A stretch of 64,000 nucleotides of DNA from Thermoanaerobaculia bacterium (GCA_963816185.1 CAWFJJ010000029.1:96001-160000), one strand, 5' to 3'. Positions 1-64,000 are shown, numbered from the stretch's first letter. Made by a program: numbers and translations. Notes: generated by a model not told the origin, from the letters alone.

Positions 1-1596
1 AACAGCCGCGACATCTTTCTCCTCGACCTCAAGTCGAAGGCCGTGCGAAACCTCACGAACGACCCGGAGTACGACGAGGCGCCCGTCTTTTCGCCCGACG
101 GCAAGTTCGTCTATCACAGCAAGATCGTCAACGGCCTCTCGAAGATCGTCCGTTTCCCGCTCGCCGACGCCTCGAAGGCCGAACAGGTGACGTGGGGCGA
201 CGGCAACGACGAAGACCCCTCGTTCTCGCCCGACGGCAAGCGGATCTACTACACGTCCTCGCGCGGCGGCATCTACAACATCTACGGGCAGGATCTCGCG
301 ACCGGCGAGATCCTCCAGTACACCGACGTGATCGGCGCCGCCCTGGGGCCAGCGGCTTTCATCGGCCCGGACGGCCAGGAGAAGATCGTTTTCTCGGGCT
401 TCCAGGGCCTGCGCTTCCAGCTTTACGCCGCCGACGCGAAGAAGCCTTTCCGGAAGCTGGACGAAAAGGCGCTGCCGCCCGCTCCGCTCAAGACGGGAGG
501 GACCGCCGCCTTCGTGCCGGCCGTGGAGGTCGCGGTCGATCCCGAGAAGCTCTCGCGCCCGAAATTCAAGATGTTCCTCGACAACGCGCAGGTTCTCGCG
601 GGAGTCAACTCCGACCAGACTTTCGTGTCGCAGATCCTCCTGTCCTTCTCGGATTACCTCGGCGACCGGCGCGCGTTTTTCCAGTTTGACTCGGTCTCCA
701 CGTTCTCGAACTTCCGTGTCGGCTACTTCAACATCGCCAAGCGCTTTCAGTGGGGCGCCCAGGTCTACGACGACCGCGAGTACTTCTACGGGTACGACTA
801 CCAGACCGGCGATTTCACGCGAGACCAGCGCATCGCGCGAAACACGGGCGTCTCGGTGGACGGCTACTACCCGATCTCGCGTTACACGCGCATCGAAGGA
901 AACGTCGGGTTCGTGAGCCGCGCCCTCGACGTCCCGTACAGCGTCTTCAATCTCGATGGGACGCAGCAGATCAACTACAACCCGCGCACGGACAACGTGC
1001 CGACCGCGGGGATCGGGTTTTCGTACGACACGACCCGTTACGCCAGCTTCGGGCCGCAGGCCGGCAAGCGGCTCGACGTCAATCTGCAATACACGCCTTC
1101 GTTCAAGACGGGCGAGACGAGCCTCACGACCGACGCCTTCCTCGACGGCCGGATCTATCTGCCGCTGTCGCGGCGGGTCCTCTTCGCGTTCCGCGGCTTC
1201 GGCGGCATCGCGCGGGGCGCGGCGCCCACGGTCTACTATTTCGGCGGCCTCGACACGCTGCGCGGCTACGACTTCCGGAGCATCATCGGCAACAACGTCT
1301 TCTATGTGAACTCGGAGTTCCGCTTCCCCCTCGTGGACGTCCTCGCGACGCCGATCCTGCAGTTCGGAGGGATCCGCGGCCACATCTTCGTGGACATCGG
1401 CGGCGCCTGGCTCAACGACCAGTCGTTTCAGTTCTGGCAGGCCGGACGGCTGAAGGACGGGCACGCGTCCTACGGCGCCGGCTTCAGCATCTATTTCCTC
1501 GGCCTCCCGTGGAACGTGGACTTCTCGAAGCAGTGGGATTTCCGAACGGCCCTGTCGGGCACGCAGGCCACGTTCTACGTCGGGACGACTTTCTGA
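1..1596 (+). CDS. Outer-membrane protein with PD40/TolB-like repeats and C-terminal BamA/TamA (Omp85-type) barrel; 5' end lies outside the window
   Basis: Frame open from base 1; FSPDGK propeller repeats, LRGY barrel motif, NSEFRFPL, terminal Phe (GTTF). Confidence 0.75.
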   Translation, partial: NSRDIFLLDLKSKAVRNLTNDPEYDEAPVFSPDGKFVYHSKIVNGLSKIVRFPLADASKAEQVTWGDGNDEDPSFSPDGKRIYYTSSRGGIYNIYGQDLATGEILQYTDVIGAALGPAAFIGPDGQEKIVFSGFQGLRFQLYAADAKKPFRKLDEKALPPAPLKTGGTAAFVPAVEVAVDPEKLSRPKFKMFLDNAQVLAGVNSDQTFVSQILLSFSDYLGDRRAFFQFDSVSTFSNFRVGYFNIAKRFQWGAQVYDDREYFYGYDYQTGDFTRDQRIARNTGVSVDGYYPISRYTRIEGNVGFVSRALDVPYSVFNLDGTQQINYNPRTDNVPTAGIGFSYDTTRYASFGPQAGKRLDVNLQYTPSFKTGETSLTTDAFLDGRIYLPLSRRVLFAFRGFGGIARGAAPTVYYFGGLDTLRGYDFRSIIGNNVFYVNSEFRFPLVDVLATPILQFGGIRGHIFVDIGGAWLNDQSFQFWQAGRLKDGHASYGAGFSIYFLGLPWNVDFSKQWDFRTALSGTQATFYVGTTF

Positions 1597-1654
1597 CGGG
1601 AAGTTCCTCGCCGGCAGACCGGCCCTTCTCGGGCGGTGTGCATAATCTGCGGCC

Positions 1655-2416
1655 GTGCGCGTTCGCGTCCTCGGAGCCCACGGCGGCTCCTCGCCTTTCC
1701 ATCGCCAGACGTCGTTTCTGGTAAACGGCACCGTCTGCGTGGACGCGGGCTCTCTCACCGACGCGCTCACGCTCGACGAGCAGGCGTGCGTCCGCGCCGT
1801 CCTCGTGACGCACGCCCACATGGACCATGTCGCATCCCTTCCCTTCCTGGTCGAGAACGTCTTCGGGCGGAACGGTTCGCCCCTCGAGATCGTGGCCCCC
1901 GAGGAGGTCCTCGCGGCCCTGAGGGCGCACCTCTTCAATGACGCCCTCTGGCCGGACTTCTCGCGCCTGCCGAATGACGTCCTTCCCACCGTCACGTTTC
2001 GCGCGATCCCGACCGGGACCCCGTGCGAGGTCGCGGGCATCGTGGTAACGGCGGTTCCCGTGTCACACGTCGTGCCGACCTGCGGCTACATCCTCGAGGA
2101 CGAAGGCGCGTGCGTCGTCTTCTCGGGCGACACGGGCCCCACGGAAGCGCTGTGGAAGGCGGCGCGAGCGCGCCGGGACGTAAAGGGGTTCTTCGTCGAG
2201 TGCTCGTTCCCGAACGCGCTCCAGAATCTCGCAGACCTCTCGAAGCACCTCACGCCCGCGACGCTGCGCGCGGAGATGGAGAAGCTGCCGTCCGGCGCTC
2301 CCATCTACCTCTACCACATGAAACCGCCGACGCTCGAGCGCCTCCGCGCCGAAGTCGCTGCGCTCGGGAACGGGCGCGTCTCTCTTCTCGCCGACGGCGA
2401 CGAGCTGACGTTCTAG
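1655..2416 (+). CDS. MBL-fold metallo-hydrolase, 3',5'-cyclic-nucleotide phosphodiesterase-like
   Basis: THAHMDH metal motif, FSGDTGP, ECSFPN, HLTP and YHMKP motifs. Confidence 0.8.
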   Translation: MRVRVLGAHGGSSPFHRQTSFLVNGTVCVDAGSLTDALTLDEQACVRAVLVTHAHMDHVASLPFLVENVFGRNGSPLEIVAPEEVLAALRAHLFNDALWPDFSRLPNDVLPTVTFRAIPTGTPCEVAGIVVTAVPVSHVVPTCGYILEDEGACVVFSGDTGPTEALWKAARARRDVKGFFVECSFPNALQNLADLSKHLTPATLRAEMEKLPSGAPIYLYHMKPPTLERLRAEVAALGNGRVSLLADGDELTF

Positions 2417-2440
2417 CCGTCCGGAGAGCTCGAAGAGCTC
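2026..2440 (+). repeat. 415-bp direct repeat, copy 1 (3' half of the phosphodiesterase gene plus 24 bp downstream)
   Basis: Matches 2964-3378 at offset 938 with 3 mismatches (2035/2973, 2248/3186, 2365/3303). Confidence 0.95.
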
Positions 2441-2963
2441 CGACTCAAGGTGGAAGAAGAGTGTCTTACGAAAGACCTCCGTAGGGAACTTCCGGCGGAA
2501 GAAGACGGCGTAACGGTCTACTTCGATCGTGATCCGCGACACAGTCCCCGCATACTCTCAATTCGGGTCTTGCGGCCGACGACGAGAAAAATAGTGAAGC
2601 GTCGCGTACGATCCGACGACGAGCCTCTTCAAGCAGAACCAGTCTCTAGTGAAAGACGAGAAGCGTTGAGAGGATCGCGGGCTCTTCGCGCGTCTCATAG
2701 AATAGAGAGACGAACTAGAGATAGAGCGAGAAGAGCTTCTAGAGAGCGACGCGATTAGAAGCAAGGAGCGAGTACTCGAGCCGACTCTAAGAGTCGAGGA
2801 TCGTCATGAATATAGAGCTAAACAATAGAGCACGCGATCGTCGAGAACGCGTAGCGCGAAAGGCTATATTGCTCCCTCTAGCTTCGTACTTATGAAGACG
2901 ACAACGAGAGACTTAATCTGCAAATTTCTACGAATGGAGAAAAAATTTAGACCTTCGTCGAGA
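2441..2963. other. 523-bp compositionally foreign segment between the direct repeats
   Basis: A-rich and TA/TAG-rich compared with flanks; no recognisable protein in its ORFs. Confidence 0.7.
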
Positions 2964-3378
2964 CGAGGTCGCAGGCATCGTGGTAACGGCGGTTCCCGTG
3001 TCACACGTCGTGCCGACCTGCGGCTACATCCTCGAGGACGAAGGCGCGTGCGTCGTCTTCTCGGGCGACACGGGCCCCACGGAAGCGCTGTGGAAGGCGG
3101 CGCGAGCGCGCCGGGACGTAAAGGGGTTCTTCGTCGAGTGCTCGTTCCCGAACGCGCTCCAGAATCTCGCAGACCTCTCGAAGCATCTCACGCCCGCGAC
3201 GCTGCGCGCGGAGATGGAGAAGCTGCCGTCCGGCGCTCCCATCTACCTCTACCACATGAAACCGCCGACGCTCGAGCGCCTCCGCGCCGAAGTCGCTGCG
3301 CTTGGGAACGGGCGCGTCTCTCTTCTCGCCGACGGCGACGAGCTGACGTTCTAGCCGTCCGGAGAGCTCGAAGAGCTC
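2964..3378 (+). pseudogene. Direct-repeat copy 2: 5'-truncated duplicate of the phosphodiesterase gene
   Basis: ORF 2980-3354 is identical in protein to the C-terminus of 1655-2416 but lacks THAHMDH; in-frame TAA upstream at 2914. Confidence 0.85.
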
Positions 3379-3407
3379 GAGGGCGGCTCGTTTCGAGGAG
3401 CCCCTGA

Positions 3408-4193
3408 TCAGGAGCCGCGATGAAGGAGAGAGGCGAGGCCACGCTGGCCGGTCTCGGAGAACCAGGAGTCGACGAAGGCCTTTCGCCCCTCGGGGAGCAC
3501 GTTCTGCGCCCTCTCGTAGGCCGCTCCCCTGAGGTCGCGCTTGATGGCCGTGTATACGTCGCTCGAGGCGCCGCCGAGCTGCTCGGCGAACTTCACCGCC
3601 TCCTCGAGGAGGAGGTCCTGCGGAACGATCCGGTCGATCGCGCCCAGGACGTGCGCCTCGCGGAACGGCATCGTCTCTCCGAGGAGCGCCCAGCGCGTGA
3701 GCGTCTGCTCGCCGACCGTGCTGCGAATCGCTTCCATGCAGTGGCGCGGCAGGTGGACCCCGAGCCGCACCCCCGGCAAGCCGATCGTGCCGGGCCCCTC
3801 GGCCGCGAAACGAAAGTCCGCCGTGGCGGCGAGGAGGGCGCCGCCGGCTACGGCGTGGCCCGTCAGCGCCGCGACGAGCGGCTTGCCGAGCAGGAACAGA
3901 TCGAAGAAAAGCGCGTCGAACACGCGGGCGAACCGGGCAAAGTCTTCCGCGCTGGCCTTCGCGAGCCTCAGGTCAAACCCGCCGCAGAAGATCTTAGGCG
4001 AGCGGGACGTCAGGACGACGCCGCGGACGGCCGGATCCTCCTGCGCCCCCAGGGCGGCCTCCTGCAGGGCGACGGCGAACTCGGTCGAAATGGCGTTCGC
4101 CTTGCCCCGGCCCATCGCGAGGATCCTCACGCCGCCCCGATCCTCCACGAGAAGGTCGTTGGGGGCGTCCAACGTGACGGCGTGCGCGCTCAA
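3408..4193 (-). CDS. Enoyl-CoA hydratase/isomerase (crotonase) family protein
   Basis: KANAI, FCGGFDL, KPLVAALTGHAVAGG motifs. Confidence 0.85.
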   Translation of the reverse strand: MSAHAVTLDAPNDLLVEDRGGVRILAMGRGKANAISTEFAVALQEAALGAQEDPAVRGVVLTSRSPKIFCGGFDLRLAKASAEDFARFARVFDALFFDLFLLGKPLVAALTGHAVAGGALLAATADFRFAAEGPGTIGLPGVRLGVHLPRHCMEAIRSTVGEQTLTRWALLGETMPFREAHVLGAIDRIVPQDLLLEEAVKFAEQLGGASSDVYTAIKRDLRGAAYERAQNVLPEGRKAFVDSWFSETGQRGLASLLHRGS

Positions 4194-4206
4194 GGGGCCA
4201 ATGTTC

Positions 4207-4785
4207 TCACGCGTGAGGCCGGCCGGAGAGGAAGAGGCCGAGGACGCGCCGGTCGTCCGTCAGCTCCGGATGAAACGTGGCGGCCGTGACGTTGCCTTTG
4301 CGCACGAGCACGGGATCTCCGTCGCGCCGGGCGAGGACTTCGACGGACGGATCGATTGCGGAGATCCTCGGAGCGCGGATGAAGACCGCCTCGAGCGGCT
4401 CTTTTCCAAGAGCTCCCGGGTCGACGTCCGTGAGATACACGATGGACGAGTCGAGCTGCCGCCCGTAGGCGTTGCGCACGACCGTCATCGGGAGGAGGCC
4501 GAGCCCCTCCGCGGGAGGTCCTTCCACGTCGCGCGCGAGGAGGATCGCTCCCGCACAGGTCCCGAGGACGGGGTCGCCGCGGCGGGCGACGGTCAGGATC
4601 GCGTCCTCGATACCCGTCCCGTCCATCAGCTTTCGGAACGTGGTCGACTCGCCGCCGGGGAGGACGAGGCCCTCGGATTCCAGGATCTCGTCCGCGTCGC
4701 GGACCTCCCGCGCGGCGACCCCCGCACGCCGGAGCGCGTCGACGTGCGCCTCGAAGTCGCCCTGGAGAGCGAGGACCCCGATCAC
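4207..4785 (-). CDS. pdxT: PLP synthase glutaminase subunit
   Basis: GVLALQG, LPGGESTT, GTCAG, RNAYGRQ, FIRAP, FHPE. Confidence 0.95.
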   Translation of the reverse strand: MIGVLALQGDFEAHVDALRRAGVAAREVRDADEILESEGLVLPGGESTTFRKLMDGTGIEDAILTVARRGDPVLGTCAGAILLARDVEGPPAEGLGLLPMTVVRNAYGRQLDSSIVYLTDVDPGALGKEPLEAVFIRAPRISAIDPSVEVLARRDGDPVLVRKGNVTAATFHPELTDDRRVLGLFLSGRPHA

Positions 4786-4788
4786 CGC

Positions 4789-5706
4789 TTACCAGCCGCG
4801 GGTCTGGAGCAGCTCGGCCTCGGTGAGCTTCGCGGCTTCGATGCCTTTCATCCCTTCGCCGAGGTCCTCGGACGCCTTCGCGATCCGCGCCGGGTCCTGG
4901 AAGTGCGTCGTCGCCTCGACGATGGCGCGCGCGCGTTTCGCCGGGTCGGCGGACTTGAAGATCCCCGAGCCCACGAAGACCGCTTCCGCGCCCAGCATCC
5001 GGCAGAGCGCGGCGTCCGCGGGCGTCGCGATGCCGCCGGCGGCGAAGTTCGGGACGGGTAGGCGCCCGTACGCGGCGACCCACGCGACGAGCTCGAAGGG
5101 AGCCCCGAGGTTCTTCGCCGCGGCCATCCACTCGTCCTTCGTGAGGAGCGTGAGTGCCTTGATCTGCCGCGTGACGTCGCGGAGGTGCTTCACCGCGTGG
5201 ACGATGTCGCCCGTGCCGGCCTCGCCCTTCGTCCGGATCATGGCCGCTCCCTCACCGATGCGGCGGAGCGCCTCGCCGAGGTTCCGGCAGCCGCACACGA
5301 ACGGCACCTTGTAGTCGTGTTTGTAGACGTGGTTCTCTTCGTCGGCCGGCGTGAGCACCTCGGATTCGTCGATGAAATCCACCTCGAGGGCCTCGAGGAT
5401 CCGCGCCTCGGCGAGGTGGCCGATGCGGCACTTCGCCATGACGGGAATCGACACGGTCGCTTCGATCTCGCGGATCTTCGCGACAGGAGACATCCGCGCG
5501 ACCCCGCCCTCGCGGCGGATGTCGGCCGGGACCCGCTCGAGCGCCATGACCGCGGCGGCGCCGGCGTCCTCGGCGATCTTCGCCTGCTCGGCATCGACGA
5601 CGTCCATGATGACGCCGCCCTTGAGCATCTCGGCGAGGCCGACTTTCACGCGGAACTCGTCGGACGAAAACGGAGAGGTGAGCTGGAATCCGCTGATGGG
5701 GGTCAT
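4789..5706 (-). CDS. pdxS: PLP synthase lyase subunit
   Basis: [41 protein letters not shown]. Confidence 0.97.
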
Positions 5707-5719
5707 GGCTGGTGCCTCC

Positions 5720-7243
5720 TCAGATCTGAATCAGAGCCGCTTCGGCGGCTTGCGCCGCCTCGCGGACTTCGCGTGCGGGGGTTTTTTGCCGGCGTGCGGC
5801 CTGCCGGGCAAGGTCGCGCGCCGCCGCGCCCGCGATCTCGATGGCCTTCTCGAGGTCGGAGGCGGACCCGCGCGCCACGGAGATCCGGATCGCCGCCACG
5901 TCCGACTGATCGGCCATGAAATCCGCGCCTTGAGAGACCAGGACGCCCTTCTCGCGCGCCGCTCCGGCGAGAGCGCGGCCCGACACGCCGGGGGGAAGCT
6001 CCGCCCAGAGCACGTATCCCCCGGAGGGCCGATCGACGCGCGTCCCGATCGGAAACCGGTTCACGAGCGTGCGATGTGCGAGCGCGAGGCGATGTTTCAG
6101 GCGGCTCCGCATCTTCGCGAGATGCCGGTCGTAGTCGCCCCGGACGAGAAAGAGGTTCAACGCGGCCTGCAGGACCGGCGGGGACGTCAGCTCTCCGACG
6201 CGCTTGAGCGCCGCGAGCCGATGGACGAATTCCTTCGGCCCCGAGATCCACCCGACCCTGACGCCCGGGAAGAGCGCCTTGGAGATCGTGCCGAGGTGGA
6301 CCACGTGCGCCGGCGCGAGCGCCGCGAGCGGCTGCGGCAGCGCGCCTTCGACGAGGAGGTCGGCGTCGAACGCGTCCTCGACGAGAAGGACGCCCTCCGC
6401 CGCCGCGCGCTCGGCGATCTCCGCGCGGCGGGCGGGAGAAAAGAGAAGGCCCGTGGGATTCTGAAAATCCGGACTCGTGTAGGCGAACTTCGGTCTCTCG
6501 AGGAGCGCGCGCTCGAACGCTTTGAGCGCGAGACCGGCCCCGTCCAGCGGCACGCCGACGAGCCGCGCCCGGTGCGCGCGGAAGAGGGAAAGCGCCCCCG
6601 CATACGACGGGATCTCGACGACGACCGGGTCGCCCGGATCGACCAGCGCGCGCGTGATGAGGTCCAGCCCCTGCTGTGCCCCGTTCACGATGAGGAGCGC
6701 ATCCGGGTCGGCCGGGATGCCGCGCTTGGCGAGGCGCTCGGCGAGCGTCTCGCGGAGCGGCCGGTAGCCGAACGGCGAGCCGTACGCGAGGAGTGAGCCG
6801 TCGCGCGCCACGTCGGCGAGAAGCGCCGCGAAGGCCGCCGCCGGGAAGTCCCGCTCGTCCGGCGCGAGGCGCGAAAGGTCGTAGGGTACCGAAACCGGCT
6901 CCGTGGCCGGAGGCTCGGAGAGGATGCGGGTCAGGAGGGACGACGCGATGCGGTCCCATGCGGGCGCCGGGCCGAGCACGGGAAAAGCGCTGGAGCGGCG
7001 CGCGACTCGCGTTCCCCCGCCCTTGTTCGTCTCGATCCAACCCTCGCGCTTGAGGATCTGCAGGGCCTGGTGCACGGTCGCCCGATTCACTTCAAGCGCC
7101 CGCGCCAGGTCGCGCGACGCCGGCAGGCGCTCCCCTTCGAGGTGCCGGCCACGGCGGATGTCGCGGATGATGGCGTCCGCGATCGTCCGGTAGAGCGGCA
7201 CGCGTACGGGCGCGGCGGCGGAGTCGGGCGGGTTCCTCACCAT
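5720..7243 (-). CDS. MocR/GabR-family regulator (GntR wHTH + PLP-binding aminotransferase domain), PdxR-like
   Basis: [10 protein letters not shown]...VNRATV w[22 protein letters not shown] with PLP lysine; directly upstream of pdxS; start chosen at ATG 7243. Confidence 0.85.
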
Positions 7244-7249
7244 GCCGCG

Positions 7250-7300
7250 ATGTTGCCGTTGGCCTAGACCAAGGTCAAACAGAGCACGAGATAGGACCAA
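7250..7300 (-). promoter_or_regulatory. Putative sigma70 promoter of the MocR gene with candidate operator
   Basis: Minus strand TTGACC (7278-7273), 17 nt, CAACAT (7255-7250), 6 nt, ATG; imperfect palindrome TTGGCCTAGACCAA 7259-7272 and second GACCAA at 7295-7300. Confidence 0.55.
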
Positions 7301-7327
7301 CCAAGTACGAACGGATCCCGACCGCTC

Positions 7328-7609
7328 TCACTCGCCACGGGAGAGGAGAGCGGCATAGGCGCGCTCCATCTCCTCGGCGAAAAGCAGATCCCACTCGCGC
7401 GAGCCCTCGACGACGCGCCGCGTCTTGGCGAGAAGCTTCTTCTCCGTCTCGCGGGAGAGGCGCTCGTTCTCCTTGTCCCACGCGAGGATCGCCTGGAGGA
7501 TGTGGTTCCTCAGGTACTCGCGCTCCGCAGAGAAAGCGACGCCCGGCGTCTTCGAAAGACGCTGGACCATTCGGTGCGAGAGATCCACGGCGCGCTCACG
7601 GGAGATCAA
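7328..7609 (-). CDS. DUF507-like small helical protein
   Basis: ISRE..LSH N-terminus and VVEGSREWDLLF C-terminal motif resemble DUF507; TTG start overlaps upstream stop. Confidence 0.6.
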   Translation of the reverse strand: MISRERAVDLSHRMVQRLSKTPGVAFSAEREYLRNHILQAILAWDKENERLSRETEKKLLAKTRRVVEGSREWDLLFAEEMERAYAALLSRGE

Positions 7610-8259
7610 TGGATCCGCCTCGGGCCGTCGGACTGGGGGTTTCTCAGGGATGCCACGCCGCGCGCCGTCAACGGATGCTCGAAGAGCCGGTCCAACACAG
7701 CGAAGGGGAGCGTCGCGACATCCGCCCCCAGAGCGGCTGCATCGAGGACGTGGATCGGGTTCTGGATGCCCTGCACGCAGATCTGCGTCTCCAGCCCGTA
7801 GTTGTCGAAAACGCGGACGATGGACTCGACGACGTCCATTCCGATCTGCCCCGCGTCGTCCAGCTCGCCGACGGAAGGGCTGACGTACGCGCTGCCCGCT
7901 CGTGCGGCGAGAAGGGCCTGCATGGCCGTGTAGACGAGGCCCACGTCCGTGGCGATCTGCTCGTCGCCGAGGAGCCGCACGACGCGGAGGCCCTCGCGCG
8001 TCATCGGCACGCGCAGGACCACGTTCTTTCCGTGCTTGTGCAGTTCGCGAGCCTCCTTGTACATCGCCTTCGGGTCGCCGGTGGCGAGGGTCGCGATCAC
8101 CGGGCCGTCCCCCACCTGCGCGAGGTCGGCGAGGACGCGCCGGGAGTCGCGCCCGCTCATCTCGGCGGACTCGGGCCGGAGGAGGATTCCGTCCAGAAAG
8201 CCCCAGTCGCGCACCCGGCGGGCCTCTTCGGGGTCGGCGGTGTCGAGGAAGAAACGCAT
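7606..8259 (-). CDS. Transaldolase/fructose-6-phosphate aldolase (TalC/FSA) family homolog, catalytic residues replaced
   Basis: FFLDTA, QALLAARAG, YVSP, FDNYG, HPLT framework present; Schiff-base Lys position is Arg83. Confidence 0.85.
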   Translation of the reverse strand: MRFFLDTADPEEARRVRDWGFLDGILLRPESAEMSGRDSRRVLADLAQVGDGPVIATLATGDPKAMYKEARELHKHGKNVVLRVPMTREGLRVVRLLGDEQIATDVGLVYTAMQALLAARAGSAYVSPSVGELDDAGQIGMDVVESIVRVFDNYGLETQICVQGIQNPIHVLDAAALGADVATLPFAVLDRLFEHPLTARGVASLRNPQSDGPRRIH

Positions 8260-8287
8260 CGAGGCGCGGAGTGTACCCGTCCGAGGC

Positions 8288-10888
8288 TCAGGTGGCGGAT
8301 GCGGGTGGGGGTGGGGTCGGGCCGGCTGTCCCGTTCTCGGACTCGTCGTCCCGTTCGGCCAGCTTCGCCACGGCGACGACCCGGTCCCCCTCGGCGAGGT
8401 CGATGAGCTTGACGCCCATCGCGGCACGGCCTGTCTCCCTCACGTCGGCCACCGCCAGGCGGATGAGGATGCCCTGCTCCGTGATGACGAGGAGATGGTC
8501 CCCCTCCGTCACGGACGAGATCCCGACGACCGGCCCGTTCTTCTCCGTGACCCTCACGTTGATGACGCCGGAGCCGCCGCGAACCTGATGACGATATTCG
8601 GCGACGTCCGTCCGCTTGCCGAAGCCTTTCTCGGTCACCGCGAGGAGCGTGCCCGTCTCCTCGACGAGATCCATCTCGACGACGACGTCGTCGCCTTTCA
8701 GCTCGATCCCCTTGACGCCCGTCGTGTCACGCCCCATGGGCCGCGCGTCGGTCTCGGAGAACTTGATTCCCATGCCGAGGCGCGTGCCGAGGAACACCTG
8801 CCGCGTGCCATCCGTGATCTGCGCCGAAAGGAGCTCGTCGTCGTCCTCGAGCTTGATTGCGATGATGCCTTTCTCGCGCGGGTTTCCGTAGGCCGAGAGG
8901 AGGGTCTTCTTGACGAGGCCCCGCTTCGTCGCGAAAAGGAGATACAGGTCGTCGGGAAACGTGCGCGTCGTCGCCATGGCCGCGACGCGTTCTCCCTCCC
9001 CGAGCGCGAGGAGATTCACGAGCGCCTTCCCGCGCGTTGCGGGACCGCCCGAAGGCACGTCGTAGAGCTTCACCCAGTGGACCCGCCCCTTGTTCGTGAA
9101 CGCGAGGAGGTAGTCGTGCGTCGAGCCGACGAACAGGTGCTCGACGACGTCCTCTTCCTTCGTTTGCGCCCCCATGCGGCCCTTGCCACCGCGTTTCTGC
9201 GCGCGATAAATCGAGAGCGGCGTCCTCTTCGCATAGCCGCCCCTGCTGATCGTGAGGACGACCTCCTCCTCGGCGATGAGATCCTCGGCGGCGAGATCTC
9301 CCACCTCGGCGACGATCTCCGTCCTCCGCGGCCGGCCGTAGACTTCGCGGATTCCGGAAAGCTCGGCGCGGATGATCGCCGAAACGCGCTCGCTCTTCGC
9401 GAGAATGTCCTTCAGGTCTGCGATCGCGGCGAGGACCTCCCGGAGCTCCGCGACGATCTTCTCGCGCTCGAGTCCGGTGAGGCGTTGGAGGCGCATGTCG
9501 AGAATCGCCTGAGCCTGCGTCGCGTCGAGGCGCATTGGGTCGTCGTCGCTTCGCGCGGAGACCGAGGCGTCGAGGCTCAAGGCGCCGAGGAATTTCTCCA
9601 GCGTAGCCTTCGGAATCGAGATCTCGTTCGTAAGGCGCTTCTTGGCCTCCTCGGGGTCTGCGCTCGTTCGGATGATCGCGATGACCGAATCCAGGTTCGC
9701 GAGCGCGATCGCAAGGCCGAGCAGCACATGCGCGCGCTCCTCGGCCTTTTTGAGGTCGTAAAGCGTGCGGCGCACGACGACCTGGCGGCGGTGGTCGAGG
9801 AAATGGCGGAAGAGGTCTTTGAGCGGCAGGACGCGCGGCTGTCCCTCCACGATCGCGAGCGCGTTGATCCCGAACGAGGACTGGAGCGGGGTCAGGGCGA
9901 GGAGCTGGTTCAGGACCACCTGCGCGATGGCGTCGCGCTTCACGTCCACGACCATGCGCATGCCATGCCGGTCGGACTCGTCCCGGATCGCCGAGATGCC
10001 CTCGATCCTCTTGTCGTTCACGAGGCCCGCGATCTGCTCGATGAGGCGAGCCTTGTTGACCTGGAACGGGAGCTCCGTGACGACGATCGATTCACGGTCG
10101 CCTTTCTTCGTCTTCTCAATGTCCGCGCGTCCGCGCACCTGGAGGATGCCGCGGCCCGTCTTGTAGGCGTCCACGATGCCTTGCCGACCCAGAATGATCC
10201 CGCCCGTCGGAAAGTCGGGGCCCGGCATCACTTCGACGAGCCGGGCGAGATCGGCCTTCGGGTCGTCCAGAAGCACGATCGCTGCGGCGCAGGCCTCGGC
10301 AAGGCTGTGCGGTGCGATCTTCGTCGCCATGCCGACGGCGATGCCCTCGGAGCCGTTCACGAGGAGGTTCGGGAACCTCAAGGGTAGGACGGTGGGCTCC
10401 TGGAGCGAGCCGTCATAGTTCAGCGTCCAGTCGACGGTCTCTTTGCCGATGTCGTCGCCGAGCATTTCCTCGGCGAGGCGCGTGAGCCGAATCTCGGTGT
10501 AGCGCATGGCCGCCGCCGAGTCCCCGTCCACAGAGCCGAAGTTGCCCTGCCCATCCACGAGCGGTTCGCTCATGGAAAAGTCCTGCGCCATCCGGACGAT
10601 CGTGTCGTAGATCGCGGCGTCTCCGTGCGGGTGGTACTTGCCCATGATGTCGCCGACGAGTCGGGCCGACTTCTTGTAAGGCCGGTTGTGGCGGTTGCCC
10701 TGTTCCCACATGCCGAAGAGCACCCGGCGGTGGACGGGCTTGAGGCCGTCCCGCACGTCGGGGAGCGCGCGCCCGACGATGACGGACATCGCGTAATCGA
10801 GATAGCTCCGCCGGATCTCCTCCTCGATCGAGACGGGGATCTTTTCGCCGGGATCGATCGTCGGCGGCTTTTCGGGAGTGTCGGCCAA
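8288..10888 (-). CDS. gyrA: DNA gyrase subunit A
   Basis: SYLDYAMSVIVGRALPD, YHPHGD, AAMRYTE, GyrA-box QKRGGKG. Confidence 0.98.
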   Translation of the reverse strand: MADTPEKPPTIDPGEKIPVSIEEEIRRSYLDYAMSVIVGRALPDVRDGLKPVHRRVLFGMWEQGNRHNRPYKKSARLVGDIMGKYHPHGDAAIYDTIVRMAQDFSMSEPLVDGQGNFGSVDGDSAAAMRYTEIRLTRLAEEMLGDDIGKETVDWTLNYDGSLQEPTVLPLRFPNLLVNGSEGIAVGMATKIAPHSLAEACAAAIVLLDDPKADLARLVEVMPGPDFPTGGIILGRQGIVDAYKTGRGILQVRGRADIEKTKKGDRESIVVTELPFQVNKARLIEQIAGLVNDKRIEGISAIRDESDRHGMRMVVDVKRDAIAQVVLNQLLALTPLQSSFGINALAIVEGQPRVLPLKDLFRHFLDHRRQVVVRRTLYDLKKAEERAHVLLGLAIALANLDSVIAIIRTSADPEEAKKRLTNEISIPKATLEKFLGALSLDASVSARSDDDPMRLDATQAQAILDMRLQRLTGLEREKIVAELREVLAAIADLKDILAKSERVSAIIRAELSGIREVYGRPRRTEIVAEVGDLAAEDLIAEEEVVLTISRGGYAKRTPLSIYRAQKRGGKGRMGAQTKEEDVVEHLFVGSTHDYLLAFTNKGRVHWVKLYDVPSGGPATRGKALVNLLALGEGERVAAMATTRTFPDDLYLLFATKRGLVKKTLLSAYGNPREKGIIAIKLEDDDELLSAQITDGTRQVFLGTRLGMGIKFSETDARPMGRDTTGVKGIELKGDDVVVEMDLVEETGTLLAVTEKGFGKRTDVAEYRHQVRGGSGVINVRVTEKNGPVVGISSVTEGDHLLVITEQGILIRLAVADVRETGRAAMGVKLIDLAEGDRVVAVAKLAERDDESENGTAGPTPPPPASAT

Positions 10889-10889
10889 C

Positions 10890-14542
<3,653 letters not shown>

Positions 14543-14550
14543 GCGGCCGG

Positions 14551-15675
14551 CTACATCCTCATCGGCATCACGACATAGAGATAGCTTCGGATGCCCCCCA
14601 GGGGTTCCGCGGGCCGACCCTGACATTGCGCCTGCTCGTCTTTCACGAAAAGGTGGACGTCCTTCGATTCCGCCGCTTCGAGAAACTGCTCGAGGTAGCG
14701 CGCGTTGAGGCGCAGCGTGACCGGAGGGTGGTCGTACGCGATGGCGATTTCCTGGGACCCGTCACCGACCTCCTGGCTTTCCGACGAGACGACGAGGGCG
14801 TCTTTCTGAAAGGCGACGCTCACCGCCTTCATCCGGTCGCCCGACAGAAGGGCGATCCTGCGGACCGCCCCCAGAAGCTCCTCGCGGGGCACGACCGCCT
14901 TCTTGTCGTTCTCCTTGCTGATGACCTTCTCGTAATCCGGGAAACGCCGTTCGTCGAGCTTCGAAAAAAGCTTCCGGTTGCCCACGGAGAACCCGATGTG
15001 GTTCGTGCCGCGCACGATCGTCACGATCGCGTCGTCACCCGCATCGAGCTTTCCGAGCTCATCGAGAATCTTCTTGGAGACGAGGACCGGCTCGAATCCG
15101 GCCTCGGCCTGCGCACCTTCGACTTCCACGAGCGCCAGCCGATGACCGTCGGTCGCGACCATTTCGACGCTTCCCCCCTTCGTCTTGAGGAGCGCGCCCT
15201 GAAGCTGAAGTCGCATCTCCTCGGTGGAGACGGCAAACCGCACCTTGTCGACCATCCTGCGAAGCGCGCCGAACGAAAGTGTGAGCGTGGGGCCGCCCGC
15301 GGGCTCGGGCCGGGTCGGATAATCCCCGGCAGGAAGTCCGTTGAGGCGGATGCGGAGCTTCGGCTCCTTACACTCGAGGGAAACGTGGTTGTTCTCGAGT
15401 ACCTTGAGTTTCAGCTCAGCATTCGGCGGCAGCTCGCGCACGACGTCGTAGAGGCGACGAGCCGGCGCCGTGATCGCGCCGGTGCTCTTCAACGCGACCG
15501 GAGTGATCTCCGACACCACCGTCGTGTCGAGGTCGGTGGCCGTGAGGGTGAGCGTCTCGCCCTTGGCCTCGAGCAGGACGTTCGTGAGAATCTGATGCGT
15601 CGTCCGCTTCTCGACGACTCCCTGAATCAGGCTCAGTTCGCGGGCCAGGATCGAGGCCGGAAGTGTCAGCTCCAC
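14551..15675 (-). CDS. dnaN: DNA polymerase III beta clamp
   Basis: TATDLD, VATDGHRLA, FPDYEKVI, terminal VVMPMR. Confidence 0.97.
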   Translation of the reverse strand: MELTLPASILARELSLIQGVVEKRTTHQILTNVLLEAKGETLTLTATDLDTTVVSEITPVALKSTGAITAPARRLYDVVRELPPNAELKLKVLENNHVSLECKEPKLRIRLNGLPAGDYPTRPEPAGGPTLTLSFGALRRMVDKVRFAVSTEEMRLQLQGALLKTKGGSVEMVATDGHRLALVEVEGAQAEAGFEPVLVSKKILDELGKLDAGDDAIVTIVRGTNHIGFSVGNRKLFSKLDERRFPDYEKVISKENDKKAVVPREELLGAVRRIALLSGDRMKAVSVAFQKDALVVSSESQEVGDGSQEIAIAYDHPPVTLRLNARYLEQFLEAAESKDVHLFVKDEQAQCQGRPAEPLGGIRSYLYVVMPMRM

Positions 15676-15918
15676 GACGTCTCCTTAGATCTTGAATCCT
15701 ATCATTTACAGCTTCTCAAAAGTAGCAGAAGACGTAGTGAGGTCCAAAAAGTGCATTGTCTACTAAAGTATGTATTTTCAGATAGTTATAAAGACAGTTA
15801 ACCTGTGAATCTCGCGATGATCCTTTGTGTAAAGAGGGCCCTTCCAAACGACCGCAAGGGACTTTTGCGTGGTCGCCGGGTGAGGCAACAGCAGGACGAG
15901 GAAAGAGAAGTGGAAAAC
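15676..15918. other. Probable chromosomal replication origin oriC (dnaA-dnaN intergenic)
   Basis: AT-rich island; degenerate DnaA-box-like 9-mers at 15804-15812, 15826-15834, 15909-15917; trinucleotide tract 15722-15739 resembling DnaA-trios. Confidence 0.75.
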
Positions 15919-17232
15919 TCAGCGAAACTGCGCCAGGAAACCGGCCAGAAGCCGGTCCAGCTCTGGATCTTCTTCTCTCAGAGCCGCGATCTTTCGGATG
16001 GCGTGAAGCGCCGTGGTGTGGTGTTTGTCGGAGAATAGGCGACCGATCTCGGGCAGGGAGAGCCCGGTCGTTTCTTTGAGGATATACATGGCCACCTGCC
16101 GCGCGAAGACGATGGGACCACGCTTCGTGCGCGCCCGGAGCTCGGCGGGCTTGAGGCCGTAGTGGGCGCCTACGAGCTTCAGGATGTCGGCGGGCGTCGT
16201 CGTGTGTTCTTCGGCGCGAAAGACGTCCCGCAACGCCTCCCGGCCGAGATCGAGAGAGATCGCCTCGCCCTTCAGGGACGCGAACGCCACGACCCGATTG
16301 AAGTAGCCCTCCAGCTCGCGGATCGACGACTTGATCTTGCCGGCGAGGAAGAAAGCGACGTCGTCCTCGAGGACGACCTGGCTCGCCTCGGCCTTCTGGC
16401 GGAGGATCGCGACCTTGGTCTCGAAGTCGGGAAGCTGAATGTCCACGATGAGGCCGCCCTCGAACCGGCTCTTCAGCCGGTCCGTCAGGCCGGGAATCTC
16501 GCGCGGCGGAACGTCGGAGGAAAAGACGATCTGGTTGCCTTCGTCGTACAGCGCATTGAAGGTGTGAAAGAGCTCGTTCTCCGAGGCCTCCTTCCCGACG
16601 ACGAACTGCACGTCGTCGAGCAACAGGATGTCGGCAGCCCGGAAACGCTGCCGCAGGCTTTCCATCTTGTTGAACCGCACGCCGAGCACGACCTCGTTCA
16701 CGAAGTTCTCGGAAGTCAGGTAGATGACCTTCTCGCCCGGTCGGCGCGAGAGGCGGCGGTGCCCGATGGCTTGCATGAGGTGCGTCTTGCCGAGCCCCGT
16801 TCCGCCGCAGATGAAAAGGGGGTTGTACTGCCGCGACGTCTGGTCTGCCACGCGCAGGGCGGCGGCGTGGGCGAGGCGGTTGGACTCGCCCGTCACGAAG
16901 TGCTCGAACGTGTACGCGGGATTCAGGCCGCCGGCCCGCCGGCGAGGCTCCGCGGGGACCTTTTGCGGGTTGACTGCGGACCGGTATTCGCCGTCCGCGC
17001 CAAAGCGGATCTCCCGGTTGCCTGCGCCCGCGAGACGGGCGGCCTCGGCGATCTGCCGGGCATAGGCTTCGGGGATGTAATCCACGAACAGGGGGGTACG
17101 CACCTGGACGAAGATGGTGTCGGCCGACTCGGACTTCTGCCTCGAGTCCCGGAACCACGAGTCGAACTCCCGCTCGTCCACGCGGGTCTTGAGGTGCTCC
17201 AGAATCTTGGCCCAGGTCGTCTGCTTTTCCAC
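15919..17232 (-). CDS. dnaA: Chromosomal replication initiator DnaA
   Basis: LNPAYTFEHFV, YNPLFI, GLGKTHL, LLLDDVQF, DRLKSRF; GTG start with GGAG upstream. Confidence 0.98.
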   Translation of the reverse strand: MEKQTTWAKILEHLKTRVDEREFDSWFRDSRQKSESADTIFVQVRTPLFVDYIPEAYARQIAEAARLAGAGNREIRFGADGEYRSAVNPQKVPAEPRRRAGGLNPAYTFEHFVTGESNRLAHAAALRVADQTSRQYNPLFICGGTGLGKTHLMQAIGHRRLSRRPGEKVIYLTSENFVNEVVLGVRFNKMESLRQRFRAADILLLDDVQFVVGKEASENELFHTFNALYDEGNQIVFSSDVPPREIPGLTDRLKSRFEGGLIVDIQLPDFETKVAILRQKAEASQVVLEDDVAFFLAGKIKSSIRELEGYFNRVVAFASLKGEAISLDLGREALRDVFRAEEHTTTPADILKLVGAHYGLKPAELRARTKRGPIVFARQVAMYILKETTGLSLPEIGRLFSDKHHTTALHAIRKIAALREEDPELDRLLAGFLAQFR

Positions 17233-17233
17233 A
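17225..17233 (+). promoter_or_regulatory. DnaA box overlapping the dnaA start codon
   Basis: TTTTCCACA matches TTWTNCACA. Confidence 0.6.
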
Positions 17234-17316
17234 GGATCTCCACCGCTGTGCAAAACCGCCTTTGCGGGGGACGGGAATGGTATCAGCGCCCTCCGGGGCG
17301 GAAAAGGGCCCTCCGG

Positions 17317-17345
17317 TTGACAGGATCGACGGAAGCCCGGAGAAT
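17317..17345 (+). promoter_or_regulatory. Putative sigma70 promoter of rpmH
   Basis: TTGACA-17 nt-GAGAAT. Confidence 0.6.
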
Positions 17346-17374
17346 CCCCCTCCCCGTCGGAGGGCCCGCACACC

Positions 17375-17518
17375 ATGGCCAAGAGCAAACGCACCTTCCA
17401 GCCCAACAACCGCCATCGGAACAGGACGCACGGGTTTCTGGTCCGGATGAGGACGAAGGCGGGCAGGGCCGTTCTAGCCCGCCGGCGGGCGAAAGGGCGC
17501 AAGCGCCTCTCCGCCTAG
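17375..17518 (+). CDS. rpmH: 50S ribosomal protein L34 (absent from ORF track)
   Basis: Manual translation [47 protein letters not shown]. Confidence 0.97.
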
Positions 17519-17570
17519 GCGGAGGCGGCAACCGGGAGTCCGCCGCGAAACGCGGTGTCCGGTCGGAGCC

Positions 17571-17963
17571 ATGCATGCACGGGCGCACGCCGCCGCTCGC
17601 CGTCCGAGGGGCGAAGCGTTCCCCCGCGCATGCCGCGTCTCGGCACGCAGGGATTTTCGAGAAGCGTACGAGCACGGGGCCAAATACCACGGCCGCCTCG
17701 TCGTGGTTTTCGCGAAGGCCCGGGCCGAAGGCGGGGTCCGGCTCGGCCTCACGGCCACGCGCAAGGTGGGCGGCGCGGTGGTTCGGAACCGCGCCCGCCG
17801 CCGCGTGCGCGAGATCTTCCGACGCTGGTCCGCGACCGCGCCGGAGGCCAGCGTGGATCTCATCGTGAACATTTCGGAGAGAGCGACCCGCGCGGCTTTT
17901 TCGGCTCTCTCGGCGGAGGTGACGGCGCTCCTTTCGCGCGCCGCCGCGGACGTGGCGAAATGA
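17571..17963 (+). CDS. rnpA: RNase P protein component
   Basis: [25 protein letters not shown]; start uncertain. Confidence 0.93.
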
Positions 17964-18190
17964 ATGCTCTTCCGATCGCGCCCGCCCGCACCGTGGCGGG
18001 GATTCTCGGCGTCTACAAGCGCTTCGTCTCGCCCCTGCTCCCGCCGGCCTGCCGGTTCACCCCCACGTGCTCGGAGTACGCGCGCGAAGCGGTCATGCGC
18101 TACGGCGTTTGGCGGGGCCTCGCCTTGGCGGTGCGCCGGCTCGCCCGTTGCCACCCGTTCCACACCGGCGGCCCCGACCCGGTTCCCTGA
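17960..18190 (+). CDS. yidD: Membrane protein insertion efficiency factor
   Basis: [17 protein letters not shown]...RCHPF..GGPDPVP. Confidence 0.95.
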
Positions 18191-18205
18191 AGCAGAGGAG
18201 ATCCC

Positions 18206-19885
18206 TTGGAAACGAAGCGCCTCGTTCTCGCCTTTGCGCTCTCGGCCGTCGTCCTGATCGGCTGGACGGTTCTGTTCCCGCCGCCGAAGAGGAGCGCACC
18301 GGCCGCGCGGCCCGTCGCAACCGCACCGGCCGCGACCGCGACGGCGCCGACCACGACGGCGGCCGCTCCCTCGACGCAGGCCGCCGTGGCTGCGCCGGCG
18401 ACCCAGGCGGCGCGTGAGAAAGCCGTTCCGGTGGCCGCCGCCGCCGAGGAGCTCGTCGAGGTGCGCAGCCCGCTGTTTACGGCACGCCTTTCGAACGAGG
18501 GGGGAGTCCTGAAGTCGTTCATCCTGACGCAGCACCGGGACGGCGCCGGAAAGGCGCTCGACCTCGTGCGACAGGGTCCGCCATTTCCGGGCGCGACGCT
18601 CACGCTCGATCCGGCGGATCCCTTTCTCCAACGGGCCGGAAAGGCTCACTTCGCGGTGGAACGCGAAACCGGCAACGGCGTGACCTCGGTGCGCTTCCGC
18701 TACCGCGAGGCGAGCGGAGAAGGGCTCGTCCGTACGTACGTCTTTCGGGATTCGTATGTCATCGCCGTGAAGGCCGAGCGTGAAGGCGCCCCCGGCGCCG
18801 CGGTCGGACTCGTCCTCGGACCCGGGATCGGCAATCCTTCTCCGGAGGAGCTCACGAGCCGCTACACGAAACCGGGGGCGACCGTCACGCTCTCCGCCTC
18901 CGGCTCGGTGGAGCGCAAGGCCAAGGACGCGCTCAAGGAGCCCCTGCCGAAGGGACCGGGCCTCGTCGCCGCGGGCGTCGAAGACAACTACTTTCTCGCC
19001 GCGTTTCTCCCGTCGGGGACGGCGACGGTGACCCTGCGACCCGTCGCCCTCGCGCCGCCGCCCGCGGTCGAGGGCAAGCCCGCGCTGGCCGACGCCGAGA
19101 GCGAAGTCGTCCTGTCGGCGCCGAACGCCGTCGTAACGGATGTCTTCCTCGGCCCGAAGGAGCTCGACGTCCTCGAAAAGACGCGTCCCGGCATGGACCG
19201 CCTCATCGATTACGGCTGGTTCGCGATCGTCGTGAAGCCGCTTCTCTGGGGCCTCAAGGCCATCCACAAAGTCGTCGGAAACTGGGGTGTCGCGATCCTC
19301 GTCATCACGGTCATCATCAAGGTTCTCCTCTACCCGCTCACGCACAAGCAGCTCGTCTCGATGAAGAAGATGAGCGTCCTGCAGCCGAAGGTGGAGACGA
19401 TCCGCACGAAGTGGTCGGGGAAGATCAAGCAGGACCCGCAGGCGCGCACGAAGATGAACGAGGAGATGATGGCGCTCTACAAGCAGGAAGGCGTAAACCC
19501 CGCCGGGGGCTGCCTGCCGCTCCTCTTGCAAATGCCGATCCTCATCGCGTTCTACAACCTGCTCGCCCACTCGATCGAGCTGCGCCACGCGCCGTTCATG
19601 CTGTGGATCACGGACCTCTCGGCGAAAGACCCGTATTACGTCACGCCGATCCTCATGACGGCGACCATGTGGCTCCAGCAGCAGATGACGCCGACGGGCG
19701 GCGACCCCACGATGCGGAAGGTCCAGAACGTCATGCCGCTCGTCATGGGCTTTCTCTTCAAGGACGTGCCGTCGGGTCTCGTTCTCTACTGGCTCATGCA
19801 GAACGTCCTCACGATCGGGCAGCAGATGCTCCTGAACCGGTTCACCGACCTCGGCCCGGCCGCGATGAAGCCGAAGGCGTCCTGA
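18206..19885 (+). CDS. yidC: Membrane protein insertase
   Basis: IDYGW, GNWGVAI, GVNPAGGCLP, WITDLS..DPYY, PSGLVLYW. Confidence 0.97.
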   Translation: METKRLVLAFALSAVVLIGWTVLFPPPKRSAPAARPVATAPAATATAPTTTAAAPSTQAAVAAPATQAAREKAVPVAAAAEELVEVRSPLFTARLSNEGGVLKSFILTQHRDGAGKALDLVRQGPPFPGATLTLDPADPFLQRAGKAHFAVERETGNGVTSVRFRYREASGEGLVRTYVFRDSYVIAVKAEREGAPGAAVGLVLGPGIGNPSPEELTSRYTKPGATVTLSASGSVERKAKDALKEPLPKGPGLVAAGVEDNYFLAAFLPSGTATVTLRPVALAPPPAVEGKPALADAESEVVLSAPNAVVTDVFLGPKELDVLEKTRPGMDRLIDYGWFAIVVKPLLWGLKAIHKVVGNWGVAILVITVIIKVLLYPLTHKQLVSMKKMSVLQPKVETIRTKWSGKIKQDPQARTKMNEEMMALYKQEGVNPAGGCLPLLLQMPILIAFYNLLAHSIELRHAPFMLWITDLSAKDPYYVTPILMTATMWLQQQMTPTGGDPTMRKVQNVMPLVMGFLFKDVPSGLVLYWLMQNVLTIGQQMLLNRFTDLGPAAMKPKAS

Positions 19886-19909
19886 CGCCCCGCAAGGAGA
19901 GCGCGGCCC

Positions 19910-21373
19910 ATGGCACGCCTCGTGGCCGATCCGGACCGCGGAGGTGACGTCGTCGTCGCCCCGGCGACGCCGCCGGGCGTCGCGGCGCTCGCGGTCGTCC
20001 GGCTGACGGGTCCTTCCGGCCGCACGCTTGCCGTCGCGCGTCGGATCGCGCCCGGTGTTGGAGAGAGACCGCGCCCGCGCGAGGCGGGTTTGCACCGACT
20101 CGTGGGAGAGGACGGCCGGCCGCTGGACCGCGCTCTCGTGCTGTTCTTTCCGGCGCCGCGCTCGGTCACCGGCGAGGAGGTCGTGGAGTTTCTCTGCCAC
20201 GGGTCGCCCGCGATCGTGGCGGGGCTCCTTGCGGCGGCGCGCGCGGCGGGGGCGAGGCCGGCGACGCGGGGCGAGTTCACGCGGCGCGCCCTCGCCAACG
20301 GAAAGGTGGATCTCGCCGAGGCCGAGGGCCTCGCCGCGCTCGCTCGGGCGGAGAGCCTCGGAAACGTGCGGCGGGCGCTTTCTCTCGTGGAGGGAGAGCT
20401 ATCGAAGCGCGTCTCGGCGGCGCGCGAGCGGATGCTCGACGTTCTTTCGGGCCTCGAGGCCGCACTCGACTTCGCCGAGGACGTCCCGGCGGTGGAAATG
20501 CGGTCCGCCGCGGACGCGCTCGAAGCCGTCGCAGAAGAGGCGGACGCGCTGGGTGCGGCCGCCGCGCGGGGCGGTGCGCGAGAGCGGCGCAAGGTGGTCG
20601 CGATCCTCGGGCGGCCGAACGCCGGGAAGTCGACGCTCTTCAACGCGCTCGTCGGTCGCGACCGCGCCATCGTCACGGCCGTGCCGGGCACGACACGTGA
20701 CGCGATCTCCGACGTGTGTGAGATCGGTGGCGAGACCGTGACGGTCCTGGACACGGCTGGACTCCGTTCGACGGAGGACGAGGTCGAGAAGATCGGCGTC
20801 GCCGTCGCGGAGCGAGCGGGAGAAAAGGCGGACCTCGTCCTCTACGTCGTCGATGCGTGTCTTGGGACGTCGGAGGAGGACGAGGATTTTCTTAGAAAGG
20901 GAAGAGGGCGGGGGATGCTCCTCGTGAGAACGAAGGCCGATCTCGTGCCGCCCGCGCCGGCGCACCCGGTTACGAGCGTCGCCGGCGCGCAGCCGACAGC
21001 GGTCGCTGCAGCAGCACGGCCCGCATTTCCTTTCGGAGAAAATCCCTCTTCTTCGTCCTCGTGCTCTGAGCTTCTTGTCTCTGCCGTCACCGGCGAGGGT
21101 CTGGGCGTGCTTCGCTCCGCGCTCGCCGCGCGCCTCGGCCTCGTCGAGGCTGACGGCGAGCTGCTCGTCCTCGAGCGGCATCGCGAGGCCCTGGCGTTCA
21201 CCGCGGCTTCCCTGCGCGAGGCCGGGACGCTCGCGCGGAGCGAGGACGGCGCGCCGGAGCTCGTCGCGGCACGCGTGCGCGAGGCGCTTTCCGCGCTGGG
21301 TGCGATCACGGGCGAGACGGCGACCGAGGAGCTCCTGGACCGGATCTTCGCGACGTTCTGCGTGGGCAAGTAA
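19910..21373 (+). CDS. mnmE: tRNA modification GTPase
   Basis: GEFTRRA, GRPNAGKS, GTTRD, DTAG, terminal FCVGK. Confidence 0.95.
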   Translation: MARLVADPDRGGDVVVAPATPPGVAALAVVRLTGPSGRTLAVARRIAPGVGERPRPREAGLHRLVGEDGRPLDRALVLFFPAPRSVTGEEVVEFLCHGSPAIVAGLLAAARAAGARPATRGEFTRRALANGKVDLAEAEGLAALARAESLGNVRRALSLVEGELSKRVSAARERMLDVLSGLEAALDFAEDVPAVEMRSAADALEAVAEEADALGAAAARGGARERRKVVAILGRPNAGKSTLFNALVGRDRAIVTAVPGTTRDAISDVCEIGGETVTVLDTAGLRSTEDEVEKIGVAVAERAGEKADLVLYVVDACLGTSEEDEDFLRKGRGRGMLLVRTKADLVPPAPAHPVTSVAGAQPTAVAAAARPAFPFGENPSSSSSCSELLVSAVTGEGLGVLRSALAARLGLVEADGELLVLERHREALAFTAASLREAGTLARSEDGAPELVAARVREALSALGAITGETATEELLDRIFATFCVGK

Positions 21374-21383
21374 AGTGGCGGGG

Positions 21384-23291
21384 ATGGAAGCGCGGTGGGA
21401 CGTCGTCGTCGTCGGAGGGGGTCATGCCGGTTGTGAGGCCGCGCTCGCCGCCGCTCGCCTCGGAAAGAGGACGCTTCTCCTCACACGCGAGCGCGCGACG
21501 ATCGGGCGCATGAGCTGCAACCCTGCCGTCGGAGGTCTCGCGAAAGGACAGGTCGTACGCGAGATCGACGCCCTCGGCGGTGCGATGGGACTCGTCGCGG
21601 ATCGCACCGCAATCCAGTTCAAGGTGCTCAACGCCTCGCGCGGAACCGCCGTGCGCGGGCTCCGCTGCCAGTCTGACAAGTCCCTTTACGCGGCGGAGAT
21701 GGCGCGAGTCCTCGGGGCGGCCGCGAACCTCGCCGTAGGGGAAGGCACGGCTGCGGGGTTCGTGGCGCGCGGCGGCCGGCTCGCCGGCCTGACCCTGGAG
21801 GACGGCACGACGCTCGCCTGTCGCGCGGCCGTCGTGACGACCGGAACGTTCTTGCGCGGCCTCATTCACGTGGGCGACGCGAGGCGGGAAGCCGGCCGCT
21901 GGAACGAACCGCCGGCGCGGTCTCTTTCGGACGCCCTCCGCGCCCTCGGACTCCGTCTTGGCCGGATGAAAACCGGGACCCCGCCACGCGTTCGCGCGGG
22001 CACCGTGGACCTTTCGAAAATGGCGCGCGCGCCCGGCGACGAGCGGCCGATCGCGTTTTCGTTCCGGTCGCGCCACGAGACCTTTCCCCGACAGAGACAG
22101 GTCGACTGCTGGCTCACCCACACCGACGAGGCCGTGCACGACCTCATTCGGGCCAGCCTGCCGCTCTCCCCCCTCTATTCGGGCCGGATCGTCGGCCGGG
22201 GGCCACGCTACTGCCCTTCTATCGAAGACAAGGTCGTGCGCTTCTCGGACAAGCCGCGCCACCAGATCTTCGTCGAGCCCGAAGGGCTTTCGACGGACTG
22301 GCTTTACCTCAACGGCCTCTCGATGTCCTTGCCGGAGCAAACCCAGGAATCAATCGTACGGATGATTACCGGTCTCGAGCACGCCGAGATCCTCCGCCCT
22401 GCTTACGCCGTCGAGTACGACATGGTCTTCCCGGAGCAGCTGGACATCTCTCTCGAAACGCGTGCCTTGCCCGGCCTCTTCCTCGCGGGACAGATCAACG
22501 GCACTTCCGGATACGAGGAGGCCGCCGGCCAGGGCCTCGTCGCGGGAGCGAACGCGGCTCGCGTCGTGACCGGCAACGCACCCCTCAGGCTCGGCCGGCA
22601 CGAGGCCTACATCGGCGTGATGCTCGACGATCTCGTCACGCTCGGCCTCGAGGAGCCGTACCGGCTCCTGACGTCGCGAGCGGAGCACCGCCTCCTCCTC
22701 GGCGCCGACACGGCGTACGCGCGGCTCACGGAGACGGCGCTTGCGCACGGCCTCGTCACCGAAAGCGAAGCGGCGCCGGTGCTCGAAGCCGAGGCCCGTG
22801 TCGTGCGCGCGCGCGCAAGATTGACCTCCGCGCACGTGCGGCCGGATCGCGCGACGAGGGAGCGACTCAACGCGCGCGGCATCGACCTGAGCGAAGAGAC
22901 GACGCTCGGAGGCCTGCTCCGCCGGCCGGAGGCCGACATCTCCGTTCTCCGGGACCTCTTCTCGAAAAGCCTCGACCCCGAGACGGTCGCCGACCTCGAT
23001 GCGCTGCGGGAGGAGGAACGGGATCGACTCGTTTCGGATCTTCGATACGAGGGTTTCATCGCGCGCGAGCGCGAGACCGTCGCCCGCGTTGCGCGCGCAG
23101 CGGAGCGTGTTCTCCCGAGCGAATTCGTGTACCGGGACGTCCCCGGCCTGTCGACAGAAGCGATCGAAAAGCTGGAGCGGCATCGACCCCGGACGCTCGG
23201 CCAGGCTTCGCGTCTGCCGGGCGTCACCTCCGCCGCGGTCGCCGTTCTCCTCGCCCGGCTGCTTTCTTCCGGGCGCGGAGTCGCGGCGTGA
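21384..23291 (+). CDS. mnmG: tRNA uridine 5-carboxymethylaminomethyl modification enzyme
   Basis: GGGHAGCEAA, MSCNP, KTGTPPR, GPRYCPSIEDK, GQINGTSGYEEA. Confidence 0.97.
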   Translation: MEARWDVVVVGGGHAGCEAALAAARLGKRTLLLTRERATIGRMSCNPAVGGLAKGQVVREIDALGGAMGLVADRTAIQFKVLNASRGTAVRGLRCQSDKSLYAAEMARVLGAAANLAVGEGTAAGFVARGGRLAGLTLEDGTTLACRAAVVTTGTFLRGLIHVGDARREAGRWNEPPARSLSDALRALGLRLGRMKTGTPPRVRAGTVDLSKMARAPGDERPIAFSFRSRHETFPRQRQVDCWLTHTDEAVHDLIRASLPLSPLYSGRIVGRGPRYCPSIEDKVVRFSDKPRHQIFVEPEGLSTDWLYLNGLSMSLPEQTQESIVRMITGLEHAEILRPAYAVEYDMVFPEQLDISLETRALPGLFLAGQINGTSGYEEAAGQGLVAGANAARVVTGNAPLRLGRHEAYIGVMLDDLVTLGLEEPYRLLTSRAEHRLLLGADTAYARLTETALAHGLVTESEAAPVLEAEARVVRARARLTSAHVRPDRATRERLNARGIDLSEETTLGGLLRRPEADISVLRDLFSKSLDPETVADLDALREEERDRLVSDLRYEGFIARERETVARVARAAERVLPSEFVYRDVPGLSTEAIEKLERHRPRTLGQASRLPGVTSAAVAVLLARLLSSGRGVAA

Positions 23292-23938
23292 CTCTCGAAG
23301 ACAGGATCCGGCGAAGCGCCGCGGAGCTCCCTGAAGAAGAGCGTGTCCGTACCCTTTCGGAGGTCGACCGGCTCGTGAACTTCCTTTCCTTCCTCCTCGA
23401 GAAGAACGCGGTGATGAACCTCGTTTCGGCGCGGTCGGCGGCTCCCGCGACCCTCGTGGGAACGCACCTACTCGACTCGTTCGTCGGCCTCTCCTCCTTG
23501 CCGTCCCCGCATGGCCGGCCGATCCGGCTTCTCGACCTCGGCTCGGGCGGGGGATTCCCCGCGATTCCGCTTCTCATCGTGCGGGGAGACCTCGAGGGAA
23601 CTCTCGTCGAATCCTCCGTCAAGAAGGCGGCGTACCTCGACGAGGTGATCTCGCGCCTCGCGTTGACCGCTCGGGTCGTGAACGCTAGATTTCCCGACTC
23701 CTTCCCGATGGCGGGTAACGCTCGTTACGACGTGCTGACGACCCGCGCCGTGGCCTCGGCGGGAAGACTCGTGCGTGCGGCGCGGCCGTGTCTGTCCCCC
23801 GGGGCGAAGGCGCTTCTCTGGACGAGCGAGCCGCTCGCGGCCGAGGCCGCGCGGACGAGTGGCGCGGCGCGATCCTCCTTCCGTCGTGCGCGAGGCGCCG
23901 AGCGGCGGGGTATCCTGTCCCTCGAGTGTTTCACGTGA
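23288..23938 (+). CDS. rsmG: 16S rRNA m7G527 methyltransferase
   Basis: HLLDS, LDLGSGGGFPAIPL, TRAV; follows mnmG. Confidence 0.9.
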   Translation: MTLEDRIRRSAAELPEEERVRTLSEVDRLVNFLSFLLEKNAVMNLVSARSAAPATLVGTHLLDSFVGLSSLPSPHGRPIRLLDLGSGGGFPAIPLLIVRGDLEGTLVESSVKKAAYLDEVISRLALTARVVNARFPDSFPMAGNARYDVLTTRAVASAGRLVRAARPCLSPGAKALLWTSEPLAAEAARTSGAARSSFRRARGAERRGILSLECFT

Positions 23939-23942
23939 AACA
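23927..23942. promoter_or_regulatory. parS centromere site
   Basis: Perfect palindrome TGTTTCACGTGAAACA, the canonical parS consensus. Confidence 0.93.
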
Positions 23943-24741
23943 TTCGCCTCAATCGGCCCATGTCCTCGCGGTCGCGAACCAGAAAGGGGGCGTCGGGAAG
24001 ACGACGACGGCGATCAGCCTCGCGGCGTCTCTCGCGGTTCTCGAGCGAGAGGTCCTCCTCGTGGACTTCGACCCCCAGGGGAACGCGACCTCCGGCCTGG
24101 GCGTCGACAAGTCCTCTCTTGTTCGCACCACATACGAATGGCTCGGCGGAGCGGCGGCCTTCGAGGAGATTGCGCGCGGCACGGACTTGTCTCACCTGAC
24201 GCTCGCGCCCGCGAACCGTCACCTCGTGGGTGCCGAGGTGGAGCTCGTACACGAGGAGCGCCGCGAGAAGCGCCTGGCCGAGAGAATCGACCCGCTGCGA
24301 GACCGATACGACTACATCCTGATCGACTGCCCGCCGTCGCTGTCGCTTCTCACCGTGAATGCGCTCGTGGCGGCCGATGGGGTGCTCGTGCCGATCCAGT
24401 GCGAATACTTCGCGCTCGAGGGGGTCTCCGAGCTCCTCACGACGATCGAGCGCGTGAGAGAGAGCCTCAACCCGGGCCTGGGCCTCGCGGGAGTCGTCGC
24501 CACGATGTTCGACGAACGGACGAATCTCTCGCGACAGGTGCTCGAGGAGATCCGGAAGCATTTCGGCGGGGCCGTGTTCGAGCACGTCGTCCCGCGAAGC
24601 GTGCGGCTCGGCGAGGCGCCGTCCTTCGGAAAGCCGATCCTCCTCTACGACGTCAAGTCGAAGGGCGCCGAGGCGTATCTCGGGATCGCGCGCGAGCTCC
24701 TGCGGCGGGATGGCCGCCGGTCGTCCGCGTCCGGCTGCTAG
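23935..24741 (+). CDS. parA: Chromosome partitioning ATPase ParA/Soj
   Basis: NQKGGVGKTT, DPQGNATSGLG, DCPPS, QCEYFALEG, EAPSFG; GTG start inferred. Confidence 0.95.
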   Translation: MKHSPQSAHVLAVANQKGGVGKTTTAISLAASLAVLEREVLLVDFDPQGNATSGLGVDKSSLVRTTYEWLGGAAAFEEIARGTDLSHLTLAPANRHLVGAEVELVHEERREKRLAERIDPLRDRYDYILIDCPPSLSLLTVNALVAADGVLVPIQCEYFALEGVSELLTTIERVRESLNPGLGLAGVVATMFDERTNLSRQVLEEIRKHFGGAVFEHVVPRSVRLGEAPSFGKPILLYDVKSKGAEAYLGIARELLRRDGRRSSASGC

Positions 24742-24751
24742 GATCGCCGCC

Positions 24752-25618
24752 GTGATCGCGTCCCGAAGACCGGCGCTCGGCAAAGGCCTCTCGGCGCTCA
24801 TTCCATCGTCGCGGGCAGACGCGCCGAGCGCGGCCCCGAGAGCCGTCGCGATCGATCTCCTGGACTCGAACCGCCGCCAGCCGCGCCGGCGGTTCGACGA
24901 CGCCGGCCTCGAGGAGCTCGCACGGTCCATCCGGCGGACCGGGATCCTCCAGCCCGTCCTCGTCACGAAGGAGGGCGGGCGCTTTCGGATCGTTGCCGGC
25001 GAGCGCCGCGTCCGCGCGGCTCGGCTCGCGGGCCTCGTCGAGGTTCCGGTGGTCGTGCGCGAGGGCGTAACGGATCGCGATCACCTCCTCCTCGCGCTCG
25101 TCGAGAATGTGCAGCGTAGCGACCTCACCCCCCTCGAGGAGGCGGAGGCATACCGCCATCTCAAAGACGACTTTTCCCTCACACAGGAGGACGTCGCCGA
25201 ACGCGTCGGCAAGGACCGGACAACCGTCGCGAACGCGCTCCGACTGCTCAAGCTCCCTTCCGCGGTGCGCGCCGCGCTCGAGGACGGATCTCTCTCGGCG
25301 GGCCATGCGCGCGCCCTGCTCGCGTTGCCGTCCGCGGCCGATCAGGAGCAACTCGCGAAAGAGGTCGTGCGCCGCGGGCTCTCCGTGCGCGCGACCGAGG
25401 CGCGGGTGGCCGCCATCCAGAAGGGGAGCGCGAAGAAGAAGAAATCCCGGGCGGTGGATGCCGACACGCGCGACGCCGAGCTCCGCCTCGCGCGGGTGCT
25501 CGGGACACGGGTCGAGATTCGCAGGAAGAAGCGCGGGGGCGAGGTCCGCATCTCGTTCTTCTCGGAGGAGGAGCTGATCTCTCTTTTCGAGCGGCTCCTC
25601 GGAGGCCGCAAAACATGA
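24752..25618 (+). CDS. parB: Chromosome partitioning protein ParB
   Basis: LGKGLSALI, QPRRRF, AGERRVRA, ENVQR, HTH, GHARALL. Confidence 0.95.
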   Translation: MIASRRPALGKGLSALIPSSRADAPSAAPRAVAIDLLDSNRRQPRRRFDDAGLEELARSIRRTGILQPVLVTKEGGRFRIVAGERRVRAARLAGLVEVPVVVREGVTDRDHLLLALVENVQRSDLTPLEEAEAYRHLKDDFSLTQEDVAERVGKDRTTVANALRLLKLPSAVRAALEDGSLSAGHARALLALPSAADQEQLAKEVVRRGLSVRATEARVAAIQKGSAKKKKSRAVDADTRDAELRLARVLGTRVEIRRKKRGGEVRISFFSEEELISLFERLLGGRKT

Positions 25619-25989
25619 GCGCAAAGCGAAGCGGCTCGCTGAATGGTTTCCTGGACCGCGGCGCGCGGCTCGAGGGAACGCTCTCGTTCGACGACGTGTT
25701 CCGCATCGACGGGCAGTTCAAAGGCACGATCACGTCGGAGGCCGAGCTCGTGGTCGGGGAGGGCGGCGTCGTGGAAGGCGACGTACGGGTGGGGCGCCTC
25801 GCGGTGTCCGGCACGATCAAGGGAAGCGTGCACGCCAAAGAGCGCGTGGAGCTGCACACGGGCGCGCGCGTCTTCGCCGACATTAAGACGCCCGTGCTGG
25901 TCGTCGAAGAGGGCGCGGTGATTCAGGGGCCCGTGGAAAGCGGCCCGCCGCGCAGTGAGGAGCCCGCGAAGGGCAAACTCCCGCCATAG
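25615..25989 (+). CDS. Bactofilin (polymer-forming cytoskeletal protein)
   Basis: Beta-helix repeats LEGTL, RIDGQFKG, VEGDV, VVEEGAVIQG. Confidence 0.9.
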   Translation: MSAKRSGSLNGFLDRGARLEGTLSFDDVFRIDGQFKGTITSEAELVVGEGGVVEGDVRVGRLAVSGTIKGSVHAKERVELHTGARVFADIKTPVLVVEEGAVIQGPVESGPPRSEEPAKGKLPP

Positions 25990-26012
25990 CCAGGCCGCAG
26001 AGGCGAATTCGG

Positions 26013-26071
26013 AGATTTCTTTTTGCTGATATTCGGGGGCTGCAGTTGCAGCCGCCGATATGAGGAAATCT
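26013..26071. repeat. Imperfect hairpin; member of a dispersed palindromic repeat
   Basis: AGATTTC...GGCTGCA-GT-TGCAGCC...GAAATCT; reverse complement of 26020-26060 matches 59359-59399 at 35/41. Confidence 0.65.
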
Positions 26072-26076
26072 TCTCT

Positions 26077-26149
26077 TCGAATGGCCGGTGTCAAGGGTCG
26101 AAGACCGCCCCGCGGCGCGCTTCGCGCGCCCTTGACTCCGGCCATTCGA
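26077..26149. repeat. 21-bp inverted repeat (REP/MITE-like cruciform)
   Basis: TCGAATGGCCGGTGTCAAGGG (26077-26097) vs CCCTTGACTCCGGCCATTCGA (26129-26149), 20/21 complementary. Confidence 0.8.
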
Positions 26150-26175
26150 CGAAATATCTGAAAACAGAATAATTA

Positions 26176-26188
26176 AATCAACCGATTA
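26176..26188 (+). promoter_or_regulatory. Putative IHF-binding site upstream of the atp operon
   Basis: AATCAACCGATTA fits WATCAANNNNTTR, preceded by an A/T tract. Confidence 0.5.
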
Positions 26189-26352
26189 GTTTCACCTTTG
26201 CGGTACACAGGTGGCGACTGAAGAAGTCTCACGATTGACCCACGGCCGCCGCCGTGAGATAACCCCGCAGCCTGCGCAGATCCGGGTCCATGGCGTCGCC
26301 CGAGAGGTTCGGCGTCCGGGTTTCGGGCCGGTGCATGCGACGCCGAGCACAC

Positions 26353-26781
26353 ATGCAGCTACCCGATCTCTCCCTGCTCCTCGTCATGGTGATCTTCTGG
26401 GCGACATACGCCGTCCTGAGGTTTTTCATCCTCAAGCCGCTCGGCGGGATCCTCGAGGGGCGCGAACGCACCGTCCAAGAGGCGACGGCGGCGCTCGCGG
26501 GGATGCTGGACCAGGAGAAAGACACGCTTGCCGGCATCGACAAGCGGCTCACGGAGGCGCGCCGCGAGGCGCTGGCGGCGCGTAAGGCCGCTCGCGACGA
26601 AGCGAACACGAAGCGCCAGGCGATCCTCGAGACTGCGCGCGAAAAAGCGCGCGTCGCGGTCGCGGATGCCCAGGGCCGGCTCGAGAAGGACGTCGCCGCT
26701 GCGCGGTCGGACCTCGCGAGTAACGCGCGCGCAACGGCCGTGGAGATCGCGTCGCGGGCTCTCGGCCGGAGGATCGCGTGA
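26353..26781 (+). CDS. F0F1 ATP synthase subunit b'
   Basis: N-terminal TM helix, KPL..ILE.R, Ala/Glu-rich coiled coil; first gene of atp cluster. Confidence 0.85.
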   Translation: MQLPDLSLLLVMVIFWATYAVLRFFILKPLGGILEGRERTVQEATAALAGMLDQEKDTLAGIDKRLTEARREALAARKAARDEANTKRQAILETAREKARVAVADAQGRLEKDVAAARSDLASNARATAVEIASRALGRRIA

Positions 26782-27338
26782 CGCTCGGGGTGGGTCTTCT
26801 CTTCCTCGAGGAAGGGCAGGAGGCGACCCACGGTTTTCTCGGAGTTCCGGGCCTCGTGTGGCAGCTTCTCAACCTCGTCCTTTTTCTCGGTCTTCTCTGG
26901 TACTTCCTGAGAAAGCCGGCCGCCGATTTCTTCGGAAAGCGAAAAGCGGGCGTCGCGGCGGCCCTCGCGAAGGCCGACGAGGACCGCCGCCGGGCGGAGC
27001 AGCTCTCCGTGGAGCTCAAAGCGCGGCTCGCGGCCATCGAGACCGAGCTCGCGAACCTGAAGGCGGCCGCGCGACGCGACGCGGAGACCGAACACACGGC
27101 GCTGCTCGCGAAGAGCCAGGCAGACGCCGACCAGATCCTGGCGCGCACGCGCACCGATCTCGACAATCGTGTCCGAGCCGCTCGGGCCGAGCTCACGGCC
27201 TTTGCCGGCGACCTTTCGGTCGACCTCGCCCGCGAGCTCCTCCAGAAGAACGTGACGGCGGACGACGAAAAGAGACTACTCGAAGAGGGCCTGGCGCACC
27301 TGGCCGGCTCGGCGACGGGTCGAGGCGGAGCGAGATGA
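26778..27338 (+). CDS. atpF: F0F1 ATP synthase subunit b
   Basis: WQLLNLVLFLGLLWYFLRKP followed by coiled coil. Confidence 0.88.
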   Translation: MTLGVGLLFLEEGQEATHGFLGVPGLVWQLLNLVLFLGLLWYFLRKPAADFFGKRKAGVAAALAKADEDRRRAEQLSVELKARLAAIETELANLKAAARRDAETEHTALLAKSQADADQILARTRTDLDNRVRAARAELTAFAGDLSVDLARELLQKNVTADDEKRLLEEGLAHLAGSATGRGGAR

Positions 27339-27874
27339 GCGCCCGCGTCACGCGTCCCTACGTCGACGCCTTCTTCGCCGTGGCGACGGACCCGGCCGGA
27401 GAGCTTGCGGCGCTCGAGGCGTTCCGACATGCGTACGACCAGAATCCCGAGCTCGGAAAGGTCCTCTCGAACCCCGGACTCGAGCGCGAAAAGCGCGAGG
27501 CGCTGCTGACCGCGGTCGCCGAGCGCGTCGGGGTTCCCGAGATCGCGGGCCGCCTCCTGAAGATCCTCCTCCACAACGGCCGGCTTCACATCCTCGGCGA
27601 CCTTCTCGGCGCCCTTCGCGCGCGGCTCGACCGGGACACGCATGCCGTCGAAGCGCGGATCGTCACGGCTCGGCCCGCCGACGCCGCCGTTCTCGAAGCC
27701 CTCCGCGCGCTCGTCGCCGATCGGACGAAGCAGACCGTCCGCCTCGTGTCCAAAGTCGATCCCTCTCTCCTCGGGGGTTTCATCGTCTCGGTGGGCAGCG
27801 CGCGGCTCGATGCCTCTCTCGAGAGGCGCCTCGAAAAAGCCCGCGCGGCCCTACACGCACTCGCCCCGGCCTGA
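27335..27874 (+). CDS. atpH: F0F1 ATP synthase subunit delta
   Basis: RPYVDA, LSNP, VDPSLLGG, LDASL. Confidence 0.9.
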   Translation: MSARVTRPYVDAFFAVATDPAGELAALEAFRHAYDQNPELGKVLSNPGLEREKREALLTAVAERVGVPEIAGRLLKILLHNGRLHILGDLLGALRARLDRDTHAVEARIVTARPADAAVLEALRALVADRTKQTVRLVSKVDPSLLGGFIVSVGSARLDASLERRLEKARAALHALAPA

Positions 27875-27898
27875 CACTTGGGAGAAAGAAGCACCCAC

Positions 27899-29434
27899 AT
27901 GGCGGAAATCAGCGCTCAGGAGATCACGCAGCTCATCAAGGCCCAGCTCGCCGGCATCACGCAAGGCGTGGACGTCGACGAGGTGGGGACCGTCGTGTCC
28001 GTCGGCGACGGCATCGCGCTCGCCTACGGCCTCGAGAAAGTCATGGCGGGCGAGCTTCTCGAATTCCCGAACGGCGTTTACGGTCTCGCGCTGAACCTCG
28101 AGGAGGGCCACGTCGGCTGCGTCCTCATGGGCGAGACGAGCCTCGTCAAGGAAGGCGACACCGTCAAGCGCACGAAGCGCATCATTTCGGTGCCCGTCGG
28201 CGAGGCGCTCGTGGGACGCGTGGTCAACCCGCTCGGGCATCCGATCGACGGCAAAGGACCGGTCGCCTCGAAGGAGTTCTACCCGGTCGAGCGGCTCGCC
28301 CCCGGTGTCGTCGACCGCATGCCGGTCAAGGAGCCCATGCAGACGGGCCTCAAGGCAATCGACTCGATGATTCCGATCGGCCGCGGGCAGCGCGAGCTGA
28401 TCATCGGAGACCGCCAGACGGGGAAGACCGCCATCGCCCTCGACACGATCATCAACCAGAAGGGCAACGGGGTCATTTGCGTGTACGTCGCGATCGGCCA
28501 GAAGAACTCCACGATCGCCCAAGTCGTCCAGACGCTCGAGGGGCACGGCGCGATGGAGCACACGATCGTCGTCGCCGCGGCCGCGTCCGACCCGGCGCCG
28601 CTCCAGTACATCTCGGCCTACGCGGGCTGCGCGATGGGCGAGTACTTCATGTACAACGGCAAGCACGCGCTCGTCGTCTACGACGACCTCTCCAAGCAGG
28701 CGGCGTCCTATCGCGAGATCTCGCTTCTTCTCCGCCGCCCGCCGGGCCGCGAGGCGTACCCGGGAGACGTGTTCTACCTGCACAGCCGGCTTCTCGAGCG
28801 CGCCTCGAAGCTGAACAAGGCGAAAGGCGGCGGGTCGCTGACGGCGCTCCCGATCATCGAGACGCAGGCGGGCGACGTGTCGGCGTACATCCCGACGAAC
28901 GTCATCTCGATCACGGACGGACAGATCTTTCTCGAGTCGGACCTCTTCTTCTCGGGCCAGCGTCCGGCCGTGAACGTCGGCATCTCGGTGTCGCGCGTCG
29001 GCGGGTCCGCGCAGATCCGGGTCATGCGCGCGATCGCGGGCACCCTGCGCCTCGACCTCGCGCAGTACCGGGAGCTCGCCGCGTTCGCGCAATTCGGCTC
29101 CGATCTCGACAAGACGACCCAGGCGCAGCTCAACCGCGGGCGCCGGCTGGTCGAGATCCTCAAACAGAACCAGTATGTCCCGATGAACGTCGCGCTCCAG
29201 ATCGCCTCGGTCTTCGCCGGCACGAAGGGGTTCCTCGACGACCTGCTCGTCGAGGCCGTCCTGCCCTTCGAGACCGCCCTTCACGAATACCTGGGCAGCC
29301 AGCACGCGCCGCTCCTTCAGGAGATGCGGGAAGCCGGCAAGCTCACGAAGGAGATCGAGTCCGCGCTTTCCGCGGCGGTCGGAGAAGCGAAGAAGGTCTT
29401 CCTTTCCTCCCGCCCCGAGGCGAAGCAGGCCTAG
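27899..29434 (+). CDS. atpA: F0F1 ATP synthase subunit alpha
   Basis: [31 protein letters not shown]. Confidence 0.99.
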
Positions 29435-29453
29435 GGCGGCGCCGCAACCAAGC

Positions 29454-30332
29454 ATGGCGAACCTCATCGACATCCGGCGGCGGATCCGGAGCGTGAAGAA
29501 CACGCAGCAGATCACGAAAGCGGTAAAGATGGTTGCCGCGTCGAAGCTGCGCCGCTCGCAGGATCGCGCCATCGCCTCTCGGCCCTACGCGACGACGCTC
29601 GAGGCCGTGCTGCGCTCGGTGGCATCCCGCGTCCGGCCCCGCGAAGACGGGGCGCCTCTCCATCCGTTGCTCGCGACGCGGGAGGAGAAGAGCGTGGTCC
29701 TTCTCGTCGTGAGCGGCGACAAGGGCCTCGCCGGCGGTTTCAACACGAACGTGAACCGTGCCGTGGCGACGTTCGTGCGCAAGGCGAAGGATCGCGGCGT
29801 TGCGAACGTGCGCCTCGTGACGCTCGGCAAGAAGGCGAACGACTTCTGGCGGCGCCGGCCGGTCGAGATCCTCGAGGCGCGGACGGGCCTCGCAGCGCTC
29901 GGCGTCGCGACGACCGCCGAGATCGGCCGCGCCCTGGCCGCGCGCTTCGTCTCGGGCGAGGCGGACGCCGTATACGTCGTCTCGAACGAGTTTCGGAGCG
30001 CCATCTCTCAAGTCGTGAGGACGAAACGCCTGCTTCCCATCGCGCTCGAGAGCGCTGCGGCCGCACCGGCCGGCCCTGACTACCTTTATGAACCGTCCCC
30101 CGAGGAGATCCTCGGGATTCTCCTGCCGCGCTTTCTCGAGTTCCAGATGTACCGTGTGATTCTCGAATCCCAGGCGGCGTTCTTCGCGGCGCAAATGACC
30201 GCGATGGACAGCGCTTCGAAGAATGCGGGCGACATGATCGACTCGCTGACCCTCATCTACAACCGCGCGCGGCAGGCGCGCATCACGAAAGAGCTCATCG
30301 AGATCGTCTCCGGAGCTGCAGCCCTCGATTAG
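29454..30332 (+). CDS. atpG: F0F1 ATP synthase subunit gamma
   Basis: ITKAVKMVAASK, DKGLAGGFN, YNRARQARITKELIEIVSGA. Confidence 0.98.
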   Translation: MANLIDIRRRIRSVKNTQQITKAVKMVAASKLRRSQDRAIASRPYATTLEAVLRSVASRVRPREDGAPLHPLLATREEKSVVLLVVSGDKGLAGGFNTNVNRAVATFVRKAKDRGVANVRLVTLGKKANDFWRRRPVEILEARTGLAALGVATTAEIGRALAARFVSGEADAVYVVSNEFRSAISQVVRTKRLLPIALESAAAAPAGPDYLYEPSPEEILGILLPRFLEFQMYRVILESQAAFFAAQMTAMDSASKNAGDMIDSLTLIYNRARQARITKELIEIVSGAAALD

Positions 30333-31814
<1,482 letters not shown>

Positions 31815-31816
31815 CG

Positions 31817-32224
31817 TTGGACGCGCGGCTCACGTTGACCGTCGTCACGCCGGAGCGCGCGCTGCTCCAAGGCGCTGCATGCGACGAGGTCACGCTGCCG
31901 GCGTGGCGCGGCGAGCTCGGCGTCCTGCCGGGCCACACGCCTTTGATCGCGCTTCTGGGAATCGGCGTCGTCGCGTATCGAGACGGCGCCCGGCGCGCGA
32001 TGCTCGCCGTCCGTAGCGGCTTCGTGGAAATCGCCGCCGACGCGGTGCGGATCCTGGCCGACGAGGCGGCGGCGCCGGATGGCATCGACGAGGCGAAGGC
32101 CTCGGCGGAAAAGGCGGACGCGGAGAAGAGGCGCGAGCGCGCCGCCGGAGACGAGGAGTTGGACGCCGCGAACGCGGACGCCCGATTTGCGGAAGCGCGC
32201 CTCGCCGTCCTCCGGTCTGCGTGA
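31817..32224 (+). CDS. atpC: F0F1 ATP synthase subunit epsilon
   Basis: VVTPER, GELGVLPGHTP, GFVEI; TTG start inferred. Confidence 0.93.
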   Translation: MDARLTLTVVTPERALLQGAACDEVTLPAWRGELGVLPGHTPLIALLGIGVVAYRDGARRAMLAVRSGFVEIAADAVRILADEAAAPDGIDEAKASAEKADAEKRRERAAGDEELDAANADARFAEARLAVLRSA

Positions 32225-32292
32225 CGCCGGCAACCGCGCGGGGAAGAGCGAAAAGGGCCGACCAATGACGTCCCCCCGGGGGGCCGAACGCC

Positions 32293-32309
32293 TCGGCATG
32301 AGGCTTGCG
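32293..32309 (+). promoter_or_regulatory. Putative sigma54 (-24/-12) promoter
   Basis: TCGGCATGAGGCTTGCG: GG 32295-6, 10 nt, GC 32307-8, with TTGC and GGCA context. Confidence 0.6.
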
Positions 32310-32319
32310 AAGGGTATGC

Positions 32320-32412
32320 GTAGGCTCGGTGGGCGCCGAAAGGGCGCGCCGGGTGACACGAACACCTCCTGCCTCCTACCGGGGCTCCGCTCTTGCGGAG
32401 CCCTCTTTTTTT
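32320..32412 (+). ncRNA. Candidate small regulatory RNA with two anti-SD motifs
   Basis: 5' hairpin 32325-32353, linker with CCTCCT at 32365-70 and 32372-77, terminator hairpin plus T7; 5' end inferred from the promoter. Confidence 0.55.
32382..32412 (+). terminator. Rho-independent terminator
   Basis: GGGCTCCGC-TCTT-GCGGAGCCC then TCTTTTTTT. Confidence 0.9.
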
Positions 32413-32453
32413 ACCCCCTATCATCGTTCCTCGATGACGGCGAGGGTGGTGCC

Positions 32454-33242
32454 ATGACGCTCGAGCGCGATCCCTGGACCGCCCAGTGGTTCGGGGAGGA
32501 GTACCTCGCCTTCTATCCTGAGCGGGACGAGCGCGAGGCGCGCCGGAAGGCCGTCTTCGCGCGCGAGCTTCTCGCGCCGTTTGCCCGCGTCGGCTCGCTG
32601 CGATTCCTGGACCTCGCCTGCGGGACGGGCCGGCACGCCGTCGCGCTCCACGATGGCCACGGAGGGGTTGTGGGCCTCGACCTGCCGGAGCGCCTGCTTT
32701 TCCAGGCCCGACGGCGAACGGGGCCTCTGCGCCCGTTCTGGGTGCGGGCCGACATGCGTCAGATTCCTTTCCTCACGGGCACGTTCGGCGCCGCCGTGAA
32801 CTTCTTCACGTCGTTCGGCTCTTTCGAGGATTCCTTGGACGACGCTCGCGTCGCGCGCGAGGTGGCGCGGGTCCTCGCGCCGGGAGGAGCGTTCCTGTCG
32901 GACGTCTTCAACGCCGAGCGCGTCGTCTCGACGCTCGCGGTGCGCGAGGTGAAAACGGTGGCTGGCGAGCGCGTGAGCATCCGCCGACGGTACGATCCAT
33001 CGAGCCGGCGCGTGGAGAAGGAGATCGAGGTGGGCTCGGGAGAGAACAAGCGCGTGTTCACGGAGCGTGCCCGGGCGTACACCGAGCACGAGCTCCGGAA
33101 CTTCCACCGCGCAGCAGGCCTCACGGTGCGTGCTGCTTACGGGAATTTCGACGGGTCGCCGTTCGACCGACGGAAGTCGCCGCGTCTGATTCTCCTTGCC
33201 GTGAAACCCACGGCAAAAGCCCGCGTTCAGAAGGAACCATGA
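32454..33242 (+). CDS. Class I SAM-dependent methyltransferase, candidate bacillithiol N-methyltransferase
   Basis: LDLACGTGRH, ADMR, NFFTSFG, LAPGG; stop overlaps bshC start. Confidence 0.8.
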   Translation: MTLERDPWTAQWFGEEYLAFYPERDEREARRKAVFARELLAPFARVGSLRFLDLACGTGRHAVALHDGHGGVVGLDLPERLLFQARRRTGPLRPFWVRADMRQIPFLTGTFGAAVNFFTSFGSFEDSLDDARVAREVARVLAPGGAFLSDVFNAERVVSTLAVREVKTVAGERVSIRRRYDPSSRRVEKEIEVGSGENKRVFTERARAYTEHELRNFHRAAGLTVRAAYGNFDGSPFDRRKSPRLILLAVKPTAKARVQKEP

Positions 33243-34807
33243 CGACGATTTCGCTCGCGCACCTTCCGGGGATCCCCGCCCTGGCGCGCGGCGTCGCGAC
33301 CGGGGCGCCGGACGTCTCCGCTTTCCTTCCGGACCGGCCGGACCTCGAGACGATCGCCCGGAGAGCGCACGCAGTCCTGGCCGCATTCCGGCCACGCGTC
33401 GTCGTCGGCGACACCGACCCAAGGCTCGCCGCATTCGCGCGCGGCGAGGCCACGGTCGTCTTCGCCGGCCAGCAGGCAGGCCTCTTCGGGGGCCCGCTCC
33501 TGACGCTTGTGAAGGCGCTCGCCGCTGAGAAGCTCGCCGTCGACGTCGCCGCGCGAGGGACGGCCGCGGGCCCTGCTTTCTGGTGTGCGTCCGAAGATCA
33601 CGATCTCGTGGAGGTGACGCGGCTCGTCGTGCCAGGGCCTCACGGACCGAAAGACCTCGGCCCCGACGCCTCCTCCCTCGCCGGGAACCGGTCGCCCGTC
33701 GGAGCGCTCCCGGTCGGCATCGACGTGGATGCAATCATCGGGAAGGCGGCGGAAGGTCTCGCACAGCCGCCGGACGCTGCGGACGTGGCGGCGCTCTTGG
33801 CCGCGCATCGCGGGAAGACGTTCTTCGAGGCATTCTCGGCGACGCTCGCATGGCTCCTTGACGGCTCCATTCCAATCCTCGACGCAGCAGACCCCTCCGA
33901 CAAGCCGGCCCTCGTGCCGCTCGCGTGTCGACTCGTGCGCGAGCGCGCCGACGTGAAGAAGCTCCTCGCGGAGCGCGACGCGGCGCTCGAGGCCGCGGGC
34001 TACCCCCTTCAGGTCACGTCCGACCCGGCCGCCCTGCCGCTCTTCGCGCGCGTCGGGAGCGACCGCCTTCTCCTTTTCGAAACGGGATCACGGCTTTCTC
34101 TCAAAGGACTCGAGGGGACATTCGAAACCGGGGAAGTCGTCGAGCGGTTCTCGAGCGGCGCCTGGCTGCCGTCCTTCTCGGCGCTCACGCGCCCGCTCGC
34201 CGCCTCCGCGCTTTTCCCGGTTGCGGCGACGATCCTGGGCCCGGCCGAGATCGCGTACTGGGCCCAGGGCTGGCCGCTCTTTGCGTGGGCCGGAATCGTT
34301 CCGCCCGTGATCGTGCCGCGGCCCCTCGTCGCGCTCGTACCGGCCACGGCGGCGCGCGTTCTCTCAAAGCTCGGCCTTTCCGTGGAGGACGTCCTCGGGG
34401 GCGAGGAGGCGATGCTCCGGAAGAAGGGCGCCGGCGAGGCGGGGGCGCTCCTGGAACGCCTCACGGCCATCCGCGAAGATGCGATCCGCGCGCTCGACGC
34501 CGAGGAGCCGGCCCTCCTCGCCGTCGACCCGTCCCTCAAGAAGGCGGTCGAGACGACGCGCGAGAAAACGAGCTTCGCGTTCGAGAAGCTCGCCGAGAAG
34601 GCCGCTGCAGCGGCGGGGCGCGCAGACGAGCGTACGGCTGCGCAGGTGAAGCGGCTCCTTGAGGAGATCCTGCCCGGAGGCGTCCTCGCCGAGCGCGCGT
34701 ACTCGGCGCTGCCTTACGTCCTCAAGTTCGGCCGCGAGGCCGTCGTGGGTGCGCTCCGGCGGCACCTCGTCTGGAACGAGCCGGGGCTTCAGGTGATTCC
34801 CCTGTGA
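33239..34807 (+). CDS. bshC: Bacillithiol biosynthesis cysteine-adding enzyme
   Basis: GQQAGLFGGPL..LVKA, FWCASEDHD..EV, GPAEIAYWAQ, ER near C-terminus. Confidence 0.9.
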   Translation: MTTISLAHLPGIPALARGVATGAPDVSAFLPDRPDLETIARRAHAVLAAFRPRVVVGDTDPRLAAFARGEATVVFAGQQAGLFGGPLLTLVKALAAEKLAVDVAARGTAAGPAFWCASEDHDLVEVTRLVVPGPHGPKDLGPDASSLAGNRSPVGALPVGIDVDAIIGKAAEGLAQPPDAADVAALLAAHRGKTFFEAFSATLAWLLDGSIPILDAADPSDKPALVPLACRLVRERADVKKLLAERDAALEAAGYPLQVTSDPAALPLFARVGSDRLLLFETGSRLSLKGLEGTFETGEVVERFSSGAWLPSFSALTRPLAASALFPVAATILGPAEIAYWAQGWPLFAWAGIVPPVIVPRPLVALVPATAARVLSKLGLSVEDVLGGEEAMLRKKGAGEAGALLERLTAIREDAIRALDAEEPALLAVDPSLKKAVETTREKTSFAFEKLAEKAAAAAGRADERTAAQVKRLLEEILPGGVLAERAYSALPYVLKFGREAVVGALRRHLVWNEPGLQVIPL

Positions 34808-35541
34808 GCGTGACGCCGGTCGACGTCCTGGTCTTCTCGCCGCATCCCGACGATGCCGAGCTCGGGTGCGGCGGGACGCTCGCCGCCCTCGCTGCGCGCA
34901 GTCTCACGTTCGGGATCGTGGACCTCACGCGCGGCGAGATGGCGACTCGGGGGACGCCCGAGATCCGCGCGGGCGAAGCGGCCGAGGCCGCCCGGATTCT
35001 CGGGGCGCGCTTCCGCGAGACGCTCGACCTCGGAGACGGCGGCCTCAGGGCCGATCGTGCATCTGAGCTTCGGGTCGTCGAGGCCGTCCGCCAGGCGAGG
35101 CCGCGCGTCGTCCTCGCGCCCCTTCCCACGGACCGCCATCCGGATCACGCGCGCGCCGGGCGCCTCGTCCCGGAGGCCTCCTGGTACGCGGGTCTCGCGA
35201 AGCTCGAAGCCCCCCTCGCACCCCATCGACCCGACCAGGTCGTGTTCTACGCGACCTACGTTCTCGTGATGCCGACGTTTCTCGTGGACGTCTCGGCCAC
35301 TTTCGTGACGAAAGTGGCGGCCCTTCGCGCCTATCGCAGCCAGTTTCACGATCCAAACTCCTGCGAGCCGGAGACGTACATCTCTTCGAAGGGCTTCTTC
35401 GACGGCATCGAGGCGCGTGCTCGGGCGCTCGGGAGGATCGCGAACGTGGAGTACGCGGAAGGCTTCGTCACGAACGCGCCCCCCACCCTCGCGGACCCGG
35501 TCGGGGCGTTCTGCGGGTACGAAGGCGGAAAGAGAACGTGA
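34804..35541 (+). CDS. bshB1: Bacillithiol biosynthesis deacetylase
   Basis: PHPDDAELGCGGT, DLTRGE, DRHPDH, SQF, YAEGF. Confidence 0.9.
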   Translation: MSVTPVDVLVFSPHPDDAELGCGGTLAALAARSLTFGIVDLTRGEMATRGTPEIRAGEAAEAARILGARFRETLDLGDGGLRADRASELRVVEAVRQARPRVVLAPLPTDRHPDHARAGRLVPEASWYAGLAKLEAPLAPHRPDQVVFYATYVLVMPTFLVDVSATFVTKVAALRAYRSQFHDPNSCEPETYISSKGFFDGIEARARALGRIANVEYAEGFVTNAPPTLADPVGAFCGYEGGKRT

Positions 35542-36659
35542 AGATCGGTATCACGTGCTATCCCACGTTCGGCGGCTCGGGCGTCGTCGCGACGGAGCTC
35601 GGCCACGAGCTCGCGCGACGCGGGCACGACGTGCACTTCATCACGTATGCGATGCCGTCGCGCCTGAACGTCTTCCTCGACCGTGTCACGTATCACGAGG
35701 TGACGGTCCCGTCTTATCCCCTCTTCCAGTACGCGCCTTACGACCTCGCCCTGGCGACGCGGATGGGCGACGTGGCGACGCACGAGGGTCTCGACCTCAT
35801 TCACGTCCACTACGCGCTGCCGCACGCGGTCTCGGCCCATCTCGCGCGCGAGATGCTCGCCCCGCGGCCCCTCGGCCTCGTGACGACGCTGCACGGAACC
35901 GACGTGACGATCGTCGGGCAGGACCAGTCGTACCTCCCCATCACCCGCTTCTCCATCGAGAAGTCCGACGTCGTCACGGCGGTTTCCGAGCATCTCAAGA
36001 AGGTCACGATCGAGGTCTTCCAACCGAAGAAGGAGATCGAGGTCGTGCCGAACTTCATCGATCCCGAGCGCTGGAAGCCGGAATCGCAGCAGCTCGCCTG
36101 CCGTTTCGTGCCCGAGGGCCGGAAGGTGCTCCTGCACGTCTCGAATTTCCGCCCGGTGAAGCGCGTCCTGGACGTGGTCGAGATCTTCGACCGCCTGAGG
36201 CAGCGCGTCCCCGCGACGCTCGTCATGATCGGCGACGGCCCCGATCGAGCCGCCGCCGAGGCGTTGTGCCGCGAGAAGGGCATCGCGCCGTACGTGTCGT
36301 TCCTCGGGAACATGCCGGCGCTCGAGGCCGTGATGCCCGTCGCGGACCTTTACCTCCTCCCGTCGAACTCGGAGTCCTTCGGGCTCTCCGCCCTCGAGGC
36401 GCAGGCCTGCGGCGTCCCGGTCCTCGGCTATGCCGTGGGCGGGCTCCCGGAGGTCGTTCTGCACGGCGAGACGGGCTTCCTCCGCGAGGTCGGCGACATC
36501 GCGGGCCTCGCCGCGGATGGCGCGGACCTCTTGCTCGACGACGCCCGCTACGCGGCGATGTCTCGCGCGTCGCGCGAGCGTGCCGTCCGCCTCTTCGACG
36601 CGGACACGATGGTGTCGCGCTATCTCGCCTTGTACGAGCGCGTCCTCGCGGCGGCCTGA
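35538..36659 (+). CDS. bshA: N-acetyl-alpha-D-glucosaminyl L-malate synthase
   Basis: KIGITCYPTFGGSGVVATELG, HVHYALPHA, TTLHGTD, HVSNFRPVKR, ESFGLSALEA. Confidence 0.95.
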   Translation: MKIGITCYPTFGGSGVVATELGHELARRGHDVHFITYAMPSRLNVFLDRVTYHEVTVPSYPLFQYAPYDLALATRMGDVATHEGLDLIHVHYALPHAVSAHLAREMLAPRPLGLVTTLHGTDVTIVGQDQSYLPITRFSIEKSDVVTAVSEHLKKVTIEVFQPKKEIEVVPNFIDPERWKPESQQLACRFVPEGRKVLLHVSNFRPVKRVLDVVEIFDRLRQRVPATLVMIGDGPDRAAAEALCREKGIAPYVSFLGNMPALEAVMPVADLYLLPSNSESFGLSALEAQACGVPVLGYAVGGLPEVVLHGETGFLREVGDIAGLAADGADLLLDDARYAAMSRASRERAVRLFDADTMVSRYLALYERVLAAA

Positions 36660-37615
36660 CGCGCGAAGGCGGCGCAGCGCGCCAGCTCGGCCCCGGTCGC
36701 GCCCCACGACGCGGCACGCCGGAACTCCCCCGCGAGCGTCGTCCCGAAAAGGCCGGGATCGTCCGTCGAGAGCGTCACCCGTAAACCGGCGAGGAGCATC
36801 CGGCGGAGAGGGTGCGCCTCACCGCGCGAAACGGCCCCCGTCCTGAGGTTCGATGTCGGGCAGACGTCGCAGACGACGCCGCTCCTCACGAGAGACTTCA
36901 GAAGCGTCGGATCCTCGACGGCCCGGATGCCGTGCGCGATCCGCACGGGCTCGAGAAAACGCATGGCCTCGGCGACCGACTCCGGCCCCGCCCACTCGCC
37001 CGCGTGCACGATCGGGAGGAGTCCGGCCTTTCGCCCCCGCCGATAGACGTCCCGGAAATCGCGCGCCGGGTAAGCCGTTTCGTCGCCGCCGAGGCCGAAA
37101 CCCACGACGCGCCACCAGGGCCGCTCGGCGTGGAGATCGAGGACGCGGGCGGCGGACGCGGGGCCCCAATGCCGCACGAGGTCGAGGAGGATGCGGACAC
37201 GCCCGCGGCCTTTCCTCTCGTGCTCTCGGAAGACGCGTTCGAGCGCGCCGACGACGTCGAACCAGTCGAGCCCGATCTTCTCCACGACGGCCGGAGAGAC
37301 CGTGACCTCCGCCCACCGGACGTTCTCCCGCGCGAGGCGCGACACGAGGTCCCGCGCGATGAGGGCATAGTCAGCGGGGCTTCGAAGCTGCAGGCAGACG
37401 TCCCGGTAGAAGGCGAAGAAGACCTCCTTCGATGAGAGAGCGCGGCGTCGCGCACGAACCGCGGCAAGATCGGGGAAGATGGGGTCGACGGAGCGGGAGG
37501 AGAGGCGGACGAGAGCGGCCGCCCGGACGGCTCCCTCGAGGTGCAGGTGAAGCTCCACTTTCGGCGCGGCGACAAACCGTCGGAGGAAGGCGAGGGCGTC
37601 TCGTCGGGGGATCAC
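36620..37615 (-). CDS. Adenosine/adenine deaminase family
   Basis: PKVELHLHLEG, HAGE, RIAHG, CPTSN, STDDP; GTG start inferred; 3' end overlaps bshA by 40 bp. Confidence 0.9.
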   Translation of the reverse strand: MIPRRDALAFLRRFVAAPKVELHLHLEGAVRAAALVRLSSRSVDPIFPDLAAVRARRRALSSKEVFFAFYRDVCLQLRSPADYALIARDLVSRLARENVRWAEVTVSPAVVEKIGLDWFDVVGALERVFREHERKGRGRVRILLDLVRHWGPASAARVLDLHAERPWWRVVGFGLGGDETAYPARDFRDVYRRGRKAGLLPIVHAGEWAGPESVAEAMRFLEPVRIAHGIRAVEDPTLLKSLVRSGVVCDVCPTSNLRTGAVSRGEAHPLRRMLLAGLRVTLSTDDPGLFGTTLAGEFRRAASWGATGAELARCAAFARQAAARTRSYKAR

Positions 37616-38074
37616 GCGCGCCCATCGTACGAGAGGCCGTTCGAAACCGGGCCGGTCCCTCTCGGGACGCCGCCCAAGGAGAGACTGTGGATGCGCGTCG
37701 CGGCGTTCGGCGTGGACCTGATTCTCGTCGCAGGCGTTCCGCTCCTCCTCGCATCGGCGATCGTCTTCTGCGTTTACGCGTCCTCGCACGAGGCGCCGGC
37801 CGGCCTCGACGACGGCTTCCGGGCAGCCCAGGTCCTGGCCCTGGGCCTTTTCCTCTTCCGCGATGCCGGTGGCGGGAGCCCGGGAAAGAAGCTCTTCGGG
37901 CTGCGCCTCATTCTCGCGGGGGGGGCGAACGCCGGGGCCCGCCAGTCCCTGCTGCGAAACCTTCCCCTTCTCATCCCGGGTTGGAATCTCATTGAGCTGT
38001 CATCACTTCTACGCCGTCGAGACGGGCGGCGGCCAGGCGACCGGGCGGCGGGAACGCTCCTTGTCGAGACCTGA
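37541..38074 (+). CDS. RDD family membrane protein (start uncertain)
   Basis: RVAAFGVD, SPGKKLFGL, LLRN, RRPGDRAAGT. Confidence 0.8.
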   Translation: MQVKLHFRRGDKPSEEGEGVSSGDHARPSYERPFETGPVPLGTPPKERLWMRVAAFGVDLILVAGVPLLLASAIVFCVYASSHEAPAGLDDGFRAAQVLALGLFLFRDAGGGSPGKKLFGLRLILAGGANAGARQSLLRNLPLLIPGWNLIELSSLLRRRDGRRPGDRAAGTLLVET

Positions 38075-38133
38075 AGGTGTTTGGTGCGAAACTTTCGACC
38101 CGGGAACGCCGTTCTCTAGGGTGGGAGCACCGG

Positions 38134-38960
38134 ATGTCCAAGGTTCCATCCTCCGCCCGCGTCCGGAAGAGCCGGCTCGTCCCGGTCCTGGCGGCCCTTT
38201 CCTTTCTCGCGGCGACCGGCCTCCTGGCCGAGGATGCGACGCAGGAGCGGTTCGAGAAGACGTACGACCTCGCCGGCATCCGCAAGGTGAGAGTCCAGAA
38301 CGTGAACGGCGCGATCCAGATCGAGACGGGCGGCGATCAGCTGCACATCGTGGCCGTCAAGAAGGTGAAGTCGTCGTCCGACTCAGATCTCCTCAAGGAG
38401 ACCGAGATCCGCGTGACAAAGGCCGGAAGCCTCATCGAAGTGGAGACGATTCTCCCGAAGCGCGGGCGATTCTTTCCATGGTTCTTCTTCGGGCGGGCAG
38501 GCTCGGCGGACGTGGCCTATCAAATCACGCTGCCCGCCGCGCTCGCCCTCGAGGCCGAGACTGTGAACGGGCGGCTCGCCGCGACGAACCGCGCGGGCGA
38601 TCTCGTCCTGTCGACGGTGAACGGCGCGGTCCGCGTGGAGGGCCACGACGGGCCGCTGAAAGTGAACACCGTCAACGGCTCGGTCGAAGTGTCCTTCGCC
38701 GGCCCCATGCGCCAGGCGAGCCTCGAGACCGTCAACGGGTCGGTCACGATCACGTGCGCGCGCGAGTCCTCGATCCGCTGCACGTTGCAGACGACGAACG
38801 GCCGCATCCAGTCGCAGTTTCCGGAAGTCACGGTCGAGGGCAAGTGGGGCCCGAAAGAGGCCCGCGGCGCGATCAACGGCGGCCGCGAAAGCCTCGCCGT
38901 CGAAACCGTGAACGGGGACGTGCGGCTCTACATGGCCGACGCGGCGCGGCGAAGAAGTAA
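38134..38960 (+). CDS. DUF4097 (adhesin-like beta-helix) exported protein, apparent frameshift just before the stop
   Basis: Signal-like N-terminus, repeated TVNG motifs; natural end DAAKK-TAA at 38960 is out of frame because of a GCGGC duplication. Confidence 0.8.
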
Positions 38961-38996
38961 GCCGCCAGGCACTCTCTTTCGACGGGGAGGGAGAAG

Positions 38997-39081
<85 letters not shown>

Positions 39082-39116
39082 ACGGTGCCGCGAGGGAGGG
39101 GGATTCTAACCGAAAA

Positions 39117-39488
39117 CTATTTCGTCGCCGGAGCCACGGGCGCCGGGAACGACGGGACCGTGCTGCCGGCGGAGGCCGGAACGCCGGCAGGTGCGGGCGC
39201 CGGGACGGCGGCCTTCACGGGCGCGGCCGACTTCGCCCGGGCGAGAACGGAGGACCTCGGCCGGGCCTCCATCAACGAGATCACGACCGCGAGAATCGAG
39301 AACGCCACAAACGACCACGTCGTGATCTTCTCGAGAAGAGTCGTGGCGCCGCGCGCCCCGAAGGTCGTCTGCGAGGAAGAGGCCCCGAAGGCGGCCGACA
39401 CGTCGGCGCCCTTGCCCTGCTGGAGAAGGACGACGAGGACCAGGAAGACACAGACGATGACGTAAATGGGTACCAGGACGTAGATCAT
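39117..39488 (-). CDS. secG: Preprotein translocase subunit SecG
   Basis: VLLQQGKGAD...FG...TTLLEKIT with two TM helices. Confidence 0.93.
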   Translation of the reverse strand: MIYVLVPIYVIVCVFLVLVVLLQQGKGADVSAAFGASSSQTTFGARGATTLLEKITTWSFVAFSILAVVISLMEARPRSSVLARAKSAAPVKAAVPAPAPAGVPASAGSTVPSFPAPVAPATK

Positions 39489-39552
39489 GTGCGGTGATGC
39501 TCCGGTCCCCGGAGGCGAGTCCGGGGGCCGGAAATGATAGCGGAATCGCCGC

Positions 39553-40317
39553 TCAAGCGCGAGAGGCGGCCGCCGCGGCGAGGATCGCCGTCGTGTCAGA
39601 CACGGAAAGAGAAGCGCCTCCGACGAGGCCGCCGTCCACCTCTTCTTGTGCGAAAAGCCCCGGGGCGCTCGCCGGAGAAACGGAGCCGCCGTAGAGAATT
39701 CGCGTCGACCGGGCGGCCGGCCCGCCGAAACGGGCGGCGAGCTCAAGGCGGAGATGCGCGTGAGCGTCCGCGGCCATCTCGGGGGTCGCAGGGAGCCCCG
39801 TCCCGATGGCCCAGACGGGCTCGTAGGCGAGCACGAGACCGGGAGGAGGCACGGCGAAGGCGTCGAGGGCGGCGAGCTGGCTCCGAAGCACGTCCTGCGT
39901 GCGTCCCGCCTCACGCTCCTTGCGCGTCTCGCCGACGCAGTAAAGCGGCGCGAGCCCTTCCTCGGCGAGCCTTGCCAGCTTGCGCGCGAAGTCCGGTTCG
40001 CGCTCTCCCCGGAGAAGGCGCCGCTCACTGTGGCCCACGAGGACGAGCGAGACCCCGGCGTCCTTCAGCATCGCGGCGGACACCTCGCCCGTGAACGCGC
40101 CCTCACGCTCGACGTGAACGTCCTGGGCCGCAAGCGCGATACCGCTGCCGAGAAGCGCCGCGCGAACCCGGTCGAGCGCGGGAAACGACGGGGCGATCGC
40201 CATGTCCACTCCGGCGGGCCGTGCGAGGTCGGCGATCGCGCGAGAGAGCACCGCGGCTGCCGAGGGCGTGCGCGTCATCTTCCAGTTCGCGACGAAAAAG
40301 CGCCGCCGCTCGCTCAA
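39553..40317 (-). CDS. tpiA: Triosephosphate isomerase
   Basis: [40 protein letters not shown]. Confidence 0.97.
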
Positions 40318-41504
40318 CGCAGGGCCTCCACACCGGGCAGCGTCTCGCCTGCGACGAGATCGAGCGACGCGCCGCCGCCCGTCGACACGTGCGACATCTT
40401 GCCGGCGAGCCCCGCTTCCTTGACGGCCTCGACGCTCTCGCCGCCGCCCACCACGGTGAAGGCGGAGGACTCGGCCAGGATCTTCGCGACGGAGAAGGTG
40501 CCCCGGTCGAACGGTTTCTTCTCGAAGACGCCCATGGGCCCGTTCCAGAAGATGGTTTTCGCATCCTTCGTCATGCGTCGAAACATCTCGACGGTCTTTT
40601 CCCCGATGTCGAAGGCCGCCGCGTCCTGGGGAATCGCGTTCATCGCGACGGTCCTCGCCTCGCCGGCGTTCTCGAGGGAGGGAGCGACGACGAAATCGGA
40701 GGGAAGGACGAGCGCGACGCCGCGCTCTTTGCATCGGTCGAGGATCTGGCGGGCGACGGGGACGCCCTCTTTCTCGAGGAGCGAGCGGCCCACGGGGAGT
40801 GAGAGCGCGGCCACGAAATGGTTCGCCATGCCTCCCCCGACGAGAAGAACGTCGGCCTTTTCGACGAGCGTCCTCAGGGCGGCGAGCTTGCCGAGGATCT
40901 TCGCTCCGCCGAGGATCGCCGCGAACGGGCGCTCGATCGAGGTCACGACCTTCGCGAGGGCCTTGAGCTCCTTCTCCATGAGGAGGCCGATTCCACGCCG
41001 CTCCGGCGGAAAAAGCGCGGCCATGCCGGCCGTTGAGGCGTGGGCGCGGTGGGCGGTTCCGAACGCGTCGTTGACGTAGACGTCGGCGAGGGCAGCGAGC
41101 TGCCGGCAGAACGCCGGGTCGTTGGCCTCCTCGCCGGCGTGAAAACGAAGGTTCTCGAGGACGACGGCCTCGCCGGGCGCGAGCCGCGCGACGGCTCTCT
41201 CCGCCTCCTCTCCAATACAGTCGTGCGCGAACGCGACACTAACGCCGAGACGTGCCTCGAGCGTGCGCGCCACGGGAGCGAGGGAGTACTTCGGATCGGG
41301 CGCCCCCTTCGCTTTGCCGAGATGCGAGGCGAGAACGAGACGGGCGCCTCGCTCGCGGGCGAGGTGGAGCGTGGGCAAGGCTTCGACGACGCGTGTGTCG
41401 TCGCGCACGACGGAGTCCTTGAGCGGCACGTTGAAGTCGACGCGCACGAAGACCCGCTTGCCGTCGAGGTCGAGGTCGCGGATCGAACGCGGAAGATCGG
41501 CCAT
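40314..41504 (-). CDS. pgk: Phosphoglycerate kinase
   Basis: [35 protein letters not shown]. Confidence 0.98.
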
Positions 41505-41567
41505 GGCGTTCTCCTGTCGGAAGTCGCTCGCGCGATCTTATGCGCCGGGACCTCTATAGTCTCGTTC

Positions 41568-42665
41568 GTGACGTTGGAAGCCGAGCCCAAAACGCGGGTG
41601 ACGCCGTACACGTATTCGGCCGGGCGGCTGCGCCTCCTCGACCAGCGTCGCCTCCCGCACGAGGAGATCTTCCTCGACTGCGAGAGCGCGGCTCAAACGG
41701 CCGAGGCCATCCGCGGCCTCGCGGTGAGGGGGGCCCCGCTGATCGGGGTGGCCGCTGCCTACGGGCTGTGCGCCGAGGCGCGCCGGGTGGCCGCGCGCGT
41801 GCCCGACGATCTCGACGTCGCGCTCGCGCTGGGTGCCGAGAGGCTCGTCTCGGCGCGACCCACCGCCGTGAACCTGACGTGGGCCGTCGGTCGGATGCGC
41901 GCCGTTTTCGAGTCCTCTTCGGGGGGGCGTGCCGACGAGAGGATCCTCCGTCTCGAGGAGGAGGCACACCGGATCGCGGAGGAGGACCGCCTCTCCTGTC
42001 TCGCGATCGGCCGTCTCGGGGCCGCGTGGCTCAAGACGCGCTGGGCGGGCCGCTCCGGCGTTCCGGCGGTCCTCACGCACTGCAACGCGGGCGCTCTCGC
42101 GACGGCCGGAATCGGAACCGCGCTCGGGATCGTGCGCGTGCTCGCGGCCGAGGCGCCGCTCGCGATCCTCGCGGACGAGACCCGACCGTTCCTCCAGGGC
42201 GCGCGCCTCACGGCGTGGGAGCTCAAGCATGATGGGCTCGACGTGACGCTCCTCCCGGACGTCGCGGCCGCCTCTCTGATCGCCCGTGGCCGCGTCCAGG
42301 GCGTCGTCGTGGGCGCCGATCGCATCGCAGCGAACGGCGACGTCGCGAACAAGGTCGGAACGTACGGCCTCGCGCTCGCATGCCGGGCGCACGGTGTCCC
42401 ATTCGTCGTCGCGGCCCCGACGACGACGATCGACCTTGCGACGCCGGACGGCGCGTCGATTCCGATCGAGGAACGCGCCGCCTCGGAAGTGGTCTCGCTG
42501 CCGCTTGCGGGCGGAGGCTTCGCGTCGCTCGCGCCGAACGGCGTCTCCGCCCTCTATCCCGCCTTCGACGTGACCCCCGCGGCCTTGGTCGACGCGATCG
42601 TCACGGAGCGCGGAATCTCCTCTCCGCCGCATTCGGACGCGCTCCGACGGCTCCTCTCGCGATGA
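41568..42665 (+). CDS. mtnA: S-methyl-5-thioribose-1-phosphate isomerase
   Basis: LDQRRLP, VRGAP, RPTAVNL, THCNAGALAT, ETRP.LQGARLT, ANKVGT. Confidence 0.95.
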   Translation: MTLEAEPKTRVTPYTYSAGRLRLLDQRRLPHEEIFLDCESAAQTAEAIRGLAVRGAPLIGVAAAYGLCAEARRVAARVPDDLDVALALGAERLVSARPTAVNLTWAVGRMRAVFESSSGGRADERILRLEEEAHRIAEEDRLSCLAIGRLGAAWLKTRWAGRSGVPAVLTHCNAGALATAGIGTALGIVRVLAAEAPLAILADETRPFLQGARLTAWELKHDGLDVTLLPDVAAASLIARGRVQGVVVGADRIAANGDVANKVGTYGLALACRAHGVPFVVAAPTTTIDLATPDGASIPIEERAASEVVSLPLAGGGFASLAPNGVSALYPAFDVTPAALVDAIVTERGISSPPHSDALRRLLSR

Positions 42666-43744
42666 AGCCGGACGAGGCGCTCGTCCTCGGCCTCGAAACG
42701 TCTTGCGACGAGACCGCGGTCGCGCTTCTCGACGGCGCGGGCAGGGCACGCGCCTCCCTGGTGTCGTCGCAGGAGGAGGCCCATCGCCGATTCGGCGGCG
42801 TCGTGCCCGAGATCGCGGCACGGGCTCATCTCGAGAACCTGCCACCGCTCCTCGACGCGGTGCTCGCCGCTGCCGGCGCGAGCCTCGCCGACGTGACGGC
42901 GGTCGCGGCGACGGCGGGTCCCGGTCTGGTCGGCGCGCTGCTCGTCGGCCTGTCGGAAGGAAAAGGCCTCGCGGTCGGGCTCTCCGTGCCTTTCGTTCCC
43001 GTGAACCACATCGAGGGGCACGCTCTCTCACCCTTCCTCGACGGCGCGGGAGGACCGGCAGCCGCGGTTCCGGAGACGTTCGCCGCGCTCGTGGTCTCGG
43101 GCGGCCACACGCACGTCTTCCGGTTCGAGGCGGAGGGGATCGAGCGCCTCGCGCGGACGCGTGACGACGCCGCCGGCGAGGCCTTCGACAAAGTCGCGAA
43201 GATGGCGGGCCTCGGCTATCCGGGGGGAGCCGCCGTGGACCGTCTCGCGCGGCGCGGCCGCGCGGCACGGCCCTTTCCCCTACCGCATTTCAAGGACGGC
43301 TCGAGAGATTTCAGCTTCTCGGGCCTGAAGACCGCCGCACGAGAGCGCCTCCTCGAGCTGGGCCGCGCCCCCGCGCCGGGACTCCCCGGAGGCCCTTCGC
43401 TCCGCGAGGAGGACGCGCCGCAGGAACTCTGCGATCTGATGGCCGACGTGGAAGAGGCGATCGTCGCGCAGCTTCTCCACCGCCTCTCCCGGCTTCACGA
43501 GGCCCGGCGATTCGAGCTCCTCACGGTATCGGGCGGCGTGGCGGCGAACACTCTCGTGAGGGAGCGCATCCCGGCCTGGGGACACTCGCGCGGCGTGGAC
43601 GTCCGGCTCGCCCCGCGGGCCCTGACCGGCGACAATGCCGTGATGATCGCGTTTGCGGGATTGCGGAAGCTCCGCGCGGGCCGCACGGGCGAGGGGCTCG
43701 GCGCGGTCGCACGGTCTCGCTGGCCGGTCGAAACGCTAAGATAG
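42662..43744 (+). CDS. tsaD: tRNA N6-adenosine threonylcarbamoyltransferase
   Basis: [43 protein letters not shown]. Confidence 0.96.
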
Positions 43745-43805
43745 CTCTCTCGCGCGCAGCCGGCCGGCCGCGCGTCACCTTCATCGCCAATCATCACCAA
43801 GAGCC

Positions 43806-45605
43806 ATGACCGATCCCTCGCGTATCCGCAATTTCTCGATCGTCGCCCACATCGACCACGGGAAGACGACGCTTTCCGACCGGATCCTCGAGATCACGGG
43901 CGCGCTTTCCGCACGCGAAATGACCGAGCAGGTGCTCGACGACAACCCGATCGAAAAGGAGCGCGGCATCACGATCAAGGCGCGGTCGGTGACGCTGAAA
44001 TACAAGGCCGAGGACGGAACGGACTACGTCCTGAACCTCATCGACACGCCCGGGCACGTGGACTTCACGTACGAGGTCTCGCGCTCGCTCGCCGCGTGCG
44101 AGGCGGCCGTGCTCGTCGTGGACGCGACGCAGGGCGTCGAGGCGCAGACGCTCGCGAACGCGTACCTCGCGATCCACAACAACCTCACGATCGTCCCGTG
44201 CATCAACAAGGTCGACCTGCCGTCGGCCGTTCCCGAAATGGCGCGCGAGCAGATCGAGGAGATCATCGGAATTCCCGCGCGGCATGCCGTGCTGACGTCG
44301 GGCAAGGTCGGGACGGGCGTGCGCGACCTTCTCGAGGAGATCGTCCACCTGGTGCCGGCTCCGACGGGCGACCCGGACGCTCCGCTCAAGGCTCTGCTCT
44401 TCGATTCGTGGTTCGATCTCTACCGCGGCGTCACGTGCCTCATACGCGTGCGCGAGGGCCGGCTGAAGCCGGGGATGAAGATTCGGATGATGGGTACGGG
44501 TTTCGGAGGAGAGGTCCAGGAGGTCGGGATCTTCACGCCGAAGCCGCAGGTCGTCCCGGAGCTTTCCGTGGGCGAGGTCGGCTACGTCATCGCGGGCATC
44601 AAGGACCTCCACGCGGCGAAGATCGGGGACACCGTCACCGAGGCCGAGCGACCGACGGCCGAGGCCTTTCCCGGCTTCCTGGACGTCAAGCCGATGGTCT
44701 TCGCGTCGATCTTCCCGACGGAGACCGACGCGTACGAAGACCTGAGGGACGCGATGGAGAAGCTCCGCCTCAACGACGCGTCCTTCACGTTCGAGCCGGA
44801 GTCGTCGACGGCGCTCGGCTTCGGCTTTCGGTGCGGCTACCTCGGCCTTCTCCACATGGAGATCGTCCAGGAGCGCCTCGAGCGCGAGTTCAACCTCTCG
44901 CTCGTGACGACGGCGCCCTCGGTGCCTTACAAGGTCAAGACGACGCGCGGGGAGGAGCTCGAGATCTCGAATCCGGTCAAGCTCCCGGAGGTCCAGCTCA
45001 TCGACGAGATCCGCGAGCCGTACATCCTCGCGACGATCATCACGAAGGACGAATTCCTCGGCGGGATCCTGGCCCTGGCCGAGGACCGGCGCGGCACGCA
45101 GGTCTCGCTCGGATACGCCGGTACCCAGCGGGCCGTCGTCAAGTACGAGCTGCCCCTGAACGAGGTCATCCTCGACTTCTACGACAAGCTCAAGTCGCTC
45201 TCGAGGGGTTACGCCTCGTTCGACTACGAGCTCATCGACTACCGTCCCGGCGACCTCGTGAAGCTCGACGTCCTCATCAACGGCGAGCCGGTGGACGCGC
45301 TTGCGTTCATCGTGCACCGCCTCAAGGCGCCGGCGAAGGGACGCTCGCTCGTCGAGAAGATGAAGGAGATGATCCCGCAGCAGATGTTCGAGGTCGTCAT
45401 CCAGGCGGCGATCGGGTCGAAGATCCTCGCGCGCTCCACGGTGAAGGCGCTGCGCAAGAACGTCCTCGCGAAATGCTACGGCGGCGACATCACGCGCAAG
45501 AAGAAGCTCCTTGAGAAGCAGAAGGAAGGCAAGCGGCGCATGAAGAAAGTCGGCCGCGTCGAGCTGCCCCAGGAGGCCTTCCTCGCGGTCCTCAAGGTCG
45601 AATGA
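43806..45605 (+). CDS. lepA: Translation elongation factor 4
   Basis: [31 protein letters not shown]. Confidence 0.98.
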
Positions 45606-46285
45606 TGACGCCTCTCAGGCGTCTCGTGGAGACAGTCGAGGCCGTCCTCGTGGCCGCCGCGCTCGCTCTCACGTTCAAGGGCTTCGTCTTCCAGATCTTC
45701 CACGTGCCGAGCTCTTCGATGGAGGACACGGTCCTCACGGGCGACTACGTGCTCGTGAACAAGTTCGCGTACGGACCTCACCGGGGTCCGTGGGCCCGCC
45801 TTCTGCCGTACCGCGACCTCGCGCGCGGCGACGTGGTCGTCTTCCGGTACCCCCCCGATCCCGACCGCGATCTCATCAAGCGCGCCGTCGCGACGGCCGG
45901 GGATCGGATCGAAGCGGAGGCGAAAGCGGTGCGCGTGAACGGGGTGGAGCTCGTCGAGCCCTACGCCGTTCATCGCGATGCGACGAGTTACGGGTCGGGG
46001 GCGCCGCCGTCCCTCCTCCGGCGCGATCGTTTCGGGCCGCTTGCCGTTCAACCAGGACGCTTCTTCGCGATGGGCGACAATCGCGACGAGTCGCAGGATT
46101 CGCGCTTTTTCGGGCAGGTTCCCCTCGCGCACCTCGAGGGGCGCGCCGTCTCCGTCCTCTGGTCCGTCCGCAAGGGACCGCGCACGTTCACGGGCCGCGG
46201 AGCCGCGCTACGCCGTTTCCTCGATACCGCGCTAAACTTTTTGTCCCGGACACGTTGGGAGAGAAGTTTTCACGTCATTCGTTAG
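45602..46285 (+). CDS. lepB: Signal peptidase I
   Basis: [19 protein letters not shown]. Confidence 0.93.
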
Positions 46286-46319
46286 GGCGCGGCCCCGGCC
46301 GTGCAAGAAGGAGAACACG

Positions 46320-46688
46320 ATGCGGCGAGCCAGGGGGGGATTCCGGCGAGGAGAGGGGGCCTTCGGGCTCATCGTGGGGCTGGCCGTCTTGTTTGTCGTC
46401 GTCGTCGCGTGTGTGCGCATCCTCCCTCTTCACATCCACGGGAACGAGGTCCTCGACGCGATGAACGAGGCGGCCAACTTCGGCGGCCTGAAAGGTGCCG
46501 ACAAGCTGAAGATGGATATCTACCTGAAGGCGCAGGACGCGAGGGTGCCGTTGAAGATGGATGCCATCCGCATCGACCGCAACGGTTCGTACATCACGAT
46601 CTCGGCCCAATACGAGCAAACGGCGGACATCTTCGGCTACCGGTACGTCTACAAGTTCGACAAGAAGGTGGAGAAGCCGGTCTTTTAG
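46320..46688 (+). CDS. DUF4845-like small membrane-anchored protein
   Basis: Basic N-terminus plus one TM helix; position after lepA-lepB. Confidence 0.55.
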   Translation: MRRARGGFRRGEGAFGLIVGLAVLFVVVVACVRILPLHIHGNEVLDAMNEAANFGGLKGADKLKMDIYLKAQDARVPLKMDAIRIDRNGSYITISAQYEQTADIFGYRYVYKFDKKVEKPVF

Positions 46689-46697
46689 TCTTGCCTC

Positions 46698-47105
46698 ATG
46701 GCGCCGCGAGCCGATGAGAACCCGCCGCCGCTCACCGAGGTCCGGCTGGACGTGTGGCTCGACGTCGCGTGCCTTTTTCCGACGCGGTCCCAGGCCGCGT
46801 CCGCGTGCGCGGGGGGTAAGGTGGACCTGAACGGGCACGCCGGGGCTGCGCACAAGAGGGTCCGGGCCGGGGACCGCCTCGCGATCACGTTTGCGCGCGG
46901 CAAACGCACCTTCATCGTGACGGGGCTTCTCGAAAAGCACGTGAGGAAATCCGACGCGCGTGCTCTCTACGAGGAGACGACGCCCCCTCTTGCGCCCGAG
47001 GTCCTCGAGGCCCGGCGGCTCGAGCGGCTCCTCGCGCCCCGTGGCGGCGGCTCTCGACCGACGAAGAAGGAGCGGCGTCAGCGCGAGAGGGCGCGCGGGT
47101 GGTGA
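46698..47105 (+). CDS. RNA-binding S4-domain protein (Hsp15/HslR-like)
   Basis: VRLDVWL...TRSQA...GKV, LYEETT, RPTKKERR. Confidence 0.88.
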   Translation: MAPRADENPPPLTEVRLDVWLDVACLFPTRSQAASACAGGKVDLNGHAGAAHKRVRAGDRLAITFARGKRTFIVTGLLEKHVRKSDARALYEETTPPLAPEVLEARRLERLLAPRGGGSRPTKKERRQRERARGW

Positions 47106-48085
47106 GGCGCCTTCTACGCCCCAGGCTCTACGAGCTCCTCCTCCTCGCCGACCTCGCGCTCCTCGTTCTTCTCCTTCGGTGGAAAGCGCATTTCGCGCTG
47201 GATGTCGTCGGGACGCTCCTCGACATGCGCGGGTTTCCCGTGTGGGCGGGCCTGTTCGTTGTCGGCGGCGTTCTGCTTCGGGCGCTGCTCGCCTCGCGGC
47301 GAGGGTGGCGGCGCGGGATCGCCCGGCTGCGGGCGCTCCTGAAACCGCGATCCCTCGCCGATCTCATCCGTTTCCTCCTTTTCATGACGCTCGCGTCCTA
47401 CGTTTACAGCTGGCTCAAGGTGACACTTCCCCTGCTTCGGCCCGATGTCCTCTACGACGAGGGCCTGTTCCGCATCGAGACCGCGCTCCACCTCGGCGTG
47501 AACCCCGGGCGTCTCCTGCAGGGTCTCTTCCCGTATCCGACGCTTTGGAAGGCGCTCGATGCGTACTACGGGGCCTTCATCTTCACGGTGCTCGCGGGCG
47601 CCGGCTGGTTCACGGCGACGCTCTCGATACGGGACCGAGCGCGTTTCGCGGCCGGTTTCTCCCTCCTGTGGGTGCTCGGCTCGTGGGCCTACTTCGCGGT
47701 TCCCTCTCTTGGACCGTGCTACGTCCTCAAGGACGACTACAGGGACGTGCGCGCCGCGATGCCGACCCAGTCGGCGGTGATGGATGTCTTGTTCGCGCAC
47801 TATGGCCGGGTCCGCATGCTCCGTAGCCGGCCGGAGGGAACGAACCCCTCTCCTTACCTAGGCGTGGCCGCGATGCCGTCCCTGCACATCGCGGCGCAGG
47901 CGTTTTTCATGCTCTTCGCACGCCGGCGCTCGAGGACGCTCTTCCTTCTCTACGCCGTCCTGACGGCGATCACGTTCTTCACCGCGGTCGTGAGCGGCTG
48001 GCACTACGCGATCGACGGCTATGCGGCCCTCCTCCTCGCCTGGGTCGCATTCGCAGCTGGAAGCCGGAGCATCCCTTCCGCGTAA
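47099..48085 (+). CDS. PAP2-superfamily membrane protein (Aur1/Ipt1-like)
   Basis: Multiple TM helices, PSLGP, AAMPSLH, GWHYAID. Confidence 0.8.
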   Translation: MVRRLLRPRLYELLLLADLALLVLLLRWKAHFALDVVGTLLDMRGFPVWAGLFVVGGVLLRALLASRRGWRRGIARLRALLKPRSLADLIRFLLFMTLASYVYSWLKVTLPLLRPDVLYDEGLFRIETALHLGVNPGRLLQGLFPYPTLWKALDAYYGAFIFTVLAGAGWFTATLSIRDRARFAAGFSLLWVLGSWAYFAVPSLGPCYVLKDDYRDVRAAMPTQSAVMDVLFAHYGRVRMLRSRPEGTNPSPYLGVAAMPSLHIAAQAFFMLFARRRSRTLFLLYAVLTAITFFTAVVSGWHYAIDGYAALLLAWVAFAAGSRSIPSA

Positions 48086-48095
48086 CATGCCGCCG

Positions 48096-49286
48096 ATGCG
48101 GGTGCTTCTCTTCACCGGCAAAGGCGGCGTCGGCAAGACGACGGTCGCCGCGGCGACGGGCCTCATGCTCGCGGCCCGCGGTCAGAAGACGCTCGTCATG
48201 TCCGTGGACGCGGCGCATTCCCTCGCGGACGCGTTCGACCGCGACGTCGCGCTCACGGACCACGCCCACGGCACGGCCGTCGCGGTCGGCGACAACCTGT
48301 GGATCCAGGAAGTCGACGTCACCGAGGAGATCGGCCGCCATTGGAAGGACATCGCGGGCTACATCACGGGGCTCCTCGCCGTCACGGGCGTCGAGGAGGT
48401 CCTCGCCGAGGAGCTCGCGATCTTTCCGGGCATGGAGGAGGTTTCGGCGCTCCTCTACGTAAACCAGTACGCGCGCGAGAAAGCCTTCGACGTCCTGATC
48501 CTCGACTGCGCGCCGACCGGCGAGTCTCTGAGGTTCGTGTCCCTTCCGCCGACGCTCGACTGGTACATGGCGAAGCTGTTTCGGATCCAGCGCAACATCC
48601 TGAGAGTCGCGCGGCCCGTCGCGCGGAAGGTCGCGGATGTGCCCCTGCCGCCGGACCGCTACTTCGACAACGTACAAGCGCTCGCGCAGAAGCTCGAAGG
48701 CGTCGACGCCCTCCTCAAGGATCCCAAGACGACGACCGTGCGGCTCGTGACGAACGCCGAGAAGATCGTCATGAGGGAGACGCAGAGGGCCTTCATGTAT
48801 TTCGGACTCTACGGCTTTACGGTCGACGCCGTGGTCGTGAACCGGCTTCTGCCGGACGGCGTCCAGGACCCCTTCTTCTCGAAATGGCGGAGAACCCAGG
48901 GCATGTTCCTCGAGGAAGCGCGGAGCTATTTCGACCCCGTCCCGGTCTTCACGCTGCCGCTCAGGGACGATCAGGTCCTCGGCGCGGTGGCTCTCCTCGA
49001 GCTCGGACGGGAGCTGTGGGGCGAGAAGGATCCCGCCGCCTCCTTCCGCTCGGATCCTCCGTATCGATACTCGAAGCGAAACGGAAAATACGTTCTCACG
49101 CTCGACCTTCCGTTCGTCGACCGGCGCGAAGTCGACCTTGCGATGGCGTCGGGAGACCTCGTCGTGCGCATCGGCAACGTGCGCCATCACATTCCCGTCC
49201 CCCGGATGCTCGCGGGCCTGTCGCCGTCCGGCGCGAAAGTCGAGGACGGCAAGCTCACGGTGCGTTTCGCGCGCGCGGAACAGTAG
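48096..49286 (+). CDS. ArsA/GET3-family ATPase with C-terminal HSP20-like domain (Get3d-like)
   Basis: GKGGVGKTT, SVDAAHSLAD, FPGMEE, DCAPTGE; C-terminal beta domain ending GKLTVRF; alternative start 48087. Confidence 0.88.
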   Translation: MRVLLFTGKGGVGKTTVAAATGLMLAARGQKTLVMSVDAAHSLADAFDRDVALTDHAHGTAVAVGDNLWIQEVDVTEEIGRHWKDIAGYITGLLAVTGVEEVLAEELAIFPGMEEVSALLYVNQYAREKAFDVLILDCAPTGESLRFVSLPPTLDWYMAKLFRIQRNILRVARPVARKVADVPLPPDRYFDNVQALAQKLEGVDALLKDPKTTTVRLVTNAEKIVMRETQRAFMYFGLYGFTVDAVVVNRLLPDGVQDPFFSKWRRTQGMFLEEARSYFDPVPVFTLPLRDDQVLGAVALLELGRELWGEKDPAASFRSDPPYRYSKRNGKYVLTLDLPFVDRREVDLAMASGDLVVRIGNVRHHIPVPRMLAGLSPSGAKVEDGKLTVRFARAEQ

Positions 49287-49343
49287 ACCGAGGAACGGAA
49301 GAGGGATCCGAAGATTTCTGCCTAGAAAGGGACGAGGCGCCGC

Positions 49344-49769
49344 ATGCGCAGAAGAAGCAGCGATCCCACGAGGGCGAGCGGTACGCGCCGCGTCCGGAAG
49401 GTTCCGCCGTCGGGCGCGGGCGCGTCCGGGTCATCCACCTTCGAAGAAAACTTCGGACCCGGCCTGAAGGAAGAGTCGTCGGCTCGAGACGCTGGCTCGC
49501 ACCGGCGTCCTCCCCGGCCCGGGCCGTTCCCCGGCCTCGCGTGCGCGGGCGAAAACTGTCTCCTCAAGCCCGCCGCCGACCTGCTTGAAAAGTTCGCGCT
49601 CGGCCTTGGCAGGCGCGGCCACGGCGTGTCGCTATCCCGCGCTGCGCTCTCGGGCATCGGGTTCATGAAGGCGCTCCGCGACTTTCTCGACGAGGAGATC
49701 GCGCTCGCCGAGCGGGCCGCCGCCGGCGGCGGAGCACGCCCGCGCTACGAGAAGATCGAGGTCGAGTGA
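49344..49769 (+). CDS. Hypothetical protein ending KIEVE (start uncertain)
   Basis: Co-oriented ORF after the ATPase; helical FMKALRDFLDEEIALAE; stop overlaps next start. Confidence 0.5.
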   Translation: MRRRSSDPTRASGTRRVRKVPPSGAGASGSSTFEENFGPGLKEESSARDAGSHRRPPRPGPFPGLACAGENCLLKPAADLLEKFALGLGRRGHGVSLSRAALSGIGFMKALRDFLDEEIALAERAAAGGGARPRYEKIEVE

Positions 49770-50179
49770 TGCGGGCTCACCCGGCGCGCCTTCTCTCGTG
49801 CCTTTCGGCTGCGACCCTCGCCCTCTTTCTCTCGGCGTGTCCTTCCAAGGACGACATGACCGGGCCGAACGGGCTGGCGAGCCCGACCCCGACGCCGGCG
49901 AATACTCCCGTGACGACGCCACCGCCGTTCGGAACTCCTCCCGGCACGACGCCGACCCCGACCGCCGTCTTCACCGGAACGCCGCCCACCCGGACTCCGA
50001 CACTCGGCCTCGGGTCGACCCCCGCGACGTTCACGCCCACGGCGGCGCCCCCGACGCCGACGCCCGGGGCGGGAACGCCGACCGTCACGCCCGTCCCGCC
50101 GAGCCCGACGGCGACGCCCTTCGCGGGCACGCCCACGCCGACTCCGTTCGGTGGTGTCCCGACGCCGACACCCACCTGA
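49766..50179 (+). CDS. Pro/Thr-rich lipoprotein
   Basis: Lipobox LSAC then ~100 residues of PT repeats. Confidence 0.7.
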   Translation: MMRAHPARLLSCLSAATLALFLSACPSKDDMTGPNGLASPTPTPANTPVTTPPPFGTPPGTTPTPTAVFTGTPPTRTPTLGLGSTPATFTPTAAPPTPTPGAGTPTVTPVPPSPTATPFAGTPTPTPFGGVPTPTPT

Positions 50180-50190
50180 AATGCCCGGAC

Positions 50191-50913
50191 TCAGAGCGCG
50201 GCGGCGATCTCGGCCACGATTGCGCGCGCGGCCGCAGCAGGATCCGACGCGCCGGTGATCGGGCGGCCGACGACCAGGAGGTCCGCGCCGGCGCGGATCG
50301 CGTCGGTGGGCGTGGCGACGCGCCGCTGATCGCCCGCGGCCCCGCCCCGGGGCCTGACACCCGGCACGACGAGGAGAAAGCCTCCTCCACACGCGGCGCG
50401 GATCGTCTCGATCTCCTCAGGCGAACAGACGACGCCGTCCAAACCCGCTTCCTTCGCGAGGAGCGCGAGGCGCCGCGCGGCCTCGCGCGGCGTCCCCTCG
50501 AGGCCGACGGCCCGAACGGCCGCCGCGTCCAGAGACGTCAAGATCGTCACGGCGACGAGCTTCGGCGCCGGACGGCCCGCCTTCGCGGCGGCGGCGCGGG
50601 CCCCTTCGCCGAACGCCCTCATCATCTCCGTGCCACCCGAGGCGTGACAATTCACGATCGAGGCGCCCGTCCCGACCGCGGCGGCCGCCGCCCGAGAGAC
50701 CGTGTTCGGAATGTCGTGGAGCTTGAGGTCGAGGAATACGCGCGCCTCCGACTCCGCGAGCGTGCGGACGAGCGCGGGGCCTTCGGCCACGAAGGCCTCG
50801 AGGCCCAGCTTCAGGATCCCGGCTTCGGGCGCGACACGGCGCGCCATGGCGAGCAGCGCCGCGCGGTCCGGCAGGTCCAGCGCGACGGCGAGGCGTGCGC
50901 GGGCGTCCGTCAT
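50191..50913 (-). CDS. pyrF: Orotidine-5'-phosphate decarboxylase
   Basis: [38 protein letters not shown]. Confidence 0.96.
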
Positions 50914-51854
50914 GCGAACGAGTGGTCCGGTCTCGGGCGCGTCCGGAGCGTGCCGACGAGGTCGGAGACACGGGTCACGCCGTGGCTCTCGCACCAACCA
51001 GCGAGCTCCCCGACGAGCCGGCCCGCAAGCGAGGGGTCCCGGAAGTTCGCGGTGCCGATCTGGACGGCGTTCGCGCCCGCGACCAGGAACTCGACGACGT
51101 TCTCGACGGTCTCGATCCCGCCCATGCCGAAGATCGGGATCTTCGGAAGCGCCGTCCTGACTTCCCACACCATCCTGAGCGCGATCGGGCGGATCGCGGG
51201 CCCCGAGAGCCCGCCGGTCGTGAAGCCGATCTTCGGCTCGCGGCGCGTGAGGTCGATCGCGAGGCCCACGATCGTGTTGATGAGCGAAAGCGCATCGGCG
51301 CCTGCATCCACGGCCGCCCGGGCGGACGCGACGACGTCGGTCACGTTCGGCGAGAGCTTCACGATGAGCGGATGCCGCGTGGCGGAACGGATTCTCTTCA
51401 CGAGGGCTGCGAGCGCCTCGGGATTGTTCCCGAAGATCATGCCGCCCCGGATGACGTTCGGACAGGAGACGTTCACCTCGATCGCGGCCACCCGTCGCTC
51501 GTTGCCGATGCGCTCCACGACCGCGACGTAATCCTCTTCGGTGTCGCCCCACACGTTCGCGATCACGGTCGCGCCGAGGCGTGCGAGCTCGGGCAGCTTC
51601 TCTTTGAGAAACGCGTCGACGCCCACGTTCTGAAGCCCGATCGCGTTCAGCATCCCCGCGTCCGTCTCGCAGATGCGCGGCGGCGGATTGCCCCGGCACT
51701 CCCTCAGCGAGAGGCCCTTCACCGAGATCGCGCCGAGGGAGGCGAGGTCGAGATAGTCGGTGAACTCGAGGCCGTAGCCGAACGTGCCGGACGCCGTCGC
51801 GATCGGATTCTTGAGGCGAAGCCGGCCGAACGCCGTGGAAAGGTCGACGCTCAT
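50910..51854 (-). CDS. pyrD: Dihydroorotate dehydrogenase (family 1B) catalytic subunit
   Basis: [37 protein letters not shown]. Confidence 0.95.
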
Positions 51855-51858
51855 GGCG

Positions 51859-52665
51859 TCAGAGGCGCTCCCAGTCGATCGCCGTCGGCGACACGCAGGG
51901 TCCTTCCTTGCAGATCGTCGCGAAACGGCCGTCCGTCATCGGGACGACGCAACCGAGGCAGACGCCGAACCCGCATGCCATCTCGGACTCCATCGCGAAC
52001 GACGCTTCGAGGTTCGCGTCCGCGACGAGCGTGGCGAGCGCGCGGAACATGGGCAAGGGTCCGCAGGCATAGACCCTGCGGTAGCGCACGCCGCCCCGGA
52101 GCGCATGAGCGAGCAGCTCGGTCACGCGGCCTTTCCTTCCGAGCGAGCCGTCGTCCGTGGCGTATCGGCAGCGGTGCGGACCGAGGAAGCGTTCGAAGTC
52201 TCCGCGCTTCAGGACGTCTTTCTCGTTTTGGCCCCCGTAGAAGAGATCCGCCCCGATGCCGCGTGCGGCGAGCGTTCGGGCGAGGAGGACGAGAGGAGCG
52301 AGGCCGATTCCACCGGCGACGAGCGCAACACGGTCAGAATGGAGCAGGTCGTCGATCGGGAACGGCACACCCAAGGGACCGAGGACGGGAAGCGGAGTCC
52401 CCTCGGCGAAGCGCCCGAGCGCCGTCGTTCCGACCCCCGCGATCTTGACGACGAACTCCAGCGCGGGAACGCCCGTCAGCGTCGTCACGTCCGCAATGGA
52501 GAACGCGCGGCGGAGGTACGGACGGAGCCCCTCGCCGGCCTGGATCATGGCGAAGTGGCCCGGCTTCGTTCGGGCGCCGATCGTGCCGGCCGAGAGAAAA
52601 AGGGAATAGTGCTGTTCGTCGTAGCGGAGCGTCTTGAGGACGCGGAGCGATTCGTTGACGGCCAT
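51859..52665 (-). CDS. pyrK: Dihydroorotate dehydrogenase electron transfer subunit
   Basis: RRAFSI, GPLG, AGGIGLAP, ACGP, MACGFGVCLGC, CKEGP. Confidence 0.93.
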   Translation of the reverse strand: MAVNESLRVLKTLRYDEQHYSLFLSAGTIGARTKPGHFAMIQAGEGLRPYLRRAFSIADVTTLTGVPALEFVVKIAGVGTTALGRFAEGTPLPVLGPLGVPFPIDDLLHSDRVALVAGGIGLAPLVLLARTLAARGIGADLFYGGQNEKDVLKRGDFERFLGPHRCRYATDDGSLGRKGRVTELLAHALRGGVRYRRVYACGPLPMFRALATLVADANLEASFAMESEMACGFGVCLGCVVPMTDGRFATICKEGPCVSPTAIDWERL

Positions 52666-52698
52666 CAGGAAGGAGGCGAGACTCGCCGGGCGCGGATT

Positions 52699-54363
52699 AT
52701 GAGCGAGGGACGACCTGCGTACCACCTTCCTCTTGCGGGTGCGCTCGCGGGCCTCGCGGTCGGCGATCTGCTGCTCGGCCTCAATCCGGAGCTCCTGGGC
52801 GTTCTTTCGGCGGCGCGGCTCCTTCTCGTCGCCGCTGCGTTCGGAGTCGCCGTCTTTTCGCCGCTCTTTCTCGTGCCGCGTGCACGACGCGCTTCGCGCG
52901 CCGCCGCCGCGTGGAGCGCCGGCCTCCTCGCCGTGTACGGCCTATTCGTCGAGTTCCAGAGGCAGGCGCTCCACGACTTCGTACCCTCGGGAGCCCGGCG
53001 CGTCCTCGTCGCGACGGCGATGGCAGCGGTTCTCTCGGCTGCGGTCCTCGGAGCGCGCGCCAGGCGCGGAGGACCCTCCGCCCAGACGCTCTCGATCCCG
53101 ATCCTCCTGTTCGTCCTGCCGCCTCTCGTGGGCCGGCGCGTTCCGGAGCGGCCCTCCCCGGCAGCATCCCCGGCACCCTTGCGCGCGCCTCGCGGGAGTC
53201 TTCTCGTCGTCGGGCTCGAGGGAGCCTCCTGGGACCTTCTCACCACGTACGCCTCCGAAGGCGCGATGCCGGTCGTCGCGCGGCTCTTGCGCGAAGGAGC
53301 CGCGGGACCGCTCACGGCGCTCGCCCCGTACGATCGCGCCGCCCTCTGGACGACGGCCGCAACGGGCAAGCGGCCGCTCAAGCATGCCGTGGTCTCGTCG
53401 CGCCGGTGGGAGACCCCAGCGGGAGCTCTCCGGCTTCTGCCGGTCCTGCCAGGCTTGCCCGTGCCCGGCGGCGGCCGCGCCCGCGCCGACGCGGCAGGGG
53501 GCCGCCGCAGCCTGACGTTCTGGGAGATCCTCGCGTCTCGCGGTCACGAGGCGGCCGTTCTCGGGTGGCCCGCGTCGTCTCCGGCGCGCGACGGGCTCGT
53601 CCTGTGGGCAAGCGACGCTTTTTTCGACGGGGACACGGGCGCCTCGGCGGCACGCCCCGCCGAGGCTGCCGCGCGAGCTCGTCTCTTCCGGGTGCCGCCG
53701 GACGGCCTCGACCGCCCGCTTGCTCGCTCGCTCGTGCCGCACGGCCTCGCCGCCGGCGAGGCCCGGATCGATCCGCTGCGCGGAGCGGCGCGTGATCTGA
53801 CGGTGGCGGGAGCGGCGCTCGCGGCCTTGCCGTCGGGACCTCTCAACGTCTCGGCGCTCGTCCTCTCCGGGCTCGTCGACGCGGGCGCGCTCTCCGGCGC
53901 CGCGGAGAACTCCCGTTACTGGGGGCTTTCCTTTCCGGAAAAGGAGGCCGAGGCGCGGGCCGCGGCGTTACGCGCCTACTACCGTTTTCTCGACGATCTT
54001 CTCGGCGAGATTCTCGAGCGGGAAGGCCGGGAGCGCACGATCTGCCTGTTTGCGCCCGTGGGATGGGGGCCTCCGCCCACGCTCGAGGCCATCTCGCTTT
54101 TCTTGCGCGGGCAAAGGCCCGTGGCGAGCGCCGATGCGGCCCGGGACGGCTTCGTGCTCTTCGCCGGAGCCGGTGTGAGGTCGGGCGTTCGCCTCACGTC
54201 CGCGAACGTCCTCGACCTCGCGCCGACGCTGCTCGTCCTCGCCGGCGAGCCCGTCGCCCGTGACATGGACGGACGCGTCCTCGCCGAGGTGTTCGACGAG
54301 CGGTTCACGGAGTCGGCGAGCGTTCCGATCGTGTCGACGTTCGAGGCGTCCGGGCCGCAATGA
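52699..54363 (+). CDS. Membrane-anchored alkaline-phosphatase/nucleotide-pyrophosphatase-fold protein with degenerate active site
   Basis: N-terminal TM helices, VVGLEGASW, WTTAATGKRP.KH, DLAPTLL..G.PVARDMDGRVL; start set at ATG 52699. Confidence 0.75.
   Translation: MSEGRPAYHLPLAGALAGLAVGDLLLGLNPELLGVLSAARLLLVAAAFGVAVFSPLFLVPRARRASRAAAAWSAGLLAVYGLFVEFQRQALHDFVPSGARRVLVATAMAAVLSAAVLGARARRGGPSAQTLSIPILLFVLPPLVGRRVPERPSPAASPAPLRAPRGSLLVVGLEGASWDLLTTYASEGAMPVVARLLREGAAGPLTALAPYDRAALWTTAATGKRPLKHAVVSSRRWETPAGALRLLPVLPGLPVPGGGRARADAAGGRRSLTFWEILASRGHEAAVLGWPASSPARDGLVLWASDAFFDGDTGASAARPAEAAARARLFRVPPDGLDRPLARSLVPHGLAAGEARIDPLRGAARDLTVAGAALAALPSGPLNVSALVLSGLVDAGALSGAAENSRYWGLSFPEKEAEARAAALRAYYRFLDDLLGEILEREGRERTICLFAPVGWGPPPTLEAISLFLRGQRPVASADAARDGFVLFAGAGVRSGVRLTSANVLDLAPTLLVLAGEPVARDMDGRVLAEVFDERFTESASVPIVSTFEASGPQ
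54294..54357 (+). repeat. 64-bp degenerate direct repeat, copy A
   Basis: 54/64 identical to 56224-56287, first 21 bp identical. Confidence 0.85.
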
Positions 54364-56216
54364 ACGATCTCGGGAAGAGAACGCGCGCCGCCCTCTTGCT
54401 CTCTCTCGGCGCCCTCGGCGTCTTCCTGCGGCTGGTCAAGGCCGGGGCTTGGCCGGCGGGACCTTGGATCGACGAACTCTACTTTCTCCGCGCCGCTCGC
54501 CTTGCGGCCGGCGAGGGCCTGAGATCGCTCTTCGGCACGACGCCGATGCAGCCGCCGGACTTTCTCTTTTCGAACGGCTGGCGCTACTACCCGAGCAACC
54601 TTTTTCTCTTGCCGCTGGCGGCCGCCGACCGGCTCGCCGGCGGGGGCATGGCCTCGGTCCGGCTCATTGCGCTCGGCTCCGGAATCCTCCTGTTCCTCGC
54701 GTCCCTCGCTCTCGCGGCCGAGGCCACGCGCGAACGGCCCCGCGCGCTCCTGCCGGCGGCCGTCCTCCTCGCGACGTCGCTCTGGCTTCTGACGCAGGCG
54801 AGATGGGCGTGTGACGTCGTCCTCTCGGCGGCGGTCGTGACGGCCGCCGCCGCGGCAGGCTTGAGGGCCTGGCGGCGCTCCTCGCCCGCGTGGGCGATCG
54901 TGTCCGGCGCGCTGCTCGGGCTCGGGGCGGCGGGATACCCTGCGGCGCGGCTCGCTCTCGCGCTGCCTCTGGCCGTCTTCGTCGCCGCCTGGGCTGCGGA
55001 ACATCGCGTCGCGCGCCGCCTGGCGCTCGTCGCCCTTCTCGCCGAGCTCGTCGTCATCGCGCCCCTCGCGCTCCATTACGCGCGGCAGCCGGAGCGCCTG
55101 ACGGCGCACGTGAAGGATCTCTCGATCCTCTCCAGGCCCGCAGGGGAAGCGGGGCAGGCCTTTCTTGCGAACGTCCGCGACTACGCAGCGCTGTTCTTCG
55201 TCCATGGGGATGTCCTCCCCCGGCACGGCGACCCGGATCGTCCCGTCGTCCTCGCGGGGGTCGGGGCCCTCCTCGTGGTCGGCGCCGCGGTGGGCCTAGC
55301 GCGCGCCGGCGTCGAACGGCTCTTCCTTCTCCCCATCACGGTTTTCCTGGCGGGTGGACTCCTCGCGCGCGATACCCAGAGCGCGAATGCGAACCGGGTC
55401 TCCCTCGCGGCCCCGTTCGTCCTCACCCTCGCAGCCCTCGGCGCCGCCGCCCTCGTGGACTCGCTCCCGGCGCGCGCCCGGCGTGCCGGGGACGCGGCCC
55501 TTCTCGGTCTCGTCCTCGTGACGGGCCTCCTCGACGTCTCGGGCTTCGTCCGCTGGGCCACGGGGCCGCACGTTGTGAACAGCTTCGGCATCGCGGAGCG
55601 GCGCCTCGTCGACGCGATCGAGATGGAGCGGCGCCGGTCCGACGCCGAGATCCTCGTGCACCCGGTTCGTGCCGCCCGAAACGTCTACTTCGTCGACGTT
55701 CTTCTCGGCCGGCCAGGCGACGGCGGGCGGCATGCGGTCAGGATCGGGACCGCGGGCGTCGAGACGAACTGGACGCGCGTGCCCGAAGCCGACGTCCTCT
55801 TCGCGGCGGACGAATCGTCGGCGGTGCGAAGCGCCATGCAGAGCCTTCACGCCACGCTCGTCACGCACGCGGATCCGGAGGACGGCGGGCTCCCGTGGGC
55901 TCTCTACCGGATCCCGCGCGAGGCCGCCGTAATCGCAGCCGAGCGTGCTCTCGACGGGGCGGTGAAGGTGTCCGCGCCGGGCGGAAACTTCCTCGCGCCC
56001 GAGGAAGGCCTCTATGTCTTCGTGACGCGAGGCGGAATGCGGGTGGCCTTCGATGGCCGCGCGCTCTTCGACGGGAACGCTGGAGGCTACGTCGCGCTGC
56101 GCCTCGCGAAGGGCCGGCACCTCCTCGCCGCAGAACGGCGCCGACCTTCGGCTGGCCTTCAGGTCGTGGCCCCGGACGGCTTCGCCCTCCCGATGGGCAA
56201 CTTGGATCCGCCGTAA
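54360..56216 (+). CDS. GT-C fold (PMT/ArnT-like) membrane glycosyltransferase with C-terminal soluble beta domain
   Basis: DE motif (WIDE) after first TM, about 11-12 TM helices, YPAAR, GD..PRH; PA14-like tail. Confidence 0.65.
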   Translation: MNDLGKRTRAALLLSLGALGVFLRLVKAGAWPAGPWIDELYFLRAARLAAGEGLRSLFGTTPMQPPDFLFSNGWRYYPSNLFLLPLAAADRLAGGGMASVRLIALGSGILLFLASLALAAEATRERPRALLPAAVLLATSLWLLTQARWACDVVLSAAVVTAAAAAGLRAWRRSSPAWAIVSGALLGLGAAGYPAARLALALPLAVFVAAWAAEHRVARRLALVALLAELVVIAPLALHYARQPERLTAHVKDLSILSRPAGEAGQAFLANVRDYAALFFVHGDVLPRHGDPDRPVVLAGVGALLVVGAAVGLARAGVERLFLLPITVFLAGGLLARDTQSANANRVSLAAPFVLTLAALGAAALVDSLPARARRAGDAALLGLVLVTGLLDVSGFVRWATGPHVVNSFGIAERRLVDAIEMERRRSDAEILVHPVRAARNVYFVDVLLGRPGDGGRHAVRIGTAGVETNWTRVPEADVLFAADESSAVRSAMQSLHATLVTHADPEDGGLPWALYRIPREAAVIAAERALDGAVKVSAPGGNFLAPEEGLYVFVTRGGMRVAFDGRALFDGNAGGYVALRLAKGRHLLAAERRRPSAGLQVVAPDGFALPMGNLDPP

Positions 56217-56223
56217 GCCGCCA

Positions 56224-56287
56224 CGACGAGCGGTTCACGGAGTCTGCGAGCGTCCCGGGGGCGTCGAAGTTCGAGGCGCCGGAGCCG
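56224..56287 (+). repeat. 64-bp degenerate direct repeat, copy B
   Basis: Encodes DERFTESASVPGASKFEA vs DERFTESASVPIVSTFEA in copy A. Confidence 0.85.
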
Positions 56288-58322
56288 TACGCGCTTCACC
56301 CGCGACGCCGATCTCGACGCCTCGCGCCGCATCGAAGATGTGCGCGCCGGGTGAAGGCTCGTCGTCAAGCCGGAGTGTCAGGCCCCCCGCACCGACCAGC
56401 GGGATCCGTAGGACGCTGGCGGTGGAGACGGAGCCATTCCGGATTCGAACGGCCAAGGCGGCCGACCGGAGGCGGAATGTCAATCGGCCCGGGGAGCCGG
56501 GAAGGAATGCCGAAGCACCGTCGAAGCGTAAGTGCCGGAGGGCGAGCGGATCGACGAGGAGAGGAGAGCGCGGAGGAGGAAGAAGCAGGATACGGTCTCC
56601 TCGTTCGACCTGCCGGACCGCGGCGGAGGCTCGGATGGCGGCGCACGCATCGAGAGCCTCCTGGCGGCGACCTGGAGGCAGGGAGGCGAGATCGACTTCG
56701 ATGGCCGCGGCGCCGAGCTCGCGGTAGATCGCGAGCGTCTCGGCGGCGGGTCGCGTCTTGCTGACCCCGTCGAGCCAGAGGTGAATCGGGGTCGGGAAGG
56801 ACTGAAAACCGTTGAGCACGCGACGATGGTGAAAAAGCTGCTCGACCCAGGCGCGCTCGGAGGTCGCGCGCTCGAAAGGGTAGACGGCGACGATGGAGTC
56901 GCGACCGAGGGAAAGAATGACGTCTTGAAACGGCGACGGACCCGGAAGAGCCGAGGCTGCGATCGGCCGCGGCCAGACGTCGATCGCGAGCAGAAGGACC
57001 AACAGCGCAACGACGCTTCGTCCGAAACGAACCGCATCGAAATGCCGGGCGGCGGCCGCGAGGGAGACGACCGTGCAGGACGCGATGGCGAGGCCGAACC
57101 ATTGATCCCAGCGAAAGAGGCCACGCATCGAGGAGAGGACTGGAACGTTCATGAGAAGGCGCCAGGGGCCCGGAAAGAGAGGACGGCCGAGAACGTGAAA
57201 CGTGGGGCCGAGCGCGAAGAGGAACGTCACGCCCGCAACGACCGCCCAGAGACCAAGGTCGGTTTCGGGTCGGTCAGGGTCGAGCCGCCGGACGACCGGG
57301 CGGTGCAAACGAGGTAGGAGAAACCAGAGCCCCAGCGCCGCGAGCGTAAACAGCCCGGGAAAGAATCCCGGCGCACCTGGCGGAAAGCCCGGAAGGAGCC
57401 GGTCGAGGGCGGCCTTGAGGGGCACGGAGAACCCGGAGTGATGGAAGAGGGAAAGGAGGTCCGCCGACTGCCCCGCGAAGGTGCGCATCGAGACGTTCAC
57501 GTCGAAGTCGCGGCCGACCTCGAACAGCGGGCGGTTGAAGAGAATCAGCGGAACTGCCGCGAGGGACCCGGCCACCAGAAGGAGAGGAAGACGGCGGCGG
57601 CGCTCGGGCCGGGAAACGGCGCACGAGACGAGTACGAGGGCCGCGGTGATGGATCCCATGACCAAGCCGTAGAGACTTCCCATTCCCACGGCGACCCAGG
57701 TTGCACCGAAGAGGAGGGCGTCGAGCCAGCGGCCGCGTGTCAGGACATCGAGGCCGAAGGAGATCGCAAGAGGGACGAGCCCCGCCCAGAGAACCGTGAG
57801 AATCCCGATGCTGTTCAGCCTCGCCGGCGACCATGCGTAAAGAAACGCTCCGAGCAGGGCGGGCCAGCCGGGTCCCGCGATGCGGAGGAAAAGCGCGCCC
57901 GAAGACCAAAACGCAAGCATGCAGGCGAGCGCGTAGGCCACGTTGTACCCGGCGGCGAGCGAGCCGGTGGCACGCGCCCACGGGTAACCGACGAGGGCCT
58001 CGGCGAGATAGCCCTCCGAAAGTCCCCAGGAGTCGGGATAGGGCGCGAAAACGCGGTCGTCGCGGTTCCACGCCTCGCCGCGGTCGAACCGGCTCCAGGC
58101 CCGCCCGAGGACCGAAGCCGCAATCGCGGAGTCGCCCAACCTGCAGTCGCGCTGCGGCGGTCCGCAGGGGACGAGCGTCAGGGGATGCCGGGCCACGTCG
58201 GCGAGGAACGGGAAAGGTGCCAGGAAGCCGAGAACTAGAAGAAGCGCGCGAAATGAGCGGGGCGAAAGGGAAAGCGGATCCTTCGCGGGCCGAGGTGTCG
58301 GAGCGACGGCGGCGTCACTCAT
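56235..58322 (-). CDS. Polytopic membrane protein, YfhO/GT-C-like
   Basis: VFAPY, AYN-like AGYN, AFLYAWSP.R, SADL, FPG, FALGP, LNGFQSF motifs. Confidence 0.6.
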   Translation of the reverse strand: MSDAAVAPTPRPAKDPLSLSPRSFRALLLVLGFLAPFPFLADVARHPLTLVPCGPPQRDCRLGDSAIAASVLGRAWSRFDRGEAWNRDDRVFAPYPDSWGLSEGYLAEALVGYPWARATGSLAAGYNVAYALACMLAFWSSGALFLRIAGPGWPALLGAFLYAWSPARLNSIGILTVLWAGLVPLAISFGLDVLTRGRWLDALLFGATWVAVGMGSLYGLVMGSITAALVLVSCAVSRPERRRRLPLLLVAGSLAAVPLILFNRPLFEVGRDFDVNVSMRTFAGQSADLLSLFHHSGFSVPLKAALDRLLPGFPPGAPGFFPGLFTLAALGLWFLLPRLHRPVVRRLDPDRPETDLGLWAVVAGVTFLFALGPTFHVLGRPLFPGPWRLLMNVPVLSSMRGLFRWDQWFGLAIASCTVVSLAAAARHFDAVRFGRSVVALLVLLLAIDVWPRPIAASALPGPSPFQDVILSLGRDSIVAVYPFERATSERAWVEQLFHHRRVLNGFQSFPTPIHLWLDGVSKTRPAAETLAIYRELGAAAIEVDLASLPPGRRQEALDACAAIRASAAVRQVERGDRILLLPPPRSPLLVDPLALRHLRFDGASAFLPGSPGRLTFRLRSAALAVRIRNGSVSTASVLRIPLVGAGGLTLRLDDEPSPGAHIFDAARGVEIGVAGEARTAPAPRTSTPPGRSQTP

Positions 58323-58329
58323 CTCCCAC

Positions 58330-59298
58330 TCATTCTTTCGGTGCCTCCTTCGGTGCCGCGAACCGCGAGGGGGGGCCGAGGGCGCCGAGGAGCGCCTCCT
58401 GGAACGCGGCCGGCGTCTCGAGCGGTCCGTCGTGTCCCGCGCCGGCGAGAACGACGAGGCGCGCGCCGCGCATTTTCGCGGCCGCCTCTCGGGCGATGGA
58501 GATCGGAAACAGCGTCTCGCGCTCTCCCCAGATCAGCGTCGTTCCTTCCGGCAGCTCGCCGAGGTGTTCGTAAAGGCCGTCGGCCTCGGTGAGATGGGCG
58601 ACCGTCAAGGCCGCCGTCCCCCCGCCGTAGTTCCGGCCGAACGCATCGAGAACGAAGCCCAGGGCCGGGGCAGGTTTGCGAAAAAAAAGAAGGCCGAAAA
58701 TTCGACCGGCTCCCGCACGGTCTCGAGGCAAGACGCGCGCACGCTCGGCTTCCGCGTCCGACGAGAGAGACAGGCCCGCCGCGTCCACAAGGACGAGCCG
58801 GCCCGTTTTCCACGGAAACTTCAGCGCGTACCACCCTGCCGTCCAGCCGCCGAGCGAGTGACCGACGAGATCCGCCTTTTCGAGCCCGAGCGCACGCGAG
58901 AGAGCATCGAGTGCCGCGAGGCGGCCCGGAAGGCCGTAGCCTGAGGTGTCCCGAGGCGGATCGCTTTTCCCAGAGCCAGGCGCGTCGGGCAGGATCACGG
59001 TACGGCCGCGCCGGGCGAGAAAGCGCGCGGTGTCCGTCCAGTAAGTCGCGTCGGCGCCGAGGCCGTGCAGCAGGACGACCGGCCGCTCCGCCGAGAGCGG
59101 TCCCAGGATGAATGCCGACAGAGTGGTTCCATCGTCGGCCGCAAAGACCTCGCGCCGCGCGCCGGCGAAATCGAGACGGGTCTCCTGGATCGATCGATAG
59201 ACGGGCAGCGGATCCACGGCGACGGCGCCGAAGAGGAAGCAGAAGGAAAAGGCAATTGCCCCCAGGACGGCAAGGCGAAGCGACCGCCGCGAACTCAT
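58330..59298 (-). CDS. Alpha/beta-fold hydrolase with N-terminal TM/signal
   Basis: LLHGLG, PDAPGSGKS, GHSLGG, LIWGE, GAGH. Confidence 0.88.
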   Translation of the reverse strand: MSSRRSLRLAVLGAIAFSFCFLFGAVAVDPLPVYRSIQETRLDFAGARREVFAADDGTTLSAFILGPLSAERPVVLLHGLGADATYWTDTARFLARRGRTVILPDAPGSGKSDPPRDTSGYGLPGRLAALDALSRALGLEKADLVGHSLGGWTAGWYALKFPWKTGRLVLVDAAGLSLSSDAEAERARVLPRDRAGAGRIFGLLFFRKPAPALGFVLDAFGRNYGGGTAALTVAHLTEADGLYEHLGELPEGTTLIWGERETLFPISIAREAAAKMRGARLVVLAGAGHDGPLETPAAFQEALLGALGPPSRFAAPKEAPKE

Positions 59299-59358
59299 CG
59301 CAAACCGGACGGTAGCAATTTTCTTAGAAGGGTGTTTGCCGAGAGCACGTTTTGCAGC

Positions 59359-59399
59359 TATCGGCGGCTGCAGCAGCAGCCGCCGCATATGAGCAGAAA
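59359..59399. repeat. Palindromic dispersed repeat (second copy)
   Basis: Hairpin CGGCGGCTGC-AGCA-GCAGCCGCCG 59362-59385; 35/41 match to reverse complement of 26020-26060. Confidence 0.65.
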
Positions 59400-59421
59400 A
59401 TCCGCGTTCTCTTCGGACCTC

Positions 59422-61557
59422 TCAATACGAGACGAGGTCGCGGAGCGCCGCGAGGATGTCGCCGCTCTGCGGGAGCGTCGCGTCTTCGAGCTGCGGCGCG
59501 TAGCCGCAGAACGCGTCCTTCGCGGCGACGCGGCGCACCGGCGCGTCGAGCCACGCGAAGAGCTCGTCGGCGGCGCGCGCGGCGATCTCGGCGCCGAAGC
59601 CGTGCGTCCGCCAGTCCTCGTGGACGACGAGGAGCCGGCTGGTCCGCTTCACGCTCTCGGCCACGGCCGCAAAATCGTAAGGAGCGAGCGAGCGCAGGTC
59701 GAGGACCTCCGCCTCGCGGCCGTCCTCTTCCGAGAGTCGGGCCGCGGCGACCGCGCTGCGAAAGACCGTCGCGCCGTACGTCACGATCGTGACGTCCGAC
59801 CCGGGCCGCACGGTACGCGCCTTGCCGAACGGGATCATGAAATCGGGCCCCGGATAGCGGCCTTTGTTGTGAGTCTGGCGGTAGAGGTGCTTGTGCTCGA
59901 GAAAGAGCACAGGATCGTCGCAGCGGATCGCCGTTCGGAGGAGGCCGTTCGCGTCGAGGGCGTTCGACGGCATGACGACGCGGAGACCCGGGATGTGCGT
60001 GAACGTCACCTCGCCCGATTGCGAGTGGTACGGCCCGCCGCCGGTGAGATAGCCGCCGATCGCGACCCGGATGACGACCGGAGCACGGAACGCTCCGCCC
60101 GAGCGCCAGCGGGTCGTCGCGAGCTCGTCGCGAAGCTGCTGCATCGCGGGCCAGATGTAGTCGAAGAACTGGACCTCGACGACGGGCCTCAGCCCGCGCG
60201 CCGCCCAGCCGACGGCGCGCCCCACGATGCCGGCCTCGGCGAGCGGGGAATTGAAGACGCGCGCGGGCCCGAATTCCTTCTGAAGGCCGCCCGTCACCTT
60301 GAAGACGCCGCCCTTTCCCTTGCACTCGCCCAGCACGTCGGCGCGACTCGCGTCCGCCACGTCCTCGCCCCAGATCGCGATGCGCCCATCGCGGGCCATC
60401 TCGTCGCGGAGCGCGGCGTTGATGAGATCGACCATCGTCGTCGGCTCTCCCGTGAAAGCGGGAGCCGCTTCCGTGTCGAAGGCCGCCGAGGTCGGGTCGA
60501 CGTCGGGCGAGTAGATGTTCGCCAAGACTGTTTCGGGTGCCGGCTGGGGCCGCGTGCCGGCATCCTCCGCGGCGGCGCCAACCTCGGCGGCCACGTCTTC
60601 GCGCAGCTTCGCGAGATCCTCGGCCGTGGCGAGCCCGGCCCCCTCGAGGAAAGCCGCGAACAGCGCGAGAGGGTCTCGGTCGAGGTCCTTCTTGCGCTCG
60701 GCCTCGGGCCGGTAGAGCTTCTCGTCGTCCGAGAGGGAGTGGGAATAGGGGCGGATGACGTGCGCATGGACGAGGGACGGCCCTTTCCGCTCGCGCGCGA
60801 AGGCGAACGCGTAACGCAGCGCGTCGAAGGAGGCCAGGAAGTCGCACCCGTCGGTCTCGGCGATGAAGAGGCCGGGATACGACCGCACGAGCTTCGAGAT
60901 GGAGCCGCCCGGCGTCTGCACCTCAACCGGCACCGAGATCGCATAGCCGTTGTCCTCCACGACGAAGACCACAGGAAGCTTCAGCGTGCTCGCAGAATTC
61001 AGCGCCTCCCAGAACTCGCCTTCCGAGGTGGCGCCCTCTCCGATCGTGACGACGACGACTTCGTCGGCCGCCGCGTGCGCGATCGCGCCGGCGAGGCCGG
61101 ACGCCTCCCCGCGCAGAAGATAGCGGCCGGCCTCCGCAGCCCCGACGCCGGGCAGGCACTCGGTGCTCGTGGGTGAAGAGGTCGTGAAGATGCGCAGCGC
61201 AGCCGCGCCCCAGTGCGAGGGCATCTGCCGCCCCCCCGACGCCGGATCCTCCGCGGCGCCGAAGGCCTGCAGAAACATGTCCCGGGGCGTCACCCCGAGG
61301 CCGAGGCAGACCGCGCGGTCGCGATAGTACGGGAAGAGCCAGTCCGACCCCTTCCGCATGTGGAACGCGATCGCGGTCTGGACGGCCTCGTGCCCGGCGC
61401 CGCTGATCTGGAAGAAGATCCTGTTCTGGCGCTTGAGCTGGATCTCCTTGTCGTCGATCCGGCGGGCGGTGACCATGTTCCGGTACACCCGGAGAAGGTC
61501 GTCGCGCGAAAGCCCTTCGTACGAATCCGCTTTCGGCGGCGCGATTTCCGTCGCCAT
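59422..61557 (-). CDS. 2-oxo-acid (probably branched-chain) dehydrogenase E1, fused alpha+beta
   Basis: [26 protein letters not shown]...N TPP motif, GEDV, NSPLAE, HSQS, FLEHK. Confidence 0.92.
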
Positions 61558-61602
61558 CGCAGCGGAGATTACCGGAAAAAGGCCGCGTCCGAGGCGGGCT
61601 CG

Positions 61603-62613
61603 TTACGCGGCCGGGTGAGCGGCGGCCTCGGGGGCGTCCGGGGTGCCGGGTGACGCGGGCGCGTGCCAGTCCGAGTGCGGCGCGCGGTTCTCGACGATCC
61701 ACCCCTTGAGGAGCTCGCGATACGTGCGCGCCGGAATGCGCTCCTCTTTGAAGAAAGGCTCGAGCGCCGTGCTCAGCGCGGGCAGGTGGTAGAAGGGCAC
61801 GGCGGGAAAGTAGTGGTGCTCGAGATGCAGGTGCGACCAGAGAAAGACGAACTCCCAGAACGTCGAGCGCGCCATTCGCGTGCCCCACTTCGCGGGCTCT
61901 GAGGGCACGATGTCGTAATGCTGCCCGAGGCGGTTGAGGGCGAACGCGGGAGGGAAGACGAAGAATACCGGTACGGCATAGAGCCACAGGAGGCGCGAGG
62001 CCCCGCCGAACAGGCCGATCAGAGACGCGGCGAGAACGTGCAGACCGATGGCCGCGAGGCGCTCGCCGCGGATTCTCCGCTGGAGCGTCTCGGGATACGT
62101 GGCGGTTTCGGCCCGGGCGGCGCGGAAGTAGATGGGAAAGAGGGCGGGGGTCGCGTAAAGCAGCTTCAGCCAGCGCACGTTCTTTTTCGGCGAGAGGTGC
62201 GCGCGCTTTGGGTCGTCCGCCGTCGAGCCGAGCTCGGCGTGGTGATCGAGGTGCCAGCGCGTGAACTGCGCGGGCGAGATGCCGGAGGGAAGGGCGTAGG
62301 CGAGGCCGAGGAGGCGATAGGCGCGCGGCCGGTCGCCGTCGAAGACGGCCTTGTGGACGACCTCGTGAAGGAGAACCGTCCCGTCGAAGATCACGAAGCC
62401 GAGGACGAGCGCGCAAGGCACGCGCACCCAGAAGCTCTCGAAGTGCCAGCCGAGGGCGAAGGCTGCGGCGAAGAGAACGAGCTGGCGGAGTGCGACCGCG
62501 AAATGCCGCGCGGGGCTCTTCCGATGCAGCGTCTTCAGGACATCGTGCGGCACGGCGGCCGTCAGCCGCTGTCTGAGGTCGCCGATCGCCCGCCAGTACG
62601 AGCCGCTCTTCAT
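61603..62613 (-). CDS. Membrane fatty-acid desaturase family protein
   Basis: His boxes HEVVH, HLDHH, HLEHH. Confidence 0.88.
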   Translation of the reverse strand: MKSGSYWRAIGDLRQRLTAAVPHDVLKTLHRKSPARHFAVALRQLVLFAAAFALGWHFESFWVRVPCALVLGFVIFDGTVLLHEVVHKAVFDGDRPRAYRLLGLAYALPSGISPAQFTRWHLDHHAELGSTADDPKRAHLSPKKNVRWLKLLYATPALFPIYFRAARAETATYPETLQRRIRGERLAAIGLHVLAASLIGLFGGASRLLWLYAVPVFFVFPPAFALNRLGQHYDIVPSEPAKWGTRMARSTFWEFVFLWSHLHLEHHYFPAVPFYHLPALSTALEPFFKEERIPARTYRELLKGWIVENRAPHSDWHAPASPGTPDAPEAAAHPAA

Positions 62614-62640
62614 ACGGAAAAAGGATACCGCGCCGTGCGC

Positions 62641-62796
62641 TTAGGGCTCGATCCGTTGAGTGCAGGCGCAGGCGTTCGCCTTGCCGCCGACGCGATCGAC
62701 GCGGGGAGCCTTTGCGAGAGCCCGCGTCAGGCCGAGGAGGAGGATGACGGTCAGGGCCCCCAGAGCGAAGAGCAGCGGCCGGCGGATGCGGGTCAC
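62641..62796 (-). CDS. 51-aa hypothetical membrane peptide
   Basis: GTG start overlaps the cytochrome stop; basic N-terminus, hydrophobic helix, C-terminal CAC. Confidence 0.4.
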   Translation of the reverse strand: MTRIRRPLLFALGALTVILLLGLTRALAKAPRVDRVGGKANACACTQRIEP

Positions 62797-64000
62797 GGGC
62801 CGATCCTCACGGAGGTCACGTGCCCGTCGGGACCGATCCGGCTCGCCCGCTGCTTGGCGAAGTCTGCAAGATGAAGGACCGGCCGCTCGGCCGGCGAGAG
62901 CGAGAGCACATGGGCCACGATGGCCCACCGGTCCGCCTCGCTCTCAATGGCCGGGCCGTAAGAGGGCATGGGCGTTCCGTTCAGGCCGCCGACCATCGTT
63001 CGGTAGATGTCGGCCGGCTCTTGCCCGTTCTTGAAGGTCCACTTGTAGGTCAGGTTCGTCGCCTGGATCGGCTGCCCCCAGTCGTCCGTCAGCGTCGCGG
63101 CGGACGGACCGTCGCCCCGCCCCGTGTCGCCGTGACACTTGCCGCACTGGAGCTTCTTCCAGATCACGGCCCCGCGCTGCGCGAGGGAAGGGAGATCGGC
63201 GGGCTGCTGGCTGACCGGAAGGGCCGCGGGCGCCTTGTTCGCCGCCCAGGCCTCCGCGAAACGGGACGAGAAGACGACGAGATAGCGGGAGACGTCGTGG
63301 ATCTGCTCCGGCGTCAGGAACTGTCGCCACGCCGGCATCGTCGTCGAAGGCACGCCGATCCCGACGATCCGCTCGACATCTCCGATCGTCGGGAAGTCGC
63401 CGCTTTGCGTGGACCTGAACTTGTAGATGCCTTTGCGGAAATCCCGTGGCTTGACGTCGAACCCTGCCGCGAGGAACCCGGCCCCGTCCCCCTGAATGCC
63501 GTGGCAGGGAGTGCACTGGGCGAGGTAAACGACCTGGCCGCGCTTCATGGCCTCCGCCTCGCGCAGGCCGTCCGGGACCGGAATGGAAGGCGGAGACGGG
63601 TCATACCGCTTCGCCTCCGCCACGCCGGGCTGAGGCCCCCGGTCCGTCACATACCCGACCCGGGCCAGAGGCTCGGCGGGCGGATTCTGCCGGGCCCAGT
63701 TGCCTCGCGAGGCGAAGCCGGGCCCGAAACGGTCGTACATCTGGAAGAAGTCGACGGCCCGGCAGTCCGTGACGACCTCCCGCACCTCGTGGTAATAGCG
63801 CTCGTAGCTGTAGCTGAATGCGACCCCCTGGCCGGCGAGCATATGGAGCTTGCGAGCCGCGGTGTCGACGGTCCCCTCCTGGTGAAAGACGTACCGGTAG
63901 AGCGGGCTCGCGGCGCCCCCCTCGTACTCGAGAAAATCGATCCAGGCCTTCGGCGAGACCGGGTCGATCTCCGTGAGGCGGTCCTTGACGTTGACTCCGT
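62793..64000 (-). CDS. c-type cytochrome with two heme motifs and an unidentified N-terminal region; 5' end outside the window
   Basis: CTPCH and CGKCH, PRDF, TTMPAW, GTPMPS; frame has no stop from 63842 to the window edge. Confidence 0.85.
   Translation of the reverse strand, partial: GVNVKDRLTEIDPVSPKAWIDFLEYEGGAASPLYRYVFHQEGTVDTAARKLHMLAGQGVAFSYSYERYYHEVREVVTDCRAVDFFQMYDRFGPGFASRGNWARQNPPAEPLARVGYVTDRGPQPGVAEAKRYDPSPPSIPVPDGLREAEAMKRGQVVYLAQCTPCHGIQGDGAGFLAAGFDVKPRDFRKGIYKFRSTQSGDFPTIGDVERIVGIGVPSTTMPAWRQFLTPEQIHDVSRYLVVFSSRFAEAWAANKAPAALPVSQQPADLPSLAQRGAVIWKKLQCGKCHGDTGRGDGPSAATLTDDWGQPIQATNLTYKWTFKNGQEPADIYRTMVGGLNGTPMPSYGPAIESEADRWAIVAHVLSLSPAERPVLHLADFAKQRASRIGPDGHVTSVRIGP

Follow-up and report, generated by a model that had tools for sequence, protein, structure and literature searches.

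We conclude that positions 32293-32412 of the window, by which we mean the whole 64,000-nucleotide stretch of DNA analysed, probably contain a free-standing gene for a sigma-54-dependent small RNA (sRNA) of about 90 nt, carrying an anti-Shine-Dalgarno (anti-SD) seed and ending in a terminator, and that this gene would be a recent paralog of a second gene found elsewhere in the same genome; we put the probability of this reading at roughly 0.65. The element in the window is called type A below and its paralog type B. That the locus may encode an sRNA was first proposed in a sequence-only reading, and the proposal is supported by conservation in 17 copies, by the presence of rpoN in the genome and by a paralog that occurs across a whole family. 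The host is an uncultured Thermoanaerobaculia MAG of 5.09 Mb in 30 contigs with 67% G+C, and the relatives found for the methyltransferase encoded downstream of the element come from MAGs labelled Thermoanaerobaculia or Acidobacteriota.

The element is situated behind the gene for the epsilon subunit of ATP synthase and in front of a methyltransferase gene, which matches generic NCBIfam families only, every score being under its cut-off, and which is followed on its 3' side by genes of bacillithiol synthesis, namely bshC (NCBIfam, 240.7 bits, under the curated cut-off of 265.8) and then bshB1 (258.1 bits) and bshA (516.9 bits), the latter two each over their own NCBIfam cut-off. The features of the region are the following.

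31817-32224, plus strand: atpC, ATP synthase epsilon subunit (NCBIfam TIGR01216, 95.9 bits against a cut-off of 67), the upstream neighbour, outside the element
Between the atpC stop (32224) and the methyltransferase ATG (32454): intergenic spacer of 229 nt, from reading of the sequence
32265-32285, plus strand: upstream conserved block, ATGACGTC followed by a GC-rich palindrome, with C6G6 at 32272-32283
32293-32309, plus strand: predicted sigma-54-type promoter, TCGGCATGAGGCTTGCG, with GG (-24) at 32295-6 and GC (-12) at 32307-8, 10 nt apart
32310-32320, plus strand: variable spacer from the -12 element to the predicted start, which is placed at about 32320-32322
32321-32412, plus strand: predicted type A sRNA of about 90 nt (matches of model R1; folding z of -3.46)
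32326-32352, plus strand: 5' GC-rich hairpin of the consensus fold, with the invariant core GCGCCGAAAGGGCGC
32353-32380, plus strand: linker carrying the seed, largely unpaired in the consensus, with CACCUCCU at 32363-70 and CCUCCU at 32372-77
32381-32412, plus strand: intrinsic terminator, stem-loop 32381-32404 and T7 32406-32412, from a terminator scan
32419-32424, plus strand: TATCAT within CCCTATCATC, 3' of the T-run and outside the sRNA
32454-33242, plus strand: gene for a SAM-dependent methyltransferase, the downstream neighbour, heading the bshC-bshB1-bshA operon

Most of these parts had been pointed out before, and the -24/-12 box with its GG, N10 and GC, the C6G6 palindrome, the two copies of CCTCCT (32365-70 and 32372-77) and the strong terminator with T7 were all found in the sequence where they had been placed. 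The GC-rich hairpin is likewise present, but the extent of 32325-32353 originally given to it narrows to 32326-32352 by sequence and consensus fold. The box in the window reads cGGCAtG-AGGC-TTGCg, so that its -24 element is CGGCAT and not TGGCAC, and the stem of the terminator has 10 pairs, eight of which are G-C. The atpC stop codon, TGA, occupies 32222-32224, and since the palindrome at 32272-83 has no T-run, atp transcription may not stop there. The upstream block, with which conservation among relatives begins (at 32265, the first position of the aligned query segment 41-186), may serve as the hairpin that ends the atp operon on its 3' side or as a site for protein binding; by eye its palindrome shows one compensatory change, to TCTCC/GGAGA in one relative (G011), and mismatches in several copies. 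The TATCAT behind the T-run is likely to be the -10 box of a promoter belonging to the downstream operon itself.

On its own the promoter box is not significant and is at the level of chance in the window, since the pattern GGCAYG-N5-TGC has one match in these 64 kb against 0.8 expected and at least one match in 58 of 100 shuffles. A looser pattern, GGYAY-N5-NTGC, has 324 matches in the genome, and TGGCAYG-N4-KTGC sites precede SD-plus-ATG starts at other places in it. The predicted RNA (32320-32411) gives a more stable fold than its shuffled versions do (z of -3.46). In the minimum free energy fold of the single sequence part of the seed is paired, whereas in the consensus fold, which retains both the 5' hairpin and the terminator, most of the seed stays single-stranded save for four unsupported long-range pairs. 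Covariation of the hairpin, which the sequence-only reading had named as a check, did not materialise: the pairs are kept, but not one compensatory change was found among the 24 pairs of the type A consensus fold, those of the 5' hairpin included. It is conservation in relatives, and this only, that raises the observation above chance.

The machinery that such a gene would need is encoded in the genome. The presence of rpoN, another check set beforehand, was borne out (PF04552, 214.9 bits), hfq is present as well (PF17209, 61.7 bits against a cut-off of 27), and the sigma-54 activator domain PF00158 has 43 matches, about 31 of them with more than 160 bits.

A DNA search recovered the spacer in 12 of 24 other genomes sampled from the genus and in none of 16 genomes from two sister families, with a conserved core of 32265-32410, and when the whole genus was considered type A was found in 16 of 29 genomes at 81-90% identity. 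A covariance model of the RNA part, R1, gave 17 matches in these 16 of 29 genus genomes with scores of 101.7-113.5 bits. The -24 GG and the -12 GC are invariant in all 17 copies, the box following GGCA-Y-G-N-GG-Y-TTGCG; its GGCA, the next G, the GG and TTGCG are the same in every copy, and its interior varies at Y and between G, A and C. The nucleotides after the box are unconserved and number 13 in 13 copies and 14 in the other four, and conservation restarts at AGGCCCGG, where a sigma-54 start is expected. Further downstream, CCTCCTACC, with which the seed block ends, is invariant in 17 of 17 copies, and the terminator has an invariant stem and a variable loop. The expectation that promoter and motifs would be conserved thus holds for the -24/-12 box, the hairpin, the CCUCCU block and the terminator in every copy, with variation in the spacer between box and RNA. 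Outside the conserved unit the flanking spacer sequence gave no alignment among relatives.

The gene context of type A is constant on the upstream side, where atpD-atpC is found in 17 of 17 copies; downstream there is the methyltransferase gene in 13 cases and bshC directly in three, one locus being cut off. In one relative (G015) the T-run abuts the methyltransferase ATG. An extension of the methyltransferase coding region across the element was considered and rejected: the frame is open in the window (ORF 32079-33242) but closed by stops in 9 of 13 genomes, counted within the element or the intergenic region, and these in-frame stops indicate that the type A element is non-coding. In the genus genomes without type A that were examined, five of five have atpC and the methyltransferase gene separated by only some 50 nt, and in this gap CCTATCATC stands ahead of the SD and start codon. 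The same motif lies directly behind the T-run in the type A subgroup that includes the window. Taken together, the short spacer of the element-less genomes and the position of this motif behind the T-run mean that type A is a unit of about 170 nt inserted upstream of the operon's own putative -10 box.

The paralog came to light through weak R1 matches, of 26-41 bits, in 11 genomes of the genus that are without type A; the loci concerned are not near atpC. Its layout is a palindrome, GCGCCGWTTCGGCGC, followed by GGCTGGCACGGAGCGTGCGATAG, about 12 variable nucleotides, GCGCACWTCCAACCTCCTGCC and a terminator with a T-run. GGCTGGCACGGAGCGTGCGATAG has the sigma-54 consensus spacing and -24 half, with GTGC in place of TTGC at -12, and as type B is without the 5' hairpin its RNA would be about 50 nt long. 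With a second model, R2, type B was found in 29 of 29 genus genomes, including that of the window, where it is located as follows.

Contig C29, 348714-348819, minus strand, outside the window: type B copy (R2, 43 bits)

Across the order, R2 detected type B in 59 of 62 genomes of the family, representing 10 genera, whereas a sister family gave weak matches in 11 of 81 genomes and a third family in 0 of 7; the weak matches of the sister family were rejected as members, since on reading the -24/-12 box is absent. A third model, R3, rebuilt from 47 type B copies and run on a class-wide sample of 151 genomes, found 15 of 16 family genomes and one weak match among 17 sister-family genomes, with no match in any of the 117 genomes from 15 further families, all outside the order. 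As far as sampled, the putative type B gene is thus confined to one Thermoanaerobaculia family. Every one of its 47 copies, which come from the 10 genera, has CTGGCA and TGC with 4-5 varying nucleotides in between, and the distance from the -12 C to GCGCAC is 12-15 nt (mode 13) in the 43 copies that the pattern fitted, the remaining four carrying ACGCAC. The terminator helix is 97.3% paired in the 47-copy alignment, and at three of its pairs both partners have been replaced, in one case with A-U taking the place of G-C in 16 sequences. The seed differs by clade, reading CCAACCUCCUGCC, CUCCUCCUCC or CCAGCCUCUCCUCCC. Within the genus, type B mostly occurs just 3' of the RNase G gene rng (TIGR00757, 487 bits), while in other genera it stands behind other genes; in three loci it is next to a divergent gene, and in at least five (G000, G009, G012, G019 and G061, by crude ORF calls) the gene downstream is convergent, so that type B is not a leader of the downstream gene. 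In our reading, type B is ancestrally placed just 3' of the RNase G gene and is kept throughout the family.

The pattern of an invariant GG and GC, with variable bases between and after them and a restart of conservation at a fixed distance, argues for a -24/-12 promoter followed by a transcript, and this signature is repeated in the two paralogs, in 64 copies altogether. Enhancers of sigma-54 promoters usually lie 80-150 nt upstream; none was identified at that distance and no activator could be assigned.

Some information on expression comes from a metatranscriptome index, in which eight runs each held 4-6% of the sampled words. Four were examined, three recorded as RNA and one probably DNA, by way of assembled contigs of relatives with a depth of 3-6, which show neither ends nor strand nor level of expression, in which uncovered parts carry no information, and which may include DNA carry-over. 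Contig X2, from an RNA run, extends from about 32323 to 32499, starting near the predicted start and reading through the terminator, and its end at about 32323 is a weak hint of a start there. The promoter is contained in contigs X4 and X1, the latter from the run that is probably DNA, and contig X8 spans the spacer from atpC to the methyltransferase gene.

The constant surroundings of type A raise the question of whether the element acts in cis, as a leader in which transcription of the bacillithiol operon would start at the sigma-54 promoter, with hairpin, seed and terminator forming an attenuator for methyltransferase-bshCBA. We consider this unlikely. It would agree with the fact that each of the 17 type A copies has the bacillithiol operon on its 3' side and points the same way, with the G015 locus, in which the methyltransferase ATG follows the T-run at once and leaves no space for another promoter or SD, and with the RNA-library contig that continues through the terminator to 32499. 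However, the paralog, which is built alike, is followed by a convergent gene in at least five genomes and has varied neighbours in other genera, and the occurrence of CCTATCATC both in element-less spacers and behind the element gives the operon a promoter-like signal of its own. Furthermore, no conserved antiterminator pairing is seen on inspection of the alignment, and the 10-bp terminator with its eight G-C pairs and T7 looks constitutive. A partial cis role of type A is nevertheless possible in view of G015 and the fixed bacillithiol neighbour.

A second alternative, that the element is simply the 3' UTR of the atp operon, with no promoter of its own and amounting to a terminator region or a processed 3'-UTR-derived RNA, seems quite improbable to us. 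The element does lie 70 nt behind the atpC stop, the palindrome at 32272-83 with its missing T-run may let atp transcription pass, and RNA-library contigs cover the promoter region (X4) or join atpC to the methyltransferase gene (X8), but these contigs are of low depth and possibly derive from DNA. Moreover, invariant GG and GC around variable positions together with a variable 13-nt gap form the pattern of a promoter and not that of an RNA structure, and a like box precedes paralogs behind rng and behind other genes as well as beside divergent ones. The view that the region is not merely the atp 3' UTR, on which the sequence-only reading depended, is strengthened by the paralog, which shares the promoter, has a CU-rich seed as well and stands behind unrelated genes throughout a family.

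The seed itself is best understood by comparison with the 3' end of the 16S rRNA of the window's genome, GGATCACCTCCTTTCT, since it equals this tail over 8 nt, type A repeating CACCUCCU and then CCUCCU, and type B repeating CCUCCUU of the tail. An unpaired copy of the anti-SD sequence in front of a U-tailed terminator, in a genome that encodes Hfq, is characteristic of sRNAs whose pairing is directed at ribosome-binding sites (RBSs), from which we infer that type A RNA would act by blocking such sites. When the seeds of type A and type B were folded as duplexes against 21,723 candidate starts, taken from 3,736 crude GC3-based ORFs, the energies formed a continuum with no outlier. Perfect seed matches of at least 10 nt number 120 in the genome, a few of them before plausible starts, and by rough composition arithmetic, with no control run, this is at or below the chance level; in five relatives the count of GGCAGGAGGT per genome is 26-43, that of a reversed control being 25-40. 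The complementarity to the RBS of pdxS that had been reported for the window is real, in that TGCCTCCT faces the RBS of this minus-strand gene at 5713-5720 with an 8-nt match, and so is the caveat attached to it, namely that any strong SD would yield such an 8-nt pairing. The spacer from -12 to +1 was also considered as an anti-seed and rejected, its pairing of -9.9 kcal/mol being close to the -9.1 kcal/mol of its own shuffles; only its purine-rich composition is unusual.

That the RNA is made as proposed but serves as a decoy, titrating a CU-binding protein or competing with 16S rRNA for SD-like sequences, is very unlikely. In its favour are the generic nature of the seed as a copy of the anti-SD sequence, the lack of a specific target that stands out, and the invariance of seed and 5' GCGCAC from genus to genus, such as is seen in protein-binding RNAs. 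On the other hand, each RNA has one or two motifs only, where known sponge RNAs carry many, and the fact that seeds differ by paralog and clade (CCAACCUCCUGCC, CUCCUCCUCC, CCAGCCUCUCCUCCC and, in a third copy, GUUCUAAUG) fits target-specific pairing better.

Returning to the reading of the element as a free-standing gene, we propose that an enhancer-binding protein would switch on the predicted sigma-54 promoter in response to a signal, whereupon an RNA would start near 32320-32322 and end at the intrinsic terminator. Probably helped by Hfq, the RNA would pair through its seed with GGAGG-type ribosome-binding sites in a set of mRNAs and so lower their translation or stability, and some read-through into the bacillithiol operon may occur.

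Several observations bear on the kinship of the copies. The models cross-match, R2 finding type A at 24.5-30.9 bits and R1 finding type B at 26-41 bits, and the type A and type B promoters of the window's genome are nearly identical (GGCATGaGGCtTGCGAAG versus GGCATGcGGCgTGCGAAG). The type A seed of one relative (G008), GCATCCAACCTCCTACC, resembles the type B seed GCACATCCAACCTCCTGCC from genomes without type A, and the hairpin core of type A is the reverse complement, in 14 of 15 positions, of the type B upstream palindrome GCGCCGTTTCGGCGC. The only conserved palindrome, of the type GCGCCG-N3-CGGCGC, stands some 10 nt ahead of the -24 box in type B and at about +14 to +28 in type A. Palindromes like it are frequent in the genome, where 46 strand-wise matches were counted, and a genome scan for them beside other sigma-54-like boxes gave 14 loose co-occurrences, a number to be read in the light of how common the palindrome type is. 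Judging from these similarities, type A looks like a lineage-specific duplicate of an older type B, with the palindrome now inside the transcript.

A third copy, with the seed GUUCUAAUG, is found on contig C2 of the window's genome; it has no DNA match in 62 other genomes of the family and adds no comparative support. A more general scheme can be put forward only tentatively, and we regard it as doubtful: the copies would represent a modular sigma-54 cassette of palindrome, -24/-12 box, short seed and terminator that is duplicated with new seeds, the palindrome being the close-range docking site of one dedicated enhancer-binding protein, and together they would constitute an anti-SD regulon answering to a single signal, with an ancestral link to RNase G. 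Seen as cassettes, the copies in this one genome number three and have different seeds (type A, type B and that on C2), and the palindrome of type A would lie in the transcribed region, where it would double as the 5' hairpin of the RNA.

The opinion that the element does not belong to a described family agrees with a scan of Rfam 15, which at gathering level gave no match in the intergenic region and none in five type B loci. The best rows below threshold, listed up to an E-value of 10, were ncr982 (RF02454, 25.0 bits against a gathering threshold of 50), mmgR/suhB (RF00519, 18.2 bits against 41) and tfoR (19.6 bits against 70, on the wrong strand). Bacillus ncr982 and mmgR/suhB resemble the present RNAs in having CCUCCU or CUCCCU directly before a GC-rich terminator with a U-run, but the match spans only this generic combination of seed and terminator.

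Among known systems the Qrr sRNAs of Vibrio are similar in several respects, being likewise short RNAs with a -24/-12 promoter and an intrinsic terminator, occurring as several paralogs per genome in hosts that have Hfq, with a seed that is invariant across species, and having one copy adjoining a fixed neighbour gene. They differ in that no Qrr match was obtained at E-values up to 10, in belonging to another phylum, in that the seed here is an anti-SD copy, and in that the only conserved palindrome of the present elements is not at the usual 80-150 nt upstream but a mere 10 nt or so away from the -24 box (type B) or in the transcript (type A). The Qrr sRNAs are reported to be governed by sigma-54 plus LuxO (PMC10162802; 10.1101/2021.07.01.450815). 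Other articles likewise describe GlmY/GlmZ, CrcZ/CrcY, NrsZ and an RpoN-dependent sRNA of C. jejuni as sigma-54-dependent (PMC3045617, PMC6292655, PMC4253122, PMC11187230). These share the combination of a -24/-12 promoter and an enhancer-binding protein, but they are larger or differently built and have other modes of action, such as protein decoys or processed forms, and no similarity between them and the elements described here was detected in the Rfam scan.

A likeness to the cuckoo and AbcR sRNAs had also been suggested, and it holds for the design, with its CU-rich anti-SD motifs, but not for the sequence, as no such family appeared even at E-values up to 10. In the cuckoo/AbcR families the CCUCC(U)CC motifs are thought to mask ribosome-binding sites. 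With NfeR1/alpha-r14, 'cuckoo'/CcsR and AbcR the present RNAs share unpaired, CU-rich CCUCC(U)CC mimics of the 16S 3' end, but they carry them in a linear linker and not in hairpin loops, and they differ furthermore by their predicted sigma-54 promoter, by their occurrence in Acidobacteriota and by the lack of an Rfam match. NfeR1 is reported to be an alphaproteobacterial anti-SD sRNA (10.1101/2025.11.14.688489). As far as the texts returned by a full-text literature search extend, they describe no regulatory RNA for Thermoanaerobaculia or Acidobacteriota and no sigma-54 anti-SD sRNA of the type A or type B kind.

Type A and type B together would be an undescribed RNA family, the mechanism of which is of a known kind and involves no new principle. 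Thermoanaerobaculia and Acidobacteriota in general are common in soils and sediments and mostly uncultured, and the family offers a precise and easily tested means of studying both their post-transcriptional control and the output of a very large repertoire of sigma-54 and its activators. Its promoter is invariant, its start is predicted with an uncertainty of a few nucleotides, its seed is short and its terminator strong, and metatranscriptomes allow it to be traced directly. It furthermore provides a clean evolutionary example of the birth of an sRNA gene, in which a copy of a cassette would have entered a 50-nt spacer between two housekeeping operons.

Besides the predicted sigma-54-dependent sRNA element behind atpC (type A), the source genome carries two cassettes that combine a palindrome, a -24/-12 box, a short seed and a terminator, both located outside the region occupied by type A:

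Contig C29, 348714-348819, minus strand: the shorter paralog (type B, locus L098), outside the window.
Contig C2, 12416-12522, plus strand: a third cassette (L142/L143), scoring 40.9 bits with R3, the covariance model of type B rebuilt from 47 copies.

The type B copy has the RNase G gene directly upstream and a convergent Lon-like gene downstream, and its parts follow one another in the order palindrome GCGCCTTTTCGGC, box GCTGGCATGCGGCGTGCGA, GCGCACUCUCCUCCUUC and terminator. The cassette on C2 is built in the same way, with palindrome AGCCACTTTGGCT, box GGCACGAGGAATGCT, GCGCAC, GUUCUAAUG and terminator, and differs from it in the seed. A DNA search of the 62 other genomes of the family with this third cassette returned no match, and its host contig is 20.9 kb long and of lower G+C content (64%). 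Some genomes have two type B copies. G006 is one of them (loci L045/L077 and L057/L101), and one of its copies adjoins a divergent gene rather than the RNase G gene. Second matches to the earlier covariance model R2 occur in G096 and G069. On reading, the second match of G069 (L127) proved to have a sigma-54 box as well as GCGCAC, and no clear box was found in that of G096 (L130). It seems that the cassette has been copied more than once.

The spacer that separates the -12 element from the predicted start (32310-32320 in the window, and its counterpart in the 47 type B copies) is 12-15 nt long and 74% purine, the purine share of the same stretch in 16 other sigma-54-like promoters of the source genome being 41%. 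Pairing of the spacer with the CU-rich seed is possible, yet no better than for the spacer's own shuffles.

The hexamer ATGACG is present twice, once at the 5' boundary of the conserved unit (32265-32270) and once at the methyltransferase start (32454-32459), 189 nt apart and in a shared frame. This repeat may have been left behind by the duplication or insertion event from which type A arose, or may be due to chance. Within the genus, type B loci (L072 at 1614-1645, for instance) carry a conserved CCTAGACTCC 6-8 nt before the GTG with which the downstream gene, encoding an MFS transporter, begins. This start has no Shine-Dalgarno sequence, and the motif looks like the -10 box of a leaderless mRNA.

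Terminator-ended elements with CU-rich anti-Shine-Dalgarno stretches are also present in the sister family f2, in genus g2 (L113, L114, L119) and genus g4 (L115, L116, L121). All six lack the -24/-12 box. They are of two kinds, one carrying AACACACCUGAUCUCCUCCUC and the other having tandem hairpins with loops GCGCUGGA followed by CCUCCAUCCUCC, and they may represent separate sRNA families with other promoters.

Finally, a sigma-54-like box GGCACGGCTCATGCT is found on the plus strand of contig C1 of the source genome, at 591844, and is preceded by the palindrome TGCCGGTTCGGCA at a distance of 13 nt. This arrangement resembles that of type B, with no terminator downstream, and the box may belong to the same regulon as an additional promoter.
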